A stretch of 64,000 bases of DNA from sequence record PX068455.1. One strand, written 5' to 3'. Positions within the stretch are counted from its first letter, which is position 1; each line of letters starts with the position of its first letter. This document shows, one piece after another, positions 1-64,000 of this stretch. The translations under genes and the position numbers were made by a program. The DNA comes from a phage. Under the pieces are notes generated by a model. That model made no database searches. It was not told the origin of the DNA and saw only the letters and a list, made by a program, of their open reading frames with translations.

Positions 1-128
1 GGCGGACGAAATGGGAATACTTCTCATTCTTATAACAATTCTCAAATATCAAGGCAGTGAGGCAAATTAATAGGTGAGGCCGTTCACACAGTGGCACAAC
101 ATTTGCAACCTATCTTGTGTGGAGGAAT

Positions 129-162
129 GAGAATACCTATCATTGTGAGAACCATTATCATT
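129..162. repeat. Two tandem copies of 16-bp motif GAGAAnnnnTATCATT
   Basis: gagaatacctatcatt and gagaaccattatcatt read directly; same motif recurs near 12357 and 12493. Confidence 0.5.
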
Positions 163-434
163 ACGGGCAATTTAACATAATACCCATTATGCGCACCACT
201 GGCGATACATACAGGGATTGATAACATGAGTTACTGTTTACGCATATAACAATTATATTTCTTACTATTTGTGTGGGATATAGTTAGCAACCAATAGATT
301 AGATATTGACCTGCAGACTTCTGACCGTCCAGACGTCTAAACGCCCACACACCAAGGGTTATACATACATTCCTGAATGTAAACAGGGCCGCAAAAATGC
401 TACCATACCAGTTTGTAAATTTTTCATGCAGCAC

Positions 435-546
435 TTGACAAAGAGGAGAAAAACTTGTCTGACACTTTTGCCACTTTTGACACTTTTACCTTTGACACAA
501 TGTCACACAATATGCCATAATCTGACACCTTATACACTTTCGACAC
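435..546. repeat. Cluster of imperfect direct repeats (T)TTGACAC / TGACAC
   Basis: About six copies (ttgacaa, ctgacac, tttgccac, tttgacac x2, tctgacac, ttcgacac) spaced 10-20 bp in a gene-free region. Confidence 0.5.
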
Positions 547-585
547 AATAACGACTGTTATTATTTCATGTTTCATTGTTCACGT

Positions 586-645
586 ATAGACTATTCCCGC
601 ATAGACTGTTTACGCCTGGATAGTTTACACCTTGACAGTTTACAC
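586..645. repeat. Direct repeats GTTTAC(A/G)C with TAGACT repeats
   Basis: gtttacgc, gtttacac x2 at ~15-bp spacing; two further copies near 1047 and 1090. Confidence 0.45.
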
Positions 646-663
646 AAAGATGATAAGCCATGA

Positions 664-889
664 CATTCGTTTGCATGATAACAATTAACAAGTTAATAAT
701 ATATGACATAATATAAAAGCAGGGCAACTATTAGCAGATCTATAGTTGCCTTGCTTGTTATGTCATGATTAACTAAATACAAGGCAACTATGATCTGATT
801 AATAGATTGCAGACAAACTATCACGGGGGTGATTGTTACTGCTTTTATATTATGTCGCGACTCCGTCGCGCCATGCCATTCGTTTGCAT
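664..889. repeat. Nested direct and inverted repeats (palindromic structure)
   Basis: 13-mer cattcgtttgcat at ~664 and ~877; 18-bp inverted arms gacataatataaaagcag (~705) / ctgcttttatattatgtc (~839); inner 9-bp inverted repeat ggcaactat..atagttgcc (~723-750). Confidence 0.5.
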
Positions 890-1504
890 AGTTGCCTTAT
901 TGTTACAGGTAAAACAATTACATTGTTAACTATTTCTTATCTTTCTCTTAGTCATCTAATGATTCCAGTCAGTATAGTTATGTGCAGTAAACATTAGACG
1001 ACTAAAGATTTCTCTGATTATAGTAACCTATCGTGACAATTTAGGACTGTTTACGAAAAATGTTGACACTTGAGCTGATTTATGTTATGCAGTTTACACG
1101 AATAATTATTTTATGCAGGTATTGACTATTCCGTTATTCTGTGGTTGGAATAAATACTTTGCAGGCTATAGAATGATGTGCGTACGTGAATTCTGAGATC
1201 TGGCGGCTATAGTTACACCCGATTTTTCACGTAGGACACGCTTTTGTGGTTGTGTAAGTGTATGACTTATAAGGGTTTTTAATTGTTGACAGTATACTGA
1301 AGATGTGTATCAGGTTAAATTTTGTGCAATAGTTGCATTACGTGCATTTTTGGAAGGAAAAACGTGTAAAAATGGCCCTGCTACCACACAATGAAAGATT
1401 ATGCAATAGTTATTTTCCATGTATATTTGTACAGTATGTGGGATTGATGGCTAGTCAATTATTCCACTTGCCAGGTAGGGCCGTTTATGGTAGGAGAAGA
1501 GCAG

Positions 1505-1532
1505 ACAAAAAGAAAGGGGCCTTTAAGCCCCT
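1505..1532 (-). terminator. Rho-independent terminator closing the minus-strand early array
   Basis: Hairpin aggggc-ctttaa-gcccct followed on minus strand by TTCTTTTTG; lies just 3' of the 1552 stop. Confidence 0.55.
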
Positions 1533-1551
1533 TGATAATTCAGTTAAGAAA

Positions 1552-1971
1552 TTATAATGATTCGTATATTTCAAAAATCCGATTTGCCAGGTCGTTACGG
1601 TAGCGGAATTTTTCCTCACGTTTGATCATAAGATCTTTATAGCCGTACTCTTTAAGCACTTCATTAACTTTATGGCGGCATACTTTCATATTATCCTGCG
1701 CGTCACCAATAAATCTGTTGCTATGGTGCATGGCTTTAATTTCTTCTTCCAGGACCAGGGCAACTATGCGGACCGGATCAAGCTGATAGGCGGTAACATC
1801 CATGCGGCATTGTAAACGGCTTTTTACGTCTGCCACCGGATATACTGCAACCTCTTCCCCGTCAACATTGACAATAATTAGTTTACCATCGATTTCGAAT
1901 CCTTTCGCCGCCGGACCGTGACAAAAAGCGTTATCAAAGCTATATGCCGGATTATTAGATTTAATGTTCAT
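1552..1971 (-). CDS. hypothetical protein (139 aa)
   Basis: ORF track; last gene of co-directional minus array, followed by terminator. Confidence 0.5.
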   Translation of the reverse strand: MNIKSNNPAYSFDNAFCHGPAAKGFEIDGKLIIVNVDGEEVAVYPVADVKSRLQCRMDVTAYQLDPVRIVALVLEEEIKAMHHSNRFIGDAQDNMKVCRHKVNEVLKEYGYKDLMIKREEKFRYRNDLANRIFEIYESL

Positions 1972-2115
1972 GGTGTTTTTACCTCTTAGTTAATTTTCTT
2001 ACAACTTCCCTTCAAAAAAGAATATAGCAAAACTGCCGATCCCTGTCAACCAGGGATAGCATAATTTTTATGTGATCAAGGGGCTTTATTGCCCCTGACC
2101 ATGTAACTTGTTGTA

Positions 2116-2379
2116 TTATTTGTTGCTCATCCAGTTTTCCCAAGCTGCCTGATAATCTGCCTCACTACGGCGGATCTCTTCTTGCTCTTCAAGGCGGATC
2201 TCTTCTTCCAGGTACCCCAAGATGTCAGCCTTTTTAGTCTGGCGTAGCATCCAGTCATCTTTTTTGCGAGTGAAGATCTTATAAGCTTTCTCGCAAACCT
2301 CTTTTTTGCTACCTTTCTGGACTTCAAGAACACGATAAGCCATATATTGAACTAATTTGAGCTGATCAAGACGTTTCAT
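2116..2379 (-). CDS. hypothetical protein (87 aa)
   Basis: ORF track; upstream TTGAAT-N17-TAAGAT promoter, GGGCC-aaaa-GGCCC leader hairpin, SD AAAGAGG. Confidence 0.5.
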   Translation of the reverse strand: MKRLDQLKLVQYMAYRVLEVQKGSKKEVCEKAYKIFTRKKDDWMLRQTKKADILGYLEEEIRLEEQEEIRRSEADYQAAWENWMSNK

Positions 2380-2439
2380 GATGTTTACCTCTTTGTGCGG
2401 TTCTGATTAGTGGGCCTTTTGGCCCGTGTCATTATCTTA

Positions 2440-2712
2440 TTACTTATGGCGGCAGAATTCAAGCGTTTTTAATTGATAATCTTCCTCAGCCTGGAGTACG
2501 ACCGCCTCGATCATTTCGTTGGCATTGTTAAAGCCATAACCTTTAGCGAACTCATCCGCGCCACCTTCGTGATCATGTTCTGCGTTCATCGCTTCCACAA
2601 AATGGAATTCCAAATTGTTGAGGTAGGGGCTTGATGTTCCGTCCTCTTTTTCGATGAGATCCCAAATAGCATTAAAACGTGATTCGACTTCTTGATTAAT
2701 CCAGCTTGACAT
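2440..2712 (-). CDS. hypothetical acidic protein (90 aa)
   Basis: ORF track; preceded by promoter, hairpin and SD AGGAGAGAGG. Confidence 0.5.
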   Translation of the reverse strand: MSSWINQEVESRFNAIWDLIEKEDGTSSPYLNNLEFHFVEAMNAEHDHEGGADEFAKGYGFNNANEMIEAVVLQAEEDYQLKTLEFCRHK

Positions 2713-2766
2713 AGTGTTTTCCTCTCTCCTGGTTGTTGTGTGGGCACTTTTGCCCCTTCAAGATAA

Positions 2767-2795
2767 ATGTTACCTCACCCCATGGCAGATGTCAA
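2767..2795 (-). promoter_or_regulatory. sigma70-like promoter TTGACA-N17-TAACAT
   Basis: Hexamers read on minus strand upstream of the 2712 start; coordinates approximate. Confidence 0.45.
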
Positions 2796-2826
2796 CGGTT
2801 TTTATAGTTCTTATATGACAGGCAGG

Positions 2827-2843
2827 CCCGGTGATTGTCTCCC
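2827..2843 (-). repeat. Third copy of core motif GGGAGACAAyCACCGGG (minus orientation)
   Basis: Plus strand reads cccggtgattgtctccc, the reverse complement of cores at 12321 and 12455; intergenic. Confidence 0.5.
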
Positions 2844-2929
2844 CCTGTTCCCAAGTGCCGCCCGTTTAATAAGAATAGCAAAAGGGGCCGAACAAGTCAA
2901 CCCCAAAATCAGTACCAAAACACTTTTAT

Positions 2930-3241
2930 TTATACGGTCCGATCATTGGCCTTTGTCCAGGACCTGGCGATCCGTTTCCCGGTCACCTGGAACGGAGGCT
3001 GCATTGTGTGTAATGAGTCCAGAGTAAGGGAGGACCGTTTACGGCGTATCTTCAGGATCGCTAACGTATTGTCCATCTCACGGCCAGGTCCTGGGCGGTA
3101 TGGTGTGCCTCCAGCGTTAAGGTTGATGATCTCATGTATTGAGATCCGGCGTTGTTTTGCTTCCGCATCTTTGAAGATAGCCAGCGGAGGCGCTATGCGT
3201 TGCCGATACCAATCTAAAACGGTTGGCGTAATAGCGATCAT
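2930..3241 (-). CDS. hypothetical protein (103 aa)
   Basis: ORF track; start overlaps upstream stop (ATGA coupling). Confidence 0.4.
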   Translation of the reverse strand: MIAITPTVLDWYRQRIAPPLAIFKDAEAKQRRISIHEIINLNAGGTPYRPGPGREMDNTLAILKIRRKRSSLTLDSLHTMQPPFQVTGKRIARSWTKANDRTV

Positions 3242-3429
3242 ATTTTACCCCCTATGTAGTCCGGTCGGTTTTTCTCTGTCATACGCTTAAGCAATTCTTG
3301 CATGTTGCTTATGGCTTGTAGTGTATCCTCTTCAAGGGATGAATCAAGATAATCAGGATCATTCTTCACCTTGCAATGATTATGATAACGCAGTACCGCC
3401 AGTACTTTTTTAACTTCTTCCGCTGTCAT
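3238..3429 (-). CDS. hypothetical protein (63 aa)
   Basis: ORF track; co-directional, coupled to downstream ORF. Confidence 0.45.
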   Translation of the reverse strand: MTAEEVKKVLAVLRYHNHCKVKNDPDYLDSSLEEDTLQAISNMQELLKRMTEKNRPDYIGGKI

Positions 3430-3437
3430 TATCGCGC

Positions 3438-3572
3438 CTAAAACAATGAGTTAATATATAACACCAGATCGCTGACTACCAGGACAACATTAATCAGCAC
3501 ATACCTAACCATAAAGGGAAAGATCGCCAACATTGCCGCCACGATCCCCATGGTAATAATTATCTTTCTCAT
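3438..3572 (-). CDS. small hydrophobic protein (44 aa), not in ORF track
   Basis: ATG 2 nt after upstream stop; translation MRKIIITMGIVAAMLAIFPFMVRYVLINVVLVVSDLVLYINSLF read manually; no clear SD. Confidence 0.3.
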   Translation of the reverse strand: MRKIIITMGIVAAMLAIFPFMVRYVLINVVLVVSDLVLYINSLF

Positions 3573-3574
3573 GG

Positions 3575-3859
3575 TTAACGGTTCACGTAAGTTTTCCCGT
3601 TCACGGTTATGGGCAGATCCTCCAGGTCTGGATCTTCCTTAAGGTCGCGAGCAAGCTCACCGCACCGGATACCCTCGAATCCGTAGTACTCTGTTGTGCC
3701 GTCCTTAAAAGTTTTAGCGGCAAGGCATAAGCGATAAGTAACCCCGATTTGATTGACGGCATGAATATCCGTTAGATTAACCTCTTTTGCCAGCTCTTTA
3801 GCCATTACAGGCGCATTAAGTCCAACAACCAGGGTAACCACTGCGATCATCTTTTTCAT
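3575..3859 (-). CDS. secreted protein with N-terminal signal peptide (94 aa)
   Basis: MKKMIAVVTLVVGLNAPVMA signal-peptide-like N-terminus. Confidence 0.5.
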   Translation of the reverse strand: MKKMIAVVTLVVGLNAPVMAKELAKEVNLTDIHAVNQIGVTYRLCLAAKTFKDGTTEYYGFEGIRCGELARDLKEDPDLEDLPITVNGKTYVNR

Positions 3860-3950
3860 TGTGTCTATCCTCTTTCTGCTACGTTTAAGGCGGCGGTAAC
3901 CGCCTGTTTATGCTTTGTTGGTTAATTTTCAGGTATCTGTATAAATTAAA

Positions 3951-4166
3951 CTATGCTGTACGCTCAACTATAACAACGGTTTGGGGGATCTCCCCTTCCA
4001 CCACTAGTAAGGCCTTTTTCTGCGTGATAGATATCTTTACCCGTTGCAGCGTGGCGGTGAAGTCTTTCATTTCGTCACGCGGTGTTTTAGTGCAGTACCA
4101 GATCTCAGGCTTGCCGATCTGTAAGTTGCGTAAAAATTCCGTTTTGCCTGTTTTGTTAGTGATCAT
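3951..4166 (-). CDS. hypothetical protein (71 aa)
   Basis: ORF track; consistent with minus array; antisense ORF 3910..4302 rejected. Confidence 0.45.
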   Translation of the reverse strand: MITNKTGKTEFLRNLQIGKPEIWYCTKTPRDEMKDFTATLQRVKISITQKKALLVVEGEIPQTVVIVERTA

Positions 4167-4175
4167 TTGCCAACC

Positions 4176-4280
4176 TCACCCGATACCGTTGGAAGACAAG
4201 ATCATATTAGACATGGTTGCAATCAGGCCAATACCCAGGGCAATAACCAAGATCACTGCATCGATTAATTTCTGTTTCAT
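4176..4280 (-). CDS. small membrane peptide (34 aa), not in ORF track
   Basis: MKQKLIDAVILVIALGIGLIATMSNMILSSNGIG read manually; stop 9 nt before next ATG. Confidence 0.3.
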   Translation of the reverse strand: MKQKLIDAVILVIALGIGLIATMSNMILSSNGIG

Positions 4281-4357
4281 GGTGTTTATTCTCTTCTGTT
4301 AGTAACCTTATTCATGGGGCCGCTACCACAGCCCCAGGGTAAGGCAGCTATGTGCTT

Positions 4358-4603
4358 TTAGTGTTTCATTCCAACCATCGCGGCACGGATCGCCGTAGTG
4401 CTGTACTTGAAGCCGTCCGGGGTCTTATCTTGTCCGGTTAGCTCCAGAAAAAGCATCATATCCCGCGCCGCATCATTACGATTAGCATTGGCGTTAATAA
4501 AGCCTTGGGCCAACCGGTACAATGACTCATCGTTATTAATCCAAAGGCTTACATTCCAATGAGTTTTGTTTTTGTAACCGTTATAACCTTTATTGCTTTT
4601 CAT
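4358..4603 (-). CDS. hypothetical protein (81 aa)
   Basis: ORF 4358..4684 trimmed to internal ATG (residue 28) preceded by SD AAGAGG; TTGACA-N17-CATAAT promoter and GC hairpin lie inside the longer ORF. Confidence 0.5.
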   Translation of the reverse strand: MKSNKGYNGYKNKTHWNVSLWINNDESLYRLAQGFINANANRNDAARDMMLFLELTGQDKTPDGFKYSTTAIRAAMVGMKH

Positions 4604-4690
4604 GGTGTTTACCTCTTCTTTGTTCCAGGTGGCGGACCATTCCACCGCCTTATGTATTATGCTTTGTAAGATGGCTGTTGTCAAACTATT

Positions 4691-4870
4691 TTAACGATAA
4701 TCATCGTACGCTTTATTAACCTGGCGGATATAACATTCAAAAGCCAGATCAATAGATTTATATTCACGGATATACTCACCATAGGAAACCACATACATTT
4801 CTATAGCTTCCTCATATGCGAGGAGAATAGAATCTAAGCCTACGATCTCAGTCTTTGCAATAATAGCCAT
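4691..4870 (-). CDS. hypothetical protein (59 aa), below ORF-track threshold
   Basis: ATG preceded by SD AGAGGAT; MAIIAKTEIVGLDSILLAYEEAIEMYVVSY... read manually. Confidence 0.4.
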   Translation of the reverse strand: MAIIAKTEIVGLDSILLAYEEAIEMYVVSYGEYIREYKSIDLAFECYIRQVNKAYDDYR

Positions 4871-4945
4871 GATTTTTATCCTCTTTGTAGTTGGTGGGGT
4901 TCGTTGCCCCCTTTGATTTATATATTACAGTCTTATATGGTCATG

Positions 4946-5179
4946 TCAACTATTTTCAAAAAATTTTTCTGCTGTGATATTCTTCCCGGTAGGGTTCGCT
5001 ACTTTCAAAATTTTATCATGCACTGGACGCCCAAAAGAATAAGCGCCGTACACAGTAAACCAATAATCGCCGTCAGGTTGTACTATTACTGCCGCATATG
5101 GTACGCCTTTTTCGTTTTTGCTGACAAAATAGATCACGTTGCCATTAATAGCCTCGGCGCGTTTAATTTGTTCCATCAT
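4946..5179 (-). CDS. hypothetical protein (77 aa)
   Basis: ORF track; SD AGAGAGG upstream; antisense 4904..5245 rejected. Confidence 0.5.
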   Translation of the reverse strand: MMEQIKRAEAINGNVIYFVSKNEKGVPYAAVIVQPDGDYWFTVYGAYSFGRPVHDKILKVANPTGKNITAEKFFENS

Positions 5180-5234
5180 GATGATTTGCCTCTCTTTATT
5201 TTCATAATTGGGGGCCTTTTCGGCCCCGCCAGGT

Positions 5235-5519
5235 TTATTTATTGATAGCGTGCAGCGGGAAAGCTACGCCAGGTTGATAAATAACCTTTACAACCTCATC
5301 AGGACAAAAGAAGTTGCAGAACTCACCGCAATAGGCCTCATCCTCTTTCAACTCTTCATCAACATACTCAAAAAAGTAGTCGATGCTTGGATAATCCTGG
5401 CCGTGATTATAGTCAACCATCGTTAATAATAACTCTTGATCATTCCGTAGGATGTGCATACCCGCTTTTAAGTATTTTGCTTCCATTTCTACTACATTGC
5501 CAGCGGTAACAATAGCCAT
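5235..5519 (-). CDS. hypothetical acidic protein (94 aa)
   Basis: ORF track; co-directional. Confidence 0.5.
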   Translation of the reverse strand: MAIVTAGNVVEMEAKYLKAGMHILRNDQELLLTMVDYNHGQDYPSIDYFFEYVDEELKEDEAYCGEFCNFFCPDEVVKVIYQPGVAFPLHAINK

Positions 5520-5721
5520 GATTTTAACTCCTATCTATCTGGTCAACGATTGGGGGCCTCCCCCTCGACAACTCTTATTATCCATATTGTCGGGAATGAT
5601 GCAAGTACTTCTTTAAAAATTTTTTAAGCGCCCCGTATGCCGTTGTAACGCCAAAATAATAAAGGCCATGCAACCGCATGGCCTTTATGTGATTATATTG
5701 CTGTAGGCCCTGCCTGGGGCC

Positions 5722-6072
5722 TTATTTTGCATTCTTGCCTGTATTGCCGCCACGGTACCAGCGTTTGCGGTGAAAATGGTAATAATCACCCTCGGCATTA
5801 AACATCAGATGATTTTCAATAACCAGCTTACGAAGGTGGGCCGGATCTTGTTCCATTCTTGCCAGATTCCGGCGGCTGTTACGTAAGCGTATAAATTCCA
5901 TATTCAGGCCGTTGATTGCAGCATGGATGTCAAAGTAACCACCTTTGAGACGTTCACGCATGGCGTTAAGCTCAACACAATATACAGATTTCTCACAAAT
6001 CAAGGTATTAGCTAGGGCGCGGACCTGGGCAAGGGGGTTAAGCTCATTAAGGTAATATAGTTTGACTTTCAT
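5722..6072 (-). CDS. hypothetical protein (116 aa)
   Basis: ORF track. Confidence 0.5.
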   Translation of the reverse strand: MKVKLYYLNELNPLAQVRALANTLICEKSVYCVELNAMRERLKGGYFDIHAAINGLNMEFIRLRNSRRNLARMEQDPAHLRKLVIENHLMFNAEGDYYHFHRKRWYRGGNTGKNAK

Positions 6073-6089
6073 AAAATCGCCTGCTGAAA

Positions 6090-6410
6090 TTAGTTTGAGA
6101 AAACATCGTTCACAATAGCGATCACAATGCCGCCCACCTTGTCACGGTCAGCAATGCACAAATCACCATGGATCATGCGGTAGTCTGGATGATCTTTCAC
6201 AGAATAGTCAATAAGTGTTTTCTTGTCGTCCAGCTTCGTAACTTCCATTCTCATAACGATATGAGAATCATCAAAGGCATTATTCCGAAAAGTCATAGCC
6301 TGACCGCCAGGGCACCCGGTGATCTCAACTTCCACGCCGTCTACGATCTGACCATCAAAGAAATAGAGATTATTGGCGGGTATAAACATGATCATTGCTC
6401 CTTTTTGCAC
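6090..6410 (-). CDS. hypothetical protein (106 aa)
   Basis: ORF track; preceded by SD AAAGGAG and conserved 45-bp module. Confidence 0.5.
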   Translation of the reverse strand: MQKGAMIMFIPANNLYFFDGQIVDGVEVEITGCPGGQAMTFRNNAFDDSHIVMRMEVTKLDDKKTLIDYSVKDHPDYRMIHGDLCIADRDKVGGIVIAIVNDVFSN

Positions 6411-6433
6411 TGATTATTTTAACAGGGTTTAAA

Positions 6434-6478
6434 TTTACTTTATTGATGGCCCTGGAGTCAAGGCCATCTAAAAATAAA
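6434..6478 (-). promoter_or_regulatory. Conserved 45-bp promoter/operator module, copy 1
   Basis: Identical 45-mer in 3 copies; minus strand reads TTGACT within inverted repeat GATGGCC..GGCCATC, then TAAATT 18 bp downstream. Confidence 0.5.
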
Positions 6479-6480
6479 TT

Positions 6481-6681
6481 TTACAGATCTACAATCTCTT
6501 TAATTCGTTTTACTGCTGCCTCAGCGCCTTGAGGGTAGAAATTATGATAACCAATCACGCGGGTAATACTGATCGCCGCTTGGTGGTCCTCGTAGTCGCC
6601 TTTGAATATTTCTTGACCATCAACCAGCACAGCAATTTTTTCTTCTTTTTTGAAGTTAATAACGCGGATATTGTTGCTCAT
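6481..6681 (-). CDS. hypothetical protein (66 aa)
   Basis: ORF track. Confidence 0.45.
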   Translation of the reverse strand: MSNNIRVINFKKEEKIAVLVDGQEIFKGDYEDHQAAISITRVIGYHNFYPQGAEAAVKRIKEIVDL

Positions 6682-6780
6682 TTTGTTTCTCCTTTTGGAA
6701 CTTTGTCTGTGTGGTGGGGAGTGTCTCCCCGTTGATTGTTATTATCCATATTCTGGACCGGATTGCAACACTCAGGAAGA

Positions 6781-6826
6781 AAAATTTTTTGAAAAAAGTT
6801 AGGCCCCCAGGGATCGGGGGCCGTTA
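6781..6826 (-). terminator. Rho-independent terminator
   Basis: GGCCCCC-gatccct-GGGGGCC hairpin followed on minus strand by TAACTTTTTTCAAAAAATTTTT. Confidence 0.55.
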
Positions 6827-6946
6827 TCAGTTGCTTACAGCGATAAAATACATCCCTACGCCTAACAATATTTCAAGGGCGATGATCTCAAGCCATACCA
6901 TAACACGGCGCGCCTTATCGGTGCGGGGCTTATCCTTGGTTGTCAT
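6827..6946 (-). CDS. small membrane peptide (39 aa), not in ORF track
   Basis: ATG preceded by GGGGGAG; MTTKDKPRTDKARRVMVWLEIIALEILLGVGMYFIAVSN read manually. Confidence 0.3.
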   Translation of the reverse strand: MTTKDKPRTDKARRVMVWLEIIALEILLGVGMYFIAVSN

Positions 6947-7055
6947 CGTCTCCCCCTTCCCTCCTGCTAGCAGTTACGTGGTTTGCAATGGCCCCCAGTA
7001 GTCCGATCACGACACACATCGCAAGAAAAATTATCTCTCCCGTTGTTCGATCCAT
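6930..7055 (-). CDS. small membrane peptide (41 aa), internal start of ORF 6930..7115
   Basis: Internal ATG with SD GAGAGG; hydrophobic IIFLAMCVVIGLLGAI; longer form would start at GTG without SD. Confidence 0.25.
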   Translation of the reverse strand: MDRTTGEIIFLAMCVVIGLLGAIANHVTASRREGGDDDNQG

Positions 7056-7165
7056 TGTTATAAAACCTCTCAAGATCAGGCCTAAAAGTAAATCTTTCGT
7101 TATTGAATCCGTCACGCCAGGCGGCTGGCTTCAAATCTTCACTAAATGGATTAATTAACGTGGCA

Positions 7166-7537
7166 TTATTTAAACGGTTGGCCCACATATTTTCTATTCC
7201 TCTCAAATAAGCGATCCGCCTCAGTTAAACAAATCTCATGGGCGTGATCTCTGGTTTTAGCTTCATCGAAAACCTGTTGTGCAAGGCTGCAACGTAGGGA
7301 GACTGGGAGATCACTATAATAGGCGTTGACAAACGTTTGAGCGTCGTACAGGTCTGAAAATACTTTACCCTTTCTATTATTCCCCTTGTCAACAATTGCA
7401 AGGATAACCAATACAATAGTTGCAACCACCCCCAGGAAAATAGATATAATAAACCATAAAAAGGCGGATCTCCCCATCTTGCCAGCGATCCAGGCGTTAA
7501 ACAAGGCAACCAATATAGCCAAAATAATAAATTCCAT
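7166..7537 (-). CDS. membrane protein (123 aa)
   Basis: ORF 7166..7570 trimmed to ATG (residue 12) with SD AAGAGG; two hydrophobic helices (MEFIILAILVALFNAWIAG, FLWFIISIFLGVVATIVLVILAIV). Confidence 0.5.
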   Translation of the reverse strand: MEFIILAILVALFNAWIAGKMGRSAFLWFIISIFLGVVATIVLVILAIVDKGNNRKGKVFSDLYDAQTFVNAYYSDLPVSLRCSLAQQVFDEAKTRDHAHEICLTEADRLFERNRKYVGQPFK

Positions 7538-7601
7538 TCTATGTACCTCTTTTACAGTTCTGATCAACAATAAGGCGGCAAATATGCCGCCTGTTACCTG
7601 A

Positions 7602-7982
7602 TTAAAAATTATCGCCGTAAATCTTTCCGCTTTCTACCCATACCACCACGCGAGGCATACTATCCCACACGTCTTGTTTTAGATTGAGCGCGTGCAATTC
7701 TTCGGTGGTGCTCATACCGGGCACGGGCTGATTGTATACTGCAAAACGACCACCCGCATAATCATAGGCCAGGGTTAAATCACACTGGATCATCTTTTTG
7801 ATCATGGCATTAAGCATGGCGTTAGCCGCATACTGATCACGTTTTAAAGGCAACTCTTTGATTAGTTTGCGATAGTTTTCGATATGGTCGCACACTGTTT
7901 CACGCGGAAGATCTTTCATATCTTCACGGAATGTAACCAGGTTAAACATAACGGTGTCAATAGCCTTGGTAGTGGTTTTCAT
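7602..7982 (-). CDS. hypothetical protein (126 aa)
   Basis: ORF track; own promoter and leader hairpin. Confidence 0.5.
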   Translation of the reverse strand: MKTTTKAIDTVMFNLVTFREDMKDLPRETVCDHIENYRKLIKELPLKRDQYAANAMLNAMIKKMIQCDLTLAYDYAGGRFAVYNQPVPGMSTTEELHALNLKQDVWDSMPRVVVWVESGKIYGDNF

Positions 7983-8035
7983 GATTTTATCCTCTTTGTT
8001 TTGTGTGGGGCAAGACGTTTGCCCCTTGAGTTTTT

Positions 8036-8063
8036 AATATAGCAGGTTTTTAGATTATTGCAA
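8036..8063 (-). promoter_or_regulatory. sigma70-like promoter TTGCAA-N16-TATATT
   Basis: Read on minus strand; followed by leader hairpin GGGGCAAACGTCTTGCCCC, SD AAGAGGA and the 7982 start. Confidence 0.5.
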
Positions 8064-8071
8064 CACTTTAT

Positions 8072-8695
8072 TTATGAAAAACTCATCTCCCCATATTCAT
8101 CCACATCAAACCGCCAATCATTGGCCTCGATAAGGCCGATCAAGTATTCTGCGGTGAACTGTTCTAGATAGGCCTCCTCCAGGTCTACGTAAACCTTGCG
8201 GGATAGCTCCCGTACCGTCTCGGTGATCAGTTCTTCCAGGTCTTCCACTTTGTTTTCTTGTTTGGCGGTCAGATCTAGCCAAGTGGTATCAATGTACCCG
8301 CTTACAGTGTTTTCATGGCTGTAATGGCTGTACTTGTCGCGTTCAACACTGGCTGATAACTCGCCATCGTGCATTGTGCCGAACAAGTGACGAATTGATC
8401 TGAACTTGGTCAGGGCCTTGACTTTACGCAAAAATTTTTCTAAATCCACGTTTTCAGCACTGATTGACGCGCCGTCACCCTGGCACCAAAAGCCGGACCA
8501 ATGTACTTCGGTATCTTCAAGGCCGTACTCTGGAAAAACTTGTTCTTTATAGTATTCAATTACATTTTCTGCGAAAAAATCATCCCCGCTGCGTTCTTCT
8601 CTTTCGCGGACCATTTCAATGGCTTTTTCTTTTTGTTCGTCGGTTAGCACGTCGAAAGATAAATTGTAACCTGTGGTAATGTTAACGGTGGTCAT
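8072..8695 (-). CDS. hypothetical acidic protein (207 aa)
   Basis: ORF track; high Asp/Glu content; function unknown. Confidence 0.55.
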   Translation of the reverse strand: MTTVNITTGYNLSFDVLTDEQKEKAIEMVREREERSGDDFFAENVIEYYKEQVFPEYGLEDTEVHWSGFWCQGDGASISAENVDLEKFLRKVKALTKFRSIRHLFGTMHDGELSASVERDKYSHYSHENTVSGYIDTTWLDLTAKQENKVEDLEELITETVRELSRKVYVDLEEAYLEQFTAEYLIGLIEANDWRFDVDEYGEMSFS

Positions 8696-8752
8696 GATAT
8701 TTTCTCCTGTTTTCTTTGTTAGTGGCGGGAAGTTTTCCCGCCTGTGTGTTTA

Positions 8753-8780
8753 ATTATACTTATTGAGATTTACTTGTCAA
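8753..8780 (-). promoter_or_regulatory. Consensus sigma70 promoter TTGACA-N16-TATAAT
   Basis: Perfect consensus hexamers on minus strand; -35 overlaps last codons of upstream gene; followed by hairpin GGCGGGAAAACTTCCCGCC and SD AGGAG. Confidence 0.6.
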
Positions 8781-9030
8781 CACTATTTTTTAAATTATTG
8801 TGGCGCAAAATGTTTAAAATCTCCTCAACGTCATCAACACGGCGGCAATTTTTAAACGCTACCAATTGCCCCATGATTTTAATCACTGGGCGGCCTTGCC
8901 AGTGACCCTGGAGAAAGCGCGCCTTGACTTTATCGGTGGAACTATCACGCCACCAAATAGCCTTGTTGTTGCAGTAGTAAAAATTATTCAGGATAACATC
9001 AACTTTATCAAAATTTTTTAATTTACGCAT
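8770..9030 (-). CDS. hypothetical protein (86 aa)
   Basis: ORF track; own promoter upstream. Confidence 0.5.
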   Translation of the reverse strand: MRKLKNFDKVDVILNNFYYCNNKAIWWRDSSTDKVKARFLQGHWQGRPVIKIMGQLVAFKNCRRVDDVEEILNILRHNNLKNSVDK

Positions 9031-9062
9031 GGCGTTTACTCCTTTCTCTCTTTGATGTGGTT

Positions 9063-9090
9063 AGTATAGCTAACCTGTTGACGATGTCAA
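9063..9090 (-). promoter_or_regulatory. sigma70-like promoter TTGACA-N16-TATACT
   Basis: Read on minus strand upstream of the 9030 start. Confidence 0.55.
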
Positions 9091-9210
9091 TGATATTTTT
9101 AACGCCATAAAACGGCCCTGGGCGATGTTTTCAGGTTAAGGGGGGCGATTGCATAGGTGGGGGCCTTTTTGGCGCTTACAGGGCCAACCAGGGGCGCTAT
9201 TAGTAGGATA

Positions 9211-9240
9211 GAAATAAAAAGCCCCGCACAATGGCGGGGC
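9211..9240 (-). terminator. Rho-independent terminator
   Basis: Perfect 7-bp stem GCCCCGC/GCGGGGC followed on minus strand by TTTTTATTT, directly after the 9249 stop. Confidence 0.6.
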
Positions 9241-9248
9241 GTTGGTTG

Positions 9249-9446
9249 TTATTTGTCTTTATGGCGATATCGTTCTGCCTGTCGTTCACGTTCCAAAAGT
9301 AGGCCGGGCAATTTACGATCATAATGATTGCGCCAGATCTTCCCAAACCTTTTTGGCTTATTCAGTTTATTGTTACGCTGGCGGCGTTCTGGCAGCTCTT
9401 CGGAATCATGAGGGCGCTTTACAATTTTCTCGAAATTAATTTTCAT
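9249..9446 (-). CDS. small highly basic protein (65 aa), possible nucleic-acid binder
   Basis: ORF 9249..9470 trimmed to internal ATG (residue 9); Arg/Lys-rich. Confidence 0.4.
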   Translation of the reverse strand: MKINFEKIVKRPHDSEELPERRQRNNKLNKPKRFGKIWRNHYDRKLPGLLLERERQAERYRHKDK

Positions 9447-9789
9447 ATCTTCCCCCCTTGCTAACTTCAATATTGGCCTGAATAGCCCGGATGCGGCGCT
9501 TTATAACTTCCTGATCTGTGTGGTCGTATCCCCAAAAGTCTACAATTTTTGCGCCACCCGCTTCCAGGCGGTATAGTGTTTCCTGCATTTTGTAAGCCGG
9601 GATCGGTCGCGGTGTTACTTGGTCGCCTTCTTTATTTTTATACTTTATAATATAATCTTCGTTATCGTTGAATGCCCAAAATGGATATTCTGCAAGGGCG
9701 GTACTTCCTCTTTCCTTTTTATCCTGGATCTTATTTACAATTAAAGCCGTAGCAATAGCGCCAATAATAAAACTAGCCCCGCTAATCAT
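9436..9789 (-). CDS. membrane-anchored protein (117 aa)
   Basis: N-terminal hydrophobic helix ISGASFIIGAIATALIV. Confidence 0.5.
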   Translation of the reverse strand: MISGASFIIGAIATALIVNKIQDKKERGSTALAEYPFWAFNDNEDYIIKYKNKEGDQVTPRPIPAYKMQETLYRLEAGGAKIVDFWGYDHTDQEVIKRRIRAIQANIEVSKGGRYEN

Positions 9790-9865
9790 GTGTACTTTCT
9801 CCTTTCATGGTGTTAATAAATTATCTTTATAGATGGCCCTGCAACCAGGACCACCGAAAAAATAA

Positions 9866-10111
9866 CTATTTCACAATGCCTACAAAACAGATCCCGCCTT
9901 CACCTATGTAAGCAATATCGGTAACTTTATAATTTGTCAAGATCTGTTTATTTAGTTCATTAATAAAATCGGTCATTGCGTTGGTGTAGTTGTCTTCCAT
10001 ATCTAAGGCATAATCCCAGGCGTAAGCCTTTTTACGTCCGAAGCCTTTTACCATGATACGGGCGCTTTTGGTGTTGGTGGGCGCATAATATTTGGTGATT
10101 AGTGCTGCCAT
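9866..10111 (-). CDS. hypothetical protein (81 aa)
   Basis: ORF track; preceded by 45-bp module copy 2 and SD GAGGAG. Confidence 0.5.
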   Translation of the reverse strand: MAALITKYYAPTNTKSARIMVKGFGRKKAYAWDYALDMEDNYTNAMTDFINELNKQILTNYKVTDIAYIGEGGICFVGIVK

Positions 10112-10151
10112 GGTTTTAACTCCTCATTAGTTCAGTGTTAACAGTGTAAAG

Positions 10152-10196
10152 TTTACTTTATTGATGGCCCTGGAGTCAAGGCCATCTAAAAATAAA
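10152..10196 (-). promoter_or_regulatory. Conserved 45-bp promoter/operator module, copy 2
   Basis: Identical to copies at 6434 and 10773; TTGACT-N18-TAAACT on minus strand. Confidence 0.5.
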
Positions 10197-10197
10197 T

Positions 10198-10539
10198 TTA
10201 CTCGTTTTCTTCCAGCTCTGAAAGCTCTTCTTTCACTTCTTCGAGCTCTGTCTGCAATTCTTGGTACTCTTCATCGTCCTCAATATCCAGGCTGTCGATG
10301 TAGTCGCTAAATCCGCAGCGGTAAGCGATAGGATCTAGCTCCTTGAGGATACGCGACGGAAGAAAAGAAATGTTTCCGATCATAATTTCGCCGTAGATCT
10401 CGTCTAACCATTCATCATAGTTTTCGTCGTACTTGTCCTCGTCGATTTCAAAGTTATCGATCTTGTTCTCAAGGTCTGCGATCTGTTTTTTCAGCGCGGC
10501 GATCTGCATAGCTTTTTCTGCGGCGGTCATAGTAGTCAT
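10198..10539 (-). CDS. highly acidic coiled-coil protein (113 aa), possible DNA mimic
   Basis: Very high Asp/Glu content (EEVKEELSELEENE tail); own promoter and leader hairpin. Confidence 0.5.
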   Translation of the reverse strand: MTTMTAAEKAMQIAALKKQIADLENKIDNFEIDEDKYDENYDEWLDEIYGEIMIGNISFLPSRILKELDPIAYRCGFSDYIDSLDIEDDEEYQELQTELEEVKEELSELEENE

Positions 10540-10590
10540 GGTGTTTTCTCCTTTTGTGTGTTCTGGGAAGTTTTCCCGTTTACGTGTTTA

Positions 10591-10618
10591 AGTATACCGA
10601 TTTGGGTTAGCTTGTCAA
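10591..10618 (-). promoter_or_regulatory. sigma70-like promoter TTGACA-N16-TATACT
   Basis: Read on minus strand; followed by hairpin GGGAAAACTTCCC and SD AAAGGAGA. Confidence 0.55.
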
Positions 10619-10738
10619 TTAAAAATTTAAGAAAAATTTTGCAAAACTGTTGGCGCTACTCATTAACATTTGCGCCAGGATGTAACCGACAACGCAAACG
10701 ATAATAGTTACCTTTGTGTATTGGCGTGTAGTGCTCAT
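10619..10738 (-). CDS. small membrane peptide (39 aa), not in ORF track
   Basis: ATG preceded by AAAGGGGG, just downstream of module copy 3; MSTTRQYTKVTIIVCVVGYILAQMLMSS... read manually. Confidence 0.35.
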   Translation of the reverse strand: MSTTRQYTKVTIIVCVVGYILAQMLMSSANSFAKFFLNF

Positions 10739-10772
10739 CTTAAAGCCCCCTTTTTCGCTTAGTTGAGACTAG

Positions 10773-10817
10773 TTTACTTTATTGATGGCCCTGGAGTCAA
10801 GGCCATCTAAAAATAAA
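10773..10817 (-). promoter_or_regulatory. Conserved 45-bp promoter/operator module, copy 3
   Basis: Identical 45-mer; TTGACT within inverted repeat GATGGCC/GGCCATC. Confidence 0.5.
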
Positions 10818-10818
10818 C

Positions 10819-11223
10819 TTAGTAAGTTTTCAGTACTTTACCGTCCAACCTGTCAAGCTGGATCTCGATAGCTGCAGAAAACCTATTGTACACCACGTCG
10901 CCCATAGAATCCAACCAATCTATGACGTTATACACCTGCTCTTTGTTCTTACAGGTCCGGATCCGTTTCATGATGTAAGCCGGATCAATATTGGTACTCT
11001 CGTCGGTGTTCCCCTGTACCTGGTTTGCCGTATTAGTTACATCTTTAATGGCCTTTACCACCACCTGGAAGGGCTTTAAGGTACCTTTTGCGTTCATCTC
11101 ACGCGCTTTTGCGGCGCGGTTGTTATATGTTACACAACGGCGGCAAATGTTGATCAAATGCATGTCAATAATTTTTTCATCGTTTGCCAGTTCATTCATG
11201 ATGCGGCGTACGTTCTTATTCAT
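10819..11223 (-). CDS. hypothetical protein (134 aa)
   Basis: ORF 10819..11322 trimmed to ATG at residue 34; the in-frame upstream part contains promoter and leader hairpin. Confidence 0.5.
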   Translation of the reverse strand: MNKNVRRIMNELANDEKIIDMHLINICRRCVTYNNRAAKAREMNAKGTLKPFQVVVKAIKDVTNTANQVQGNTDESTNIDPAYIMKRIRTCKNKEQVYNVIDWLDSMGDVVYNRFSAAIEIQLDRLDGKVLKTY

Positions 11224-11272
11224 GATCTTTTTTCCTTTGTGTTGGCGGGAAACATTCCCGCCTTTTGTGCCC

Positions 11273-11300
11273 AGTTTACTTGAATTTTGCAGCGTGTCAA
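11273..11300 (-). promoter_or_regulatory. sigma70-like promoter TTGACA-N16-TAAACT
   Basis: Read on minus strand; followed by hairpin GGCGGGAATGTTTCCCGCC and SD AGGAAAAAAG. Confidence 0.5.
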
Positions 11301-11306
11301 CAATTT

Positions 11307-11705
11307 TTATTCGTGGGCGCATGTTACAATGTGCTTTTTATAGCCCAGGCGGTCAGCAAGTGCCGACAAAAACTCTTCTTCGTAGATCCAGCCGTCGGCA
11401 GTGATCCCCATAGCATTTAATGCGCTCTCAAGTGCTGCGTTGGCTTTATCATAACCGTGACCGCTCGCCTTGCCTCCAGTATAGCCGTACTTATTGTTCT
11501 TGTTGTCGTGTATCCAAAAAACGCAGTAGTGAGTGTTCCCGCTGGCGGCGGCATAATACCGGATCTCAGCTACTTCGTGCAAATTATTGTCATCGTCCAG
11601 GCCCACCAGATTATAAGCCTTGTAAAATCCACGATCACGGCGGCAGTTCTTGACATCAGAAAAAGAAAAGTCCGCATTATCAAAATTAAAGGTAGTGGTT
11701 TTCAT
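11307..11705 (-). CDS. hypothetical protein (132 aa)
   Basis: ORF track. Confidence 0.5.
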   Translation of the reverse strand: MKTTTFNFDNADFSFSDVKNCRRDRGFYKAYNLVGLDDDNNLHEVAEIRYYAAASGNTHYCVFWIHDNKNNKYGYTGGKASGHGYDKANAALESALNAMGITADGWIYEEEFLSALADRLGYKKHIVTCAHE

Positions 11706-11769
11706 GATTTTATCCTCTTAGTGTCTTTTGTGCTTTTAGTGTATTTGGTGTCGGACTGTATGTCAATAC

Positions 11770-11967
11770 TTATTTTTTATTAAACCAGTGGTTGATCTGG
11801 CCTTTTGTCAGGGCGCAACGATTAAGCTGTTGCCGAGTATAGCTCTGACCGCGACGGAATTTATAAAGGCCTTGCCCGTTGTTGATGGTTACATCCACCC
11901 GGCAAACCATTTGATCGGTGACCACCTGGCGAGTGTTGCGACGTACTTTGATTCCGTAGGCGTTCAT
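11770..11967 (-). CDS. small basic protein (65 aa)
   Basis: ORF track; SD AGAGAGGAT upstream; weak TTGACA-N17-TATTCT promoter. Confidence 0.45.
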   Translation of the reverse strand: MNAYGIKVRRNTRQVVTDQMVCRVDVTINNGQGLYKFRRGQSYTRQQLNRCALTKGQINHWFNKK

Positions 11968-12320
11968 GATTTTTTATCCTCTCTGTTAATTGGTGTGGTG
12001 TTGTTCACCTTGCGAGGATAAGAATAACAATAACTGTACGAGCTGTCAACCATTAGTTAGAATTATTTTTTTTGGGCAGAATTCTCCAGCCGCCGCCCCT
12101 ACCAGGTTAACCATCGTTTTTTCGTACTCTTCTTTATGTTCCAACGCTCCCGCCATAGCCTTTTCAACCAGGGCGATAGCCTCAGCGTCATTAATCGCTA
12201 CATTTCCAGGGGATCAAATTACCTTTCATTTTTGTACCTCCTCTTCAATTGTTACCTGCCCTATAGCATAGGCCTACCAGGTTTGCAAGCTTTCACTCTC
12301 ACGGCAGGCACCGGTGACGG

Positions 12321-12372
12321 GGGAGACAACCACCGGGGATGGGCGCTGCATAAAATGAGAACGGTTATCATT
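12321..12372 (+). repeat. Bipartite repeat unit A: core GGGAGACAACCACCGGG plus GAGAACGGTTATCATT
   Basis: Read directly; core sits inside palindrome CCGGTG..CACCGG; gene-free region. Confidence 0.5.
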
Positions 12373-12454
12373 ATCATTTAAAAATTTATGCAAAAAATCC
12401 TTGCTTTCTTTGTCCTGTGTGATACTATAATAACAAGCCGGGGCAACAGGGGCC

Positions 12455-12508
12455 GGGAGACAATCACCGGGGGTGCCCGTTATTCTGCAAACGAGAATGA
12501 TTATCATT
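12455..12508 (+). repeat. Bipartite repeat unit B: core GGGAGACAATCACCGGG plus GAGAATGATTATCATT
   Basis: Second copy ~134 bp after unit A with the same ~20-bp core-to-module spacing. Confidence 0.5.
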
Positions 12509-12638
12509 CAAAATTCTAAATGAGAACTTTTCGCATTTCATAAATTTAGTTAGCATGCTAATTACCTACCGTGACAATTCTATATAAAATAATACCTCCT
12601 TAAATATTTCCATATACAAATTTTAAAAATCCATTTCC

Positions 12639-12802
12639 GAAAACGAAAAATCGATTTCGTCCCCAAAAATTTCAGGTCGAGCTCCGGAACGATTTCCAGA
12701 AAATCTGATTCAGAAAACGAAAAACAGATCGAGTACTAAGAAATTTATCGAGAAAAATTTTCAGAAAATTCAATCTTTGAAACGAAAAACAGATCGAGTA
12801 CT
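12639..12802. repeat. Iteron-like direct repeats ACGAAAAACAGATCGAGTACT
   Basis: Two exact 21-bp copies (~12717 and ~12782) plus a partial copy (~12639), in AT-rich non-coding DNA. Confidence 0.55.
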
Positions 12803-13040
12803 GAGAGAGATGTATCAAAACCTACTGAGAATAATGGGCTTATTGTTATAAAAGGTCAAAGGTAAGCTGGGAAAGTTCTGGTAGAAGGGTGAGGGTATGT
12901 GCGGAAAATCTGGAATAGTAACTTAAAGTACGGTGCGAACGATAGAATGAGCAGCACATCTTATCGCGCCTGTCTTGAAAAATCCATTTTAGTTTTCGAT
13001 CCATTTTCTGATTTTCTAAGAATTTTAAAATATCCGGCCA

Positions 13041-13082
13041 GGTAAAATATCAAAAGGAGGAAATCCATTTTAGAAATCCTCC
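13041..13082 (-). terminator. Rho-independent terminator
   Basis: GGAGGA..TCCTCC hairpin followed on minus strand by TTTTGATATTTT, ~30 nt after the 13114 stop. Confidence 0.45.
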
Positions 13083-13113
13083 TTATACTTGATGTGCCAG
13101 GGATTTTCAAGTA

Positions 13114-13443
13114 TCAACTGTCTTTGTTTTTAGGCTTGTGCATACGTAGAGGTATGGTCTTTATAACATTCCATCTACCCAACCCCTCCCAGTTCCAATT
13201 GTGAGCGTGATACCCGGTTATGCATGCACTGCTGGCGTGATCATAAGCATAAGAGAACGCTATGCGAACCAAGTGGGGCCAGTCCCTCCACGGCTGTGGA
13301 CCGTAAGCCTTCCTCCAACACCGACACAAACTAATTGTCTCAAGAATAGGTAGAATAACAAATCCATATACCGCCACCAAAATGGTCAGAGCAATGATTG
13401 TCAGGAATACATACCCTGCAGTTGAAATAATGATCTCTGTCAT
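13114..13443 (-). CDS. membrane protein (109 aa)
   Basis: Hydrophobic N-terminal segments (FLTIIALTILVAVYGFVILPIL). Confidence 0.5.
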   Translation of the reverse strand: MTEIIISTAGYVFLTIIALTILVAVYGFVILPILETISLCRCWRKAYGPQPWRDWPHLVRIAFSYAYDHASSACITGYHAHNWNWEGLGRWNVIKTIPLRMHKPKNKDS

Positions 13444-13643
13444 TTGTCATCCCCTTTCTTACGGATATAGATGTGAGAGCCTGCTTGTACATAAATTTCC
13501 AGACCATCTTCTGCAAAGATGTGGAATACACGGTCGCCTTCGTATTCAATACGGGATATCTTCATAACGGTCTTCCCACCCGGAATGCGGATCTCATCAC
13601 CCACAGCAATGTTCCATGCAGATTTAAGCTTAAACATCTGCAC
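13440..13643 (-). CDS. hypothetical protein (67 aa)
   Basis: ORF track; ATGA overlap with downstream gene. Confidence 0.45.
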   Translation of the reverse strand: MQMFKLKSAWNIAVGDEIRIPGGKTVMKISRIEYEGDRVFHIFAEDGLEIYVQAGSHIYIRKKGDDK

Positions 13644-13875
13644 CCTCCTTTGGGAGCTCTAACTCTGGCATAGCCATATACGCCACAACAGGGTTGTAAT
13701 CAAAGTAGAAATGACCGTTAATTATCCCAGTTTTGTGGGCATAGTCACCAGATCCTGCAAGAACAATCTCGCAAACTCCGAAATCCACCTTGCCATTCTC
13801 ATCTGCCATGGCTACAATATACTTTCCTAGAGGCATGTTTTTAACGCCGTCTACAAATGTCCACCCTTTGTTCAT
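13630..13875 (-). CDS. hypothetical protein (81 aa)
   Basis: ORF track. Confidence 0.45.
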   Translation of the reverse strand: MNKGWTFVDGVKNMPLGKYIVAMADENGKVDFGVCEIVLAGSGDYAHKTGIINGHFYFDYNPVVAYMAMPELELPKEGADV

Positions 13876-13895
13876 ACTTTATCTCCTGCACTTTC

Positions 13896-14228
13896 TTAAG
13901 GTAACCAGTAAACAATTTCGCCTTTCAGTTCCATGTCGTTACCGACATAGATTTTCCAGCCATCCATTTTAGCCACTGCAGGAGTGAAGTCCGTAGAACC
14001 ACTAACCTCTTTCCAAGTCCCGTAGTCAGGTTGCCAGATATAGAATCCACCTTCCTTGTCCCATGCTCCATATACCACATCGAGCAGGTTGCCCATTGCA
14101 ACAATAGTAGGCCGTGGGAATAATACATCTACAGATGCGCCACAATTTCGGGTAGATTTTAAATTACAATCCCAAAAGATGTCTGCCAGTGTGGCGGCGA
14201 TAGCTTTACGTCTTTCTAATGTTACCAT
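13896..14228 (-). CDS. hypothetical protein (110 aa)
   Basis: ORF track. Confidence 0.5.
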   Translation of the reverse strand: MVTLERRKAIAATLADIFWDCNLKSTRNCGASVDVLFPRPTIVAMGNLLDVVYGAWDKEGGFYIWQPDYGTWKEVSGSTDFTPAVAKMDGWKIYVGNDMELKGEIVYWLP

Positions 14229-14238
14229 GGTACGATAC

Positions 14239-14430
14239 TCACTTGTTGTTAAGAAGTTCTAAAACTTTCTGTTTTACTTTATCAAGGTCTGTTGATTCAA
14301 AAACTGTGCGATATCCCCAACTTTGCCCATAGGAATGACTGCAATCCCCGTAACACCATTGCTCAACTTGATAGTATTCAAGGAATGGGTGCTGTCTAAC
14401 TATGATGCCGTCTCGATTAAAAATTACCAT
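14239..14430 (-). CDS. hypothetical protein (63 aa)
   Basis: ORF track. Confidence 0.4.
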   Translation of the reverse strand: MVIFNRDGIIVRQHPFLEYYQVEQWCYGDCSHSYGQSWGYRTVFESTDLDKVKQKVLELLNNK

Positions 14431-14493
14431 AATTTATCCCTCTCTGCTAGTCTATGTTTGTATTATATACTGCAGTTTTCAGATGTCAACCTT

Positions 14494-14688
14494 TTACAGG
14501 TTACTCCAGTATAATCGGCATTTGCATTTTGGGCAATGAGGTTCTTTTATGTAGTAACCATCAGTCTTTGGAACACTTTTTGGTGCAGTTTTAAGATTGT
14601 ACCGAGTAAAGCACCGGAAGCAGGTTACCTCTCCTACCTGTTGATCGTTTATCCACTCACCAGAGTAAAGCTCTTTCTTGTTTCTCAT
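14494..14688 (-). CDS. zinc-ribbon-like small protein (64 aa)
   Basis: ORF 14494..14745 trimmed to ATG with SD GGGAGA; CxxC..(27)..CxxC pattern. Confidence 0.45.
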   Translation of the reverse strand: MRNKKELYSGEWINDQQVGEVTCFRCFTRYNLKTAPKSVPKTDGYYIKEPHCPKCKCRLYWSNL

Positions 14689-14690
14689 AA

Positions 14691-14885
14691 TTATCTCCCT
14701 AGTCCTCTGCAATCTTCTACCAGAATCTCCAGCCAGAAAGCACACGGGAACACTTTGAGGATTGAATCTTTACTCGGCTCGGAAGTTCTTTTTCCATAGG
14801 GCAGGTAGAAATACCCTCCTGCAGATTCAAACATGGCTCCTTCTGTTGTATCTATCACAGCTAGAATTAGGATTTTAGTCTCCAT
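14691..14885 (-). CDS. hypothetical protein (64 aa)
   Basis: ORF track; abuts downstream gene. Confidence 0.4.
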   Translation of the reverse strand: METKILILAVIDTTEGAMFESAGGYFYLPYGKRTSEPSKDSILKVFPCAFWLEILVEDCRGLGR

Positions 14886-14939
14886 AGTGCTCCCCTGTCT
14901 TAATCGTTGTGGTGACTATACCACCTTAAAATATAGCTG

Positions 14940-15398
14940 TCAACACCCTTTGTACTCCACCACGATAATATCTATATCAAAAGTGGCAAGGTTAATAATG
15001 TCCTCTACATGTTCCCACTTCAAACCGCCTATGCCGCACCCGATCTTAGGGATGTAGAATGGTAAAATCGACCCCTCAAATACTTCATTGACTCGCTCAA
15101 ATCCTTTCAGTATTGAGAAATATTCAGCATTAGGTCCTGGATAGAACTGAGTATACAGATTTATTCCGTAGACAATACCTCTCGGAGATAAGTGCTCCCA
15201 ACGGGAGAACGCGCCCAGTTTACTTAGGCAACCGTGCATAGTCATTTTATCAGCTTCCAATGCTTGAGGGAATTCACGAGCAATCTGCTTTGCTACACCC
15301 TTCCCCATTGTGTGGAAGCAGTTACAACCGTGGATCAGGTGACCAGCACCGCTCTTAAAAAGGGAGATTAAATCTCCCTCTACAGTATCAATAATCAC
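14940..15398 (-). CDS. macro-domain (ADP-ribose-binding/processing) protein
   Basis: VEGDLISL..GAGHLIHGCNCFHTMGKGVAKQIAREFP resembles macro-domain signature; GTG start with SD AGGAG chosen, 11-nt overlap with upstream gene. Confidence 0.55.
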   Translation of the reverse strand: MIIDTVEGDLISLFKSGAGHLIHGCNCFHTMGKGVAKQIAREFPQALEADKMTMHGCLSKLGAFSRWEHLSPRGIVYGINLYTQFYPGPNAEYFSILKGFERVNEVFEGSILPFYIPKIGCGIGGLKWEHVEDIINLATFDIDIIVVEYKGC

Positions 15399-15813
15399 GA
15401 TATTCCAGCTCCTCTTCCACAATTTCAAAAAACTCAGTCCAGCACTGCGGCATATTGGAGTTACCGAAGTGGCTTTCATAGTAAAGGTTTTTACCGCTCG
15501 GAAGATAGAAATCTGTTACCTCATAAAATCCACAATCGTCGCACTCTCCCTCTTCAAACTTGGCCTTAATCTTAATACCAAGGAAGGTGAAAAGTTTATG
15601 GATATCTTCGGTCTCGAACTCCCAACTAATGTTGTTTTCCGCATCGGTGTAAAACTGGATCAGTAGGCCATCATCCATTTTTCCAAAATATTCTGTGAAG
15701 TAGCTCCCTTCCCAGAAGTCTTTGTGACAAATAATATCCATGCGCTTGCCCATAATAAAGGTGTGGGCGTTTCGTGCATCGTCACGAATCAGTTTTGGCA
15801 TTTCATAAATCAT
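15388..15813 (-). CDS. hypothetical protein (141 aa)
   Basis: ORF track. Confidence 0.5.
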   Translation of the reverse strand: MIYEMPKLIRDDARNAHTFIMGKRMDIICHKDFWEGSYFTEYFGKMDDGLLIQFYTDAENNISWEFETEDIHKLFTFLGIKIKAKFEEGECDDCGFYEVTDFYLPSGKNLYYESHFGNSNMPQCWTEFFEIVEEELEYRDY

Positions 15814-15878
15814 CGTAGTTCTCCAGGATCAATAGGTGGTGCTACAGGAAGATCATAAAACATGGCGATCACATTCTC

Positions 15879-16076
15879 TTACGCAGGAATTGCTTCAAAC
15901 AGGCCGTTATCGATACCATCTTTCAAGTAAAGATTATACTCTATGTCGGTATCTGTGTAAAGGGCAGCATCCAGCATTCTATCTGTGAGTCCATCCATTG
16001 GGTGGAGAAACCACCACCCACGCCAGTCAAAGTAACAACCTGGTGCATCTTCTCTCACACGGATTCGATAAATCAT
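15879..16076 (-). CDS. hypothetical protein (65 aa)
   Basis: ORF track. Confidence 0.4.
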   Translation of the reverse strand: MIYRIRVREDAPGCYFDWRGWWFLHPMDGLTDRMLDAALYTDTDIEYNLYLKDGIDNGLFEAIPA

Positions 16077-16172
16077 GGGCAGTGGCCTCCTGTTAGTTAC
16101 ACATCCCAGTTTTCTTCGTTCATCACATCCTCCAGCTCTACAAGGTTATAATTGCACACCTTACAACCTGTG

Positions 16173-16589
16173 TCAACAGAAAACTTCAACAAATTCTTCC
16201 ACAGTTTTAATGTCGTGGGAAAAAGGTTTACGGCTATAACGAGCAATAGCACTGTCAACCACCGCCCGGTACTCCAAATCTTCAGAATATTTCATGAAGC
16301 ATTGCAATGTCTCTGGACAGATAGCCAGATAGCTCCACCACCCCTCTTCAGATTGGTAGTCAAATCCCATACTCTCTAGCCACGAAGCGTATACACCTGC
16401 ACCTTCCAGCCAGTGAGTATTTTCATCAAGGAACTTGTTCACAGTCATGTGAGCTTCTAAGCATTTATCCAACTCTTTTCCGTTAACCAGCCACGCACTG
16501 ACAGTGGCGCATCCAAGGTCCACAGATTGGGTTGATAGATTGTATTGGTCATAGTTCTCAGGTTTAACAATGATATCTTCTAATGTCAT
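16173..16589 (-). CDS. hypothetical protein (138 aa)
   Basis: ORF track; follows GAAA-tetraloop terminator; SD AGAGAGGA. Confidence 0.5.
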   Translation of the reverse strand: MTLEDIIVKPENYDQYNLSTQSVDLGCATVSAWLVNGKELDKCLEAHMTVNKFLDENTHWLEGAGVYASWLESMGFDYQSEEGWWSYLAICPETLQCFMKYSEDLEYRAVVDSAIARYSRKPFSHDIKTVEEFVEVFC

Positions 16590-16604
16590 TTTTCAGTCCT
16601 CTCT

Positions 16605-16636
16605 ATACAAAAATGCCCCACCCTTTCGGGTAGGGC
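16605..16636 (-). terminator. Rho-independent terminator with GAAA tetraloop
   Basis: GCCCTACCC-GAAA-GGGTGGGGC followed by ATTTTTG on minus strand; near-identical element near 26774. Confidence 0.55.
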
Positions 16637-16651
16637 TATGTTAACTAGATG

Positions 16652-17878
16652 TTAAAAAGGTATGTCATCATCAAAGGCGTACTGTGCCGGATTCTGATCC
16701 ATCGGGTCGTCTTCCGCATCATCTACAGGAGGAGCGTCTACAGTGTTTTGCTGTGGGGCGGCTTCCTGTTTGGCAGCTTGAGGCTCTTGATGGTCAGTGG
16801 CTCCAGCACCGTTCTTGATCCAATCATACAACGGTTCAGCAAGATTAGTCAAGACATCTTTTGCCTCTGCAGTAATTGCTACTGCAAAATCATCAACTTT
16901 CGTTTTCTTGTCAATACGGCGACAAGCGTTCAATACCGCATTACCAACACTGGCACCTACTTCATCTTCAGTTCGGTTAGTGGCTTGAGCGTACTCTTTC
17001 TTAAGCTCGATGGTGACCACGTGCAGTGTTTTAGCCACATCTAAAGGGCTGTCAATCTTAAACCCGCGATCCAGGATGATCTGCAATGCATTGATACTGT
17101 GCCCTGTCTCTACACCGATGGGGTCGTAAGAGGATTTACGCTTACCACCAGAACCTTGTGTACCGTTCTCTGCTTTAGGCGGGTAGGCCTTGAAGCCGCT
17201 GATAATATTCCCGGTGTCTTTGTCAACAATAGCTGCAACACGACCGCCAACCACCAGGTCTTTAAGCTGCTCATCAGAGACAACCATAGCACCTTCACCA
17301 ATCTTGTGATCATTGACAGTAACCACGTTGCCAACAATCTGAGTCACATCACCATAGATGCGTAAAACGTCCTGATTGGCATTCTGCTGAGGTTTCTGCT
17401 TCTGGCCTTGTGATTGTGTGCCTTGTTGCTGTTTTTGTTGCTGTGGAGCTGCTGGAGCCTCTCCTGCCCCCAACTTAACCATTTTAGCCAGTGAGCCTTT
17501 GTAGTAGGTCTTGCCGTTATGCTCGTTTGCCTTCAAAGGGATATTTACGATCCATCCTGGCGTTACGGTTTCCCACTTGTCGTCAATTTTAACAGAGACG
17601 GAGTCTTGATGACCAGGCTTAAGCAGCTTATCACCCATACTGATCCAAACTTCTTCACCACCTTGGAGCAGGTTATCAGAGGAGTCCAGTTCAGAAATCA
17701 GTAAAGAGATGGTGTGGCTGGATTCAATTTTCTTACCTTGCCACACAGTGGTTTTAATACCTGTTGTAGGATCAGCACCTTTAATGGGCTTGATGCTGAC
17801 ACGTTTAATCATACCGTGAGCCAGTAAAACAGTTTCACGCGGATTCATCGGGTTGGCAAATTGTTGAATAACGCTCAT
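16652..17878 (-). CDS. ssDNA-binding-like protein with SSB-type acidic C-terminal tail (408 aa)
   Basis: C-terminus ...AFDDDIPF; Gln-rich linker QQQKQQQGTQSQGQKQKPQQ; ATG after SD AAGGAGA overlapping upstream stop (TAATG). Confidence 0.5.
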   Translation of the reverse strand: MSVIQQFANPMNPRETVLLAHGMIKRVSIKPIKGADPTTGIKTTVWQGKKIESSHTISLLISELDSSDNLLQGGEEVWISMGDKLLKPGHQDSVSVKIDDKWETVTPGWIVNIPLKANEHNGKTYYKGSLAKMVKLGAGEAPAAPQQQKQQQGTQSQGQKQKPQQNANQDVLRIYGDVTQIVGNVVTVNDHKIGEGAMVVSDEQLKDLVVGGRVAAIVDKDTGNIISGFKAYPPKAENGTQGSGGKRKSSYDPIGVETGHSINALQIILDRGFKIDSPLDVAKTLHVVTIELKKEYAQATNRTEDEVGASVGNAVLNACRRIDKKTKVDDFAVAITAEAKDVLTNLAEPLYDWIKNGAGATDHQEPQAAKQEAAPQQNTVDAPPVDDAEDDPMDQNPAQYAFDDDIPF

Positions 17879-18288
17879 TATTTGTCTCCTTGTTCTTCGT
17901 TGGTGTTTGCTGTGTGTGCAAACCCTGCTTGAATTAATTTGTCCTGCACTTGAGCCAACAGGCCCATTGCAAAACTTGTCGTCCCAGAAAGGGCCATTAG
18001 CATATCTCGTTGCTGAGCTACCCAACCTAAGGCATAATCTAAACGACGATATTTTTCTTCTTCGCGCAGAGCCTGAAATAACTGTTCAGCCTCTGGTTGT
18101 TGTGTGAGCTCCTGAAGTCTTCCCATAAAAGAAGAAAGTACCAGCAGAAGAGACACTTGATCTTTGCTTAACCCTAAGAAAAATTCTTGAGGTTGTTCTT
18201 GCTCGTTCATCGCAACCGACGCTTGATCGTTCATTTGTTCCATTGTGGAATCTCCGATTTTATTTGAACAACATAAAGGAGACACCAT
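17878..18288 (-). CDS. hypothetical protein (136 aa)
   Basis: ORF track; SD AGGAGA before ATG. Confidence 0.5.
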   Translation of the reverse strand: MVSPLCCSNKIGDSTMEQMNDQASVAMNEQEQPQEFFLGLSKDQVSLLLVLSSFMGRLQELTQQPEAEQLFQALREEEKYRRLDYALGWVAQQRDMLMALSGTTSFAMGLLAQVQDKLIQAGFAHTANTNEEQGDK

Positions 18289-18325
18289 TTTAGCATCTCC
18301 TTCTGTAAATTACAACAGCTATTTA

Positions 18326-18571
18326 TTAGCCAATTACTTCGAAAGTGCCCCAACTCCCGTTCAGCAGGCAGGTGATCGGATCACCATCATCGTCAATTAT
18401 TTCAAAGTTTTCAACATCCAGAATATGGTCATCGAACACAATACTTTCGTCACCACCACCAGAAACAACAGTGTATTCCTTACCTTGAGTCAAGTTTTGA
18501 CACCCTTTGCCACCAAAACCTACTTCAACACAACGTACTTTCTGTCCTGCGCGAGCAACTACTTCAGCCAT
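18326..18571 (-). CDS. small DDxGD-motif protein, paralogue family member 1
   Basis: Contains IDDDGDPITC; see tandem family finding. Confidence 0.5.
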   Translation of the reverse strand: MAEVVARAGQKVRCVEVGFGGKGCQNLTQGKEYTVVSGGGDESIVFDDHILDVENFEIIDDDGDPITCLLNGSWGTFEVIG

Positions 18572-18588
18572 CTTAAGGTCTCCTGATA

Positions 18589-18909
18589 TTAATCGTCAAG
18601 TTCAAAATAGATTTTAACAGCTTCATCAAAGATTGGAATCCCGATGTTGTTGATAAGCTGCCAAACTACCATATCTTTTCCTGGATCTGGGAGAATGTCA
18701 ACCTTTCTCCATGCGCTGTATATCCAGTTCGGACCGCCTTCTGCACTAACTGGTAGATTTTCACCAGCTTCCTGTAGATACTTATACAGCAAAAGGTATT
18801 CTGGATACTCTAGAACACTGTCCTCTGTAGTATACAGCAGTTCACGGTATACTTTCAAGAATCCTGTTGGGTTGATGTTTTCAGTCTTCATTTGCTGCTT
18901 CTCCTGCAT
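18589..18909 (-). CDS. hypothetical protein (106 aa)
   Basis: ORF track. Confidence 0.5.
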   Translation of the reverse strand: MQEKQQMKTENINPTGFLKVYRELLYTTEDSVLEYPEYLLLYKYLQEAGENLPVSAEGGPNWIYSAWRKVDILPDPGKDMVVWQLINNIGIPIFDEAVKIYFELDD

Positions 18910-19285
18910 TCATCAGATCTGCCATAGCGTCACCAACGAAGAGGACAACCACGTCGTTGACAGCGTCAGCATCATCTTTATTGATGTTGCTGAATTTGGG
19001 GCACACTGCAATGACCATATAGACCCCGTTGCCCAACTGAACAGTGCGTGTAGTGCACATCAGTGTGGTGCTTGTGCCTTCTTTAAAGGCAAATCCTTGC
19101 AGACGTTCTTCCAGAGAGCCACCTGTGGATTTCAACAAGGCAAGATCTCCCAGTGCGTAGGTAGTGTCCTCATAGGTCAGTCCAGAGGTCAATGTTGCCT
19201 TTCCATCAGAGACTATAATAACTCCATCGGCACCGTCAAGCTCAGAGGCTTCAAAGATATTAATATCCCAAATGTTTTTCATCAC
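18881..19285 (-). CDS. hypothetical protein (134 aa)
   Basis: ORF track; antisense 18644..19306 rejected. Confidence 0.5.
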   Translation of the reverse strand: MMKNIWDINIFEASELDGADGVIIVSDGKATLTSGLTYEDTTYALGDLALLKSTGGSLEERLQGFAFKEGTSTTLMCTTRTVQLGNGVYMVIAVCPKFSNINKDDADAVNDVVVLFVGDAMADLMNAGEAANED

Positions 19286-19554
19286 GCTTCCTCGTCATCT
19301 AAGTAATCATCAAGAGAGGTGAAGATTTCACCGAAGTATTCTAATACCTCCAGCTCTCTGGTGGTGCAACAAACATAATCTCCCTGGTCATCCTTGATAG
19401 TAGCCTCCTTACCTAGCACATCCACTTCAAATTCATCGTTTAGCAGGACGGCCCCTGTGTAAATTTTGTCTGCTGTGCAGTCCCGAAAAGCAGAGTCCTT
19501 CTCCAGATAGTCTGGCTTAACCTTGGCTTTAATTCGTTGATATTGTTTGGTCAT
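19282..19554 (-). CDS. small DDxGD-motif protein, family member 2
   Basis: ORF 19282..19614 trimmed to ATG with SD AAGGAG; KPDYLEKDSAFRDCT..IKDDQGDYVCCT parallels next gene. Confidence 0.5.
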   Translation of the reverse strand: MTKQYQRIKAKVKPDYLEKDSAFRDCTADKIYTGAVLLNDEFEVDVLGKEATIKDDQGDYVCCTTRELEVLEYFGEIFTSLDDYLDDEEA

Positions 19555-19617
19555 TGCTGTGGTCTCCTTTCGTTTTGATAGGGCCATTATATTAGACCCC
19601 ATCTCTATTGTCAAGTA

Positions 19618-19872
19618 TTAATGCTCAGGTTTTACAAAAACTACTTCGTTAACAGTGCACCAGACAGAATCCCCTTCATCATCTTTAAAGGTAAGACACT
19701 GGGCCGAGTTTTCCAACTCATCAAGTTCTTCTTGTGATAAACAGGTTCCTTCTTCCAGAAGGGCTTTTACCAAAGGGTTCTCACAAAACTCTGCTTCATA
19801 AATTGCACCGAGTGTGCAATCTTTAAAAGCTCGGTCATTTGCAACGCATTCTGGCTTCAAAGTGATTTGCAT
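19618..19872 (-). CDS. small DDxGD-motif protein, family member 3
   Basis: KPECVANDRAFKDCT..FKDDEGDSVWCT. Confidence 0.5.
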   Translation of the reverse strand: MQITLKPECVANDRAFKDCTLGAIYEAEFCENPLVKALLEEGTCLSQEELDELENSAQCLTFKDDEGDSVWCTVNEVVFVKPEH

Positions 19873-19948
19873 CTTAGCAGTCTCCTCAATTATTTAAAAA
19901 TCAAATCTCTGTTTGTGTGAAGTATCTTATATCCAATCTTACTTCTTG

Positions 19949-20347
19949 TCAATGGCTATTTTCAATCATCCACACAGGGTCGAGGTAAATTTGTTGGCGT
20001 TTTGCCCAATGACAAACTTCATTGTACATCTGAATCTCTTTGTCTGTCAATTCACGAATAGGCTCATCTATACCCTCATTTTTGTGGTAATCCCAGTCGG
20101 CATCGATTTCCCACAACCATGACTTACGATCTTCACGCTTACGCACACAGAAGTCCCCAGGACGGCCTGCCAGTGCATTTAAGAACTCGTTCTCCGCTCG
20201 CTCCTGAAGAATACTAAGGAGCAAAACGTTGGAGCATGACCGTAAAATATGCTTCAGCTCACAATCATCAATCTCAACTTCAATACGTTGCTTGACTGTG
20301 TGGGTACCTTTTACTAACATTCTACCTCCTCTATACAAACTCTGCAA
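19949..20347 (-). CDS. hypothetical protein (132 aa)
   Basis: ORF track. Confidence 0.5.
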   Translation of the reverse strand: MQSLYRGGRMLVKGTHTVKQRIEVEIDDCELKHILRSCSNVLLLSILQERAENEFLNALAGRPGDFCVRKREDRKSWLWEIDADWDYHKNEGIDEPIRELTDKEIQMYNEVCHWAKRQQIYLDPVWMIENSH

Positions 20348-20525
20348 GGGTTGTGTTGTTCACCGCACCGCAGTAGATGGAATATCCCAACCCATTAGGG
20401 TGCAGAAACCACGGCACACCTTGGTCATCCTTCACGTATACATCTCCATTTTTCGTGAAGGGCCAATACTCTTCCCCAAGGGTAAAATACCTACTCATAC
20501 CTTCAGCCAGATACTTTACTTTCAT
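20331..20525 (-). CDS. small DDxG-motif protein, family member 4
   Basis: VKDDQGVPWFLHPNG. Confidence 0.5.
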   Translation of the reverse strand: MKVKYLAEGMSRYFTLGEEYWPFTKNGDVYVKDDQGVPWFLHPNGLGYSIYCGAVNNTTLAEFV

Positions 20526-20749
20526 AGATCCTCTTCAACAGCTACAAACTTGGCAAGTAGGGTGGTTCCATAGATATGATACTCACCGTTTGCCAGATGG
20601 GAGATATACCAGGAGATACCGTCCTCGTCTTCGATCATATTGTTTCTGCGATCCTTATCGTAATAAACCTTGTAGACCTTACCTTCTTCAAAGAATGATA
20701 AATCTGTCATCTTCTCTTCTACAAACGTCGCTTTAACCAAAGTTGTCAT
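20522..20749 (-). CDS. small DDxG-motif protein, family member 5
   Basis: FFEEGKVYKVYY..IEDEDGISWYI. Confidence 0.5.
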   Translation of the reverse strand: MTTLVKATFVEEKMTDLSFFEEGKVYKVYYDKDRRNNMIEDEDGISWYISHLANGEYHIYGTTLLAKFVAVEEDL

Positions 20750-21030
20750 TGATCTGCCTCCTTCTTGTTAAGCCGGAACACTGCAATAATAGCATTTCCA
20801 AGATGCAGTGTCAAATCATTTCCCAGATACCACAGCATTCCACGGTCATCTTTAATGAAAGGGTAACAGTCTGGTGCCTTCCAGACATTATACACTTTGC
20901 CGACCTGAAAGAAATCAGGCCCTGTTGGAATTTTAGTACCGGGCCACACTTGAGACACCTGAACGCACTCTACCTGCATAATAACAGGAATAGTCATGGA
21001 GGTAAATGTTTTTGTCGGTTCTACTACCAT
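20746..21030 (-). CDS. small DDxG-motif protein, family member 6
   Basis: FFQVGKVYNVW..IKDDRGMLWYL. Confidence 0.5.
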   Translation of the reverse strand: MVVEPTKTFTSMTIPVIMQVECVQVSQVWPGTKIPTGPDFFQVGKVYNVWKAPDCYPFIKDDRGMLWYLGNDLTLHLGNAIIAVFRLNKKEADQ

Positions 21031-21081
21031 AAAAGTCTCCTCTCTTTGTCTAGCAACACTTCCGTGTGTTGATAGTTTACA

Positions 21082-23859
21082 TTAGTGACAATCGCCCCAG
21101 TTACGACCGCACAAGTATTCACCTGTGATCTGGAACGGAACGCCCATCATTTTAGAAGCCTGCCAGAAGCAATGCACCACCATTTCGCCCACAGGGCTCC
21201 AGATAAGTTCAAGCTTTCCGTCATCGTTCAAGATAGGATCGTATACCGTATTTCCGTCCTTGTCAACCATTTCGTTTCCATCCTCATCTTTGCGTGCCTT
21301 TTTGTACTTATGACCGTCGAACACATGAAGTTTAGCCTCCTGCTTGGCCTTAAATGTTTCCAGCTCTTCAATTGTGTCGAAGGTGTATACGGTTTTATAC
21401 TTAGGTGTGTCAGGCACTTGAAGCTGATATTCGTCATGGTAATAAATAATACGACGAACACCTTCATCATACCATCCACGCTTCACCATTTGGTGGTGCA
21501 TGAGGATTCCGACCAAGTCGCACAACGATGCACCGCCATTTTGCTGATATGCATTAAGCAAAGAGTGTTTAGAGCGGGTCCAAATGGCATGCCCGTCAAA
21601 AGAGTAGATAAATTTCTTACCTGTTGCTTCCCAGAATTTCTCCAGATCCTCTTTACGCCCCTTAAGGCCTGGGTTGGCATCCCAGAGAGCATCAATTACT
21701 CTCTGTCCAAGTTCTGGAGAGATATCTAGCATATCTGCAACTTTATCTTTTTGTGCCCCGTACATAACCCCATATGTGACAGGCTTACCATCGTTACGAG
21801 ACACCTCTCTACCTGCTACTTTTGTATATGCCTCAGCATTGTTTTGGTGCGCGTCCCCGTTACTTACAACATCATAATACAGACCGTTGTCAAACTCAAA
21901 GGCACCCCAGGCCCCGATGAGCTGCTCTAAGTTGGACCCGTCAATACCGATCTCAAAGTATCCCGGAGGAACACCCCACAGACTACGCATCTCTTTACCC
22001 ATAACCACTTTAGGAGATGGTTTAGGCATGTTTGCACAAATACTATGTTTCTGTCTGGAAGTGTTTGTTAATCCAGAACTTTTAGCAGGAAGCTTGTGGT
22101 CAATCTTCAAACGTGGATGATTAAGAAGACCAGTATCAACCTTATCTTCCTTGATTGGATCAAGGACCGATCTGCGGTTTCGCAATGATAACCACAAAAC
22201 GATATCTTTAGCCATCTCTCCGTTCAATTTTTCAAGATTCGGGCACAGGTGTCCAAACGTATCTTTCAGTTGCGGAGAAGTAATAAGCGCTCTGGCTTTT
22301 CTACGTATCTTCCCAAACACTTCCTTTTTAATCCTTTCTGAGTTAGGGAAGCTTCGGAACTTATGCACAGTTGTCTGGAACTTGGCATCAGTTTTGTTCC
22401 AGAAGTTGATAATTAGATCACAATACTCTGACTCTAAAAGCTCGTCCATATATGCATATACTCGTGCATCAACATCTGCATCAGGTAAAGCTTTCTTCTT
22501 ACTATCCTTAGTTACATCCTTAGTTCTCCACATTGTTGGGAGCCAACCAGCACTGATCAGGTATCGCTTGATGTCGTCCTGATTGCTGATTTTCATAGGT
22601 ATCTTGCAGTCAGGCATTCGCTTCTGCTGTAGGTCACTTATCGCCTGATCCATCAGCTCTTTAGGTAAAGGGTGTGGTGTAGAAGTTCCTTTGATATACC
22701 CCCTCAAGAAATCAGCCATCTTATCGGGGTCTTTACAGCCCATCTCTTCACACCATTTTATCCCCATCTTACTTACATCCCCTGTGGAGGTAAATGCTCG
22801 CTTAGGAGGGGCTTTAAATTCTAAAGCACTCATGTCTACAGGATAGCCAAGCTTGTCTTTTAACCATTTCCAACCATTATTGGAGATTGTCCCATCTTGG
22901 TTAAACGGCTTTTCAGGGAACTTAGGCCGTTGAGACATTGATAGCTCTTTTAAAGGAAGTTGTGGTTCAACACGATCAGCGATCTCTTTCATCCACGCAT
23001 CGCAGCGGTCACGTAAAGCAATAGCCCCATCTATGTCGAAATACACCCCCTGTCGAGCCTGCAGCTCCATCAGGAAGTGCTGTAACATGCCTCGGCGTAA
23101 TGCGTTCTTCCAGGTGATCTTCTTGAAGCCTTTCGGCTTCTCTTTGGCAGGATCGTACATAAAGTTCTGCATGTCAGATTTGCCGTAGAATACACCTTTT
23201 GATTCAGCTACCAACTCCTTCCAGAGCAACTCCTGAATGATAACGTCCTCGAACACACGATCCACATACTTCCACAGCGGAAGCTCACGCCAGTCATCGA
23301 TTTGAACTTTCTGGTTACCAAGGGCATAGCCCCATGCCATAAGGCCATGAGGCCCAACAGGCTGCATTTTCTTGGTAACTGGATTGAATACTGCGTCCGG
23401 ACAACCTTTTGGCAAAGGGCGGTCAGGCCACAAGATTCGACTCATCGCTAACGTATCAAACAGATTAACCTGGTGGTCGTTGATAGTTCCCATGCATTTA
23501 GGATCACGGAACATATCAAAATGAATACCGGATAATCTTTCCATCAGCATAAAGTCGTAACTGTAGCAGTTATGGCAGTTCAAAGCCGTAGGTGACCAGT
23601 CTGAATTGCCTGTAAGCCAGCCTTCCAACTCTGAAAAATCTGCTATGCGAGCCTCAAAATCTGTATAAAGGGTCTTCTTTGCCAGAATGAAGTTCTTAGC
23701 TTTCTCCACATCCTCTTCAGAGTAGTGTGTGCGGTCATTTAGGGGAAGGAACAGCATAAAACGGTTCTTATTCAGCTCTTTAAACAAACCGCAGTGATAA
23801 TAAAGATCTGGGTCTTCCAGCAAGCCAGAGGCCTCAAAATCGAACGACCACATGCTCAT
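21082..23859 (-). CDS. DNA polymerase, family A (Pol I-like) with 3'-5' exonuclease domain (925 aa)
   Basis: N-terminal exo motif SFDFEASG; Pol A motif B KPVTYGVMYGAQ; motif C YHDE; ATG with SD AAGGAGA. Confidence 0.85.
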   Translation of the reverse strand: MSMWSFDFEASGLLEDPDLYYHCGLFKELNKNRFMLFLPLNDRTHYSEEDVEKAKNFILAKKTLYTDFEARIADFSELEGWLTGNSDWSPTALNCHNCYSYDFMLMERLSGIHFDMFRDPKCMGTINDHQVNLFDTLAMSRILWPDRPLPKGCPDAVFNPVTKKMQPVGPHGLMAWGYALGNQKVQIDDWRELPLWKYVDRVFEDVIIQELLWKELVAESKGVFYGKSDMQNFMYDPAKEKPKGFKKITWKNALRRGMLQHFLMELQARQGVYFDIDGAIALRDRCDAWMKEIADRVEPQLPLKELSMSQRPKFPEKPFNQDGTISNNGWKWLKDKLGYPVDMSALEFKAPPKRAFTSTGDVSKMGIKWCEEMGCKDPDKMADFLRGYIKGTSTPHPLPKELMDQAISDLQQKRMPDCKIPMKISNQDDIKRYLISAGWLPTMWRTKDVTKDSKKKALPDADVDARVYAYMDELLESEYCDLIINFWNKTDAKFQTTVHKFRSFPNSERIKKEVFGKIRRKARALITSPQLKDTFGHLCPNLEKLNGEMAKDIVLWLSLRNRRSVLDPIKEDKVDTGLLNHPRLKIDHKLPAKSSGLTNTSRQKHSICANMPKPSPKVVMGKEMRSLWGVPPGYFEIGIDGSNLEQLIGAWGAFEFDNGLYYDVVSNGDAHQNNAEAYTKVAGREVSRNDGKPVTYGVMYGAQKDKVADMLDISPELGQRVIDALWDANPGLKGRKEDLEKFWEATGKKFIYSFDGHAIWTRSKHSLLNAYQQNGGASLCDLVGILMHHQMVKRGWYDEGVRRIIYYHDEYQLQVPDTPKYKTVYTFDTIEELETFKAKQEAKLHVFDGHKYKKARKDEDGNEMVDKDGNTVYDPILNDDGKLELIWSPVGEMVVHCFWQASKMMGVPFQITGEYLCGRNWGDCH

Positions 23860-23917
23860 ATACAGTTCTCCTTAAAGGGGAGGCGGTTGTACTACCCCTC
23901 CCACTCTTGGTTAAACA

Positions 23918-25996
23918 TTAAAAAGGTGTTTCGTCGTCTTCAAAACCAGGAACGTGGTTAGAGGACGGATCATCATACTGAAGATCTTCCTGTGTGTCAA
24001 CAGGGTTAACAGCAGGAGTTATAACCTTATCAGCCACAACCTTGCCCACAGGTGTTTCTACAACTGCATGCTCCTGATCCTCAAACATAGCTTGAGGTCT
24101 CCAAACAACCTCTCCACCTTCCCCGTCTGTAAACATCTGCATCTCTTTATCCCAATACCAATTGCTGGCATCGTGGAACTTGCCTGTGTGGGGATCCATA
24201 ACTAGGGTGTCCGCAATACCTAAGGTTTTTGCTGGGCGGTTTTTAAGACCTACCAGCCGGACACGTCCACGGGAACGATCCACCATCTCCTCTGCCTCTA
24301 CCCCGACAACCACCCAGCTAAGTTGCTCCAATCCGGCACTACCGCGAAGGTTCTCTTTTCGCACAGGGTACCAGAAAGGTAACGGATTTCCATCCTTATC
24401 CTTCGGAGGTACAATCTCTGTGCGCTTCAGGTGAGCAATCACCAAGATAAACACATTAAACTGCTTACAGAACGCGGCTAGTTGAGTCATAGCCATGTCA
24501 AGCTCTTTACGCTCATCCTTAACATTAAGCCCTGAAATCACCATAGACAAGTGATCCAGCACAATGTAACGGCAGTGATACAGGCACACCATTTGTTTAA
24601 GCTTAGTGATCAGCTCATCTACAGGGATGGAGCCGAAATGCTTGAACACTTTGATTTTTCCGGCCTTGGCCCAAGATTGATGAATCTCAGCGTGCTCCTG
24701 ATCGGTCAGGAACTGACTGGGGTCTTCAACAAACTCTTTAACATCAAACCCCAGCTGGTTAGCGTACAGAGAGTTGATTGCTTCCTCAGGATCCTCTTCA
24801 AGGTGAATCAGGCACAGGCGATCATCCTCTTCATAATCATCAGCTTTAGGGCATGTTGGGTCCATCAAGTATCTTGCAATGCAATGTTCCAGCTTCTTGG
24901 CTACAGTTGTTTTACCACCGCCAGACGGGCCTGTCAGCATCATCAAGGTGCCTTTGTGGAGTCCTTTCAGCATCTTCTGCAGTTTAGGGAACTCTGCACT
25001 AATATCCACGCCATTGGAAGTCTTCTTACGAAGAGATTCAATGGAGAAGTCTTCTAAATCAGATACAGCATCAGGCACATATTTGACTGGGTGACGGAAC
25101 ATGTTGACAATATCTTCCAGCTTTTTAGCCTTCAGCATGTCACGAATATCTTTTACACCATCAGGGTCGTTTACCTCACCTGGGTATTCCACGTGGTAAA
25201 CGTTGTCAGCCATCAAAAATGCTGCGATATTATGCGTAGCTTCAACACCTTTGATAACGTGTTTTTGCTTCTCTACCTCGTTAGCTGCATCGTTGTCCAT
25301 TGCAAGGACTACTGTTCCGTAGCTACGGATAAATTTCTCATTGTTCGCAAAAGTGTCTACGGCGTTTGCACACCCGCAGTTAATTCCGACAAAAGGCAGG
25401 CATGGTTTTCCTGCCAGATCACCGCCGTTGATAACTGCATCAATCCCATCCTGGACTTCTTTAGCCCACTGCTTCACCTTCGCTGGGGCTTTAGCATTGG
25501 TGAGAATACCTTTTACTTGTACCTGATATGCAGCCTGCCACGCTGCAATAACATCTCCTTCCCCCTCACAAACGTTAATCTGCTTGCGGTTGTTGGAGGA
25601 TGCACACAGCTTTTGACCAAACATCTGGGAGTTGGCCTTTACTATGCCGACAACCGAGAAATGGCCCCTTTGCTCTTTAGGGATTGTCCAGTCACGCTTT
25701 TTAAAGCCAGATAGATTACCGTAGCGGTCATAATACGGAAAGTAGGTGGCAGTAACAGTTACGCCATCCTCTTGGGATAGCGATGATCGTACACCAAAAT
25801 ATTGTGCAGCCATCAGTCCAATATTTTGTTGTGGAACAGGGACAATTTTAGTATTTTCTAAAACAGTCTCTACAGTTTCAACTTCTTTTTCATCACGATA
25901 GTCTCGTTTCACACTTCCCCCACTTTTATACTTAGTTGCTTTCGGGTTTGGCTCACCGAAACGGTTGTATGCAGATGCCATGAATTTACTGCCCAT
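23918..25996 (-). CDS. primase-helicase fusion (TOPRIM primase plus DnaB-like helicase; 692 aa)
   Basis: TOPRIM-like EGEGDV; Walker A GPSGGGKTT; Walker B-like ILVIAH. Confidence 0.8.
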   Translation of the reverse strand: MGSKFMASAYNRFGEPNPKATKYKSGGSVKRDYRDEKEVETVETVLENTKIVPVPQQNIGLMAAQYFGVRSSLSQEDGVTVTATYFPYYDRYGNLSGFKKRDWTIPKEQRGHFSVVGIVKANSQMFGQKLCASSNNRKQINVCEGEGDVIAAWQAAYQVQVKGILTNAKAPAKVKQWAKEVQDGIDAVINGGDLAGKPCLPFVGINCGCANAVDTFANNEKFIRSYGTVVLAMDNDAANEVEKQKHVIKGVEATHNIAAFLMADNVYHVEYPGEVNDPDGVKDIRDMLKAKKLEDIVNMFRHPVKYVPDAVSDLEDFSIESLRKKTSNGVDISAEFPKLQKMLKGLHKGTLMMLTGPSGGGKTTVAKKLEHCIARYLMDPTCPKADDYEEDDRLCLIHLEEDPEEAINSLYANQLGFDVKEFVEDPSQFLTDQEHAEIHQSWAKAGKIKVFKHFGSIPVDELITKLKQMVCLYHCRYIVLDHLSMVISGLNVKDERKELDMAMTQLAAFCKQFNVFILVIAHLKRTEIVPPKDKDGNPLPFWYPVRKENLRGSAGLEQLSWVVVGVEAEEMVDRSRGRVRLVGLKNRPAKTLGIADTLVMDPHTGKFHDASNWYWDKEMQMFTDGEGGEVVWRPQAMFEDQEHAVVETPVGKVVADKVITPAVNPVDTQEDLQYDDPSSNHVPGFEDDETPF

Positions 25997-26750
25997 TAAT
26001 TCTTCTCCTTACTGCAGGCTCGTTTGCTAAGAATACAGCTCTTGCCCAGCCACGTGGTGTAAGGCTTCGAATCATCTTCGTCCTTGCACTCTTTCCACCT
26101 AGCTTAGCGTGTTGCATGGAATAACCACTAACCACATCAACTATTTGCGGGACAGGTTTTGTGGCGGGGATTATAAATCCATTGCCTATCCAACCGCAAG
26201 TTATTTTTGGGTAGGCATCACGTGGAGCTATAAATTCAGGAAACCATGGGTTTACATCATCCTCTGGTAGATACCCACCATAATCCGAAGGATGAAAACG
26301 GTAATCAGGTTTTCGCCACAGTGTTGACATAACTCCTACAGGGTTCTCTACATGCCACGGGCAATCGTAAATCTCTCCCAACTCTTCTGCAACCCGAGCA
26401 TCTTTCACAGCATCAATTTGGATCAGAGGATCCTTAGCCAGCTTTTTCTTAAAGTGTGCAGCTCCGGATACTGCTAAATGCGTGCACGGAGGAAATGCAA
26501 GAATAAAGTCTGGAGCTGGGTACATGCAAAAAGTTTCTTGAGGGAACCACGGGTCAATCCAATAATCCACGTAGTGAATGTTGGAATGATCGGTTATCAC
26601 CTCTGCATAACTGCCATGGTCAGCACCTTCTGCGTTAAAGCACAGGCACAGATATCCAGCTTTTGCCCAGTCAATAACTGCACCACCAGACCCGTCAAAT
26701 AGACTCCACACAACACCTTTGTGGTAGTGTTCTTTGTAGATAAATTTCAA
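25986..26750 (-). CDS. C5-cytosine methyltransferase-like protein, short and divergent (254 aa)
   Basis: Motif I-like LFDGSGG, motif IV-like FPPCTHLAVSGA (PCT not PCQ), motif VI-like HVENPVG; TTG start after SD AGGAGG chosen because the ORF-track GTG lies inside a terminator hairpin. Confidence 0.5.
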   Translation of the reverse strand: MKFIYKEHYHKGVVWSLFDGSGGAVIDWAKAGYLCLCFNAEGADHGSYAEVITDHSNIHYVDYWIDPWFPQETFCMYPAPDFILAFPPCTHLAVSGAAHFKKKLAKDPLIQIDAVKDARVAEELGEIYDCPWHVENPVGVMSTLWRKPDYRFHPSDYGGYLPEDDVNPWFPEFIAPRDAYPKITCGWIGNGFIIPATKPVPQIVDVVSGYSMQHAKLGGKSARTKMIRSLTPRGWARAVFLANEPAVRRRINGQ

Positions 26751-26765
26751 TTTGCTGCCTCCTAA

Positions 26766-26795
26766 TGCAAAAAGCCCCACCCTTTCGGGCAGGGC
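26766..26795 (-). terminator. Rho-independent terminator with GAAA tetraloop
   Basis: GCCCTGCCC-GAAA-GGGTGGGGC followed by TTTTTG on minus strand; twin of element at 16615. Confidence 0.55.
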
Positions 26796-26801
26796 CTAGT
26801 G

Positions 26802-27284
26802 TTAAACCCGGATACCTATTGTATACTCGGTGGATACCAATGTCAAATCTAAATTTAAAATTTCTTGCATCTCATAGTATGCATCCAGAGTGAGATACAT
26901 TTCCCCATCCTCTTCTACATACTTGTCGAGATGTTTGAGGCACTTTGGATAACTATCAAGGGCAGCTTTTAAGCACTCAAACTCCGTGCTGTTGATGAAT
27001 CCTTCCATCTTGGCTACCCGTTCTGGAGTAACAATAGCACTGTAGTGAGATTTAGCTTCCTGAATGCAATGGGTCCAAGCATCAACTTTCTCTTCAAAAA
27101 GCCCGAAGAATTTCTTTTTGGTAAGTTTCAGATTTTTTAAGTGCTTAAGCACTCGGTTGCCGATTACAGCCACATCACGAAACTTAAAGATAACTTTGTC
27201 GATATCCTCGCGGCCTATTTTCACAAAGCAGGCCTTGCACATCTCGGGAGCAGCGTAGCCTACCTTCCACATAAAATCTGACAT
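26802..27284 (-). CDS. hypothetical protein (160 aa)
   Basis: ORF track. Confidence 0.5.
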   Translation of the reverse strand: MSDFMWKVGYAAPEMCKACFVKIGREDIDKVIFKFRDVAVIGNRVLKHLKNLKLTKKKFFGLFEEKVDAWTHCIQEAKSHYSAIVTPERVAKMEGFINSTEFECLKAALDSYPKCLKHLDKYVEEDGEMYLTLDAYYEMQEILNLDLTLVSTEYTIGIRV

Positions 27285-27296
27285 AACACTCCCTCC

Positions 27297-27695
27297 TTAT
27301 TCTTGAAAAGCAACGATATCGTATGAGCTTGCAGACGAGCCGGGTGAAGAGTGGCTCCAGTCTAGATCATCAGAATAGTCAGCATACTGTGCACCACTCC
27401 GCAGTTTATATTTTACCCACTTACCTGGTGCAGGGTTTTCACCACCTTCCCATACTTCCCAACCTTCTGGCAATCCGTCGTCCTGAGAGTTGTCGTCCAC
27501 CTCACTAATAATCTTAGGGTTTGGAACCAAGATCCATGCAGGCTCTTCCTTCTTAGCAAGTGTCCACACAATGTATGTGTCTGAGCAGGAGCATGTCAGT
27601 AAAGTATACCCACTGTTCAGAGCTTCTGCAAGCTCTTTTTCAGCATCTTCTAATTTGGTTAGGTGGTATTGGATAATCTTCACATCTGTAATCAT
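27297..27695 (-). CDS. hypothetical protein (132 aa)
   Basis: ORF track. Confidence 0.5.
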   Translation of the reverse strand: MITDVKIIQYHLTKLEDAEKELAEALNSGYTLLTCSCSDTYIVWTLAKKEEPAWILVPNPKIISEVDDNSQDDGLPEGWEVWEGGENPAPGKWVKYKLRSGAQYADYSDDLDWSHSSPGSSASSYDIVAFQE

Positions 27696-28000
27696 CAGAA
27701 ACCTCCTGTCTCTTCAGCAAATGCAGCCGCTGTTGTTGCTGCATCCAGATAGGACTCTAGTTCACGTGCTGCCCGTTTGTAAATCGAGTGGCGCATATCG
27801 TTCGGCAGTTGGTGAAAATCCACCTCTTCTCCGTTGTGGTAAACATGCACATCAGTAATCTGTCTAAATCCATAATAATCAACATCAGAATCACGGCACT
27901 CTGGATCTGGCAACTGGACAACTGCCTGAGCCTCTACAGTGAGCATATTGTCAAGTTCGAAATCGATTTCAAAAGTATATGGTTTATAACGCTTCATCAT
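27695..28000 (-). CDS. hypothetical protein (101 aa)
   Basis: ORF track. Confidence 0.5.
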   Translation of the reverse strand: MMKRYKPYTFEIDFELDNMLTVEAQAVVQLPDPECRDSDVDYYGFRQITDVHVYHNGEEVDFHQLPNDMRHSIYKRAARELESYLDAATTAAAFAEETGGF

Positions 28001-28056
28001 TCGGTGTTCTCCTTGTCTTGTGTGAAGAGTAGACCTCTCCTTCGATATTTTAAATA

Positions 28057-29400
28057 TTACTCTAAATCTTCTTCTGAGTCAAGCCTATCTTTCACAACTA
28101 AGTTCTGGGCAAGTTTGTAATAACGAAAGCCCCCACCACCTTGCCAGTTTACAGATTTAGAAATACCACTTTGATCTTCACCATCGATCACTTTTTGCAA
28201 GCGTGGAATAATATGGGTATGACAATGATCTCCTAGCTCAACCGAGATCCAACGTCTTTTCATCTTGTGAGCTACAGCAGCAGTAGTTCCCGAACCGCCG
28301 AATGAATCCAATACTAAATCTCCTTCTCGCGTACACATTTCTAAAATCCGCTTCAAAAGCGCTTCAGGTTTTTTTCCATTTTTGAAACTAACGCCCCCTT
28401 CATTTGCTATTCCATTCCAACTAATGTCAGTCCAAACATCAGTTATTAGTTCAGCAGGCTGCATCTCACCGTCAATTTCCAAAAGCCTATTGGAATAAAA
28501 GACCATTTGCCTACCATTTGCGATATAAAAGCCTTCGACATCCTCATTTGGATGTACATAAACCTTATCCCTATCTTTCTTTGACTTCTCGATAGTTTCT
28601 TTTCTCTTTATTTTGGCACCACCGCCAATTGCAACGGATTGAAATACACGTTCTGCATTATCAATTGCAAATTGTGCTAATTCATAATCAAATGTATCAG
28701 GCAGTTTTTTCTTGGCTTCTTTTGTATCTTTATAGCCATTGGCCTTTGCAAACGCATCGGCAATACCGCACCACGTCCAACTTTTATAATGGTCATCTGG
28801 GTTTAATAGATATTTGTTATATCCCGTATCATACTCTTTAGGTATATAGATTTTGTTAAGTGGTTTCTTGGTACGATCTTTTGCATATACAAGCAAAAAG
28901 TTTGCTGTGGAGAAAACTGTAGTTCCTGTTGCTTTAAAGCCTGAAGGGCAATTTGTAGTCATCGATATGGTATTTAACTGATTTGCACGACCAAAAATCT
29001 CGTCCATCAAGACTTTTAAATAAGCCATTTCGCAGTCATCTAAGTGAACGAATATCACTCCATCATCGCTTAGCAGATTACGAATTATTTCTAATCTGTC
29101 CCGCATTAAGCCCAGCCAAATGGAGTGCTCCAGGCTATCATCGTAGTGCTCAAAATCCCTTCCGGTATTGAATGGCGGGTCTATGTAAACACACTTCACT
29201 TTGCCTGCATACTCTTGCTCTAGTGCCTTCAATGCCAGTAAGTTATCTCCAAAAATCAGTTTATTATCAAAAATATCGTTTTCGGTCACCTTTTTACTGG
29301 CGTGATAAGACTTGCTCGAATCTTCTAACAAAATGTGAGGCTCTAGCTTTTTGCGCTCGTTCTTACCTATCCAGGTAAGTTCTAATTTGGTTTTACTCAT
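28057..29400 (-). CDS. DNA methyltransferase, N6-adenine/N4-cytosine class (beta motif order; 447 aa)
   Basis: Catalytic motif DPPF (IDPPFNTGRDF) near N-terminus; SAM motif FGGSGTT near C-terminus. Confidence 0.8.
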   Translation of the reverse strand: MSKTKLELTWIGKNERKKLEPHILLEDSSKSYHASKKVTENDIFDNKLIFGDNLLALKALEQEYAGKVKCVYIDPPFNTGRDFEHYDDSLEHSIWLGLMRDRLEIIRNLLSDDGVIFVHLDDCEMAYLKVLMDEIFGRANQLNTISMTTNCPSGFKATGTTVFSTANFLLVYAKDRTKKPLNKIYIPKEYDTGYNKYLLNPDDHYKSWTWCGIADAFAKANGYKDTKEAKKKLPDTFDYELAQFAIDNAERVFQSVAIGGGAKIKRKETIEKSKKDRDKVYVHPNEDVEGFYIANGRQMVFYSNRLLEIDGEMQPAELITDVWTDISWNGIANEGGVSFKNGKKPEALLKRILEMCTREGDLVLDSFGGSGTTAAVAHKMKRRWISVELGDHCHTHIIPRLQKVIDGEDQSGISKSVNWQGGGGFRYYKLAQNLVVKDRLDSEEDLE

Positions 29401-29461
29401 CGTTTGGTGCTCTCCTTAATTTTTGTGGGGAGGAGTGCCTCCCCTTTATACTCACATCTTA

Positions 29462-29803
29462 CTACTCAAGGTCTTCAGAGTCAAGCTCAAAAAGAATCAA
29501 ACTGTGCATGCCTGCAGAGAGATCAACACACCCTGCAACAATAAGGGTTTGATAGTAAGGTTCAGCACCCTCAATATCTTCGTTAAAATCCACAACAAGG
29601 TAGTCACCTTTGTTAAAGGTGTATTTGTCCGATGTAAACGCAAAACCTGCCCAGTCACCTACTGCAGGATCTTTATCAGTCACCTTTGTTAGCAGTAGAT
29701 CTTTTTCACGAGATCTTTTAGTAAAATCGTGAATCACAACATCCTTCTCTTCAGGAGTCGGATTGCCACACACGTAGTTAACGATATTTCTCCACAAACT
29801 CAT
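29462..29803 (-). CDS. hypothetical protein (113 aa)
   Basis: ORF track; coupled to helicase gene. Confidence 0.5.
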   Translation of the reverse strand: MSLWRNIVNYVCGNPTPEEKDVVIHDFTKRSREKDLLLTKVTDKDPAVGDWAGFAFTSDKYTFNKGDYLVVDFNEDIEGAEPYYQTLIVAGCVDLSAGMHSLILFELDSEDLE

Positions 29804-31170
29804 ACGTCCCCCTTTTCTGCTCTAGTTTCAAAATCTTTCCTGACTTTCTCGTCTAAGCCAGGAAAAGTTGTATTATAAAACTCTACGACTCTCGGGTCAA
29901 CAATAATATCCACCTCTCTTAATGGACGCAACAAGTTTATTCCTTGTATCGTCTTAACCCGACTCAAGGCAACATACGTCATTCCGGGAGAGAAAGCTCC
30001 GTTCTTTCCGAGGTCCAGGTTGTAACAATCTAGCGTAAGTCCTTGACTTTTATGTGATGTTACTGCGTACCCTGATTTCAAAGGGAGTTGCTCATAAGAC
30101 CCGATCACAACCCTCTCTATGAACTTCTCCATCTTCCTTTCGGCAATATTGTACCTCTGGGAAGGTTTGTACTCGTTATTCTCCCACAATCTCGGCTCAA
30201 TTTCAACCTGTGCCCCGTCTTCCAGCTCAACTACTACAGATTTGGTCTTGAATTTTACCACTGTGGCGCGTGTCCCGTTGACATAGTACGGAACTTTGTG
30301 GGTAGGGTCAACATCGTTTGAGGTTATCATAACCTTCATCCCTATCTTCAGCCTCATTTCCTGCTCCACAGGCAGTGTGGAAGGGAACTTACCTTTCATT
30401 TTACCAATGTAGGTCTTCTCTGGGGCCTTGATGGCATCATAGAAACGTCTGTTCACCTCCTCTGCTTGCTTATTGGTGGCACAGATGGTCAAGGCATCTG
30501 TTGGGACACCACCATGATAGCAACGAGTGTTAAGCTCTGCTACAACCTCTTTTATGCGACGACCTTCACGAACACAGTTCAACATTGTGGCGAAGCGAAC
30601 AGATTCCTGACGGAACTGGTCTACTAAGGCTATATTGTGAAGATTAAGATCCTCCCAAGATTTTGTATAGCAACACAGATCTGTGTGGTAGAAGTTGAAG
30701 TAGGCCTCCTTCTCCATAGAAGAGACAACTGGAGGTGCTTGGTAGAAGTCTCCAAACAATAACACCTGAATGCCTCCGAAAGGCTTGTCATTTTTCCGAA
30801 GAAAGCGGAGTTTTCTATCCATCTCTATGAACTTGTCAGCACGGATCATGGAGATTTCATCGATAATTAGGATGGTAAATGCCTTGCTTTTCAGAGGCTT
30901 TGCTGTTTTTGCCCTTATTGCTGTCCAGTCTGACTCCATGCTCACACCTGCGGCAAGATCGAAAGTTCGGTGAGCTGTTGCTCCATTAACGTTTAAAGCG
31001 GCTACCCCTGTCGGGGCAACCGTTATGCAAGAGTCTCCATACATGGACTGGATTATGTTGATAAGATATGTCTTCCCTGTTCCACCAGGTCCACTTACGA
31101 AGACATTCTCACCGCTCATGATTGCAACAAGGGCAGCATCTGTGCCTACATCGTACTGCCCTTTTTCCAT
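29800..31170 (-). CDS. SF1 DNA helicase, Dda/PIF1/RecD-like (456 aa)
   Basis: Walker A GPGGTGKTY; Walker B ILIIDEISM. Confidence 0.75.
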   Translation of the reverse strand: MEKGQYDVGTDAALVAIMSGENVFVSGPGGTGKTYLINIIQSMYGDSCITVAPTGVAALNVNGATAHRTFDLAAGVSMESDWTAIRAKTAKPLKSKAFTILIIDEISMIRADKFIEMDRKLRFLRKNDKPFGGIQVLLFGDFYQAPPVVSSMEKEAYFNFYHTDLCCYTKSWEDLNLHNIALVDQFRQESVRFATMLNCVREGRRIKEVVAELNTRCYHGGVPTDALTICATNKQAEEVNRRFYDAIKAPEKTYIGKMKGKFPSTLPVEQEMRLKIGMKVMITSNDVDPTHKVPYYVNGTRATVVKFKTKSVVVELEDGAQVEIEPRLWENNEYKPSQRYNIAERKMEKFIERVVIGSYEQLPLKSGYAVTSHKSQGLTLDCYNLDLGKNGAFSPGMTYVALSRVKTIQGINLLRPLREVDIIVDPRVVEFYNTTFPGLDEKVRKDFETRAEKGDV

Positions 31171-32375
31171 TACGCCTCCTCGTAGATAATGTCGATAGTG
31201 TTACCGTCGCGGTCAACCACGTACTCAATTGGGTCGCCATCTTTGCGTGATTCTGGAGCTACTACGATTTCGTAGCGGCATGCACGGCACTTGGCACTGT
31301 TGTGTTGGTAAGGCACACTAACTACATCAGCAGGGTCAACCATAACCGTCATCACAGTTCCATAGCTCTTTGCATACTCTTTGCTGGCACAGTGCAGGCC
31401 ATAAGAGCATGCAGCTTCCGGATCATCCTCTACAAAGTTACGGGGCATGGATACAAAAGCCCCCTGGTATTGTGGGACTTTACCACTGTGCCAATCCACC
31501 CACTTGTCGCCGTTAAACTGAACCCCTTTGTAGCAAATGATTCGACCATCTTCTGCAATCTGAATGTCGTTTGCCTGCATAAAATCGTAGAGCATGTTTA
31601 CAGATTTTGCAGAAGGATTGCGTAGCAGGCGAACGAGGAATTTCACATAGCGGTCATCCAGTGTTCCGTCTGCATAATCTTTCTCAATTTTCTTTGCAAT
31701 GGTGGATCGCATCTCTACACCGTAGTAGTAGAGCTTACCATCTTTCATGATCAGGTTGTCTGCAAGTGTGGTGAACTCATTCTTGCGTTCCAGCCAGACA
31801 AGGATTTCACCAATTGCCTCGTCATATTCCTGAACAGAGATATGTTCGAAGACTTTCTGGTAAACTTCCTCGCTTTCACTGCGGCGAATTTCAAAAATAC
31901 CTTCGTTGCAGGTGATCTGGAGGAGTTCCCCGCAAATAACCACCAAAGGCTCGATGCTTCGGGTCTGTTGCTGAGACACACTGCTCACCACCTCCAGCAC
32001 CGGGTCTTTGACTTCTACTAAAGGTTCTTCTGACTTGATTGCTACCCCAGTGAACCCTACACCGTGAACAACACACAGCGGATATACCACGCCCCAACGT
32101 TTAACGGAACCTTCTCCTAAATCTAAGATCATGGCGTACTTACCGTTATCTTCCAGCCCATATCGAAATAAACGGGCCTCTTCACGGGTTTCAAAATCCT
32201 CACGGGTGTAGCAGACGCTGTCACGGTCAGGATCGAACAACTCTGGGGCACCTACTGCCAGTGTCCAGGTTGTGTTACCTTTCTCAATAGCGCATGTGAA
32301 ACCCTTCTTCTCAAGCTCTGCACGGCGGTCACGTGCTTCTTTACGAGTTTTGAAATGTTCGTAGATGAAAATCAT
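31170..32375 (-). CDS. rIIB-like protein (401 aa; tentative)
   Basis: Directly downstream of the rIIA-like GHKL gene; ATG with SD AAGGAGA; no catalytic motif; named from gene order and size only. Confidence 0.4.
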   Translation of the reverse strand: MIFIYEHFKTRKEARDRRAELEKKGFTCAIEKGNTTWTLAVGAPELFDPDRDSVCYTREDFETREEARLFRYGLEDNGKYAMILDLGEGSVKRWGVVYPLCVVHGVGFTGVAIKSEEPLVEVKDPVLEVVSSVSQQQTRSIEPLVVICGELLQITCNEGIFEIRRSESEEVYQKVFEHISVQEYDEAIGEILVWLERKNEFTTLADNLIMKDGKLYYYGVEMRSTIAKKIEKDYADGTLDDRYVKFLVRLLRNPSAKSVNMLYDFMQANDIQIAEDGRIICYKGVQFNGDKWVDWHSGKVPQYQGAFVSMPRNFVEDDPEAACSYGLHCASKEYAKSYGTVMTVMVDPADVVSVPYQHNSAKCRACRYEIVVAPESRKDGDPIEYVVDRDGNTIDIIYEEA

Positions 32376-32385
32376 CTTGGTCTCC

Positions 32386-34368
32386 TTATTTGATGTTATT
32401 CTTTGTATCAATCAGTTCACGGTATTCAATCATAGCAGGAGTGTCCCAATATTTCAAGCCTACATGCTTCAAAAGTGGATATTTCTTTTCCAATCTTGCA
32501 ATATAGGCCTTCCCGCACTTAACCCGGTTGGCGATTAAGATTTTGGCACGATGATTTAGCTCACCGTACTTCCACGTGGTGCTACCTTCCCACTTGTGAA
32601 AATGTGGCCGATAACTTCCAAAATCCTGCATGGGGATAATTTTACCTAACTGTCTGTACAGGCTGTCATATGAAGTTTCATTTGCTGCGCGAGTTAGTAA
32701 GAATTTCCAAGCATCCTCTTTCAACAAATGTTCCACATTCTTCTCTGTAACATATTGGCAATCAGGATCAGTCCAAAGCAGACGAGATTCCGACACCAGG
32801 TACAGATCTTCCCCTTCAGGAATCTGGAGTGCCGCACGCACACGGTCATAATCTTGCTGGTAGATGTTGCTCATCTGCCCTAGCCAACAACTTCCGCGTT
32901 GGATATCCCCCTCATACGGTATGCAGTGCTTAATCTTCCTGAACTCTGCCTTAGTAATACGCTCACGCCGGAAGTAACCATCCTTCTCAAGTTTTTTAAC
33001 CCAATAGCCTGGTTCGTAACGGGTTTTGGTTTCACCTTTCTTCGTAGGTCGGCGTGGAAGCTCCGATAACAATTTGACCGTATCTGCAAAAAACGGATGG
33101 TGTGCCGCCTCTTTAAACTCTTTCACCAGATCCGTGTTACGGCAATAGAAAACGTTGCGTCCGGTAATCTCGCTTAAGTAGTTACACTTATTCCGGTTAT
33201 ATTTGCCGTCTCCGTCGTTAAATACTAAATAAACTCCCCGTAAGAATTCTACCTTTCCGTAGCAGGCGTAACCTATGCGGCCTTTATTTAAGCCGCCAGC
33301 GAAGATCTCGCAGTCCCCCAAATTTCCTAGCCCTGTTTCTTCCCAGCGGTCATACATAAAATTCTTACCGAAGATGTGCCCGAACACTCCACTGTTCTTC
33401 ATCATCTCGCGTGCTTCTGAGGATGTTTTTGCTGTCTCCAGTTCTGCAACAACTTCTGCTCCACGAAGGCGAATGCCTTCTTTGACAAAAGCTTCCAAAC
33501 GCTCTTGGAATCCACCATCGTCGTGACCTTCTATGGTCCATTCACGCCCTGGGTTAATATTGCAATCTCCGATAGGGATCTCTACACAAATTGCAGGATA
33601 ATCTATTAGTGTCTCCAGGAACTTAGAACGGTAAGGTTGGTGACCCATTACCACACGACTCTCGTCAGAGCTGGTATAACCCTTCAGGATGGTCATTTTC
33701 CAACCATCCTTCTCGTAGTGATACTGCGCCTCAACCTTGTCACCTTCCAGCATCTTACTGGTCATAGGGTCGGTAACGGTAAACGGAAACTTTGCATAGC
33801 GTAGGCATGACGCAATAGCAGTGCGATATTTCAGGACATGCTCTTTCTTAACATGGAACTGAACTTTTACCCCGTTGTGCTCTTCAGTCTTCCGCTCGCG
33901 GATCTTGGTAACGTTTGGGATACCCTGATCCAAGAACAATAGATATGTGCTTTCAACACCATTGTGCACACTGATAACATCGAAAGTGTCCACCATGCTG
34001 AACGGAGCCTTTGAACCAACACCTTTATTACCTACCAGAGCGTTGCTGTTGCGCTTGGTTGACTCCCCGAGGTTCATGAAAGTGTTGCGGACCATCTCTT
34101 CTGACATGCCCAATCCAACGTCCTGCACAAAGAAGTATGGTTCAAGGTCTGTAGGGGAGTGAATGATGATCGGTACATCACCCCGTCCAGACTCAACATG
34201 AGAGTCCACAGCATTGAAGATTGGTTCACGGCAGCTTGCCAGCACCTTATCTTCGTAAATCCCTTTAATGATTAGCCCAAAAGTCTCTTTGTTCAGAGAA
34301 ATTGAGCCCCTGGTGACCTCCATATTTCCGGTTAGTACTGCTTTAGTTTCATTACTGTTTACAATCAT
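32386..34368 (-). CDS. rIIA: GHKL-family ATPase, rIIA-like (660 aa)
   Basis: Bergerat-fold motifs EPIFNAVD (N box), DVGLGM (G1), GNKGVGSKAPFS (G2); no TOPRIM seen; recalled rIIA similarity. Confidence 0.55.
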   Translation of the reverse strand: MIVNSNETKAVLTGNMEVTRGSISLNKETFGLIIKGIYEDKVLASCREPIFNAVDSHVESGRGDVPIIIHSPTDLEPYFFVQDVGLGMSEEMVRNTFMNLGESTKRNSNALVGNKGVGSKAPFSMVDTFDVISVHNGVESTYLLFLDQGIPNVTKIRERKTEEHNGVKVQFHVKKEHVLKYRTAIASCLRYAKFPFTVTDPMTSKMLEGDKVEAQYHYEKDGWKMTILKGYTSSDESRVVMGHQPYRSKFLETLIDYPAICVEIPIGDCNINPGREWTIEGHDDGGFQERLEAFVKEGIRLRGAEVVAELETAKTSSEAREMMKNSGVFGHIFGKNFMYDRWEETGLGNLGDCEIFAGGLNKGRIGYACYGKVEFLRGVYLVFNDGDGKYNRNKCNYLSEITGRNVFYCRNTDLVKEFKEAAHHPFFADTVKLLSELPRRPTKKGETKTRYEPGYWVKKLEKDGYFRRERITKAEFRKIKHCIPYEGDIQRGSCWLGQMSNIYQQDYDRVRAALQIPEGEDLYLVSESRLLWTDPDCQYVTEKNVEHLLKEDAWKFLLTRAANETSYDSLYRQLGKIIPMQDFGSYRPHFHKWEGSTTWKYGELNHRAKILIANRVKCGKAYIARLEKKYPLLKHVGLKYWDTPAMIEYRELIDTKNNIK

Positions 34369-34865
34369 TTATTGCGCTCCTTGTAGTAGATATGACTCCC
34401 GAACTGAGCTGTCCTCTGCATCTTTTTTGCCCATTTCGGTCGTACTTTGGTTGTATGGTAGTGTGTTGCTCCACCTGTTATGTCCATAGCCATGTATGCA
34501 ACATGGTTGTTATTATAGACCTTTAGAAGCATCTTTGCAAGACTTTTAGCGTGATCCCATGAATCTTTTTCTGTCACCTTAAAAGTTTTGCCGTGGTTTG
34601 TCCACGAAAACTGGTTAGGTTGGTAGACAATCTTTCTTATGGTGTCTGGGTATTTGGGGTGAGATTTCCTGTTTAGGGTGGCAAACCCAGATGCCAGCAT
34701 ACCCATCGTGCCATCCCCTCTAGCTTCCCTGTAGATATTGCATGCTAGAATGTTTTCCTTAGTATCTGATGGCTTGCAAGTATGGTATACTTTTTGTTTT
34801 GGTGCTGCAACAACAGGCAGCGATAAAAATGCGCTCAAAATAATAGCAAAGATCTTAATTTTCAC
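34365..34865 (-). CDS. secreted cell-wall hydrolase, SleB/Hydrolase_2-like (166 aa)
   Basis: Signal peptide MKIKIFAIILSAFLSLPVVAAP; NIYREARGDG..ATLNRKSHPKYPDTIRKIVYQPNQFSW matches SleB-family pattern. Confidence 0.6.
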   Translation of the reverse strand: MKIKIFAIILSAFLSLPVVAAPKQKVYHTCKPSDTKENILACNIYREARGDGTMGMLASGFATLNRKSHPKYPDTIRKIVYQPNQFSWTNHGKTFKVTEKDSWDHAKSLAKMLLKVYNNNHVAYMAMDITGGATHYHTTKVRPKWAKKMQRTAQFGSHIYYKERNK

Positions 34866-34914
34866 AATAACTCCAAATAGAAAATCCCCGCCGAAGCGGG
34901 GGAGGTCTTAGAAA

Positions 34915-35295
34915 TTAATCGTAGTGTGCCAAAATCTCTCCATCGTTGCAAGTTCCCTCTACAAAGTTATGAAGATTCATGCACTCATCTTGATAGAAGA
35001 ATTTACCGCTTTTCAGCCGTAAGCCAAACAACTCCGCATCTCCACGATGGCAAGCCTCTACAAGTTCATAGATTTCATACGGCAACTCTCCGTCGTCATG
35101 GAAGAACCCAGCCTTATCGTTGACATAGATGAAGAAATAATCACTGCTGTCGCAAGCGTCCAATATTTTAAACCAGATTTCATCTACATCTTTTTCTCGG
35201 ATATCGATCACGCAAGTGGAGCTGCATTCGTACTCCTTCTCCGGCTCCTCGGTCAATACCACCAGGTAGTTTCCCCGCTTACCTACTTTAGCCAT
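34915..35295 (-). CDS. hypothetical protein (126 aa)
   Basis: ORF track. Confidence 0.5.
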   Translation of the reverse strand: MAKVGKRGNYLVVLTEEPEKEYECSSTCVIDIREKDVDEIWFKILDACDSSDYFFIYVNDKAGFFHDDGELPYEIYELVEACHRGDAELFGLRLKSGKFFYQDECMNLHNFVEGTCNDGEILAHYD

Positions 35296-35304
35296 ACAAC
35301 CTCC

Positions 35305-36489
35305 TTAAGCTTTAGCCAAAATGGCGCTAAACTCTTCACCAAACTCTTTTACAATCTTCATCAGGTTTGGGTATGCTTTGATCAGCTGAGCAACGATCTT
35401 GTCACGACCTTTACCGATAAGCAAGGCATTTCCTAAGGCATTAGGTTTCATCATCGCCATAAAGACTGAAAATACAAAATCTCGGTTCTCGTCCTTGAAG
35501 TTTTCCCAAAGGAAATCGAGAAAGTTTGCCACACAGCTAACAAGATCTTCGTCGGAGATACTTGCATTTTCCATCATATTACGAATAGCGATGCAACCTT
35601 CAGATCCAAGAATCCACAAGATGTCTGGCTGTTTAGGACCTACGTATTCTTTGCAACCTCCTGCCATAATCCGACCGATTTCCGGTAAGTTGCGTTTCTT
35701 GGTGTGGTAAGTCCAGATCTCTACCGCTGCAGTGTGACCAATAGCACCTTGCAGAAGAACACGGGCCATAGCGTCAGAAATAATACCGCTGTCAAAATCG
35801 TGCAAGATATCAGATGCAGCAACCCAAGATCGCGGTGTGGCAAAAGATGGACAATTAATCTCAGCCATGGCCTCATAATTATCGATAGCTGATGGAACTC
35901 TTTTCAGATATCCAATTACAGAGGAGTGCACCCCATTAAGGAATGCGTAGTCCTCAATAAACACCTCTGCATTGCTTGTAACCTCTACAATGATAAAACG
36001 GTTAGCCAGAGGGGCTTCGAGCGCCGAAAGAACCGCACCATCTGTAGAACGGTTACCAGCAGCCACAAAAACAGACCCCTTAGGGAATGCATAAGTACCG
36101 CACTTGTGGTCAAGCATAATTTGCATTGCAACCTTTTGTAGGTAGTTATCTGCATGAGTGAGCTCATCCAGAAAGATAATTCCGCTCCAGTCAGGATCCG
36201 CAGGCCAAAATTCTGGAATTGCAAACACTGTACGTGTAGTTCCATCCGCTTCTACAGGGATAGGTAGCCCAGATAAGTCGGCAGGATCTTTATCTGACAG
36301 CCGCACGTCAACAAGGTTGTCATCTCGCTCACCGAACATATTATCAGCGATCTGCTTCATCACCTGGCTTTTACCTACACCCATTGGTCCCAAAATTAGG
36401 ACAGATCGGCTATGACGTTGGGCAAACTGAATAATAGCTGGCAACTCACGGACAGTGATTTGACCACTTTCGAATACGTTTCTTGACAT
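35305..36489 (-). CDS. AAA+ ATPase, MoxR-like (394 aa)
   Basis: Walker A GPMGVGKS; Walker B IIFLDELTHA; sensor-like AAGNRS. Confidence 0.75.
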   Translation of the reverse strand: MSRNVFESGQITVRELPAIIQFAQRHSRSVLILGPMGVGKSQVMKQIADNMFGERDDNLVDVRLSDKDPADLSGLPIPVEADGTTRTVFAIPEFWPADPDWSGIIFLDELTHADNYLQKVAMQIMLDHKCGTYAFPKGSVFVAAGNRSTDGAVLSALEAPLANRFIIVEVTSNAEVFIEDYAFLNGVHSSVIGYLKRVPSAIDNYEAMAEINCPSFATPRSWVAASDILHDFDSGIISDAMARVLLQGAIGHTAAVEIWTYHTKKRNLPEIGRIMAGGCKEYVGPKQPDILWILGSEGCIAIRNMMENASISDEDLVSCVANFLDFLWENFKDENRDFVFSVFMAMMKPNALGNALLIGKGRDKIVAQLIKAYPNLMKIVKEFGEEFSAILAKA

Positions 36490-36758
36490 TAGTAAAAGTC
36501 CTCTACTTGTGTGTAAGTGTTTTCAAAGTTTTCCAAAACAGATATCACATCGGATCTGTCAATATCATACGTGACTCTCCAGTTGTACGCAACCCTTTCT
36601 GCTGTTGCCTCTTCTGGCGCTAGTCGTCTGCTGGCATAAAAGAGTGTTGGAGTACACTTTCTTGCTTGCCCTCTAACTTTCCCATAATAATATCTGTGAA
36701 TATCTTTGTCAAAATTTAACTCTTTTTCTGCACGAAGTTCATATTGCTGGTATAACAT
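36489..36758 (-). CDS. hypothetical protein (89 aa)
   Basis: ORF track. Confidence 0.5.
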   Translation of the reverse strand: MLYQQYELRAEKELNFDKDIHRYYYGKVRGQARKCTPTLFYASRRLAPEEATAERVAYNWRVTYDIDRSDVISVLENFENTYTQVEDFY

Positions 36759-36802
36759 CTCTACTACTCCTTAAGCAGCATCCTTGCCGCCATTCCTGCC
36801 CA

Positions 36803-37183
36803 CTAAAATGCAGTCCGAATCCAGACAAGGTTCTTATCTGCCCAATCATAGAGGCAAGTCATTGCACTATTGAATTGCTCACACGGAGGATAATCTTCTT
36901 CCATCTGACGCATAGCAGAGCCTTGTGGGTAAAGCTCCCGTGCTGCAAACCACGCGTCGTAGTCATCAACGGTGTCGAAGTAGTATACAACATCCTCCAA
37001 CTCAGGATCGAACTTTGAACTATCAGGATCCAGTTGTTCAGGGAACTTGGAGCGTAACTTGCCAGCCACAATACTTGCCAACTCGCTAACATGCTTATTG
37101 TCCCACTCCATTAGCTTCCCGTCTTCAGTGATGCGTCCTAACCACTGATCATGAAGGTCAACTGTTGTCTTCCACCGGGCCAT
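36803..37183 (-). CDS. hypothetical protein (126 aa)
   Basis: ORF track. Confidence 0.5.
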   Translation of the reverse strand: MARWKTTVDLHDQWLGRITEDGKLMEWDNKHVSELASIVAGKLRSKFPEQLDPDSSKFDPELEDVVYYFDTVDDYDAWFAARELYPQGSAMRQMEEDYPPCEQFNSAMTCLYDWADKNLVWIRTAF

Positions 37184-37185
37184 TA

Positions 37186-37443
37186 TCAGTCCACCTCTTC
37201 TTCTCGTTGTAGTTCAAGATACCCGTAGGTCTGGACATCTTCAAGGGTGTGGAACTCCCCATCTGCCGCTAATGCACGAACAACTTGGCACAAAACCTTA
37301 TGAGGAACTTCATCCAGACCAAGATTCAGTGCAGGGAACACCTTATCTAAGTCAACAAAATAAATGAACTGTAGCTCACCAGCTTCAAAAGGTGTATCTT
37401 CAATAAACATCTTCTCGGCATTAGTCAAGATCTGCACTTTCAT
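37186..37443 (-). CDS. hypothetical protein (85 aa)
   Basis: ORF track. Confidence 0.5.
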   Translation of the reverse strand: MKVQILTNAEKMFIEDTPFEAGELQFIYFVDLDKVFPALNLGLDEVPHKVLCQVVRALAADGEFHTLEDVQTYGYLELQREEEVD

Positions 37444-37799
37444 TATTCTACCTCCTCTTCTTTTTCTTCGGCATTAGTTTCATGGCTACCCCACTCTGGA
37501 GTTTCCACCTCGATAGTAAACTCACGCACTACACGGTAATTGCCCATGAAGCGCTCCACTTCGTCAAGGCTTATGGAGAGGCCATTGGCAACCAGGTCTG
37601 CAGCACCCTCTTCTACCAGGTAGTCCAGATTGGCTTCCAGAGCTTCAGGTTCAAACCCTGTCAATGCAATCAGATAACCTTTCCCTTCATCAGGGAGGAC
37701 AATACATCCCAACTGATTTTCTTTAAAAAGGCAGTGACCATCATTATTGATTGGGTGTTCATTGCAGTAAATAGCTGCACGATAAGTAACTTTAGACAT
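37443..37799 (-). CDS. hypothetical protein (118 aa)
   Basis: ORF 37443..37820 trimmed to ATG with SD AGGAGA. Confidence 0.5.
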   Translation of the reverse strand: MSKVTYRAAIYCNEHPINNDGHCLFKENQLGCIVLPDEGKGYLIALTGFEPEALEANLDYLVEEGAADLVANGLSISLDEVERFMGNYRVVREFTIEVETPEWGSHETNAEEKEEEVE

Positions 37800-37812
37800 C
37801 GGCAAGGTCTCC

Positions 37813-38091
37813 TTAGGCAATTGTCATTTTACATTCTTGAAATTTTAACACAAGACGGTGATTGTGTCTAGTGTCTAAAAAGATTTTTTCAACCATCAGG
37901 CACACGGTATAACCGTCCATCTTGTTGACAACAAAATCTCCAGGGTAAGGGAGAGTGTCCCCTGGGCTGGGAAAGCATAACCCGCTCAGAAAGGCATCAT
38001 CGGTGGTGGACTTAATGGATTTCCACACACTATCTGCCTGAACATTCTCACCAACATAATATACACTACCACATGACTTCATCATAGTCAA
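37813..38091 (-). CDS. hypothetical protein (92 aa)
   Basis: ORF track. Confidence 0.5.
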   Translation of the reverse strand: MTMMKSCGSVYYVGENVQADSVWKSIKSTTDDAFLSGLCFPSPGDTLPYPGDFVVNKMDGYTVCLMVEKIFLDTRHNHRLVLKFQECKMTIA

Positions 38092-38987
38092 ATCTCCGCG
38101 TAAATTAAACTGGAATCAGTATACTTCTTTAATGGGTAAATATCCTGTCCATAGATGCAATCATTAAACACCTCATCTACCCAAAGGCTACGCTTATATC
38201 CCATCATTTCTAAAACACTCATCTCTTCTTCGGTAAACTTATCACCACTCTTGCAAGATGTCAATACCTCATTTTGAACTCTTGCTACCTCGAATCGGTT
38301 ATTGGCAATATCGCTATTGGCGATCAAATACTCACCTAGAGGGTGTGCGGCATTAAAGATGCACAGTGGACGGCTGACGTAATAGTCTCCGGGTGTATAA
38401 AAATTGTTGAGGTCTTTCACTAGAACATTCTTATCAGTCACTTCATTTATAACATCATGCATATCGCACATCTTTATATGTTTGAGGATTCCATCTCCCA
38501 TCACAAAATAAAAACTTGCTGAGACACTTTCGGCATAGATCTTACTAGATCCGTTGTAGTTGTATTTTACTCGGATGCTAACGGGGGTTTTTCCTGTCGC
38601 GTTAGCCATCATCCAAAGAAATGGCAGCTCATACTTCTCCTCTGAGGAAACAAAAGGTGAGGTAGCCAGAGATCGAAAACCTCCAGAGAAGTTGAAAGTT
38701 ACAGAACCGCTCCGGCGGTATGATACCGCGTATTCTACTTTTATATCGACGTACCCATTGGAATAGGTGTGTCCTTCATTATCTAAATATGTCCACTTAT
38801 CAGACCCAGATACCAATCTACGCTCAATAACCTTCATCACTACAGGAATTAGTGGGTTGGTACAAACCGCTTTTGAAGTAGCTTTATCATCTAAAGCCTC
38901 GTAAATTGCAGAAAGGATGTCCCCAGCTGAAAGATTGGTTGTTATGTCCTGTTTCCACCGCGTACTAAAACTGTTAAGATTTGCCAT
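38088..38987 (-). CDS. hypothetical protein (299 aa); first gene of minus operon at divergent junction
   Basis: ORF track; TTGACT-N17-TATAGT promoter upstream. Confidence 0.55.
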   Translation of the reverse strand: MANLNSFSTRWKQDITTNLSAGDILSAIYEALDDKATSKAVCTNPLIPVVMKVIERRLVSGSDKWTYLDNEGHTYSNGYVDIKVEYAVSYRRSGSVTFNFSGGFRSLATSPFVSSEEKYELPFLWMMANATGKTPVSIRVKYNYNGSSKIYAESVSASFYFVMGDGILKHIKMCDMHDVINEVTDKNVLVKDLNNFYTPGDYYVSRPLCIFNAAHPLGEYLIANSDIANNRFEVARVQNEVLTSCKSGDKFTEEEMSVLEMMGYKRSLWVDEVFNDCIYGQDIYPLKKYTDSSLIYAEI

Positions 38988-39027
38988 AAGTAAGTGCTCC
39001 TATGTTAGTTTTCTTTCGAATGGGTGC

Positions 39028-39056
39028 ACTATATTGTGGAGTTAGAGTAAAGTCAA
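39028..39056 (-). promoter_or_regulatory. sigma70-like promoter TTGACT-N17-TATAGT (divergent, minus)
   Basis: Read on minus strand upstream of the 38987 start. Confidence 0.5.
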
Positions 39057-39069
39057 CACGTTTTTGATG

Positions 39070-39098
39070 TTGACATCTGTTGAGACAATTGATACGAT
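39070..39098 (+). promoter_or_regulatory. sigma70-like promoter TTGACA-N17-TACGAT (divergent, plus)
   Basis: Read on plus strand upstream of the HNH gene. Confidence 0.45.
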
Positions 39099-39129
39099 TT
39101 CTTCACTTACAGAGCACGAGAGACGACGC

Positions 39130-39609
39130 ATGAATCTTGAAAAATATTATACACCAGAAGAGTTAGAGCGCTTGCTCAAAAAATATAGACGCAAACAGAA
39201 TAACGCACGGAAACGAGATATAGAGTTCGACCTGTCATGGGAAGAATACCTCCTATTTGGTAAAAAACTTTTAGGAGATGGAGTATGCGACTATACCCTT
39301 ATACCTTTTGACATGCACACAGATGAAAACGGGCTGGGGAATCCTTTCTACCCATCTTTGGAGCGTATAGATGATGAAGGTCCTTACGCAATTGACAATT
39401 GTTGTGTGGTAGGGTTGAGGTGCAATGCTCTGAAAGACTGTCTGGTAGATAAAAAGACTGCAATCCTGATTAAAGACAAAACTGATCGAAAAATTGTCCA
39501 GCAGATGATGCTCCACCTGAGTGAAGAGCGTATGGAGAAGTTGAAAGGTGATTATACTTTTGAAGATTTCATCTTGCAATACGGGACAGAAGAAGACAGA
39601 AGAAATTGA
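39130..39609 (+). CDS. HNH-family endonuclease-like protein (homing-endonuclease-like; 159 aa)
   Basis: ERIDDEGPYAIDNCCVVGLRCNALK resembles HNH_3-type motif; ORF 39064..39609 trimmed to first ATG downstream of promoter. Confidence 0.45.
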   Translation: MNLEKYYTPEELERLLKKYRRKQNNARKRDIEFDLSWEEYLLFGKKLLGDGVCDYTLIPFDMHTDENGLGNPFYPSLERIDDEGPYAIDNCCVVGLRCNALKDCLVDKKTAILIKDKTDRKIVQQMMLHLSEERMEKLKGDYTFEDFILQYGTEEDRRN

Positions 39610-39988
39610 AGAACAGACATCTGAAGAGGAAAAAGAGCCTCAGGTGGTTGAAGAGGAGATTGCAGAAGAGGTTCCTGCACTGCCTGATGATGTTGAGATT
39701 GCTAAGGCTTACACTTTCTATTGTCAAACGTTCTACGATGCAGGTATGAAAGTTGACCTGTCGTTCAGCCAATTTAAGAGTTCGTATATTCGCAAATGCT
39801 GTGCTTTAACTGGTGAACGTCTCGGAGCTGGACTTAAACCACTGTTGGTGACCGACTGGAATAAAGGTTTCACTAAAGGAAACTTTATGGTAGTATCTCC
39901 AATTATGGAGAAAGCTATGACAGATCTTATGAAGACCACCCGCATGACAATGACCGAGTTGGCAGGTATTTTCAAACACGTTAAATAA
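39548..39988 (+). CDS. hypothetical protein, acidic N-terminus; start uncertain
   Basis: ORF-track coordinates overlap HNH gene by 60 nt; true start probably downstream (GTG ~39653 or ATG ~39746). Confidence 0.35.
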   Translation: MIILLKISSCNTGQKKTEEIEEQTSEEEKEPQVVEEEIAEEVPALPDDVEIAKAYTFYCQTFYDAGMKVDLSFSQFKSSYIRKCCALTGERLGAGLKPLLVTDWNKGFTKGNFMVVSPIMEKAMTDLMKTTRMTMTELAGIFKHVK

Positions 39989-40021
39989 TGACAGGGGCCA
40001 TTGGCCCCTTCTGGAGTTTTA

Positions 40022-41482
40022 ATGGATAGCAGAAGTTCAGAAATCATTGCCTCACAGAAAGATGATGCCCTGAGAATGTTGCAGGCTGCACGTATGTATC
40101 TCCTTGAAAAGCTGCCGTTTTATGGCACACTGCTGTCAGGATTGCAGTTCGTAGAAAACCACACATGGTGCTCCACCATGGCAACCGACCATAAACGCAT
40201 CTATTACAGCCCTGAGTTCATTATGGGATTGGCTGATGAACGCAAGGTTATTCTTAAGGCTTCTCTAACTGACGAACAGTTTGAGATGGCTGAGGTTTTC
40301 TATTCCCTCAAATCTGTGAAAGAGGTGGCTTTTCTTCTGTCACACGAGGTGGGGCATATTATCTGTGATCACCTGGTCCGTGGTAAAAGCTTCGAGCCGG
40401 AACTGTTTAATATTGCTTGTGATCATGTTATCAACACAGGTCTTGTGGTTGACTTTAGCAAGCCTCCCTGTGTTTTCTTCCCGAAGGGGAAAAGCACTAC
40501 GTTCGTGAAAGGTAAGCCTTTTGGTTTCTTAGCCAGCTGCTACTGCGACATGAGGTTTCATGGATGGATTGCTGAGAACGTCTATGCGGTTCTTGATAAG
40601 CAAAGAGATCAGAATAACGGTAAAAGTAAGAGCGGTAAAGGTGAGAACTCTCAAGGGGATAAGCGACAAACCGATGATCACATGAGTGGGAACGGTGGCA
40701 CCAGCGATGATCTTGGAAAGGCTATGGGGTATGATCAGCCACAACCTGTAATCAGCCAATCTGATAAAGATCAGGCCATGCAAGACTCTGGTGACATGCT
40801 GGAAGCAGCAATGCAAGCTTCCGGAGGTCGTTGCCCCGAGGCGGTGCGTGAGTTTGTCAAGAACAGAGGTAAGCCTGTAATCAACTATATAGACATCATT
40901 AAGCAACGCATGTTGTCTAAACGAAAGGCCGAACTGACCTACAGAAAACCTGGTCGCCGATCTGGGTCTTTGACCAGCACAATGCGAAAAGTTGGGGCTA
41001 TAAACAAGAACCAGCACGTTATTGTTCCTGGTCGTAATCCGGAAAACACCATAGATATTGTGGTAGCTTTAGACGTTTCTGGCTCGATATCTCAAAGAAC
41101 TTTAAAGAAAATGTTCAATGAAATCACCGGATTGTGCAATCTGTATAAAGAGTTTAAGGTTACAATGTTCTGTTGGTCAACTGAAGTCGGAGAGGTTAAA
41201 GTATATACTCGCGGCAACATAGACGAAATGATCAACTATGAGGTCCACTCAACATGGGGCACAACAGCTGCTTGCGTGTTCGAGTATCTGGATGCCAACA
41301 TACCAAATGCAAAAGATGTCATCGTCCTGACCGACCTATACTTTGAGCATAACTTTGAACAAAAGGCTGTTGACAACAAGTGGAAAAAGTACGATACTTT
41401 ATGGGTTCTCACCGAAGGGTATAATAAAAATTATATCCCTAGCTTTGGTAAAACTGTGGAATTAATCGAGTACGCTAAGTAA
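40022..41482 (+). CDS. metallopeptidase-like plus VWA domain protein (DUF2201-like; 486 aa)
   Basis: HExxH motif LSHEVGHIICDH; MIDAS motif VVALDVSGSIS; ATG at residue 8 of ORF 40001..41482. Confidence 0.7.
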   Translation: MDSRSSEIIASQKDDALRMLQAARMYLLEKLPFYGTLLSGLQFVENHTWCSTMATDHKRIYYSPEFIMGLADERKVILKASLTDEQFEMAEVFYSLKSVKEVAFLLSHEVGHIICDHLVRGKSFEPELFNIACDHVINTGLVVDFSKPPCVFFPKGKSTTFVKGKPFGFLASCYCDMRFHGWIAENVYAVLDKQRDQNNGKSKSGKGENSQGDKRQTDDHMSGNGGTSDDLGKAMGYDQPQPVISQSDKDQAMQDSGDMLEAAMQASGGRCPEAVREFVKNRGKPVINYIDIIKQRMLSKRKAELTYRKPGRRSGSLTSTMRKVGAINKNQHVIVPGRNPENTIDIVVALDVSGSISQRTLKKMFNEITGLCNLYKEFKVTMFCWSTEVGEVKVYTRGNIDEMINYEVHSTWGTTAACVFEYLDANIPNAKDVIVLTDLYFEHNFEQKAVDNKWKKYDTLWVLTEGYNKNYIPSFGKTVELIEYAK

Positions 41483-41497
41483 GAGAGGATGTTATTT

Positions 41498-41755
41498 ATG
41501 GCAACAGAGGTAGTAATTAAAGCTGAACGCCCAGTTAAAAAAGCTATCAACACGTTCCCTGTGGGGACCATTGTGAGCATGATCACAGAGTCAGGTCGTG
41601 TATCTACGCTGCTGATTGTGAAATCTGCATGTTCTTCTTGTGTGTGGGCTTACGATCTGGACGAGAAAGAACTAAAAGATTTTGTTGGGGAGCTGAAAGC
41701 AACCGAGCTCGATGCTCGTATCGAAGTATTTGGTGAAACTATGGAGGAAGAGTAA
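41498..41755 (+). CDS. hypothetical protein (85 aa)
   Basis: ATG with SD GAGAGGA. Confidence 0.5.
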   Translation: MATEVVIKAERPVKKAINTFPVGTIVSMITESGRVSTLLIVKSACSSCVWAYDLDEKELKDFVGELKATELDARIEVFGETMEEE

Positions 41756-42018
41756 TGACCACGAAAATCACTATTGCAGAACCGAAAGCTAACACGCAAC
41801 CTATCGAAAAGTTTAAATGCGGCGAGGTGGTAACATTCACACCAGATAATGAAGATGCTAAGATTTTCGCAATGGTCACAGCTGAGTGGATGTGTGACAA
41901 CACCACACAGGTTCTGCGTTTTGACACCTATCTTACCGATGAAATCAGGAACGACAAGATTGTGACTGGTGTGGATACTGAGATTGTTTTCTACAAGAGC
42001 TTTTTAGAGGGTTTCTGA
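41755..42018 (+). CDS. hypothetical protein (87 aa)
   Basis: ORF track; coupled start. Confidence 0.5.
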   Translation: MTTKITIAEPKANTQPIEKFKCGEVVTFTPDNEDAKIFAMVTAEWMCDNTTQVLRFDTYLTDEIRNDKIVTGVDTEIVFYKSFLEGF

Positions 42019-42019
42019 T

Positions 42020-42253
42020 ATGGCAAAAATTCGAAAATTATCTAGCAATCAGGTTGTGAAAGACTTCGAATCTGGAGAGATTCTTTATGTTCGTGATGCA
42101 GATGACGAAGGTGAAGATCTCGTTATGTTGGTGGGGCACGCTGAGGACGGATGCATCCAAGCTGTTTTTCTTGAAACAGCTATGGTGCACTGGATAGAGC
42201 TGGACTTGAAAGCACGAAAACCTAAAGCAGAAATCCTGATTTACGAAGATTAA
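42020..42253 (+). CDS. hypothetical protein (77 aa)
   Basis: ORF track. Confidence 0.5.
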   Translation: MAKIRKLSSNQVVKDFESGEILYVRDADDEGEDLVMLVGHAEDGCIQAVFLETAMVHWIELDLKARKPKAEILIYED

Positions 42254-42269
42254 CAAAAAGGAGATAGCC

Positions 42270-42719
42270 GTGTTGAGCAAGCGTGAATGCGACAGCATTA
42301 GCCTGAATTCTTATAAGAAACAATGGTTTGGGGTAGAAGTTTGCCGACTGCGGCTAGGCTCCTACCTGAACTTCGTTTATTATGAGAGCGATAGTCGTAT
42401 CGTTTCTTATGAAGTGTTCTACACTAAGAACACCTTCGAACTGCGCCGTAAAGTGGATGGCGGGAGAACTACCGCTCAGAATAATTGGGAAACTATCCTA
42501 CCTACAGATGTTATAGGAAGTCCCCTGAATGTATCTGAAGATGAAAATCTTATGGTTCATGCTATGATGGGACTTGACAGCTTAGAGCTGGCAATCTATG
42601 ATATGTCCATCGAAGCAGTTAAGCTGGACTACATCGAAAACACTTTAGAGGAAGGTATCAAGAAGTTTCTCAGTGAGAAATTAAAAGACCACTTTCATAA
42701 GGAGCTATACCTGTTATGA
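42270..42719 (+). CDS. hypothetical protein (149 aa)
   Basis: GTG start 5 nt after SD AAGGAGA. Confidence 0.5.
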   Translation: MLSKRECDSISLNSYKKQWFGVEVCRLRLGSYLNFVYYESDSRIVSYEVFYTKNTFELRRKVDGGRTTAQNNWETILPTDVIGSPLNVSEDENLMVHAMMGLDSLELAIYDMSIEAVKLDYIENTLEEGIKKFLSEKLKDHFHKELYLL

Positions 42720-42961
42720 AGACCCGTAAAGAACGTAACAAAATTTTACCTGGAGCTCTCGAACACCTGATGAAGTGCAGATCTATTTGGCACTCTGCCA
42801 AGGAAGGGCAGAAGGTGGTTGTGGTTAGTGACAATACCAACCCGTTTGGAGATTATACCACTATGATGGCCCCGTATGTCCGTGATGGTGTTGTGGAAGT
42901 GGTCCCTTACAACGGTCTGCATGAACGGCACTTTGAAAGCACTTTGCTAGTGGAGCTATAG
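42716..42961 (+). CDS. hypothetical protein (81 aa)
   Basis: ORF track. Confidence 0.5.
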   Translation: MKTRKERNKILPGALEHLMKCRSIWHSAKEGQKVVVVSDNTNPFGDYTTMMAPYVRDGVVEVVPYNGLHERHFESTLLVEL

Positions 42962-42963
42962 TC

Positions 42964-43530
42964 ATGGCGGTCAATGTGGCTTACAACACAGGAAAGCTTG
43001 ACAGAGACATTGGGTGTCTTGTCCTTTCAGATACAGAAGAGTATTGGGGTTATGGGTTGCTGTCAGACCCACACCCGAGCAACCTTGTATCAACAGTGCT
43101 ATACCGCTACGACCCTGTGCCAACGGTACACGACAAAGACATTCACGACCTTCGGATCAAGTGTCTGGAAGATCTGCTGAACAATGGTTGCAATGATCTG
43201 AGGGTAGCCAAAGAGAAGCTTACAAACATTCACAAAGAGGAAGTGATGAGCACCCTCAGTAAGAGATCAGTGCACAAAAAGATGATGCTGAACTTTGCAA
43301 TGGGTATCTACATGGACGGGTATAAGGGAGGTGATCCGATTCTCAAGCTTCGCTGCCCAACACTGTGGGAAAGGGTGGTTGACAGTAAGGACGGCACTGC
43401 CCTGCTTGAGCTTCACACTGCAGGTTGGATATGGCGGTATGTTGATGGATACCCTCTATGGGCATGTGGGCCTGGGGAATTTGTTGACAGGCCTAGTGCG
43501 GTGGTGGACCTGCTATTGCAGTTTGAATAA
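42964..43530 (+). CDS. hypothetical protein (188 aa)
   Basis: ORF track. Confidence 0.5.
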   Translation: MAVNVAYNTGKLDRDIGCLVLSDTEEYWGYGLLSDPHPSNLVSTVLYRYDPVPTVHDKDIHDLRIKCLEDLLNNGCNDLRVAKEKLTNIHKEEVMSTLSKRSVHKKMMLNFAMGIYMDGYKGGDPILKLRCPTLWERVVDSKDGTALLELHTAGWIWRYVDGYPLWACGPGEFVDRPSAVVDLLLQFE

Positions 43531-43585
43531 AAGTGAGATATAAGGTGTTCATGCACCTACTAACAATACAACAAGAGAGACTGAG

Positions 43586-43861
43586 ATGACGAAAGAAGAA
43601 GCTGACGTATTAGACTTTGCACTGGAGGCTACGCAAGAGGCTCTGGTGTTAGCTTGGAAAATGAACCAGCGTGCTGCAGAATGCAACCGCCGAATCAATG
43701 AGATCCTGGGCATGTCTATGTATGATTTCACCATGCATGCTGGAGAGATTCCTGAATTAACTGCTGAGATGAATGATCTTGACGATAAAATTAATATCAT
43801 TCTGAAGACAGCAGAAACAACTCACCAAACCGCCCGTAAATTTATCAACGAGAAGGTGTGA
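43586..43861 (+). CDS. hypothetical protein (91 aa)
   Basis: ORF track. Confidence 0.5.
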   Translation: MTKEEADVLDFALEATQEALVLAWKMNQRAAECNRRINEILGMSMYDFTMHAGEIPELTAEMNDLDDKINIILKTAETTHQTARKFINEKV

Positions 43862-44328
43862 ATATGGACTACAGCTACTGCGGGGAAGAGGTCCCTTTTA
43901 ACTACAGCAATCTTACCACAAGCAATCCATATGAGACACGCCACGGCACACACATCATTGCCATTGACTTTGATGGAACATTTAATGCGAGTCCTTTCAT
44001 CTTCTCCCGCCTGATCAGGGACCTGAAGAAGGAGAGGTGGACAGTATACCTTGTGACTTTCCGATTCATTACTCAAGACAATGTGGACATTGAGTATTGG
44101 CGCAAGGAGCTTGATGTTGGTGTGTTTTATACTGGAGGTATTCAGAAGGCAGCCTATCTGGCGCAGTTTGATATCTACCCAGATATTTGGATTGATGATT
44201 CTCCGGCATGTATTCCGGCTAAAAATCAGTTAGAGTTTGCAATGAAGGAGATCGAGTATAAGTCTGAGGCTAAGCGGAACGGATGGCCTTTTATTATTGA
44301 AGATTACCCAGATCCTGAACCGGAGTAA
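43858..44328 (+). CDS. HAD-superfamily phosphatase-like protein (156 aa)
   Basis: HAD motif I IAIDFDGT; later IWIDDSP. Confidence 0.55.
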   Translation: MNMDYSYCGEEVPFNYSNLTTSNPYETRHGTHIIAIDFDGTFNASPFIFSRLIRDLKKERWTVYLVTFRFITQDNVDIEYWRKELDVGVFYTGGIQKAAYLAQFDIYPDIWIDDSPACIPAKNQLEFAMKEIEYKSEAKRNGWPFIIEDYPDPEPE

Positions 44329-44333
44329 GAGCC

Positions 44334-44504
44334 ATGAGGCGAAGATATCATTACCTGATGTGGAAGTTATATCATGGTGCTGCTAAAGCTTACCGCACCG
44401 TGTTTAGTAATGACAATCACTGCATTATGTTACGCCTTGCCGCCATTGGACATCACAATGAGTGGATTCGTGCAATCGTAATAGGTGACAAAGATTTTAA
44501 GTAA
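44334..44504 (+). CDS. small protein (56 aa), not in ORF track
   Basis: ATG after GGAG; MRRRYHYLMWKLYHGAAKAYRTVF... read manually. Confidence 0.35.
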   Translation: MRRRYHYLMWKLYHGAAKAYRTVFSNDNHCIMLRLAAIGHHNEWIRAIVIGDKDFK

Positions 44505-44534
44505 AGTATTGCTTTCTAGATGGAGACTGATTAA

Positions 44535-44915
44535 ATGTGCAAGTGTAAATCCTATAATTGGAAAGTGAAAGGTGCCAAGCATCAAAATGTTATCGTTGAT
44601 GTGCCTAAAAAGCTCCGTGACGGCAAAAAACGTGTGTGCCTTGATAAGTGCATGGCTAAGCCTATCATGAGTCTATGGGCGGCAGGATTGAAAACTCTAA
44701 ACTGCTGCTGTGGTCATAACAAAGATGTTCCAAGTATCATTATCCCAGAAGATGCAGACCCTAAAGCTTATGCAAAAATACTGACCCGCTACCCCAGCAC
44801 CTTCCTGATCGGAAAATGGTGTCACGATGAACTTCAATGGTGGGTAGCATACGGTAGTATAGGTACTGCTTTTGGCTTTCCAGCCCTGTCAGAGCGCTAC
44901 GTAAAAGTGTCATAA
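44535..44915 (+). CDS. cysteine-rich protein (126 aa)
   Basis: ORF track; CKCK..C..C..CCC pattern. Confidence 0.5.
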   Translation: MCKCKSYNWKVKGAKHQNVIVDVPKKLRDGKKRVCLDKCMAKPIMSLWAAGLKTLNCCCGHNKDVPSIIIPEDADPKAYAKILTRYPSTFLIGKWCHDELQWWVAYGSIGTAFGFPALSERYVKVS

Positions 44916-45080
44916 TCGATTTTAAGGCCTCAAACGAGGCCTGTGCCTTCATAAATTGTCCTACCCTATGTGATTACCCACCCTGAACAAAATACCTCTC
45001 CAAAATCGTTTAAAATTAAGCTTGACCCCAACATCAGATCTATGTATGATTACCTCACCAACCAAACAGAGGAGATCGTC

Positions 45081-45488
45081 ATGAACAATCTTGCAGATGT
45101 AAATGTCGAAATTGTTAAACTAAAGTTCTTGGGCTTTCGAGACCCTTATTCTTTAACAGCTATACTAATGGACACTCACTTCACACCAGGTAAAGAGTAC
45201 ACAGCCTTCCGTTATATTTGTGGAGATCACGAATCAGCTTATAGTGTGAATACAAACCTCGGCGAGGGATATTTCATCAGAGATATCACAGATCACTTAT
45301 GGGGAATGTGGGAGTTGGTGGAAGAAGAGAATAAATCCCTTCCTAAAGAGATTTGGGTGCACACCTTCCACACAGGTAAGTTTGGAGGTACGGAACATAA
45401 GTCTATCCACTATGATGAAGAAAGTGCCATCAAACAACAAGCTGTGCTTGGTGGATCTGTAGAAAAATTTTTTAAATGCGAGGACTGA
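45081..45488 (+). CDS. hypothetical protein (135 aa)
   Basis: ORF 44970..45488 trimmed to ATG with SD GAGGAG. Confidence 0.5.
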   Translation: MNNLADVNVEIVKLKFLGFRDPYSLTAILMDTHFTPGKEYTAFRYICGDHESAYSVNTNLGEGYFIRDITDHLWGMWELVEEENKSLPKEIWVHTFHTGKFGGTEHKSIHYDEESAIKQQAVLGGSVEKFFKCED

Positions 45489-45491
45489 GAA

Positions 45492-45692
45492 ATGGCTGAT
45501 TTTTGTAAAGATTGCTCTGAAGAGTTGTTTGGCTTTGACTGCAAAGATTTGGAAGGTCTGATCACTGAGGATCAGTGGAAGGAAGGCTATGCAGCACCTG
45601 TTATTTGTGAAGGTTGTGGCTATACCTATGTTGACCATAAAGGTAAGCGCGTCAAGCCGTCTGAAGATGGGGCATGTTGGGAGTATTACTAA
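45492..45692 (+). CDS. zinc-ribbon-like small protein (66 aa)
   Basis: CxxC..CxxC..C pattern; SD GAGGA. Confidence 0.5.
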   Translation: MADFCKDCSEELFGFDCKDLEGLITEDQWKEGYAAPVICEGCGYTYVDHKGKRVKPSEDGACWEYY

Positions 45693-45696
45693 CTAT

Positions 45697-45730
45697 AAAA
45701 AGAAAGGGGCCGTTTGGCCCCTTTTTATTT
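45697..45730. terminator. Bidirectional rho-independent terminator between convergent modules
   Basis: GGGGCC-gttt-GGCCCC flanked by AAAAAGAAA and TTTTTATTT. Confidence 0.7.
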
Positions 45731-45738
45731 ACCCCTTG

Positions 45739-48700
45739 TTAACGAGAAAAGGTTGCGTAGGCTTCTAGACGATACTGCTGGTCACCAGGGAACATAACAC
45801 CTATAGAGGCTGTCCCTAGAATCCTGCCTTCCCTTCCAGACTCCATTCTGAACCCTACCCATCCTGAACTCCTTGCAGCCTCGATGTTGTCGCTATACCC
45901 GAAAGTGGCAAGATCGTCAACACCAGCCCCAAACAGCAACTGAAGCTGACTTCTCGGAAGCCCTATAATTTCAGGAATATACGCACCAAAGTACACCATC
46001 TGCCCTACCTTAGGACCGCTGCCGTACTCCATCGGTTTGCTTGTAGAGAAAGTCTTCATACCAGAAGTACCTGCCGGATTAGGGTATGCCCCGTTTGTTG
46101 CTGTACCTATCCACATTCTCCACTGTGGTGCCATCTGTTTAACAGTAAAAGATGTTGAGGACGTTTTGCGGCCTGCATCATCTGTAACTACAAACTTTAT
46201 GGTGACATTCCCAGTAGCTTTAAATGTTACCAGTCCTGTGGTAGCATCCACTGTTGCAATGTTGGTATTGCTACTTTCCCAAGTCTTTCTAATCCCAGAT
46301 ACGTTGGAAGGGGTAATAGAAGGTTCCTGCATCTGCAGTTTACCGCCCACAATCCCTATGCCGTTGCCAGGATTATACAGTGCACCAACCTCGTCTATAA
46401 TGTTCCCTGCTTTGAGACTATACTTCCTTGAGAAATTGTAGGTTCCGTTATAAGTGTGTGTCCCTGAGAAGGTGACATCTGCCTTCCCGTAAGAGATGCA
46501 AACCAACGCATACTTCCTGTCAGGCAACGTTTCTCCAGTCTCTGGGTGAGTTTTACCTACCTGGAACACACTCGGGTCAGTAGAGTCGTGACTATCACTA
46601 ACGGAGCTTGGACCGCCCATCAACTGTGACAAACAATTCCTTACCCATGTCCAGTTATTATCGCTGGAGAAGTCCACAGTCAAATCAAACACAACCCACT
46701 CATTTGGCTTCCACACAGGTGTTGTAATGGACTTGCCTACACCACCTCCTTGGAGTGTTGCCGACTGTTCAGTGATCAGGGCCGCATAGGCCAGAGTTCC
46801 TAAACTCAGAGTCTGGCTTGCTGTCCTCACTACCTTAGAATCAGCATCTGTGAAGTTGTTGATGATTTGGAATGTGCCATAAGTGTTTTTACAGGTAATT
46901 CTGGCGTTCAGTGTGTCAATCTTCCTCACATCTGCCATAGCAGTGTTAGACACAGAGAAGTCAGAAGCTTTAGCTGAGTTTGCCGCAACAGCAGGATCAA
47001 CGTTAAGAGTTGCGTTGAACTGACAAGCAGGAGTAACCAGTAGCTTGTTATCACCTATTTGCTTCCATGAAACACTTTGAACAGGGAGATTCCATTTAAT
47101 ACCTGAGAAAACCTTAGCAACCCTTGGCCCCAAAGCTCCAGTCCTGTTGTCTTTACAGCACATAGACATGGTGATCGTTGACGGAGTGGCCTGACCAAAT
47201 AATTGCTGTGCTTTTGCAGAGGACATAGTGTAGAAATTGTCCTTAACAAACTCATCAGCAGCTAAAGATCCATCAGCTCTCCACCACTGAACCTGATACC
47301 CTGTTTTGTCCCAACCACCGACCTGCTTCAAGTCCTCCCAGGAGATTTCCAGATCCCCGGTGGTAGGATTGATTGCAGCAGTTCCTGGTGTTCCAGATGA
47401 CCATATTGGAATATCGAACCACGCTGGTTTAACCGACTGCACTGCGCTGGGACCTATTGCGGCAGCAAGTTGCTGGCCCATCAATACGCGAGCATCTTTC
47501 ACCAGACCCCACTCAATCATAGACCCAGAGTAACCTTCTTTCTTGTAGGCTGAGGATCCGTTCAAATGGATGAGTCGGCTTGTGCCAAAGTTATGTGCTC
47601 CACCACCGTTGTCGTCTGCAAAATTGGTTATGATTCTGTCCCTGATATTTTTCCATGCCCTGCCTCCAATCTCGTAGTCATGGTCATAACATCTTTGCAG
47701 TGTTGTCCAGCAAATGATCGCCATCCTTCTACCATTGCTGAAGCCAAAGGCCTGATCGTTAAGCTCTCTCCACAAGTAGCAGTTGGTGGTCCACATGGCC
47801 CTATGAATGTTAAACCAGTTTATAGATTTGGCTGAGTTGTTCCACTGAGTCCCAGGTAATTCAGGCCATACTGCATTAACCAGCATGTCTTCTGTTCCTG
47901 CATCAACCAAGAACCCTCTCACCTTCTTACCCATGCCTACCCTATCTTTTGCAATCCAACTGCCAAACAATCTCAGTTTTGGACCGTAGACAACATCTTC
48001 CGGATGCTCAAAAGAAATATATTTTAGGTATATTGTAGGGTCACCATAGGTGCCATCACAAACAGCTTTGTGCATGTTCTCACCAAGGTCTAGACGAAGT
48101 CCTGTTACAACTCTAGACGTGTCGGTGAATTTGTCTGTTAAATCAAACTCATACCACCACCAACCTGCACCCAACAATACTTTCTTACAACGCTGTGCAT
48201 CTGTATCAGATATTCTCTTATCGCCTGCAAAAGGTGAGTCAGCAAACTGATAGTGCAGAGCAACCTCAAAAGGATGTGTGGATGTCCCGTTTTCTGCAAG
48301 AACTTGTTTACCTATCAGGTCGCACTTAATGATCATCACAACACGTTTGTATCCGTTTGTTACCGGAATTTGCATGGACATGGATGTCCCATCCATGTTT
48401 GATCTCAGTGCAGTCATGATGATATAAGGGTCAACGGCATTGCCCAAAGTCTCAGGACCGGGGATTATCTTATACTTCTTGACCTGCCCCATGATGTAGT
48501 CACTTGCGTAAGTTGCCTCATTCAAGCAAGATCCTCCACCAGGTAACTCACCAGGTCCCCAGAAAAATGCGCCGTAACAGTTGTAGAACCACTTGTTAGG
48601 ATCGTATTTATTCTTGAAGGTCTGAACCTCGTTGGCCTGTTTTGTCAAGAAAACCTGCGTGTCTGTGAAGATTGCAGGGTTTACTCTCGCCTGTCTTGGA

Positions 48701-51375
48701 GGGTAACCTGTAGTTTGGTTAAACCACAAATTACAAGAGTAATCCCTCATATAGTCATAATCAGAGTATTTGTTTACATCTTCGTTCCAACACATGTTTA
48801 GGTTGGTACCGCCCATGCATACAATATATTCTGCGACATACTTATCACTTCTGGTAGGAATACCTATGAACCATCTGTTAACAGGCTCATCCCAAGCTGT
48901 GCGCTCATCTTTAACGCAGATAGCAATCCAGTCATGTGTTCCTGTTTTCTTGCACACATCTCGCTTCATACCATAGTAGAACTCTTTAGTATTCGGCTCA
49001 GGTGCATTTATCAGGTAACTCCATGCCTGATTTGCATAAGTTCCATTGGTGCGTGGATCATGATCAAAGGCATACATGATGATCCTTTCCCCACCAAGAT
49101 GTTCGCCAAGAGTAACTTTGACATTCACATCGCCGTAACCATTGCGAACAACATCCATATTGTCAATAGAGATGCCTCTGGGAGTGTAGGCAATCTTCAG
49201 CGAGTTATCCTCACTAGTGCCACCAAGTGTAATCCCTATGTTGTTTGTTGTCCCGTCGGCATATCTTACTGTGGCTTCCCAGCGTATTCCGAAATATCCT
49301 GCATCATGGCTAACAATTTTCAGTGTACGAGCACCAGAGTTAGGTTTTCCAGGATCAGGCCAAGGATTTGGATGTTCATGGACAGTCAACGATGTCCCGT
49401 TTTGCTCGTTGACCTGCAACATTTTACCGCCTCTGCCGTTAGGGTTGAACTCCCACAAGGCTTGTGTTTTCACAATATTGTCATACGTGGTACGTCTCTG
49501 ATCGTAGATCTCCTGAGTCACATCGTAGGTTACAGACCCGGCATCCATTCTATGGAGTCGTACTATATACGATGTATCGCCTTCTACAGCAGGTTGAGCT
49601 GCGTTAAGCCCGAAGTATACAGTATCGTTGACATGGAACTGTTTGTTTCTACCGACAGTATGCCACTTGCCGTTGGACGGGTACGCTGGGACGATAGTGT
49701 TCCAGTTCAAAGTCCTTGTTGTGTGGGTTCTGCCTGTGCCATGTTTGTCATGATAGGTTATTTTTACAGAGTACAGTCCACGTCTGTTAACATTTCTGTT
49801 ATATTGGGTAACAACAACTTCGTTGGCCCCGCCGTGGTTCCAGTTGGTGGAGAATTGGTAATTTGCATCTGTAACAACCGTGCCTGCAGCATTTACCAGT
49901 TCAATCTTGTCAATAATGAACGTAGCCCCCTCTGGCTGAGGCTTCAATTTCATCTTGACCGTGTCACCAATGTAAATATTGCTAACGCTGCTAACACCGT
50001 TAACTTCGAAAATATCATCAACACCCCAACTGTCTACTGGGACATTTTTATACCAATTCTCAGGAACCTCTGTGAACCCCTGGCTATTAAGTCTGCCGCC
50101 AAACAGGTTGTTAGATCCTGCAAAACTTCCCCTTGGGATGCCTGACCACCAAAGTTTACCATTAACAACAGTAAAGGTTCCTAAGAAACCTTCTCTGTGG
50201 ATGCCTTGGAAATAAACACTCTCTGTCCAGCTAACTGGCAGGCGTTGCTCAACATATTTAGCTGTAGCAAGAGCTTGATAGTGGATAAAATTAGCCCTAG
50301 GGCTATTGTTTGCAGATTGTGCACCAATATCATTACACAAGTTGCGAGAGAATCCACGATACTGTTTAGTGCCATTATTGAAGAAAATGCCACTTGTGCC
50401 ATATCCACGAGCCATTATCACCTCATGGGTGTAGGTGATATTTAAGGAACGCCATGTGTCATCTCCCCAGACGTCTTGCCCGTAGAATACGTTAACAAGC
50501 TGCTGGTCATTGGGTTTGTGCATCCTCTGTGTGGCAATTATTGCCCCGTTAGGGCCACACATAAACCCTTTCCACTCCTCATCTGCAGGAATGCCCCTCA
50601 AATCGTTACGAGTAATCTGCACAGGGGGCCAAACAAGGTCGTTTCTACTGTTATTTCTCAGAAAGTCGTATCCAGCAATCCAGAAACCCCTAGGACCACC
50701 GAAAATAACAGAATTGTCATGCACCTCGCAGTTGATGCTTGGGTTTTTCCAAGGTCCTGTTTCAGGATTTTCCGATGTCTCACCAATCTTCACAGGGGTT
50801 GCATGCTGATTTTTATCTACATGTAAAGATCCGTAGGTGTTGTTACCAGATCCATACAGGTTAAGTATGCCAGTACCTTCTGCCTCTGCAATAACCCAGA
50901 CAGTGTTGTTAATACCGCCCATCACCTCAATAAGGCGTTCTGGGTGGGTGTCAAGGTGCAATCCTTTAACAATCTGCTCTGGGAGTGGTGTCCACTCGTT
51001 TACGCAAACATCATTACCGCCTGCAGCAGTGGATCCGATAAGACCTGCAGTGCAGCCGATGTAGAAAAACTGGTTATCAAAAGTCCGGATCACAAACGCG
51101 CGGTCTGCTCTCCACACATGATCAACATTCCAGGCTGTTTCGCTCGGATAGTTTATAGGGCTACGATCCCCAGTGCGGCACTCTCCGAACTTGTTATAGC
51201 CGGTAATATTAAGCTGACCATCATCAAAAAGTATAGCTAAGCTATTTACATAGGATACTGTGTTGCTTGTACCATCACTGTTGTCTATTGGGTATGACAG
51301 AACAGCAAGTTCCTTAATTCCACCCCTCTTATCGAGGAAATGACGACCAAGTTTTAGCAAAGGGATTGGAAGCAT
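45739..51375 (-). CDS. large virion structural protein, putative tail fibre/tailspike with Ig-like (Big_2-type) domain (1878 aa)
   Basis: Location in tail module; Big_2-like segment NIATVDATTGLVTFKATGNVTIKFVVTDDAG near C-terminus. Confidence 0.6.
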   Translation of the reverse strand: MLPIPLLKLGRHFLDKRGGIKELAVLSYPIDNSDGTSNTVSYVNSLAILFDDGQLNITGYNKFGECRTGDRSPINYPSETAWNVDHVWRADRAFVIRTFDNQFFYIGCTAGLIGSTAAGGNDVCVNEWTPLPEQIVKGLHLDTHPERLIEVMGGINNTVWVIAEAEGTGILNLYGSGNNTYGSLHVDKNQHATPVKIGETSENPETGPWKNPSINCEVHDNSVIFGGPRGFWIAGYDFLRNNSRNDLVWPPVQITRNDLRGIPADEEWKGFMCGPNGAIIATQRMHKPNDQQLVNVFYGQDVWGDDTWRSLNITYTHEVIMARGYGTSGIFFNNGTKQYRGFSRNLCNDIGAQSANNSPRANFIHYQALATAKYVEQRLPVSWTESVYFQGIHREGFLGTFTVVNGKLWWSGIPRGSFAGSNNLFGGRLNSQGFTEVPENWYKNVPVDSWGVDDIFEVNGVSSVSNIYIGDTVKMKLKPQPEGATFIIDKIELVNAAGTVVTDANYQFSTNWNHGGANEVVVTQYNRNVNRRGLYSVKITYHDKHGTGRTHTTRTLNWNTIVPAYPSNGKWHTVGRNKQFHVNDTVYFGLNAAQPAVEGDTSYIVRLHRMDAGSVTYDVTQEIYDQRRTTYDNIVKTQALWEFNPNGRGGKMLQVNEQNGTSLTVHEHPNPWPDPGKPNSGARTLKIVSHDAGYFGIRWEATVRYADGTTNNIGITLGGTSEDNSLKIAYTPRGISIDNMDVVRNGYGDVNVKVTLGEHLGGERIIMYAFDHDPRTNGTYANQAWSYLINAPEPNTKEFYYGMKRDVCKKTGTHDWIAICVKDERTAWDEPVNRWFIGIPTRSDKYVAEYIVCMGGTNLNMCWNEDVNKYSDYDYMRDYSCNLWFNQTTGYPPRQARVNPAIFTDTQVFLTKQANEVQTFKNKYDPNKWFYNCYGAFFWGPGELPGGGSCLNEATYASDYIMGQVKKYKIIPGPETLGNAVDPYIIMTALRSNMDGTSMSMQIPVTNGYKRVVMIIKCDLIGKQVLAENGTSTHPFEVALHYQFADSPFAGDKRISDTDAQRCKKVLLGAGWWWYEFDLTDKFTDTSRVVTGLRLDLGENMHKAVCDGTYGDPTIYLKYISFEHPEDVVYGPKLRLFGSWIAKDRVGMGKKVRGFLVDAGTEDMLVNAVWPELPGTQWNNSAKSINWFNIHRAMWTTNCYLWRELNDQAFGFSNGRRMAIICWTTLQRCYDHDYEIGGRAWKNIRDRIITNFADDNGGGAHNFGTSRLIHLNGSSAYKKEGYSGSMIEWGLVKDARVLMGQQLAAAIGPSAVQSVKPAWFDIPIWSSGTPGTAAINPTTGDLEISWEDLKQVGGWDKTGYQVQWWRADGSLAADEFVKDNFYTMSSAKAQQLFGQATPSTITMSMCCKDNRTGALGPRVAKVFSGIKWNLPVQSVSWKQIGDNKLLVTPACQFNATLNVDPAVAANSAKASDFSVSNTAMADVRKIDTLNARITCKNTYGTFQIINNFTDADSKVVRTASQTLSLGTLAYAALITEQSATLQGGGVGKSITTPVWKPNEWVVFDLTVDFSSDNNWTWVRNCLSQLMGGPSSVSDSHDSTDPSVFQVGKTHPETGETLPDRKYALVCISYGKADVTFSGTHTYNGTYNFSRKYSLKAGNIIDEVGALYNPGNGIGIVGGKLQMQEPSITPSNVSGIRKTWESSNTNIATVDATTGLVTFKATGNVTIKFVVTDDAGRKTSSTSFTVKQMAPQWRMWIGTATNGAYPNPAGTSGMKTFSTSKPMEYGSGPKVGQMVYFGAYIPEIIGLPRSQLQLLFGAGVDDLATFGYSDNIEAARSSGWVGFRMESGREGRILGTASIGVMFPGDQQYRLEAYATFSR

Positions 51376-51423
51376 TGTGTTCTCCAGATAAGAAAACCGC
51401 CCCGTCAGGAGCGGTTAGATATA

Positions 51424-53169
51424 TTAACGTTGTGCAATTACTACGTCTACGATATCACCAACACCACAATACGTTAATTGCAGCAAGGTAACACTGTTAG
51501 CCTTGTTGTTAATAACAGGTGTTGCCGACAGGATAGCATACTTATCGTGCAAAGTCACGTTGTGACCTACAGCATCCTGAATTACATAGATAACCGCAGT
51601 GAATGGATAAGGTTTATCTTCCGCTGATGTCCCAGGCCACTGTCCTATTGTAAAATCCCCTTTCGCGTGAACAACATACATACTGGCCTGCCCGTTAGGT
51701 GTCCATGTCCCACTGGACGCGTCAACCTCCTCTAAATCAAAATCTACCTTTCCTGCGTGGAAAGTAGGGGCAGTAATGGTTTTACCCGCCTCAATTTCTT
51801 GAGAGGTGGTTATCTTGCCACTGGAGTTAATGCCATTACAGACAAAGTTGACATTAGAGAAGTCAGGCAACCACCCAGTCACCGTGCCGGATATTTCAAG
51901 GTTGTGAACAGAGGTGGTGCCAGTCCCTGCTGCGTTTAAACTGACATCTCCATTTACCTGCAAGTTGCGGGTAACGTTGCAGTTTTCAGAGTTTGCAGTT
52001 GTTGCAGTTAAAGTGGTTGTTGTCAGCTCGGTAATTACACCTTTGTTGGCTGTAAGCCCTTCTCCTTCAAAAGTTGCACGCTCATTGACTCTTAAGGTAT
52101 TCAGAGCTATGTTTTGGATAGAGGCCGTACCTCGAATAACTACAGACCCGCCAATCTCCAAATCGCCATTTATCAATGCATCACCAGTGCTTTCAATATA
52201 GCTAGGATAGATCATGGTGCCATCGACAGAGTATGTTATCCCTGTAACGGTACCTGTCACCTCAAGGTTCTTAACCCTGGTGGTCCCATCGACCTGCAAT
52301 GTCGGTTCGGTTGCTGCCTTCATGGCATTACCACGAATGTACACGTAGTCAAAAAAGTTATTACCCAGACCATCAAAATGCACATCGTTATTATTAGCCA
52401 CTGGTTTCCCAGAAGTTATAGTGTCAGCTATAACCCTGTGGGTGGACACTTCATGAGGTTGCAGCTCTGTACTTCTCCAGTCTGCATGCTTAGGATCGCT
52501 CCACGCAAAAGTAAGTGTAGAAGTATTTGCCGTGAGGATTAGATTCCTAAAGCGTGCAGTAGAATCTGCCCCATTAACAGGTCCATGTAAGGTAAGGGTG
52601 CCACCAACTATAGTGTTAGCGAGTTCTGTAAGACCTTTTACCACCAAAGATCCTACAGTAACTTTCATCCCCTCCATGGCTTTAAATATGCTATCAACAT
52701 AGTCAACAACAAACTCTGTGTTTGCTATGGACTCTGACTTATCGTCCATTGGAGGTGTAGGTACTCGCGGGTCACCTTCGAACCTTGGGCTGTTAAGTTT
52801 TGCGTAGTATTTTGCCATTACTGCAGAGTCGGTGTATAATCTCCAGTTTGGAGATTGTGAAGGATCTGCTGGCATTCTAACCGGGTTAGATTTTGATGCT
52901 GCTGGGGCGTACCACCACTGAGTGCCTGTATCCCCTTTAAACTCATACAACTGGTTAAAAACTGTTGTGGATGCACCATACGCCCAAGGGATTGGTGGCG
53001 TTTTAAAATAAAGGGTGTCAAGCATGGCTTTTCGTACCGTAGGGATAGTGGTCCCATCCTCTACGACAACTTCATCCACAGCGTTACCGTTGACAATCAA
53101 GTGCAAACGTTCAGAATCAACAATTACTTGATCTACCGCCTGCTCGAAGCTTGTCATGTCTTGCGCCAT
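51424..53169 (-). CDS. tail fibre / tailspike protein with beta-helix-like repeats (581 aa)
   Basis: Gly/Thr/Asn-rich repetitive segments; tail-module context. Confidence 0.55.
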   Translation of the reverse strand: MAQDMTSFEQAVDQVIVDSERLHLIVNGNAVDEVVVEDGTTIPTVRKAMLDTLYFKTPPIPWAYGASTTVFNQLYEFKGDTGTQWWYAPAASKSNPVRMPADPSQSPNWRLYTDSAVMAKYYAKLNSPRFEGDPRVPTPPMDDKSESIANTEFVVDYVDSIFKAMEGMKVTVGSLVVKGLTELANTIVGGTLTLHGPVNGADSTARFRNLILTANTSTLTFAWSDPKHADWRSTELQPHEVSTHRVIADTITSGKPVANNNDVHFDGLGNNFFDYVYIRGNAMKAATEPTLQVDGTTRVKNLEVTGTVTGITYSVDGTMIYPSYIESTGDALINGDLEIGGSVVIRGTASIQNIALNTLRVNERATFEGEGLTANKGVITELTTTTLTATTANSENCNVTRNLQVNGDVSLNAAGTGTTSVHNLEISGTVTGWLPDFSNVNFVCNGINSSGKITTSQEIEAGKTITAPTFHAGKVDFDLEEVDASSGTWTPNGQASMYVVHAKGDFTIGQWPGTSAEDKPYPFTAVIYVIQDAVGHNVTLHDKYAILSATPVINNKANSVTLLQLTYCGVGDIVDVVIAQR

Positions 53170-53178
53170 GATTTCTCC

Positions 53179-53445
53179 TTAAGCTTTTTGCTCTTCGTTT
53201 TTAACGTGGTCAGGGTGCTGGCAACCCCACCGGAGCGAGATGAATTTGCTAATAAGCTGGGGGCAGGCTACTGAAGGTGCATATATCCACGCATACCATT
53301 CAGGAAGCGTATCATTATACCCCATATGAATAAACACCCCAGTCATCACCGCCATGCCTATGTTCGACCATAGCTTAGATTGGGATACTTTCGTAGGGTC
53401 ATCAGATGCCGCAACCAGTCCCCATAAAAACTGAGTTAGTTTCAT
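53179..53445 (-). CDS. small membrane protein, holin-like (88 aa)
   Basis: Two to three hydrophobic segments with charged C-terminus HVKNEEQKA; function tentative. Confidence 0.3.
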   Translation of the reverse strand: MKLTQFLWGLVAASDDPTKVSQSKLWSNIGMAVMTGVFIHMGYNDTLPEWYAWIYAPSVACPQLISKFISLRWGCQHPDHVKNEEQKA

Positions 53446-53456
53446 TTACCCTCTTT

Positions 53457-54503
53457 TTAAGCATAAGATATAGTGATCCATTGACCGTTTACAAGTTTTT
53501 GGATAGCACCTGTCCAGTAATCACCTTGATAAGGGTGTTTATAAGCGTAGTTACCAGAGCACATCACATGTCCAGGGTAGACTCTTGACTCTCTGTAGGT
53601 GGTTTTGAAACGGTTTGCTATCCTTACATCGTCAACCCCTCTACTGGGCATAGGGACAGTAAGGTTACCACTACCGTCTGCGCTGTTACCGTTTACCCTG
53701 CGGACCACGTTTCTTCCACCAACGGTTGCATATTGGCCTCTAACGGTTTCATCGTTACAATCAACTCTTCCACCTATTTGAGCGCTTCCGCAGGATTGTT
53801 GTCCGTTAACAGTGGCTCTTGGTATCGTGACCGCATTGGCATTTGCAGAGGAACTTTTTGCATCGTTGCATTCAAGATTTCCTTGGATAGCCAGTCTTGC
53901 ACGGTTGGCAGTTATAGCATTGAGCTTCATAGCCGAAAACACAGGCTGCCCACCAGAAGGTTGAAATCTCCAACGGAACCCGTCTATTTGGTGAGAAGGA
54001 TCATCAAGGTCTGTGCCGTCAGCACCACCGATGTTGTCCATAATCCAGAAATCCATCGTCGTCTTGTCTGGCGTTATGGTGGTATATATTGCCGCACTGT
54101 CTGTTGACGCAGATGCAAACTCGATTCTTTGGAGACCTAAAGTTTGAGTCTGAGTCATTATGTCTCCAGACTTGTCAACATATAGATCGTCCATTTCTTC
54201 AGGTGAGTATACATTGAGAACTTGACGTGCAGCAGCTTTGTCTGGAACGTCTGCTAGATTATTAGTGACCCTTAAGAATCTATTATCCCATCCTGGGACA
54301 ACATCTTCTGTTAAATGCTTCAACCACGCAGAAAGCATGTGAAGTTCAAAGTTAACAACTTCACATGCCATTCTTTGTGTCATATCCCAACCTTTCAATC
54401 TCTCTTCTTTTTTTGGTTGAGACTTATTCAACTCTCCCGTATTTTCAAGCACAACATCCTGATTGGCCCAAATATCAAGAGGGATAACTGGTTTAGTCAT
54501 CAC
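53457..54503 (-). CDS. tail fibre protein, paralogue 1 (348 aa)
   Basis: Shares N-terminal pattern (PLDIWANQD) and C-terminal KLVNGQWITISYA with 55515..56555. Confidence 0.6.
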   Translation of the reverse strand: MMTKPVIPLDIWANQDVVLENTGELNKSQPKKEERLKGWDMTQRMACEVVNFELHMLSAWLKHLTEDVVPGWDNRFLRVTNNLADVPDKAAARQVLNVYSPEEMDDLYVDKSGDIMTQTQTLGLQRIEFASASTDSAAIYTTITPDKTTMDFWIMDNIGGADGTDLDDPSHQIDGFRWRFQPSGGQPVFSAMKLNAITANRARLAIQGNLECNDAKSSSANANAVTIPRATVNGQQSCGSAQIGGRVDCNDETVRGQYATVGGRNVVRRVNGNSADGSGNLTVPMPSRGVDDVRIANRFKTTYRESRVYPGHVMCSGNYAYKHPYQGDYWTGAIQKLVNGQWITISYA

Positions 54504-54589
54504 GTTCTCCTGAGAAAATTCCTTAGGACTATTTTAACACTTTAGAGAACAAAATGCAAGAACGGAGTCCTTTCCGTTCTGACCTTTGT

Positions 54590-54904
54590 TTACCTTTTAC
54601 TATGCTCTACGAGCATGTGCAAAATCTTTTGTACATCAGCTCGGATGCCGGAGACATCTGTCCTGACATCCTGCTTAAGGTCGTTAATATCGGCCTCTAG
54701 CTTGCTTAACCGGGTCTCGATAACGGAATCAAGTCTATCTTTTGTAACCATACTGTTTTTCACTAAGATGAGGTCTTTCTCCAGTTCATCCAACCTCTGG
54801 GAAATGCCTTTCCATTTGGTGTGCCACTGGTTGAAAGCCCATACACAGATCGGGACAACGGTACCCATACAGATACCGTACAATGCCGCCAAATCCAACT
54901 CCAC
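54590..54904 (-). CDS. membrane protein with coiled-coil C-terminus (104 aa; spanin- or holin-like)
   Basis: N-terminal TM LAALYGICMGTVVPICVWAF then charged helix. Confidence 0.35.
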   Translation of the reverse strand: MELDLAALYGICMGTVVPICVWAFNQWHTKWKGISQRLDELEKDLILVKNSMVTKDRLDSVIETRLSKLEADINDLKQDVRTDVSGIRADVQKILHMLVEHSKR

Positions 54905-54915
54905 AACACCTCCTC

Positions 54916-55500
54916 TTAGAGGGTAGGTCGCTCCGGGAAGAAAATGTCAGGGGCTTTAGATGTATCTATTTCAAGAAGTTTTACCCTGTACATTTTCAAA
55001 TCTCTGATGTTACGTTTCTGGTCATCAGTAAGATCATATTCAAGGTCAATCATGTCTTGATAGGCACCAATTCTAGCAGTAGCCCAAGCAAGTTCTGTCT
55101 CTATGACACCCTCTGCCTGTTGAACAAAGAATTCATTGTCTGTGACAAATTCATCACCAACTAAACGCAAAGCGTCGTGGTGAAGCATAATGTTTTCTGG
55201 TACCTCTTCTTTTTTGGCGATAACCACACGAAGACCTGGAGCAGGCCATAAGGCATCAGGTTCTTCTGTAGATGTCTTAAGAATTCCCTTCTCGTCAACA
55301 AGTAGGAAGATACAACCTGGATTTTCTTGTCGCAATGTTCGTGACTGCACATACCAATCGCCATCATCATTACGTAAAAAATACCCAGTGTATGCGGTGT
55401 AATCCTCAACCTCTTGAGGGGTCAGCTCCTTGGTTTCCTTGTTGGCGTGGTATTCGCCAGATCCCGGTTGGTAAAGTTTAAACTCTTGAAGTATTTTCAT
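54916..55500 (-). CDS. tail fibre assembly chaperone (Caudo_TAP-like; 194 aa)
   Basis: C-terminal signature LKMYRVKLLEIDTSKAPDIFFPERP; directly downstream of a fibre gene. Confidence 0.7.
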   Translation of the reverse strand: MKILQEFKLYQPGSGEYHANKETKELTPQEVEDYTAYTGYFLRNDDGDWYVQSRTLRQENPGCIFLLVDEKGILKTSTEEPDALWPAPGLRVVIAKKEEVPENIMLHHDALRLVGDEFVTDNEFFVQQAEGVIETELAWATARIGAYQDMIDLEYDLTDDQKRNIRDLKMYRVKLLEIDTSKAPDIFFPERPTL

Positions 55501-55514
55501 GCTAGTCCTCCGAT

Positions 55515-56555
55515 CTATGCATAATTAACAGTGATCCATTGACCGTTTACAAGTTTTTGTAAAGGTCCTGCCCAGTAAGTTGAACCACGCATCTCTTTTT
55601 TGTCACCGAAATGCCAGCCTGTGACAACGTAGCCGTTGCGGATTGGAGATTCAGAAACGCCGTCCACAAGTCTTGCACCGATTCTGATGTCTTGCACACC
55701 TGTCTGCGGGATAGTGATCGTTACATCACCGTTACCGTTAGCCGTCACTCCGTTCACAGAGCGAACCACATTTCTGTTACCGACAACACAGTGCTGGCTT
55801 CTTACAACCATACTGTCACAACTTGCACCACCATTAACATATACTGACCCAGCCGTCAATTGACTAGCCACATTGCAGTTGGTGAATGTTGCTGTATTAC
55901 TGATAGTAAGGTTATTACACCTCATGTTATCGACAACTTCAACATTGCCTACCACTTTCAACAGCGCACGGTTAGCCGTGATCGCGTTAAGGTACATCAA
56001 AGTGAACTCTGGATTAATATCCGGCTGAGTTGGCTGGAATCTCCAACGAAACGCATCTACTGTAGATGTACCGCCATCATCAAACGACCCGGTATTATCA
56101 CTTAACCCAAAGTCGAGAGTTGTCTTATCTGGGCCAATAGTCGTCTCTATCCAAGCCTTATCTGTCTCGGCAGCTTTAAAGTTGATACGTTGCAAACCCA
56201 AGGGGCCTGTCATTGTATCACCTGTAACTTTTACATACCTGGCGTCTGCCTCTTCCTTGGTAATAATCCCAAGGTTTCTACGGGCAACAGGGATGTTCAA
56301 AAGATCACTCAAGTTATTATCACGTACCAGATAACGGCCTTCTTGAGCGGGGATCTGCTCGTCAGCAATATATTTTGCCCAAGTTCCGAGCATATTGAAA
56401 ATATAGTTAAGTTCTTCACATGAGGGCTTTTGACCAAGATCCCAACCTTTTCTCCACAAATCATCAATCGGGCGTAGCCTGTTCTGTCTGTGGGTGTTAG
56501 GCAGAACCTGATCCTCCTCTGCCCAAATCTCTAATGGAAAACTAGGTTTTGACAT
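55515..56555 (-). CDS. tail fibre protein, paralogue 2 (346 aa)
   Basis: N-terminal PLEIWAEED; C-terminal KLVNGQWITVNYA; followed by Tfa-like chaperone. Confidence 0.6.
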   Translation of the reverse strand: MSKPSFPLEIWAEEDQVLPNTHRQNRLRPIDDLWRKGWDLGQKPSCEELNYIFNMLGTWAKYIADEQIPAQEGRYLVRDNNLSDLLNIPVARRNLGIITKEEADARYVKVTGDTMTGPLGLQRINFKAAETDKAWIETTIGPDKTTLDFGLSDNTGSFDDGGTSTVDAFRWRFQPTQPDINPEFTLMYLNAITANRALLKVVGNVEVVDNMRCNNLTISNTATFTNCNVASQLTAGSVYVNGGASCDSMVVRSQHCVVGNRNVVRSVNGVTANGNGDVTITIPQTGVQDIRIGARLVDGVSESPIRNGYVVTGWHFGDKKEMRGSTYWAGPLQKLVNGQWITVNYA

Positions 56556-56567
56556 TTTATCTCCTGA

Positions 56568-58640
56568 TTATGAGAAGTCTGGCGGGACAACATCTTCTAC
56601 ATACCCTTTCAGAGCAACCTGCCCCATATGAAGCACGGTAGAATCTCTAGCGGTAACAGTGATGCTGTCAGACATTACTTGCGGGTATGCCCACACATAC
56701 TGTTTTACCTCAGGGTATCTATACTCTATAGTTGCCATGTTTCCGCAAATACATCTCCATAAAAATTCTTGGTAATTCCTAGTTGGGTCATAGCCATATA
56801 CCGGAGCAAGCTCTTTACTAGGAACGAACCCTGCAAGGTATTGTATTTCAGACGGTTGCCAACCTAACCTAACGATAGGTATGTTTACAGACTCTTTTGC
56901 CTTTTCAATACCTCCCTGCATCACCCAATCGTAGCACTCGGTGCAGAAGAAATCAAGAGCACCTGCTTCCTTTTTATATTGGTCAGCAAGGTTCAGCTTT
57001 TGTGTAAGCTCGGTTTCCATAATGGTTGGGAAAAACAGCAAAGCTGTCATCTGAGCTGATGCAGCGTGTGCCTTTACTGCCTTTGAAATAGCCGCAATAC
57101 GAGCGCCAAGCTTACCACGACAAAATGCCACATACTTGTCGTAAACACCGCCAGTTTTAGGATCGTCAATAGTCCCAATATCTAATGCATACTCACCTGT
57201 CTCATCATAAAACGCCTGCTTTGTAGGGTAATCATAAATACAAGGCCTACGAGTATCGGTATTGTACCACCACCACGGTTCACCAACCTGCATAATCACT
57301 GGCAGGTTGTTTCTCATAGCGGCTGATGCAAAATTCTTAAATACTGCAGTAAGGAAATTCATACCCTCTTCAATGGTTGGAGATAGGAGGTAGCTACAAG
57401 GTGTATACCCTGTTTTAGCGTAGTTATCGTTCCAGTCTCTTTGGGTCCATTCCAACGGGCAGGCATCGCTGAAAAGCTCAAAACTTACAGATTGCATAAC
57501 GTCGAAGTTATGTCGTTTGGCATTGTACATAAAATCATCATGCCATTTATAAGCTGCAGCGTTTAGCGCTCCTGTTCTGTTTATAGACCATTGGGTTCCG
57601 GACCATGTGTAGTCATAATAATGACTCATACCAACATAATGGTTTATGGTTCCGGTATATCCCAGACGCTTGATATTGTTCAACACCCTTAAAGGAGAGA
57701 CGTTCCACATATCGTCATATGCGGTGCAGATCCCAACGTCGTGCTCTCTCACCTGAATATTATTAAGTTGCATCATTTTCCAGCCTGTGTCTGGCTGAAG
57801 CAAATCTAGGCGCAACTCACACTCTACATTTTCCGTTCTCGGGTCTGTGCTATTACTTACCCAGTCTTTAGGCATGAGTGGTATTAAAATCCTTCTCACC
57901 TGCCGAGGATCAACACCCATCATGTTGTTGTTCTGGTCCATCCCGACGCAGTCCTCGAAATCAATATGAATTTCTGCAACATTCTTATCCTCTGAGATGC
58001 TGACAGCATATTGAGCTAAAGGAACATAGATGATTGTGCCATCAACAAGGTCTACAGTCATAATCATCTTTTCAGGAGTGGAGAAGTTGCTGGCGTTGGT
58101 TATTGACATTCTGAACCAAAGTTTGGTGTTTCTCATCTCATAGTGATCATCAAACCCAATACCGAAATGGTCATACTTGTCAACTGTTTCCCAAATGCAT
58201 CCAGCCATACCCCCATATGTTCTTGACACTAAACGGTTAATACAACAGTTGTTATCTGCAACAATACAGGTACTTTCAGTCTGCTGAGTAGTTGTAACCC
58301 AATATCTTGGGTGGAACATTCTCTCCTCGACAGTATCCCAAGATATCCTGTCAAGATTCTCATCTGAAACTATTGTACATTTCGCCCTTTGTGTCCCGAT
58401 CATCACCCCTTGAGATTTTGATGAAAACTCCATAAAGAAGCTTCTTGGCAACCTGTTGGGTAATTTGTCAACAATTTCCACCGGAATCTCAATACTGGTT
58501 GCCCCGACTGGGATAGTTACATCGCCCTCAACATGATCATAATCCCTACCAGGAACGGCAGTATCCTGAACTGTGCGGTAATGAAACTGCGCAGCCATTG
58601 TAGAGTAATCACGGTAAGGTTTAAAAACAGCTGTTGCCAT
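56568..58640 (-). CDS. tail/baseplate-associated protein (690 aa)
   Basis: ORF track; position between baseplate and fibre genes. Confidence 0.5.
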   Translation of the reverse strand: MATAVFKPYRDYSTMAAQFHYRTVQDTAVPGRDYDHVEGDVTIPVGATSIEIPVEIVDKLPNRLPRSFFMEFSSKSQGVMIGTQRAKCTIVSDENLDRISWDTVEERMFHPRYWVTTTQQTESTCIVADNNCCINRLVSRTYGGMAGCIWETVDKYDHFGIGFDDHYEMRNTKLWFRMSITNASNFSTPEKMIMTVDLVDGTIIYVPLAQYAVSISEDKNVAEIHIDFEDCVGMDQNNNMMGVDPRQVRRILIPLMPKDWVSNSTDPRTENVECELRLDLLQPDTGWKMMQLNNIQVREHDVGICTAYDDMWNVSPLRVLNNIKRLGYTGTINHYVGMSHYYDYTWSGTQWSINRTGALNAAAYKWHDDFMYNAKRHNFDVMQSVSFELFSDACPLEWTQRDWNDNYAKTGYTPCSYLLSPTIEEGMNFLTAVFKNFASAAMRNNLPVIMQVGEPWWWYNTDTRRPCIYDYPTKQAFYDETGEYALDIGTIDDPKTGGVYDKYVAFCRGKLGARIAAISKAVKAHAASAQMTALLFFPTIMETELTQKLNLADQYKKEAGALDFFCTECYDWVMQGGIEKAKESVNIPIVRLGWQPSEIQYLAGFVPSKELAPVYGYDPTRNYQEFLWRCICGNMATIEYRYPEVKQYVWAYPQVMSDSITVTARDSTVLHMGQVALKGYVEDVVPPDFS

Positions 58641-59326
58641 TAACCCTCCTGTCTAGTTGCGTTTACTGTAATACTTTCACAATAAATGGTTGTGGTGTCC
58701 CAATCAGGTCTTACGTCAGGAACATACAGCAAAGTAGCCAGCCCACCAACTCCGAATTGGTTTTCTTCCCACACTGATCCGAAGCCAAGAGCTGTATGGT
58801 CCCCTTCAAAACCAAAAGCTTGCCCTTGCGATTCTGTAAGACGCAAATGACAAGGCAATGGTAGCATGTCTAAGATCTGATCGATAGACTGCAATATGTC
58901 AAAGCAAGTTTTTCTAATATTTATGTCAAATCTGAAGTTGTCTCCTTTCCACGTATCGAAATTGTCCCTTCCGAACAATTGTCGCAAGGTGGAGATGACA
59001 TCTTCGCGAGTCCCACCCCTTGATGCTGCGGCCTGCTGAATAATCAGCGTGGCACGAAAATCAGCATCTGAAAGTCCATTCCTAAGAATACCAAGTTGAT
59101 TACCAACTTCGTCAAGGTATCTTCCGCTAGCATTGTTAAGCAATCTTCCTTCAGCCAAACCTACCAGCATCTTATCAACATCCTCCAACCTTTTAAGGTA
59201 CACGGTTAAGAATGTGACCAAATTAACCTTCTCAGCCAGAAAATCTCCAGGCAGGTAGTCAAGACCTCCCTGAACAAAATCTGGCAGAGTGTGGATGTGG
59301 TTAACATCCGACTTAATCTCTGCCAT
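58640..59326 (-). CDS. baseplate component (228 aa)
   Basis: ORF track; ATGA coupling to upstream gene. Confidence 0.45.
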   Translation of the reverse strand: MAEIKSDVNHIHTLPDFVQGGLDYLPGDFLAEKVNLVTFLTVYLKRLEDVDKMLVGLAEGRLLNNASGRYLDEVGNQLGILRNGLSDADFRATLIIQQAAASRGGTREDVISTLRQLFGRDNFDTWKGDNFRFDINIRKTCFDILQSIDQILDMLPLPCHLRLTESQGQAFGFEGDHTALGFGSVWEENQFGVGGLATLLYVPDVRPDWDTTTIYCESITVNATRQEG

Positions 59327-59337
59327 ATCTCGCCGCC

Positions 59338-60828
59338 TTAAATAGTTTGTTGGAAAGTTATATTACTTTCGTCGAGGTCAAACACCTCGGTCATGTTCGC
59401 AACAATATCGTTTGTAGTGTAAGCTTCATCAGAAGCTCCTACTGGTTTAACTTGAATTACCAGTCTATTAAATCTGCCTATTGACACAGCAGCAGATGCA
59501 GCACCGACCAATTGGATATTATACAACGTATCTGCAACATCCAGTCCGTTAACAACCTGTAAAAGAGCCTCTACAATGGCATCTTTTTCGGTTGTGGAAA
59601 GCGCAGCACCAGAGTAGGTAATTCTTACATCCAGGCGGTAGGTATTTGCCTTGGAGTAATAAATTCTTTCAGTTTGACCGTCAGATGTAGTGACATCGTA
59701 GAAAATATTACCATAAGTCCTGTTCGTACAGGCTATAGTTTGGTAAAGTGCTTGGCAAATGTCCTCCGTTGCACCACCAAACACAACCACTTGGAACTTG
59801 TAAGGAGGTATACCTTTAGCATCAGTTTTATCGGTGTTGTTGGAGAACACTCTCACTTTCTCAACACCTTTCACCTCGCTTACAGCGCTAAGGATTGCAG
59901 GACGGGTAGCCTTAGATGTTAACTGTTTTGTGCTGGAAGCTCTTAAGCGATACTCTGAGTCTTTCTCAACATCTCTGCCCTCATTGAATCTTTCTCGGTT
60001 GGTAAGTTTGATAAATCCACTAGGGGTAGGTGACATTGTTGTCACGGTTTCTGCCTCTCTTGACAGCTCACCAGCCTCGTTAGCGATAACATCCAGGGTG
60101 ATAGTTCTTTCTCCTACAATCGGGGATACTCTGAAATCTACCCTGCTATTAAGTCCAACTTGATCAAGATTCGAATTGTACCCTATCCACAACGTTCCTG
60201 TCAACATATCGATCTGAATCAAATCGTCGTTCAACAGGGTTGTATTATCGACAATGAACTGCTTAATCTCTCCGTAAAAGCTTGGCAGATCAGAGGAGTC
60301 CAGAGCCTTATCTGTTAAAACCAGACTTTTTGTTTTGATACTTCCGTCTGTCTGGTTGGTAATTTGAAAGTTGTATTTCCCAATTCTTAGGTCTGGAGCG
60401 TTTATTCTGTGAGCAATAAGATTTCCAGCCACCTGCACATCGTTGCTAAGAACAAAGTTGCCACTGTCCAGCGTATAAGTTTTGGAATCATAAATCATAT
60501 TGTACGGCACAGTTGTGTTGATTGTCAACTGGCAGGTACCTGATGATTTAGAACGGCCTCTTCGGTAAATACCCTGCCTTCCAAGAAGCTCATCCAGGTA
60601 AATACCTTCTGCCCCATACAGCGTCTGTGATGCGTATACAGATGCTGCCATAAGAATAAGTTGATATTCTCGCTCGTTGAAAATAGTGGTCAGCTTATCT
60701 GCAACTGAGTTACTCTGTACGTTGAAGTTTTCGCCAAAAGCACGGATCAGGCTTTGCTTAGTTTCAACGATTAGGTCATTTAGGGTTGGTATAACGAAAC
60801 CAGCCTCTGTCAATCCATACTTAGCCAC
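59338..60828 (-). CDS. baseplate J-like protein (496 aa)
   Basis: GTG start after SD GGAGGAG; N-terminus MAKYGLTEAGFVIPTLNDL recalled as baseplate-J-like. Confidence 0.5.
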   Translation of the reverse strand: MAKYGLTEAGFVIPTLNDLIVETKQSLIRAFGENFNVQSNSVADKLTTIFNEREYQLILMAASVYASQTLYGAEGIYLDELLGRQGIYRRGRSKSSGTCQLTINTTVPYNMIYDSKTYTLDSGNFVLSNDVQVAGNLIAHRINAPDLRIGKYNFQITNQTDGSIKTKSLVLTDKALDSSDLPSFYGEIKQFIVDNTTLLNDDLIQIDMLTGTLWIGYNSNLDQVGLNSRVDFRVSPIVGERTITLDVIANEAGELSREAETVTTMSPTPSGFIKLTNRERFNEGRDVEKDSEYRLRASSTKQLTSKATRPAILSAVSEVKGVEKVRVFSNNTDKTDAKGIPPYKFQVVVFGGATEDICQALYQTIACTNRTYGNIFYDVTTSDGQTERIYYSKANTYRLDVRITYSGAALSTTEKDAIVEALLQVVNGLDVADTLYNIQLVGAASAAVSIGRFNRLVIQVKPVGASDEAYTTNDIVANMTEVFDLDESNITFQQTI

Positions 60829-60861
60829 GTCACTCCTCCGGTATGAAAATCTCTACAAGGT

Positions 60862-60890
60862 ATTTTACCAAATTTTGTAACAATAGTCAA
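60862..60890 (-). promoter_or_regulatory. sigma70-like promoter TTGACT-N17-TAAAAT
   Basis: Read on minus strand between terminator at ~60909 and the 60828 start. Confidence 0.45.
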
Positions 60891-60894
60891 TCTG

Positions 60895-60924
60895 AGCATA
60901 AAAATAAACCCCGCCGAAGCGGGG
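60895..60924 (-). terminator. Rho-independent terminator
   Basis: CCCCGC-ttcg-GCGGGG hairpin followed on minus strand by TTTATTTTTATG, just after the 60934 stop. Confidence 0.55.
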
Positions 60925-60933
60925 CTTTAAAGG

Positions 60934-63900
60934 TTAGTCGTGAGACTCGTTCCAAGGTCCTTGGAAACTAGAGTTAGAACGGCTTACCACAACAGTAGGA
61001 CAGGATATTGCGACCCCTGTTACAGAAGACGTTGACCATGGTGTGTAGATTTCAACAACAATATCTATGGTTTGTTCACCAAGACCCGTTATCCCTACTG
61101 CACACATACCGTTGTTGTCGTTTCCGTACTTCTTACCTGCAAGGATTTGATGTCCGGCTATCCAAACGTTAAGCTGGGAGCCAGACAAGGTTCCGTTTAG
61201 TTTAAAGAAGAATGTTACGTTCTTACCTTGTCCTGAAACGTTGTCCACATATCTCCACCTCCAACGGCAAACCCTCTGCTGTGAGTTATATACTGGAGGA
61301 CAGTCACCGTAGGTTCTGTGTGCAACTATTGCACCTTCGAACTGGTTAGCACGGATAACAGAAGCTTCTACACGCCCACGAAAGGTACCTCCGGTTGCAT
61401 CTATGGTGCCCCTAAAGCTACCATTATTGGCATAAACATCCCCACGGAAGGTACCACTAGTGGCGTTAACTGCCCCTGTGAAGTTACCAGAACTGGCGTT
61501 GATGTTGCCTTTCACCCACACATCCATAAATTGGGCGTGCCCGTTCTTGTTAATATACCAACCGTATTTATGGTACCCGTTGCCATCGTAGTTGTTTGAC
61601 GAAATTTCTTGTGCGATCTTGGCAGATGAAATCGTCCCGTTCTCTATAAAAGCATCTTTCAAGAACGCTTGGTTGTTCTTGATTGCGAAAGCAAGGGTTG
61701 CTGTTCCATTTCCAGGGTTGTATACCGCAAAATTGTTTGCACTAACCATGAAGTAGGATTGAACTTGGCCTCCAGACCCTTCCATCCCCAACTGGATACC
61801 TGCAACATATTTATTCCCTGCGGAGTCTACCTGTATTTTTGTGCCCCATTGAGCATTTACTTTACCCTCTAAGTCGGTTACAGCCTTAGATGTTGTAGCT
61901 ACTGCAGCCCTGATCTCGGACACATCCCCAACATCATCAATGATCTCCTGCTTAGCAACAGCAAGTTCTTGACGAATAGCTGACGCTGTGCCGTTGATAA
62001 GGTCCACAGTAGCTTTGTTGGTATCGGAAATTGTAGCATCCAGCGCTGTTTTTGTGGAAGTCAGTTTTCCATCCAAAGCATCAATCGCCTGCTTGTTGGT
62101 AGAAATCTCCCCACGTGCAGAAGTTATCTGCTCTGACAGTGCAGATGTTTTCTGATTCAACAAGTCAGTGGTGGCCTTGTTGGTATTGGCAATCAAGGTG
62201 TTGAGGTCAGTTTTTGCGGTGGTTATCTTGCCATCCAGGGTGGTATAGTTTTTAGATACCGTCGCGTTTGTCTGACTGATCTTTTGATCCAGAGTTTCAG
62301 ATGTCCTGTTCAAAAGATCCACAGTTGCCTGGTTAGTGCTCAAGATGCTTGCGTCAAGTTCTGTTCTCTGAGTATTGATCTTACCATCCAGAGTTTTATC
62401 TCCGGCTAAATACCCGCTCTCAACTCCCTCTATCTGCTCTACCAGCTCACCTTTGGCGGCAACCAATTTCTCATCTAAAGCCTCTGTCTTTTTGTTCAGA
62501 AGATCAGTAGTTGCTTTATTGGTTGTCTCGATCAGAGATGCCAGTCTGCCACTTTCAGTGTTCAGATCGTTGGTGAATTTGTTCTGTGCAGCAACAAGTT
62601 TCCTATCCAGCGCTGTAATGTTACCATTGACATCTTCAAACTTCTGAGTTGTTTCTGTAACTACCGCACCTATTCTGTCCCCAAGTTGTTGGAACGCTTC
62701 ATCTACCCTACCATCCATGTACCTGTTAAGTTCTGTGACACGATTTTCAACCTCTTCAATAGAGGAATCCAAAGTGCTCATCAACTCTTTATAAGTTTCT
62801 GTCTTTTTGAATTCAGCATCTATCTGAGGCATCAAATCCTCAATAGAGGTATAGCAGCGTGCAGCGCATTCTACAAACTGAGAGCTACCAAAAGCGTTTG
62901 TGGTTCGAATATACCAATAATAAACCTTATCGTTCTGCAGACCTTCAGATGTCCAAGTCGAACCAACACCCATACGGGTGGCTTCTGAAGTAACGGTTGC
63001 ATCACTAGTGTCTGGCAACCTTGTCATACCAGATGTCCAAAAGTCATACTGGGTGCTTACACTTGCTAAATCCCTGCTGTGTGGAATCAAGGTGATAGCA
63101 AAGTATCCTTGCTTAACCTCTACAGAAACAGGAGCTTCAGGTGCCTGAATGTTAAACTCGCAGTACGCTTCTGGAGATACACCACCTTTATAAGATGTTG
63201 CAACCACGGTTGCTGTGTATGACCCTTTGGTCAAGCCTTCTACTCTGACAAACTGCTCAACTGTCTGTGCTGTCCAAACAATCTCTCCGTTCTTTCTTAC
63301 CTGCACAATATTTTGAGCGTAAGTTCCAACGTTGTCCCAAGCCAAAACACCGTGAGTTACTTCCCCAGCTTGGAGAACGGAGTATCTGAAGTTTTGCGGT
63401 TGAGCTACACCGGATGGGGATATCGGAATATCTACATCGCCGGAATCCGGAAGTTGCCCTGTGGCATCATTCCACTCTTTAGCATCTTGACGAAGTTTTA
63501 CCTTGACACCGCCCTTTTTGGTGAACTCCCATTCAAGAACCCTCATTTCTTGGCCCACTATACCAATACTTGGGAGATTCATTGTAACGTAACGGCCAGG
63601 TTTAAATTTAAAACCTCGCATATTGCAGGTGACTTCAATAATCCTGCCAGCTCTAGCACGTCTTAAAAATATTGCAGAAACACGCTGAGCTTGATAAGGG
63701 CTGGTAACAAAGCGGTAGTCTATATCGATTATCTTTCTTTCTCCATCCTTCTCTATCCACTCTGGGACAAACACTGATGGAAAATCTGTTTCAGAATACC
63801 CTTTGGTCGGACTGGTGAATCTGCCAGTTATTGTGTTGGATCTTTTGTCAAACGAGGCTTCCGGATAGATCTTAACCTCACCACAGACACAGTCCTCACT

Positions 63901-64000
63901 CAGTGTCATTGTTGCCGGACCATAATATGCACCTACCAGCAGTCCATACTTACCAGCTACATAGCTGAGATCTGCACCACAAGCTTTCAGCATTTCTGCC
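60934..64000 (-). CDS. tail tip/central fibre protein, J-like with coiled-coil repeats; 5'-truncated at window edge
   Basis: Over 1019 aa; GTKIQVDSAGNKYVAGIQLGMEG..SYFMVSANNFAVY resembles J-type tail-tip motif; ORF open to window end. Confidence 0.6.
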   Translation of the reverse strand, partial: AEMLKACGADLSYVAGKYGLLVGAYYGPATMTLSEDCVCGEVKIYPEASFDKRSNTITGRFTSPTKGYSETDFPSVFVPEWIEKDGERKIIDIDYRFVTSPYQAQRVSAIFLRRARAGRIIEVTCNMRGFKFKPGRYVTMNLPSIGIVGQEMRVLEWEFTKKGGVKVKLRQDAKEWNDATGQLPDSGDVDIPISPSGVAQPQNFRYSVLQAGEVTHGVLAWDNVGTYAQNIVQVRKNGEIVWTAQTVEQFVRVEGLTKGSYTATVVATSYKGGVSPEAYCEFNIQAPEAPVSVEVKQGYFAITLIPHSRDLASVSTQYDFWTSGMTRLPDTSDATVTSEATRMGVGSTWTSEGLQNDKVYYWYIRTTNAFGSSQFVECAARCYTSIEDLMPQIDAEFKKTETYKELMSTLDSSIEEVENRVTELNRYMDGRVDEAFQQLGDRIGAVVTETTQKFEDVNGNITALDRKLVAAQNKFTNDLNTESGRLASLIETTNKATTDLLNKKTEALDEKLVAAKGELVEQIEGVESGYLAGDKTLDGKINTQRTELDASILSTNQATVDLLNRTSETLDQKISQTNATVSKNYTTLDGKITTAKTDLNTLIANTNKATTDLLNQKTSALSEQITSARGEISTNKQAIDALDGKLTSTKTALDATISDTNKATVDLINGTASAIRQELAVAKQEIIDDVGDVSEIRAAVATTSKAVTDLEGKVNAQWGTKIQVDSAGNKYVAGIQLGMEGSGGQVQSYFMVSANNFAVYNPGNGTATLAFAIKNNQAFLKDAFIENGTISSAKIAQEISSNNYDGNGYHKYGWYINKNGHAQFMDVWVKGNINASSGNFTGAVNATSGTFRGDVYANNGSFRGTIDATGGTFRGRVEASVIRANQFEGAIVAHRTYGDCPPVYNSQQRVCRWRWRYVDNVSGQGKNVTFFFKLNGTLSGSQLNVWIAGHQILAGKKYGNDNNGMCAVGITGLGEQTIDIVVEIYTPWSTSSVTGVAISCPTVVVSRSNSSFQGPWNESHD

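Follow-up and report, generated by a model that had tools for sequence, protein, structure and literature searches.

The MoxR-type AAA+ ATPase and the metallopeptidase–VWA protein encoded on opposite strands of this phage DNA probably make up a single machine, namely a MoxR–VWA chaperone/adaptor pair of the phage type exemplified by N4 gp24/gp25. The window (the whole stretch of 64,000 nucleotides analyzed) comes from a Vequintavirus (rV5-like) genome and is 100% identical to Escherichia phage ECP2309 except for one 118-bp deletion. Both ORFs were found where the initial annotation had placed them (Table 1), and their motifs are invariant or nearly so across aligned homologues. The annotated spacing of ~3.5 kb across a divergent promoter junction corresponds to a gap of 3,532 bp holding seven or eight unrelated ORFs, with the strand switch in a 76-bp intergenic region (38988..39063) and with promoters that are consensus matches.

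Table 1. Features of the region carrying the ATPase and VWA-peptidase genes (window coordinates).
Feature	Position	Strand	Remarks
MoxR-type (CbbQ/NorQ-like) AAA+ ATPase	35305..36489	-	394 aa; rV5 ORF4; related to N4 gp24-like proteins
ORF5	36489..36758	-	89 aa; stop overlaps ATPase start (TAATG)
Sigma70-like promoter match, TTGACA-17-TATTAT	36684..36712	-	11/12; inside ORF5, ~195 bp upstream of ATPase start; annotated as P4 in rV5
Divergent junction, back-to-back sigma70-like promoter matches	38988..39098	.	consensus matches only
GC-rich hairpin, GGGGCC-ATT-GGCCCC	39991..40011	+	between Srd-like gene stop and VWA-peptidase Shine-Dalgarno
VWA-peptidase: zincin-like metallopeptidase domain fused to VWA/MIDAS	40022..41482	+	486 aa; rV5 ORF12; related to N4 gp25-like proteins

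The ATPase bears Walker A (GPMGVGKS) and Walker B (IIFLDE) motifs and matches phrog_1297 at 2e-110. Residues G37/G39/K40/S41 (Walker A), D108/E109 (Walker B), N146/R147, R164 (PLANRF) and R220 (ATPRSW) are invariant in aligned homologues, and Walker B and the NRF and TPR arginines were present in 104/104 ATPase ORFs. The MoxR-type label of the initial annotation did not hold for the window protein's own Pfam score, which fell below the AAA_5 and AAA_3 cut-offs (16.7 bits versus 22), but three other lines of evidence favor it: homologues at 29–35% identity scored above these cut-offs, a search of the PDB with the family profile gave midasin AAA modules as the first match, and the top 17 Foldseek matches to the AF2 model (pLDDT 85, pTM 0.81) were all NorQ (NorQD complexes) and CbbQ2 (E 4e-8 to 1e-7; TM-score 0.62–0.65 on the target). 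Together, these results support membership of the MoxR group. In the model, a beta-hairpin (75–90) follows helix 2, and a short hairpin (129–134) precedes strand 4.

The partner combines a zincin-like domain (~aa 1–330, with a disordered insert) and a compact VWA/MIDAS domain (~aa 343–486). The DUF2201-type architecture proposed from its HExxH and MIDAS motifs was borne out by Pfam profiles far above threshold, DUF2201_N (98.7 bits, cut-off 23.2; 5.6e-28) and DUF2201 (43.7 bits, cut-off 26.4; 3.5e-11). In aligned homologues, H108/E109/H112/H117 around the HEVGH motif (H108-E109-x-x-H112) are nearly invariant, and D351/S353/S355/T414/D438 of the MIDAS, which includes LDVSGS (D351-x-S353-x-S355), are invariant; DxSxS was found in 81/81 partner ORFs. 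The AF2 model (pLDDT 78.7) is disordered at 200–229 and 284–309. Fold searches recovered the VWA fold, with the NorD VWA domain among the matches, and VWA_CoxE matched 12/20 family members. Two fold searches, in which VWA matches were dominant, gave no solved peptidase for the N-terminal domain; the label "peptidase" is accordingly based on the Pfam family, on conservation of HExxH and on weak Peptidase_M48 and SprT-like matches to the HExxH region, the latter in a few family members. A GGAG Shine-Dalgarno sequence 6 nt upstream favors the ATG at 40022 over a TTG at 40001 as the start codon.

The catalytic Glu is absent, with the MIDAS retained, from eight Campylobacterota MAG relatives and two alignment members, indicating that proteolysis is not universal in this family. 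The Campylobacterota proteins keep three His (AHTLLHILLKH), which would suit a metal site without catalysis, and the structurally nearest characterized pairs (NorQD and CbbQO, together with CoxE-like VWA matches) insert metals or reactivate enzymes. Both points would fit a classical MoxR–VWA chaperone for metal insertion or cofactor maturation of a phage or host metalloenzyme, in which HExxH…H is a metal-binding or delivery site and not a protease. We nevertheless consider this reading quite improbable, because every phage-derived partner ORF except the rV5 deposit carries the full HExxH with its Glu, a hydrolytic zincin signature, and no potential client metalloenzyme accompanies the pair consistently from one phage group to the next.

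Linkage of the two genes proved to be the rule. We collected 80 viral contigs with a homologous ATPase, 71 of which were informative in that sequence was present downstream of the ATPase. A DUF2201 gene lay nearby in 70 of these 71, directly downstream on the same strand in 68. The co-occurrence on which the initial annotation had staked the pairing is thus near-complete, and adjacency is the normal state. In Cronobacter CR9, Aeromonas 2L372X, Escherichia TH47, Vibrio D275 and Pectobacterium phiA41 they lie next to each other or almost so, and this pairing is seen in N4-like, Rak2-like jumbo and CR9-like phages alike. Matching phage records were essentially single-copy (ATPase, 787 places in 786 records; VWA protein, 572 in 572). 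Cellular operons, named in the initial annotation as the usual home of the pair, do contain it: three Firmicutes-type chromosomal contigs have adjacent genes within a helicase–ATPase–DUF2201 cluster. However, a search of 185,579 species genomes with subfamily-specific patterns detected the ATPase subfamily in only 21 contigs, all of them from MAGs; given this rarity and the match to N4 gp24/gp25 and to a published jumbo-phage pair, the module belongs to phages at least as much as to cells.

The split arrangement is limited to the rV5, PVP-SE1 and Hena1-like lineages, where it is kept down to ~43% protein identity; the divergent order is retained at 43–53%, for example in KP12, SEW_6S, Hena1 and one further contig (L009). 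The split pair is thus one lineage's gene order and not a new kind of system. It is highly unlikely that the two genes, once separated by rearrangement, took independent roles in rV5-like phages. Their opposite strands, their distance and the intervening ORFs would agree with such a divergence, as would ATPases without a nearby partner in some MAG contigs and one viral contig (L041). By contrast, both genes are intact and single-copy in ~116 Vequintavirus records as well as in those split lineages that are more distant, the genome has no other MoxR or VWA partner for either gene, every motif needed for joint action is conserved, and the two genes lie on either side of a single divergent promoter-like junction. 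In the comparison of ECP2309 with rV5, ~39/44 substitutions before the frameshift are at third codon positions, indicating purifying selection.

The nearest solved structures to the ATPase model, NorQ and CbbQ, belong to the CbbQ/GvpN/NorQ subgroup of MoxR, whose members NorQ/NorD and CbbQ/CbbO each include a VWA partner. Like NorQ and CbbQ, the phage ATPase is a single AAA+ module with a helix-2 insert, and its relatives are likewise linked to their partner gene; like NorD and CbbO, the phage partner consists of an N-terminal domain, a disordered linker and a C-terminal VWA with a complete MIDAS. The phage ATPase differs in an extra helical C-terminal region of ~130 aa, so that only ~270 of 394 residues align, and the phage partner in its zincin-like HExxH domain and compact VWA (~140 aa); sequence identity is only 16–23%. 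RavA/ViaA of E. coli, in which RavA carries a LARA domain and has LdcI as a binding partner, and eukaryotic midasin (Rea1/Mdn1), with six AAA modules and a MIDAS in one chain, both differ from the phage pair in having no peptidase domain.

N4 gp24 (ATPase) and gp25 (vWFA) of the Schitoviridae, core genes of N4-like phages (PMC4193335), are homologues of the phage pair described here and share its two-protein architecture. The window proteins matched many Schitoviridae by tblastn (E 1e-10 to 1e-21; some annotated "N4 gp24-like"), although identity to gp24/gp25 is only ~22–30% and the N4-like pair lies on one strand, adjacent or ~1 kb apart. In the passages on this pair in Iyer et al. (2021; Viruses 13:63, PMC7824862), a MoxR–vWA pair with an N-terminal metallopeptidase, the same architecture as in the window, is described for group 2.2 (Rak2/121Q-like) jumbo phages; 121Q, PBECO4, CBB and TH47 were matched by both window proteins. 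Those passages deal with jumbo phages, for which they suggest a part in virion assembly; neither the rV5-like phages (137 kb) nor the split gene order comes up in them. rV5 ORF4 is deposited as "MoxR ATPase". Although the pair is real and many large lytic phages have it, it is not new, having been annotated and described before.

Our literature search found no experimental paper on a phage MoxR–VWA pair, and we took the cryo-EM and biochemistry of NorQ/NorD as a mechanistic template (PMC13036017, PMC9976466). By analogy with NorQ/NorD and CbbQ/CbbO, the ATPase would form a hexameric AAA+ ring on which a single partner copy docks through its VWA domain, while the MIDAS would hold a divalent cation and bind an acidic residue of the target protein. 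ATP hydrolysis might then pull or twist the adaptor together with its long stretches of disordered linker (~aa 195–245 and 284–309), and the remodeled target would be cut by the fused zincin-type domain.

The pair could instead be a virion-assembly chaperone with a maturation protease that folds or assembles structural proteins and trims them. The relevant passages of Iyer et al. propose this role for group 2.2 phages, on a model in which MoxR–vWA proteins are needed for tail development of Acidianus two-tailed virus (ATV) (PMC7824862). It is also favored by the large, complex virions of all pair-carrying phages and by a 578-kb jumbo contig in which the adjacent genes lie beside the proteostasis genes ClpS, Hsp20 and ClpP. 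Gene context makes this role rather unlikely: the pair lay inside a structural module in none of the loci inspected. In the window it is bordered by rIIA, a gene for an Srd-like anti-sigma protein and a group of small ORFs of early type; N4-like phages place it between RNA polymerase genes and helicase/DNA polymerase genes, and transcripts of N4 gp24 and gp25 are reported to belong to the middle class (PMC4193335); other viral contigs place it between genes for a 5'-3' exonuclease and thymidylate synthase; and the cellular relatives adjoin an SNF2-type helicase, not structural genes. Judged by this context, an early or middle role linked to DNA metabolism or host takeover is more likely for the chaperone/adaptor pair than one in virion assembly. 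As a functional analogy, Cdc48/p97 with Wss1/SPRTN, which removes DNA–protein crosslinks, also joins an AAA+ motor to a zincin protease. This likeness, drawn from the weak SprT-like matches and the SNF2-type helicase, is a lead and no classification, since the AAA+ clade differs, the whole systems are not homologous and no DNA-binding domain was identified in the phage pair.

At the junction, sigma70-like matches (10/12 each) lie at 39056..39028 (-) and 39070..39098 (+), the latter being promoter P11 of the rV5 record, and both -35 hexamers fall inside an inverted repeat with 8-bp arms (39052..39074). The sequence is compatible with these promoters without proving them, because promoter-like matches across the region were no commoner than in shuffled sequence (17 versus 13.3 ± 3.2). 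If they are used, both genes would belong to early-type sigma70-promoted units on either side of one junction, and the two proteins would be made together early in infection although their genes are not adjacent; this timing has the chance-level matches as its basis. The TAATG overlap makes translational coupling of ORF5 and the ATPase probable. Of the loci inspected, only those of Vequintavirus contained ORF5, which matches phrog_13164, labeled "ATPase", while the protein itself has no domain matches. The hairpin preceding the VWA-peptidase gene may act in attenuation or in mRNA stability.

In the window, the region 35000..41600 matches Escherichia phage ECP2309 (PP464953.1; Vequintavirinae, Vequintavirus) at 100% identity and the type phage rV5 at about 97%; at least 80% of this region is covered by 115 phage records. 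It encodes, as the initial annotation had described, one ORF with Walker A and B motifs and another with HExxH and DVSGS motifs. For the latter, the ATG at 40022 was favored over an upstream TTG, because GGAG is located 6 nt 5′ of this ATG. The spacing of about 3.5 kb proposed for the two ORFs was measured as 3,532 bp; they lie on opposite strands and flank a 76-bp intergenic region, in which sigma70-like matches are arranged back to back, one of which coincides with the P11 promoter of the rV5 annotation. All sigma70-like matches here, including a third one on the ATPase side, are consensus matches, the density of which is not above shuffled expectation. An inverted repeat in the divergent junction spans the -35-like hexamer of each of the two opposing promoter matches; it could be a shared operator.

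Coordinates of the ATPase and VWA-peptidase genes, neighboring features and related loci
Feature	Sequence	Coordinates	Strand	Remarks
ATPase ORF	window	35305..36489	-	394 aa; GPMGVGKS, IIFLDE
VWA-peptidase ORF	window	40022..41482	+	486 aa; HEVGH, LDVSGS
Third sigma70-like match	window	36712..36684	-	inside ORF5, just upstream of ATPase; rV5 promoter P4
Intergenic region	window	38988..39063		divergent junction
Inverted repeat	window	39052..39074		8-bp arms (GTCAACA…TGTTGAC); candidate operator
118-bp deletion	window	about 39596		between 39064..39609 and 39548..39988; equivalent to 7598-7715 of locus L001
E109G	rV5 deposit (L002, DQ832317.1)	8067		GAA to GGA; window codon 109
+1 T frameshift	rV5 deposit (L002, DQ832317.1)	about 8991		window codon 417
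Pair in jumbo-phage-like contig	L005	1592-8591		578-kb JGI contig
Firmicutes-type cluster	L007	3616-9239		independent contig, housekeeping genes flanking
Firmicutes-type cluster	L112	4537-10209		independent contig, housekeeping genes flanking
Firmicutes-type cluster	L114	4547-10245		independent contig, housekeeping genes flanking

Over 32-45 kb, the sole difference between the window and ECP2309 is a 118-bp deletion in a gene between the ATPase and VWA-peptidase genes, encoding a Srd-like anti-sigma or 'anti-termination' protein (rV5 ORF11). The deletion is bordered by the short direct repeat gacagaagaa, and shifts the frame so that the 347-aa gene is broken into two overlapping ORFs. The 118 bp are present in ECP2309 and every other matching phage record, and the deletion junction was found in no record of the phage collection.

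We analyzed the family membership of the ATPase using homologue profiles and structure, because its single-sequence matches in Pfam, NCBIfam, PADLOC, and the PDB (such as ClpB, ClpC, and p97) were sub-threshold and restricted to the P-loop region. Its own score against Pfam AAA_5 was 16.7 bits, below the cut-off of 22, and AAA_3 gave no match. By contrast, homologues of about 360 aa with ~34% identity (E about 1e-44; 29-35% range overall) have precomputed Pfam matches to both AAA_3 and AAA_5, and a cellular relative with 29% identity (E 5e-34), the ATPase of the Firmicutes-type contig L114, was above the gathering thresholds of both (35.1 for AAA_5 and 33.6 for AAA_3). When a profile of 24 homologues was searched against the PDB, midasin AAA modules were matched first (1.7e-10). 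Across 24 homologues, no variation was seen at the Walker residues G37, G39, K40, S41, D108, and E109, and Walker B was present together with two arginine motifs, PLANRF and ATPRSW, in all 104 ATPase ORFs. N146/R147, R164 (in PLANRF), and R220 (in ATPRSW), which are invariant across the aligned homologues, we take to be sensor 1, the arginine finger, and the sensor 2 arginine, respectively, by analogy with MoxR motifs. In the AlphaFold2 model (pLDDT 85, pTM 0.81), a predicted helix at residues 69-73 is followed by strands at 75-81 and 84-90, corresponding to a helix-2 insert β-hairpin, and a short predicted pre-sensor-1 hairpin at 129-134 precedes a strand at 138-145. Foldseek with this model placed NorQ, from NorQD complexes of 2026, and CbbQ2 at ranks 1-17, followed with lower TM-scores by ClpC, McrB, RuvBL, NtrC-like proteins, and dynein. 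Both NorQ and CbbQ2 are MoxR ATPases acting together with a VWA partner; about 130 helical C-terminal residues of the phage ATPase have no counterpart in them. Taken together, the homologues, profile search, and model structure support assignment of the ATPase to the MoxR/AAA_5 group. Thus, a MoxR-type ATPase, as initially claimed, is supported by motifs, homologue profiles, and structure, but not by its own AAA_5 and AAA_3 scores; its membership is transitive and structural, since its own score is sub-threshold while its homologues pass.

The HExxH-plus-VWA architecture of DUF2201 type that had been read from the second ORF was borne out by both Pfam domains, DUF2201_N (PF13203; 98.7 bits versus a cut-off of 23.2, E 5.6e-28) and DUF2201 (PF09967; 43.7 bits versus 26.4, E 3.5e-11), which follow each other in N-to-C order and were matched by all 20 aligned family members. 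In the N-terminal domain, H108, E109, H112, H117, and D134 are kept in at least 90% of aligned partner sequences, and N138 is invariant, which provides ligand candidates beyond the HExxH motif; HExxH is found in every phage-derived copy except that of the rV5 deposit. The HExxH was also matched weakly by Peptidase_M48 (9/20 members) and SprT-like (3/20) profiles. Given the Pfam family, the conserved HExxH, and these weak matches, we regard this domain as a putative peptidase. The MIDAS site on the VWA fold is complete, with D351, S353, S355, T414, and D438 invariant and DxSxS present in 81/81 partner ORFs. Of the 20 members, 12 matched VWA_CoxE, the family to which the partner of the MoxR ATPase CoxD belongs. 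The model of the VWA-peptidase (pLDDT 78.7) predicts a helical N-terminal domain and a compact C-terminal α/β domain, with disorder at residues 200-229 and 284-309, both of which are very variable in length among homologues. Among the matches listed, fold searches gave VWA matches only; a PDB profile search matched only the MIDAS strand of integrin I-domains, and a single-sequence PDB search gave no useful match. Substitutions in this gene between ECP2309 and rV5 fall overwhelmingly in third codon positions.

We next consider pairing of the two genes in viruses. A scan with the ATPase alignment found 80 viral loci, the flanks of which were searched with HMMs of both families; in 9 of them, the sequence stops no more than 200 bp from the ATPase gene, leaving 71 informative. 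This was the refuting test attached to the original claim of a pair, and both genes were present in 70 of these 71 loci. In 68, the ATPase gene is immediately followed by the DUF2201 gene in the same orientation, usually at a distance of no more than 150 bp. The exceptions were an rV5-like locus (L008) and a locus with 53% identity (L009), both with the divergent order of the window, and a locus (L041) in which a radical-SAM gene replaces DUF2201 downstream of the ATPase. With tblastn (E ≤ 1e-8), the ATPase was detected in 786 records, compared with 572 for the partner, essentially at one place each per record. We attribute the shortfall to search sensitivity, because Vibrio D275 and Pectobacterium phiA41 carry a DUF2201-type gene, adjoining the ATPase and 1.2 kb downstream of it, respectively, though of the matches listed, they are among those of the ATPase and not those of the partner. 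The pair occurs in N4-like phages (Schitoviridae), Rak2/121Q-like and PA5oct-like jumbo phages, Aeromonas 2L372X, Bacillus phage G, and the wider rV5-like group. In the jumbo-phage-like contig L005, it lies among Hsp20, ClpS, ClpP protease, and T4-type RNA ligase genes, a proteostasis neighborhood absent from the other loci.

Regarding the split order, the pair is adjacent on one strand in CR9-type phages (35% identity), whereas in Vequintavirus, the KP12 and SEW_6S type (about 50-53%), and Erwinia Hena1 (43%) it is divergent and 2.0-3.9 kb apart. Both genes are retained in every split genome. This distribution indicates that the split is an old rearrangement of one lineage only, kept as the proteins diverged; it looks like a lineage-specific order without evident functional consequence. 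The rV5 deposit has two lesions in the partner gene: E109G in HExxH, and a frameshift by which the C-terminal ~70 residues, including part of the MIDAS site, are lost. Neither lesion is shared by any of about 116 other Vequintavirus records. Either the 2006 deposit contains sequencing errors here, or laboratory stocks are able to lose the gene. We do not accept the lesions as evidence that the gene is dispensable, since they are private to that deposit and may be such errors.

In a search of 185,579 species genomes, subfamily-specific ATPase patterns matched only 21 contigs, all of them from MAGs and mostly Campylobacterota, with a DUF2201 gene on the same strand in 14 and adjacent in 13. Hence, the premise that the DUF2201 architecture partners MoxR ATPases in cells was correct, but the subfamily of the window is predominantly viral. 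In eight Campylobacterota partners (L089, L092, L093, L095, L097, L100, L101, and L108), the Glu of HExxH is replaced to give HTLLH; most read AHTLLHILLKH, with the histidines kept, and the MIDAS site is complete. These residues suggest that the Campylobacterota partner may be a pseudo-peptidase or a metal-binding-only domain. Several other MAG contigs (L090, L106) have an orphan ATPase beside peroxidase and cytochrome genes. A second, larger branch consists of Firmicutes-type chromosomal contigs with a three-gene cluster of a SNF2/ResIII-type helicase (about 1,100 aa; precomputed Pfam WH_1, DUF8437, and Helicase_dom), a MoxR-like ATPase (about 370 aa), and a DUF2201_N+DUF2201 protein, encoded in this order. 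This cluster corresponds to no PADLOC system.

The pair is a further member of a phage module already described. The 14 genes listed as the core of N4-like phages include N4 gp24 and gp25 (vWFA), which are described as middle transcripts (PMC4193335). rV5 ORF4 was already named 'MoxR ATPase' in the original record, and its partner appears in later records as 'putative metallopeptidase' or 'VWA-like domain-containing protein'. Literature searches yielded no experimental work on the phage pair, whether on essentiality, transcript timing, or interaction. MoxR–vWA ternary conflict systems have as third component VMAP, inactive STAND (iSTAND), FtsH, or β-propeller proteins, with effector domains (Kaur et al. 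2020); such a component is absent near either window gene. A known anti-phage defense system was also ruled out, as PADLOC left the VWA protein unmatched and gave only P-loop-level matches for the ATPase.

The best template for the phage pair is NorQ/NorD, in which one NorD binds per NorQ hexamer, the NorD VWA finger enters the NorQ pore, and the NorD C-terminus touches a ring loop; the NorD MIDAS site binds acidic residues of the client, and ATP hydrolysis remodels the NorD linker (PMC9976466, PMC13036017). Kahle et al. proposed such a VWA 'finger' entering the MoxR pore as general; the secondary-structure string of the VWA-peptidase model predicts no obvious long insertion. For the phage pair, the analysis shows the components and their gene linkage; from the NorQ/NorD analogy, we infer that the two proteins interact and that a target is proteolyzed: the ATPase ring would power the VWA-peptidase as an adaptor, the MIDAS site of which would catch a target protein that the zincin domain would then cut. 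Metal insertion, the classical task of MoxR–VWA pairs, may be performed instead, which suits those relatives that have kept the histidines and lost the Glu.

Gene context favors an early or middle role, tied to DNA metabolism or host takeover. The pair is accompanied by rIIA, the Srd-like anti-sigma gene, and small early-type ORFs in the window, by RNA polymerase, helicase, and DNA polymerase genes in N4-like phages, by exonuclease and thymidylate synthase genes in other contigs, and by the SNF2-type helicase in Firmicutes. Iyer et al. (PMC7824862) proposed a virion-assembly role with proteolytic processing for the MoxR–vWA pair; this would suit the jumbo contig with Hsp20, ClpS, and ClpP, but fits less well with gene contexts that point to an early or middle role. 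It is conceivable, albeit improbable in our estimation, that the pair uses ATP to remove and cut proteins lodged on nucleic acid (such as roadblocks, crosslinked proteins, or defense factors bound to phage DNA) in the manner of Cdc48–Wss1/SPRTN, and that large lytic phages share this machine with an SNF2-helicase–MoxR–DUF2201 operon of Firmicutes that had not been described before. This speculation is prompted by the linkage to a helicase gene in three cellular contigs, by the helicase, polymerase, exonuclease, and thymidylate synthase genes neighboring the phage pair, and by the weak SprT-like similarity at HExxH.

The pair belongs to the core genes of at least two large virulent phage groups, N4-like and rV5-like, and also occurs in Rak2-like jumbo phages. 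Several N4-like and rV5-like phages serve in phage therapy and biocontrol. Identification of the client would explain what a widespread and conserved phage function of early or middle type does, and would extend the MoxR–VWA mechanism, only just solved for NorQD, by a protease-coupled variant. As regards the window, the two separated genes merit annotation and study as one system.

Several database labels in this region require attention. phrog_1314, the family of the partner, is labeled 'HNH endonuclease', and many phage records in GenBank and RefSeq have taken over this name for the gene. No HNH family was among the Pfam matches at E ≤ 1 in any of the 20 members, so the label is a propagated annotation error, corrected here for the window to DUF2201_N+DUF2201. 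phrog_13164, which comprises the 89-aa ORF5, is labeled 'ATPase' but has no ATPase features; ORF5 was also ruled out as a third conserved component of the family, because, among the loci examined, it is found only in Vequintavirus. Finally, 16 records named as Campylobacter jejuni phages (e.g., MG065655.1 and MG065654.1) have about 97% identity to the window region, suggesting mislabeled hosts or contaminating coliphages.

Follow-up and report, generated by a model that had tools for sequence, protein, structure and literature searches.

Two short tail fibre paralogues in an rV5-like Vequintavirus carry an identical 30-nt tract at their 3' ends that appears to evolve in concert

The DNA analysed here is a 64,000-nucleotide stretch of a phage genome (PX068455.1), called the window below, and the region of interest within it encodes two short tail fibres (A and B), a single chaperone and several small proteins. 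In DNA database comparisons this region was 100% identical to that of Escherichia phage ECP2303 and 94–99% identical to 117 Vequintavirus records; its identity to rV5 was 98%, with the gene order gp33-gp32-gp31-gp30-gp29-gp28 in common. DNA similarity thus identifies the locus as the short-tail-fibre module of an rV5-like Vequintavirus, and relatives carry the BASEL annotation 'short tail fiber x2 + tail fiber chaperone'. Its features are:

53179..53445, minus strand: 88-aa small membrane protein (rV5 gp29; phrog_1322 'membrane protein', E 2.7e-32)
53457-54503, minus strand: mechanical ORF of short tail fibre A, orthologue of rV5 gp30 and a lineage-specific paralogue
53457..54500, minus strand: likely true extent of fibre A, from an ATG at 54500 (347 aa, as in rV5 gp30)
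53472..53501, minus strand: copy of the identical tract in fibre A, codons for QKLVNGQWIT (model strands 327-337 and 340-343)
54530..54539, minus strand: late-promoter-like motif TGTTAAAATA ahead of fibre A, from a motif search
54559..54580, minus strand: terminator-like hairpin from a consensus scan, in the 86-nt spacer upstream of fibre A
54590..54904, minus strand: 104-aa protein (rV5 gp31; phrog_5345, E 1.8e-48)
54916..55500, minus strand: Tfa chaperone (rV5 gp32, Mu gpU-like), 194 aa, directly downstream of fibre B
55515..56555, minus strand: short tail fibre B, 346 aa, orthologue of rV5 gp33 and of phi92 gp147 (fibre III), in which an N-terminal wedge-attachment domain is followed by a shaft and then by a C-terminal tip of the Mu gpS type
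55530..55559, minus strand: copy of the identical tract in fibre B, codons for Q333-T342, QKLVNGQWIT (model strands 326-336 and 339-342)

For the start of fibre A, an AGGAGA motif lies 6 nt upstream of the ATG at 54500, whereas its spacing to the GTG is just 3 nt. The two fibre proteins are 43% identical over their full length (BLASTP, E 1e-95) and their genes 52% identical overall, and each matches phrog_4465 along the entire profile (positions 1-342 of 342; E 2.7e-166 for A and 1.8e-171 for B), which bears out the preliminary description of two paralogous fibre genes that have diverged outside a shared 3' end. It had also proposed related N-termini, and here phmmer searches of PDB chains matched B residues 1-108 to residues 1-111 of the phiTE short tail fibre (9cuy_c, E 1.4e-19) and A residues 1-83 to residues 1-83 of the same chain (E 1.9e-8), so that both align with the baseplate-wedge attachment domain assigned to phiTE residues 3-92 (PMC11972413). 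At the other end, B residues 286-343 matched residues 440-501 of Mu gpS (5yvq_A; phmmer, E 1.7e-6), and 5yvq_A was the sole significant Foldseek match to the B model (E 3.4e-7); the monomer AlphaFold models of A and B have pLDDT values of 58-61 and were used solely for tip secondary structure and this match. Fibre A by itself gave no direct Mu gpS match in the PDB sequence search; it aligns with B through the tip and retains the terminal motif, while a tip loop has diverged (CSGNYAYKHPYQG in A versus TGWHFGDKKEMRG in B). Both fibres belong to the virion in rV5, where gp30, gp32 and gp33 were found by mass spectrometry (Kropinski et al. 2013, Virol J 10:76), the presence of both having been a check proposed earlier. 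The occurrence of gp32 there lends indirect support to a chaperone that would be required for trimer folding and would bind the fibre tip.

Upstream of fibre B lie a Baseplate_J gene (59338-60828) and a 228-aa baseplate gene, with a 690-aa TIM-barrel gene intervening before B, and single-fibre relatives have the fibre B gene at the same position. Fibre A is found three genes beyond B, behind its own terminator-like hairpin, the stem of which is retained through compensatory changes in FV3 and the L020 lineage; the TAAAATA upstream of A is conserved in FV3, L018 and L020, and an rV5 late motif, TggTAaAAtA, has been described (Kropinski et al. 2013, Virol J 10:76). The Tfa protein matches Pfam Caudo_TAP (PF02413, E 8.4e-12, residues 121-192) and phrog_136 (E 2e-36), and its sequence search against the PDB gave spurious matches only. 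Its N-domain carries an extra segment of 12-18 residues, seen only in two-fibre lineages. A tblastn search of the window with the Tfa protein identified no second copy, in keeping with the earlier claim that only fibre B is followed by a chaperone gene.

The 104-aa protein has a putative N-terminal transmembrane segment and a putative heptad-rich C-terminal coiled coil (read by eye and from weak Pfam coiled-coil-type matches); its homologue in Av-05 is 33% identical (E 2e-17), and in single-fibre relatives the gene also follows Tfa. The 88-aa ORF downstream of fibre A had been called holin-like. While it is a small membrane protein, it matched no holin family, searches of Pfam (E <= 10) and NCBIfam (E <= 1) both being negative, and there is no adjoining endolysin gene. 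Homologues occupy the same place in Av-05, L018 and L020 (51%, 74% and 90% identity, respectively), and the gene belongs to an ancestral cluster of small membrane proteins. In Av-05 and GEC_vB_MG the order is fibre-Tfa-104-157-88-581, and a tblastn search identified neither the 157-aa membrane-protein gene nor a remnant of it in the window. As judged from gene order, fibre A occupies the slot of this 157-aa gene.

Some of these properties have counterparts in known systems. The tip of fibre B is homologous to that of Mu gpS, including the terminal motif PVQKNINGTWYNV, and as with Mu gpS and gpU/TfaMu (PDB 5YVQ) a Caudo_TAP gene lies directly downstream of B; unlike the Mu arrangement, the gene downstream of fibre A encodes the 88-aa membrane protein rather than a Tfa. 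The Tfa resembles TfaMu in having a variable N-terminal and a conserved C-terminal domain, as described in PMC9608196. Mu has both U and U', whereas here one chaperone accompanies two fibres, the N-terminus and shaft are of the Vequintavirinae/phiTE type, and the two specificities would reside in two complete genes in direct orientation, an invertible G segment, an S/S' alternative and an invertase all being absent. With phi92 fibre III (gp147) and the phiTE short tail fibre (9CUY) the homology lies in the N-terminal wedge-attachment domain, and the phi92 gene follows wedge genes and, as here, is followed by Tfa and a 104-aa-like gene. In contrast, only one fibre copy occurs in phi92-like phages, Seunavirus and Avunavirus, and the phiTE fibre is a 554-aa protein with Ig-like domains. 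This type of short fibre has been proposed to mediate irreversible adsorption to LPS. Neither A nor B matched T4 gp12 in phmmer searches of all PDB chains at E cut-offs of 1 to 10, and a remote HHpred similarity to 1PDI has been reported (Kropinski et al. 2013, Virol J 10:76); we regard T4 gp12 as, at most, a functional analogue.

The most unusual property of the two genes is the identity of their 3' ends. This had been given as 28 bp; the identity is real, and the exact run is 30 nt (plus strand AGTGATCCATTGACCGTTTACAAGTTTTTG). The copies lie in direct orientation at the extreme 3' ends of the genes, 2058 nt from each other, and when the comparison is extended to 63 nt identity is 84%, versus 52% for the whole genes. 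No third copy was identified in the window with up to 3 mismatches allowed (0 copies in 100 shuffles), and in no record does the tract occur in more than two places. At identical degenerate amino-acid positions the two genes use the same codon in 45 of 134 cases outside the tract (34%) versus nine of nine inside, with p = 5e-5 from this empirical rate and 2e-4 from the codon usage of both genes; the DNA identity of the tract is not due to chance (p about 1e-4). The encoded peptide is the terminal beta-hairpin of the Mu gpS-type tip domain, with an Asn-Gly turn in the low-confidence models, and it is found family-wide, including in one-fibre phages that encode it with other codons (Av-05, PaulScherrer, GEC_vB_MG, BP63 and, as cited above, Mu).

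We then compared the tract across related phages, the sister lineages having been found by protein search. Within the rV5 clade the two copies match at 30/30 positions in roughly three quarters of genomes and at 29/30 in most others, these fractions being estimates from allele counts that leave other mismatches uncaptured, and in the FV3 clade they match at 26-28/30; the identity thus holds up in close relatives, as the preliminary description had asked. Pattern scans of IMG/VR and of metagenome contigs returned 4 loci each. Where gene conversion makes paralogues evolve in concert, they have lineage-specific substitutions and polymorphisms in common. In the sister lineage L020-L023 the tract of A matches that of B at 29/30 positions and in 8/9 codons, and both paralogues carry the same four changes relative to the window (CTT>CTG, GTA>GTC, AAC>AAT and CAA>CAG). 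Between window and L020 orthologues 4-5 of the 9 tract codons are the same, which is the background level. Classifying site patterns between the window and L020 gave 4 concerted, 0 orthologous and 0 other sites in the tract, compared with 22, 204 and 25 over the whole alignment (18, 204 and 25 outside the tract); that is, 4/4 informative sites are concerted inside the tract versus 18/247 outside. The shared substitutions have p of about 3e-5 by site patterns and of about 1e-3 under a parallel-substitution null, the latter a back-of-envelope estimate. On the evidence of these shared changes the tract undergoes concerted evolution, and recurrent short-patch gene conversion, which had been suggested earlier for the 3' identity and which these substitutions support, is most likely the best account of it. 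As two independent events, one per lineage, suffice for the data, conversion need not be ongoing.

The proposed conversion, of so short a patch between genes of 52% identity, is read from sequence comparison. Within the genus an AAC/AAT polymorphism is present at the same codon in both paralogues, in all four combinations (about 106-111 genomes), and this sharing speaks for concerted evolution; covariation between A and B at this codon looked suggestive in six genomes, and over about 106-111 records the two were independent (2 double-C observed versus 2.3 expected), so covariation was discarded as evidence.

The more distant two-fibre lineage L018 bears on several ways in which the tract could be explained. 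There the A and B proteins end in 21 identical residues and A has a B-type tip, the peptide is retained, and yet only 2/9 tract codons are the same, so that DNA identity is absent. As the L018 tips match in protein despite saturated synonymous sites, selection alone explains the peptide. One could go further and suppose that selection explains the window as well, its codons being identical by chance or codon preference and conversion playing no part. The family-wide conservation of the peptide, the L018 case and the independence of A and B in their AAC/AAT alleles are all in line with such a coincidence, but it has to contend with nine of nine codons against the 34% background (p = 5e-5 to 2e-4) and with L020, which independently has 8/9 codons the same and four synonymous changes common to both paralogues; moreover, codons vary between lineages, so fixed codon preference fails as an explanation. 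We consider coincidence unlikely and already disfavoured. The preliminary description had alternatively raised a DNA-level recombination or assembly signal, and a functional nucleic-acid element of some kind (a target through which a trans-acting RNA or protein would regulate the fibres jointly, or a site of programmed or frequent recombination or module exchange) would fit two direct-repeat copies 2058 nt apart that stay identical within a genome despite drift between lineages, since a co-evolving trans factor would give the same pattern. The searches argue against it: RNA structure at the two 3' ends was dissimilar and not significant (z -0.44 and -1.73), the tract had no Rfam match, antisense or internal promoter-like matches were at shuffled expectation, and the search for a third copy was equally null. 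From lineage to lineage, synonymous change in the tract proceeds at an ordinary rate. About a quarter of rV5-clade genomes (an estimate) and all FV3-clade genomes examined have 1-4 mismatches, among them a Leu-to-Phe change. L018 has the same two-fibre layout and the peptide without the DNA identity, and the bases themselves are therefore probably not a signal. Nor does the arrangement correspond to the Mu/P1 invertible switches (Gin/gix and Cin/cix): the repeats are direct, unlike the inverted gix and cix sites, Pfam scans identified no recombinase domain in nine neighbouring products, and a crossover between the repeats would remove the Tfa gene and most of fibre A. Taken together, we regard a functional element as very improbable.

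It could also be that the tract marks a crossover junction from module exchange, the tip or 3' end of one paralogue having been imported from another phage. Distal fibre genes of T-even phages reportedly recombine at conserved motifs, and the present case resembles this in that short conserved coding motifs would be the places of DNA exchange; it differs in that the exchange would be between paralogues of one genome, over ~30 nt, and that specificity is not swapped. Consistent with import, the C-terminal tip is mobile as a module: the last 58 residues of B are ~58% identical to those of Rosemountvirus fibres with an unrelated body and their own Tfa, many tip classes occur on one N-terminus within the family, and the A fibre of L018 has a B-type tip. 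A single crossover should nonetheless leave one-sided similarity, and here nucleotide identity immediately upstream of the tract is 38% and other residues and genes follow downstream; the four substitutions common to both L020 paralogues would also go unexplained, and they favour a patch over a junction. An imported 3' end is thus, in our judgement, improbable.

The account we prefer, and consider probable as a whole, is that of an rV5-like module with an ancestral fibre B and a paralogue A, in which protein constraint on the hairpin combines with short-patch conversion of the tract. Fibre B would be the ancestral fibre, a homologue of phi92 fibre III (gp147) with a tip homologous to Mu gpS; its N-terminal ~100 residues would dock on the baseplate wedge, and its C-terminal ~60-residue tip would be of the type folded by a Tfa (Mu gpU-type) chaperone. 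Fibre A would be an old, lineage-specific paralogue that took the place of the 157-aa membrane-protein gene and is preceded by a terminator-like hairpin and a late-promoter-like motif of its own. The terminal beta-hairpin P/A-[IL]-Q-K-L-V-N-G-Q-W-I-T would be retained in both fibres because the fold needs it, and the single chaperone, if it serves both, may need it also. Because the hairpin is the only long identical run of amino acids, the tract would be the sole place where the two DNAs are similar enough to pair, and short-patch gene conversion may have homogenised it repeatedly. Given protein constraint together with concerted evolution, the 30-nt identity would be a footprint and not itself a signal. 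We infer that one Tfa serves both A and B and that the hairpin contributes to its recognition of them, and the two tips presumably bind different features of the LPS core. A more specific version, which we think rather unlikely, is that the hairpin and the extra Tfa N-domain segment form a shared 'chaperone handle' by which one Tfa folds two tips, with selection favouring homogenisation of the tract, which would then be no neutral by-product; if this were true, new tips could be engineered onto a given chaperone with the hairpin as a portable tag.

It had been suggested that the two fibres are a dual receptor-binding system for host-range expansion. This is plausible and the idea is already in print, two LPS chemotypes having been proposed (Kropinski et al. 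2013, Virol J 10:76); it has also been reported that alleles hardly vary and that there is one LPS-core requirement (Maffei et al. 2021, PLoS Biol 19:e3001424). Indeed, papers of 2013 and 2021 had already covered the phage, its paralogous fibres, the lone chaperone, the occurrence of both fibres in virions and the dual-receptor idea, and to that extent the discovery value is small. What is new is the 30-nt identity at the fibre 3' ends and its concerted evolution, and full-text literature searches identified no paper on the tract, on its concerted evolution or on the replaced 157-aa gene. For the rV5-like phages this adds a clean case of apparent concerted evolution limited to ~30 nt between otherwise saturated paralogues, a fibre gene that seems to have replaced a membrane-protein gene and has terminator-like and late-promoter-like signals of its own, and a chaperone insertion that correlates with the possession of two fibres. 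It also cautions that short exact repeats within fibre genes need not be signals, and it may serve as a guide for fibre and chaperone engineering in rV5-like therapeutic phages.

Every gene between 51 and 61 kb of the window lies on the minus strand, and the locus is 100% identical to that of Escherichia phage ECP2303/ECP2309 and 94–99% identical to that of 117 Vequintavirus (rV5-like) records. Sixteen MG0656xx records entitled 'Campylobacter phage', host Campylobacter jejuni, are ~98% identical to the E. coli rV5-like locus, and their host labels look doubtful. In transcription order the locus reads:

59338-60828, minus strand: Baseplate_J wedge protein, first in transcription order
58640-59326, minus strand: 228-aa baseplate protein, after the Baseplate_J gene
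56568-58640, minus strand: 690-aa protein with Calx-beta, NCTSP_N and 'non-contractile tail sheath' TIM-barrel domains, after the wedge genes and before fibre B
55515-56555, minus strand: fibre B (orthologue of rV5 gp33), 346 aa, after the 690-aa gene
54916-55500, minus strand: Caudo_TAP chaperone (Tfa), 194 aa, after B
54590-54904, minus strand: 104-aa protein, hydrophobic at the N-terminus and rich in heptads towards the C-terminus, after Tfa
between the 104-aa gene and A, minus strand: 86-nt spacer
53457-54500, minus strand: fibre A (orthologue of rV5 gp30), 347 aa counted from the ATG, after the spacer
53179-53445, minus strand: 88-aa membrane protein, after A
downstream of the 88-aa gene, minus strand: 581-aa fibre, then 1878-aa fibre

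The slot of the 690-aa gene holds a gene of the same size in the single-fibre relative Av-05, while in PaulScherrer (phi92-like) and GEC_vB_MG (Seunavirus) the fibre gene comes directly after the wedge genes with no gene of the 690-aa type between. The 88-aa ORF, earlier described as holin-like, matched no holin family and is a member of the ancestral gene cluster; its homologue in the uncultured two-fibre lineage L018 (3265-3618) has 117 aa, with a charged, low-complexity C-terminal extension.

The preliminary description was right to call A and B paralogous: each aligns over its full length with phrog_4465 'tail fiber protein', and they are 43% identical as proteins (E 1e-95) and 52% as DNA. 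Their N-termini match the phiTE short tail fibre (PDB 9CUY; E 1.4e-19 for B and 1.9e-8 for A), residues 3-92 of which make up its joint with the baseplate wedge (PMC11972413). The last ~60 residues of B match the Mu gpS fibre tip (5YVQ residues 440-501, E 1.7e-6), a match that takes in Mu PVQKNINGTWYNV, and the sole significant Foldseek match of the B model, itself of low confidence (pLDDT 61), was to the Mu fibre-chaperone complex (E 3.4e-7). In the predicted structures of both fibres the last beta-hairpin, with an Asn-Gly turn, is formed by QKLVNGQWIT. This peptide is a family signature, found with other codons in the single-fibre relatives Av-05 (PLQYLVNGQWVTV), PaulScherrer (PLQYYINGSWITV), GEC_vB_MG (PIQKYINGGWYTI) and Rosemountvirus BP63 (PLQYYINGTWINV), in all four of which a homologous Tfa gene follows the fibre gene. 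The BP63 fibre gp44 (1852-3738 of its locus) has only its last ~58 residues in common with B (~58% identity). The Tfa homologue encoded after it has 26% identity to the Tfa of the window; the Mu-type tip and the chaperone seem to move as a single module.

The DNA encoding QKLVNGQWIT is identical in A and B over 30 nt (53472-53501 and 55530-55559), not the 28 bp previously reported, and the window holds these two copies and no third. Three readings of this identity were tested: a nucleotide-level signal, chance and gene conversion. Chance was excluded because A and B use the same codon at 9/9 identical degenerate residues in the tract versus 45/134 elsewhere (p = 5e-5 to 2e-4); the 3' identity is real. 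The proposal that the tract is a conserved DNA signal is not supported: the folds of the A and B 3' ends are unremarkable and dissimilar to each other, an Rfam search of the tract region gave no match, and orthologues in the window and in L020, of a second uncultured two-fibre lineage, share 4–5 of 9 tract codons against a background of ~0.4, an ordinary synonymous rate. Genomes of the FV3 clade, distinct from the rV5 clade, carry 2–4 tract mismatches, a Leu to Phe change among them, and A and B of L018 share the codon at only 2/9 positions, even though the two proteins end in 21 identical residues.

The sequence comparisons support gene conversion, as had been suggested. In L020-L023 the tract of A and B reads CAA AAA CTG GTC AAT GGT CAG TGG ATC AC(T/G), 29/30 identical between the paralogues, and the two copies share four synonymous positions at which they differ from the window. 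A four-sequence site-pattern analysis scored 204 orthology, 22 concerted and 25 third-pattern sites over the whole alignment, versus 4, all of them concerted, in the 30-nt tract (0 orthology, 0 third; p ~3e-5, or ~1e-3 by a back-of-envelope estimate under a more conservative parallel-substitution null). Within the genus an AAC/AAT polymorphism occurs at the same codon in both paralogues in all four combinations; an early impression of covariation was dropped, as double-C genomes number 2 versus 2.3 expected and the alleles are not associated. The A and B flanks are diverged on both sides, and each paralogue keeps its own residues from lineage to lineage (A GAI...ITISYA, B GPL...ITVNYA), which makes the event a short patch and not a crossover junction.

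The two-fibre layout is common to L020-L023 (protein identity to the window 78% for A and 87% for B) and L018 (47% and 73%). L020-L023 are Logan/ENA contigs of 67–126 kb from a Vequintavirus-like lineage, with locus DNA ~70–75% identical to the window; no counterpart was found among 50,697 phage records, the lineage being known from assemblies only, and one copy carries the annotation E. coli hypothetical protein (BAU67_001867). The order in Av-05 (Avunavirus) and GEC_vB_MG is fibre, Tfa, 104 aa, 157 aa, 88 aa, 581-aa fibre, where the 157-aa gene (6949-7422 and 7087-7560 of the respective loci) encodes a multi-pass membrane protein that has left no trace in the window; A fills its slot exactly (53457-54589), with the conserved 104-aa gene on one side and the conserved 88-aa gene on the other. 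The spacer ahead of A contains a hairpin of terminator type (54559-54580); in FV3 and the L020 lineage compensatory changes preserve its stem. The spacer also has a TGTTAAAATA motif (54530-54539) that resembles the rV5 late-promoter consensus and is also conserved in L018 and L020. Elsewhere in the window four 51-nt direct repeats (6431-6481, 9818-9868, 10149-10199 and 10770-10820; 73–100% identity) contain the hairpin GATGGCCCTGG...CAAGGCCATC and have the look of an early-region intergenic element, a terminator or a promoter, present in several copies. No tRNA gene was found by ARAGORN in 1-64000.

The two fibre genes are accompanied by one chaperone gene, as originally noted. The variable N-terminal domain of the chaperone, its fibre-binding domain (PMC9608196), carries a 12–18-residue insertion (window residues ~13-30) in all three two-fibre lineages (window/FV3, L020 and L018), absent from the four single-fibre phages examined (Av-05, GEC_vB_MG, PaulScherrer and BP63), which is a correlation only.

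In the most likely mechanism, selection on the tip fold, and presumably recognition by the single chaperone, holds the ten residues identical, leaving A and B DNA similar enough there to pair and, from time to time, to be homogenised by recombination; conversion that ran further would replace residues specific to each paralogue and be selected against. The A and B tips of L018, 84% identical over 61 residues with lineage-specific residues in common, show this tendency on a larger scale at the protein level.

Kropinski et al. 2013 described rV5 gp30 and gp33 as short-fibre-like proteins 42.3% identical to each other, and published work places both fibres, not only one, in virions. In a 2026 cryo-EM study the sole phi92 homologue, gp147, is fibre III, located on the wedge and proposed to be the irreversible-adsorption fibre. 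That the fibres are paralogous with a single chaperone, and the idea of two receptors, had thus been published already; the concerted 30-nt tract adds a minor detail that is new. For rV5-like phages Maffei et al. reported almost no allelic variation and an LPS-core requirement common to the phages. The least variable part of A and B, within both the Vequintavirus and L020 lineages, is the last ~45 residues, which fits two conserved yet distinct receptor sites.
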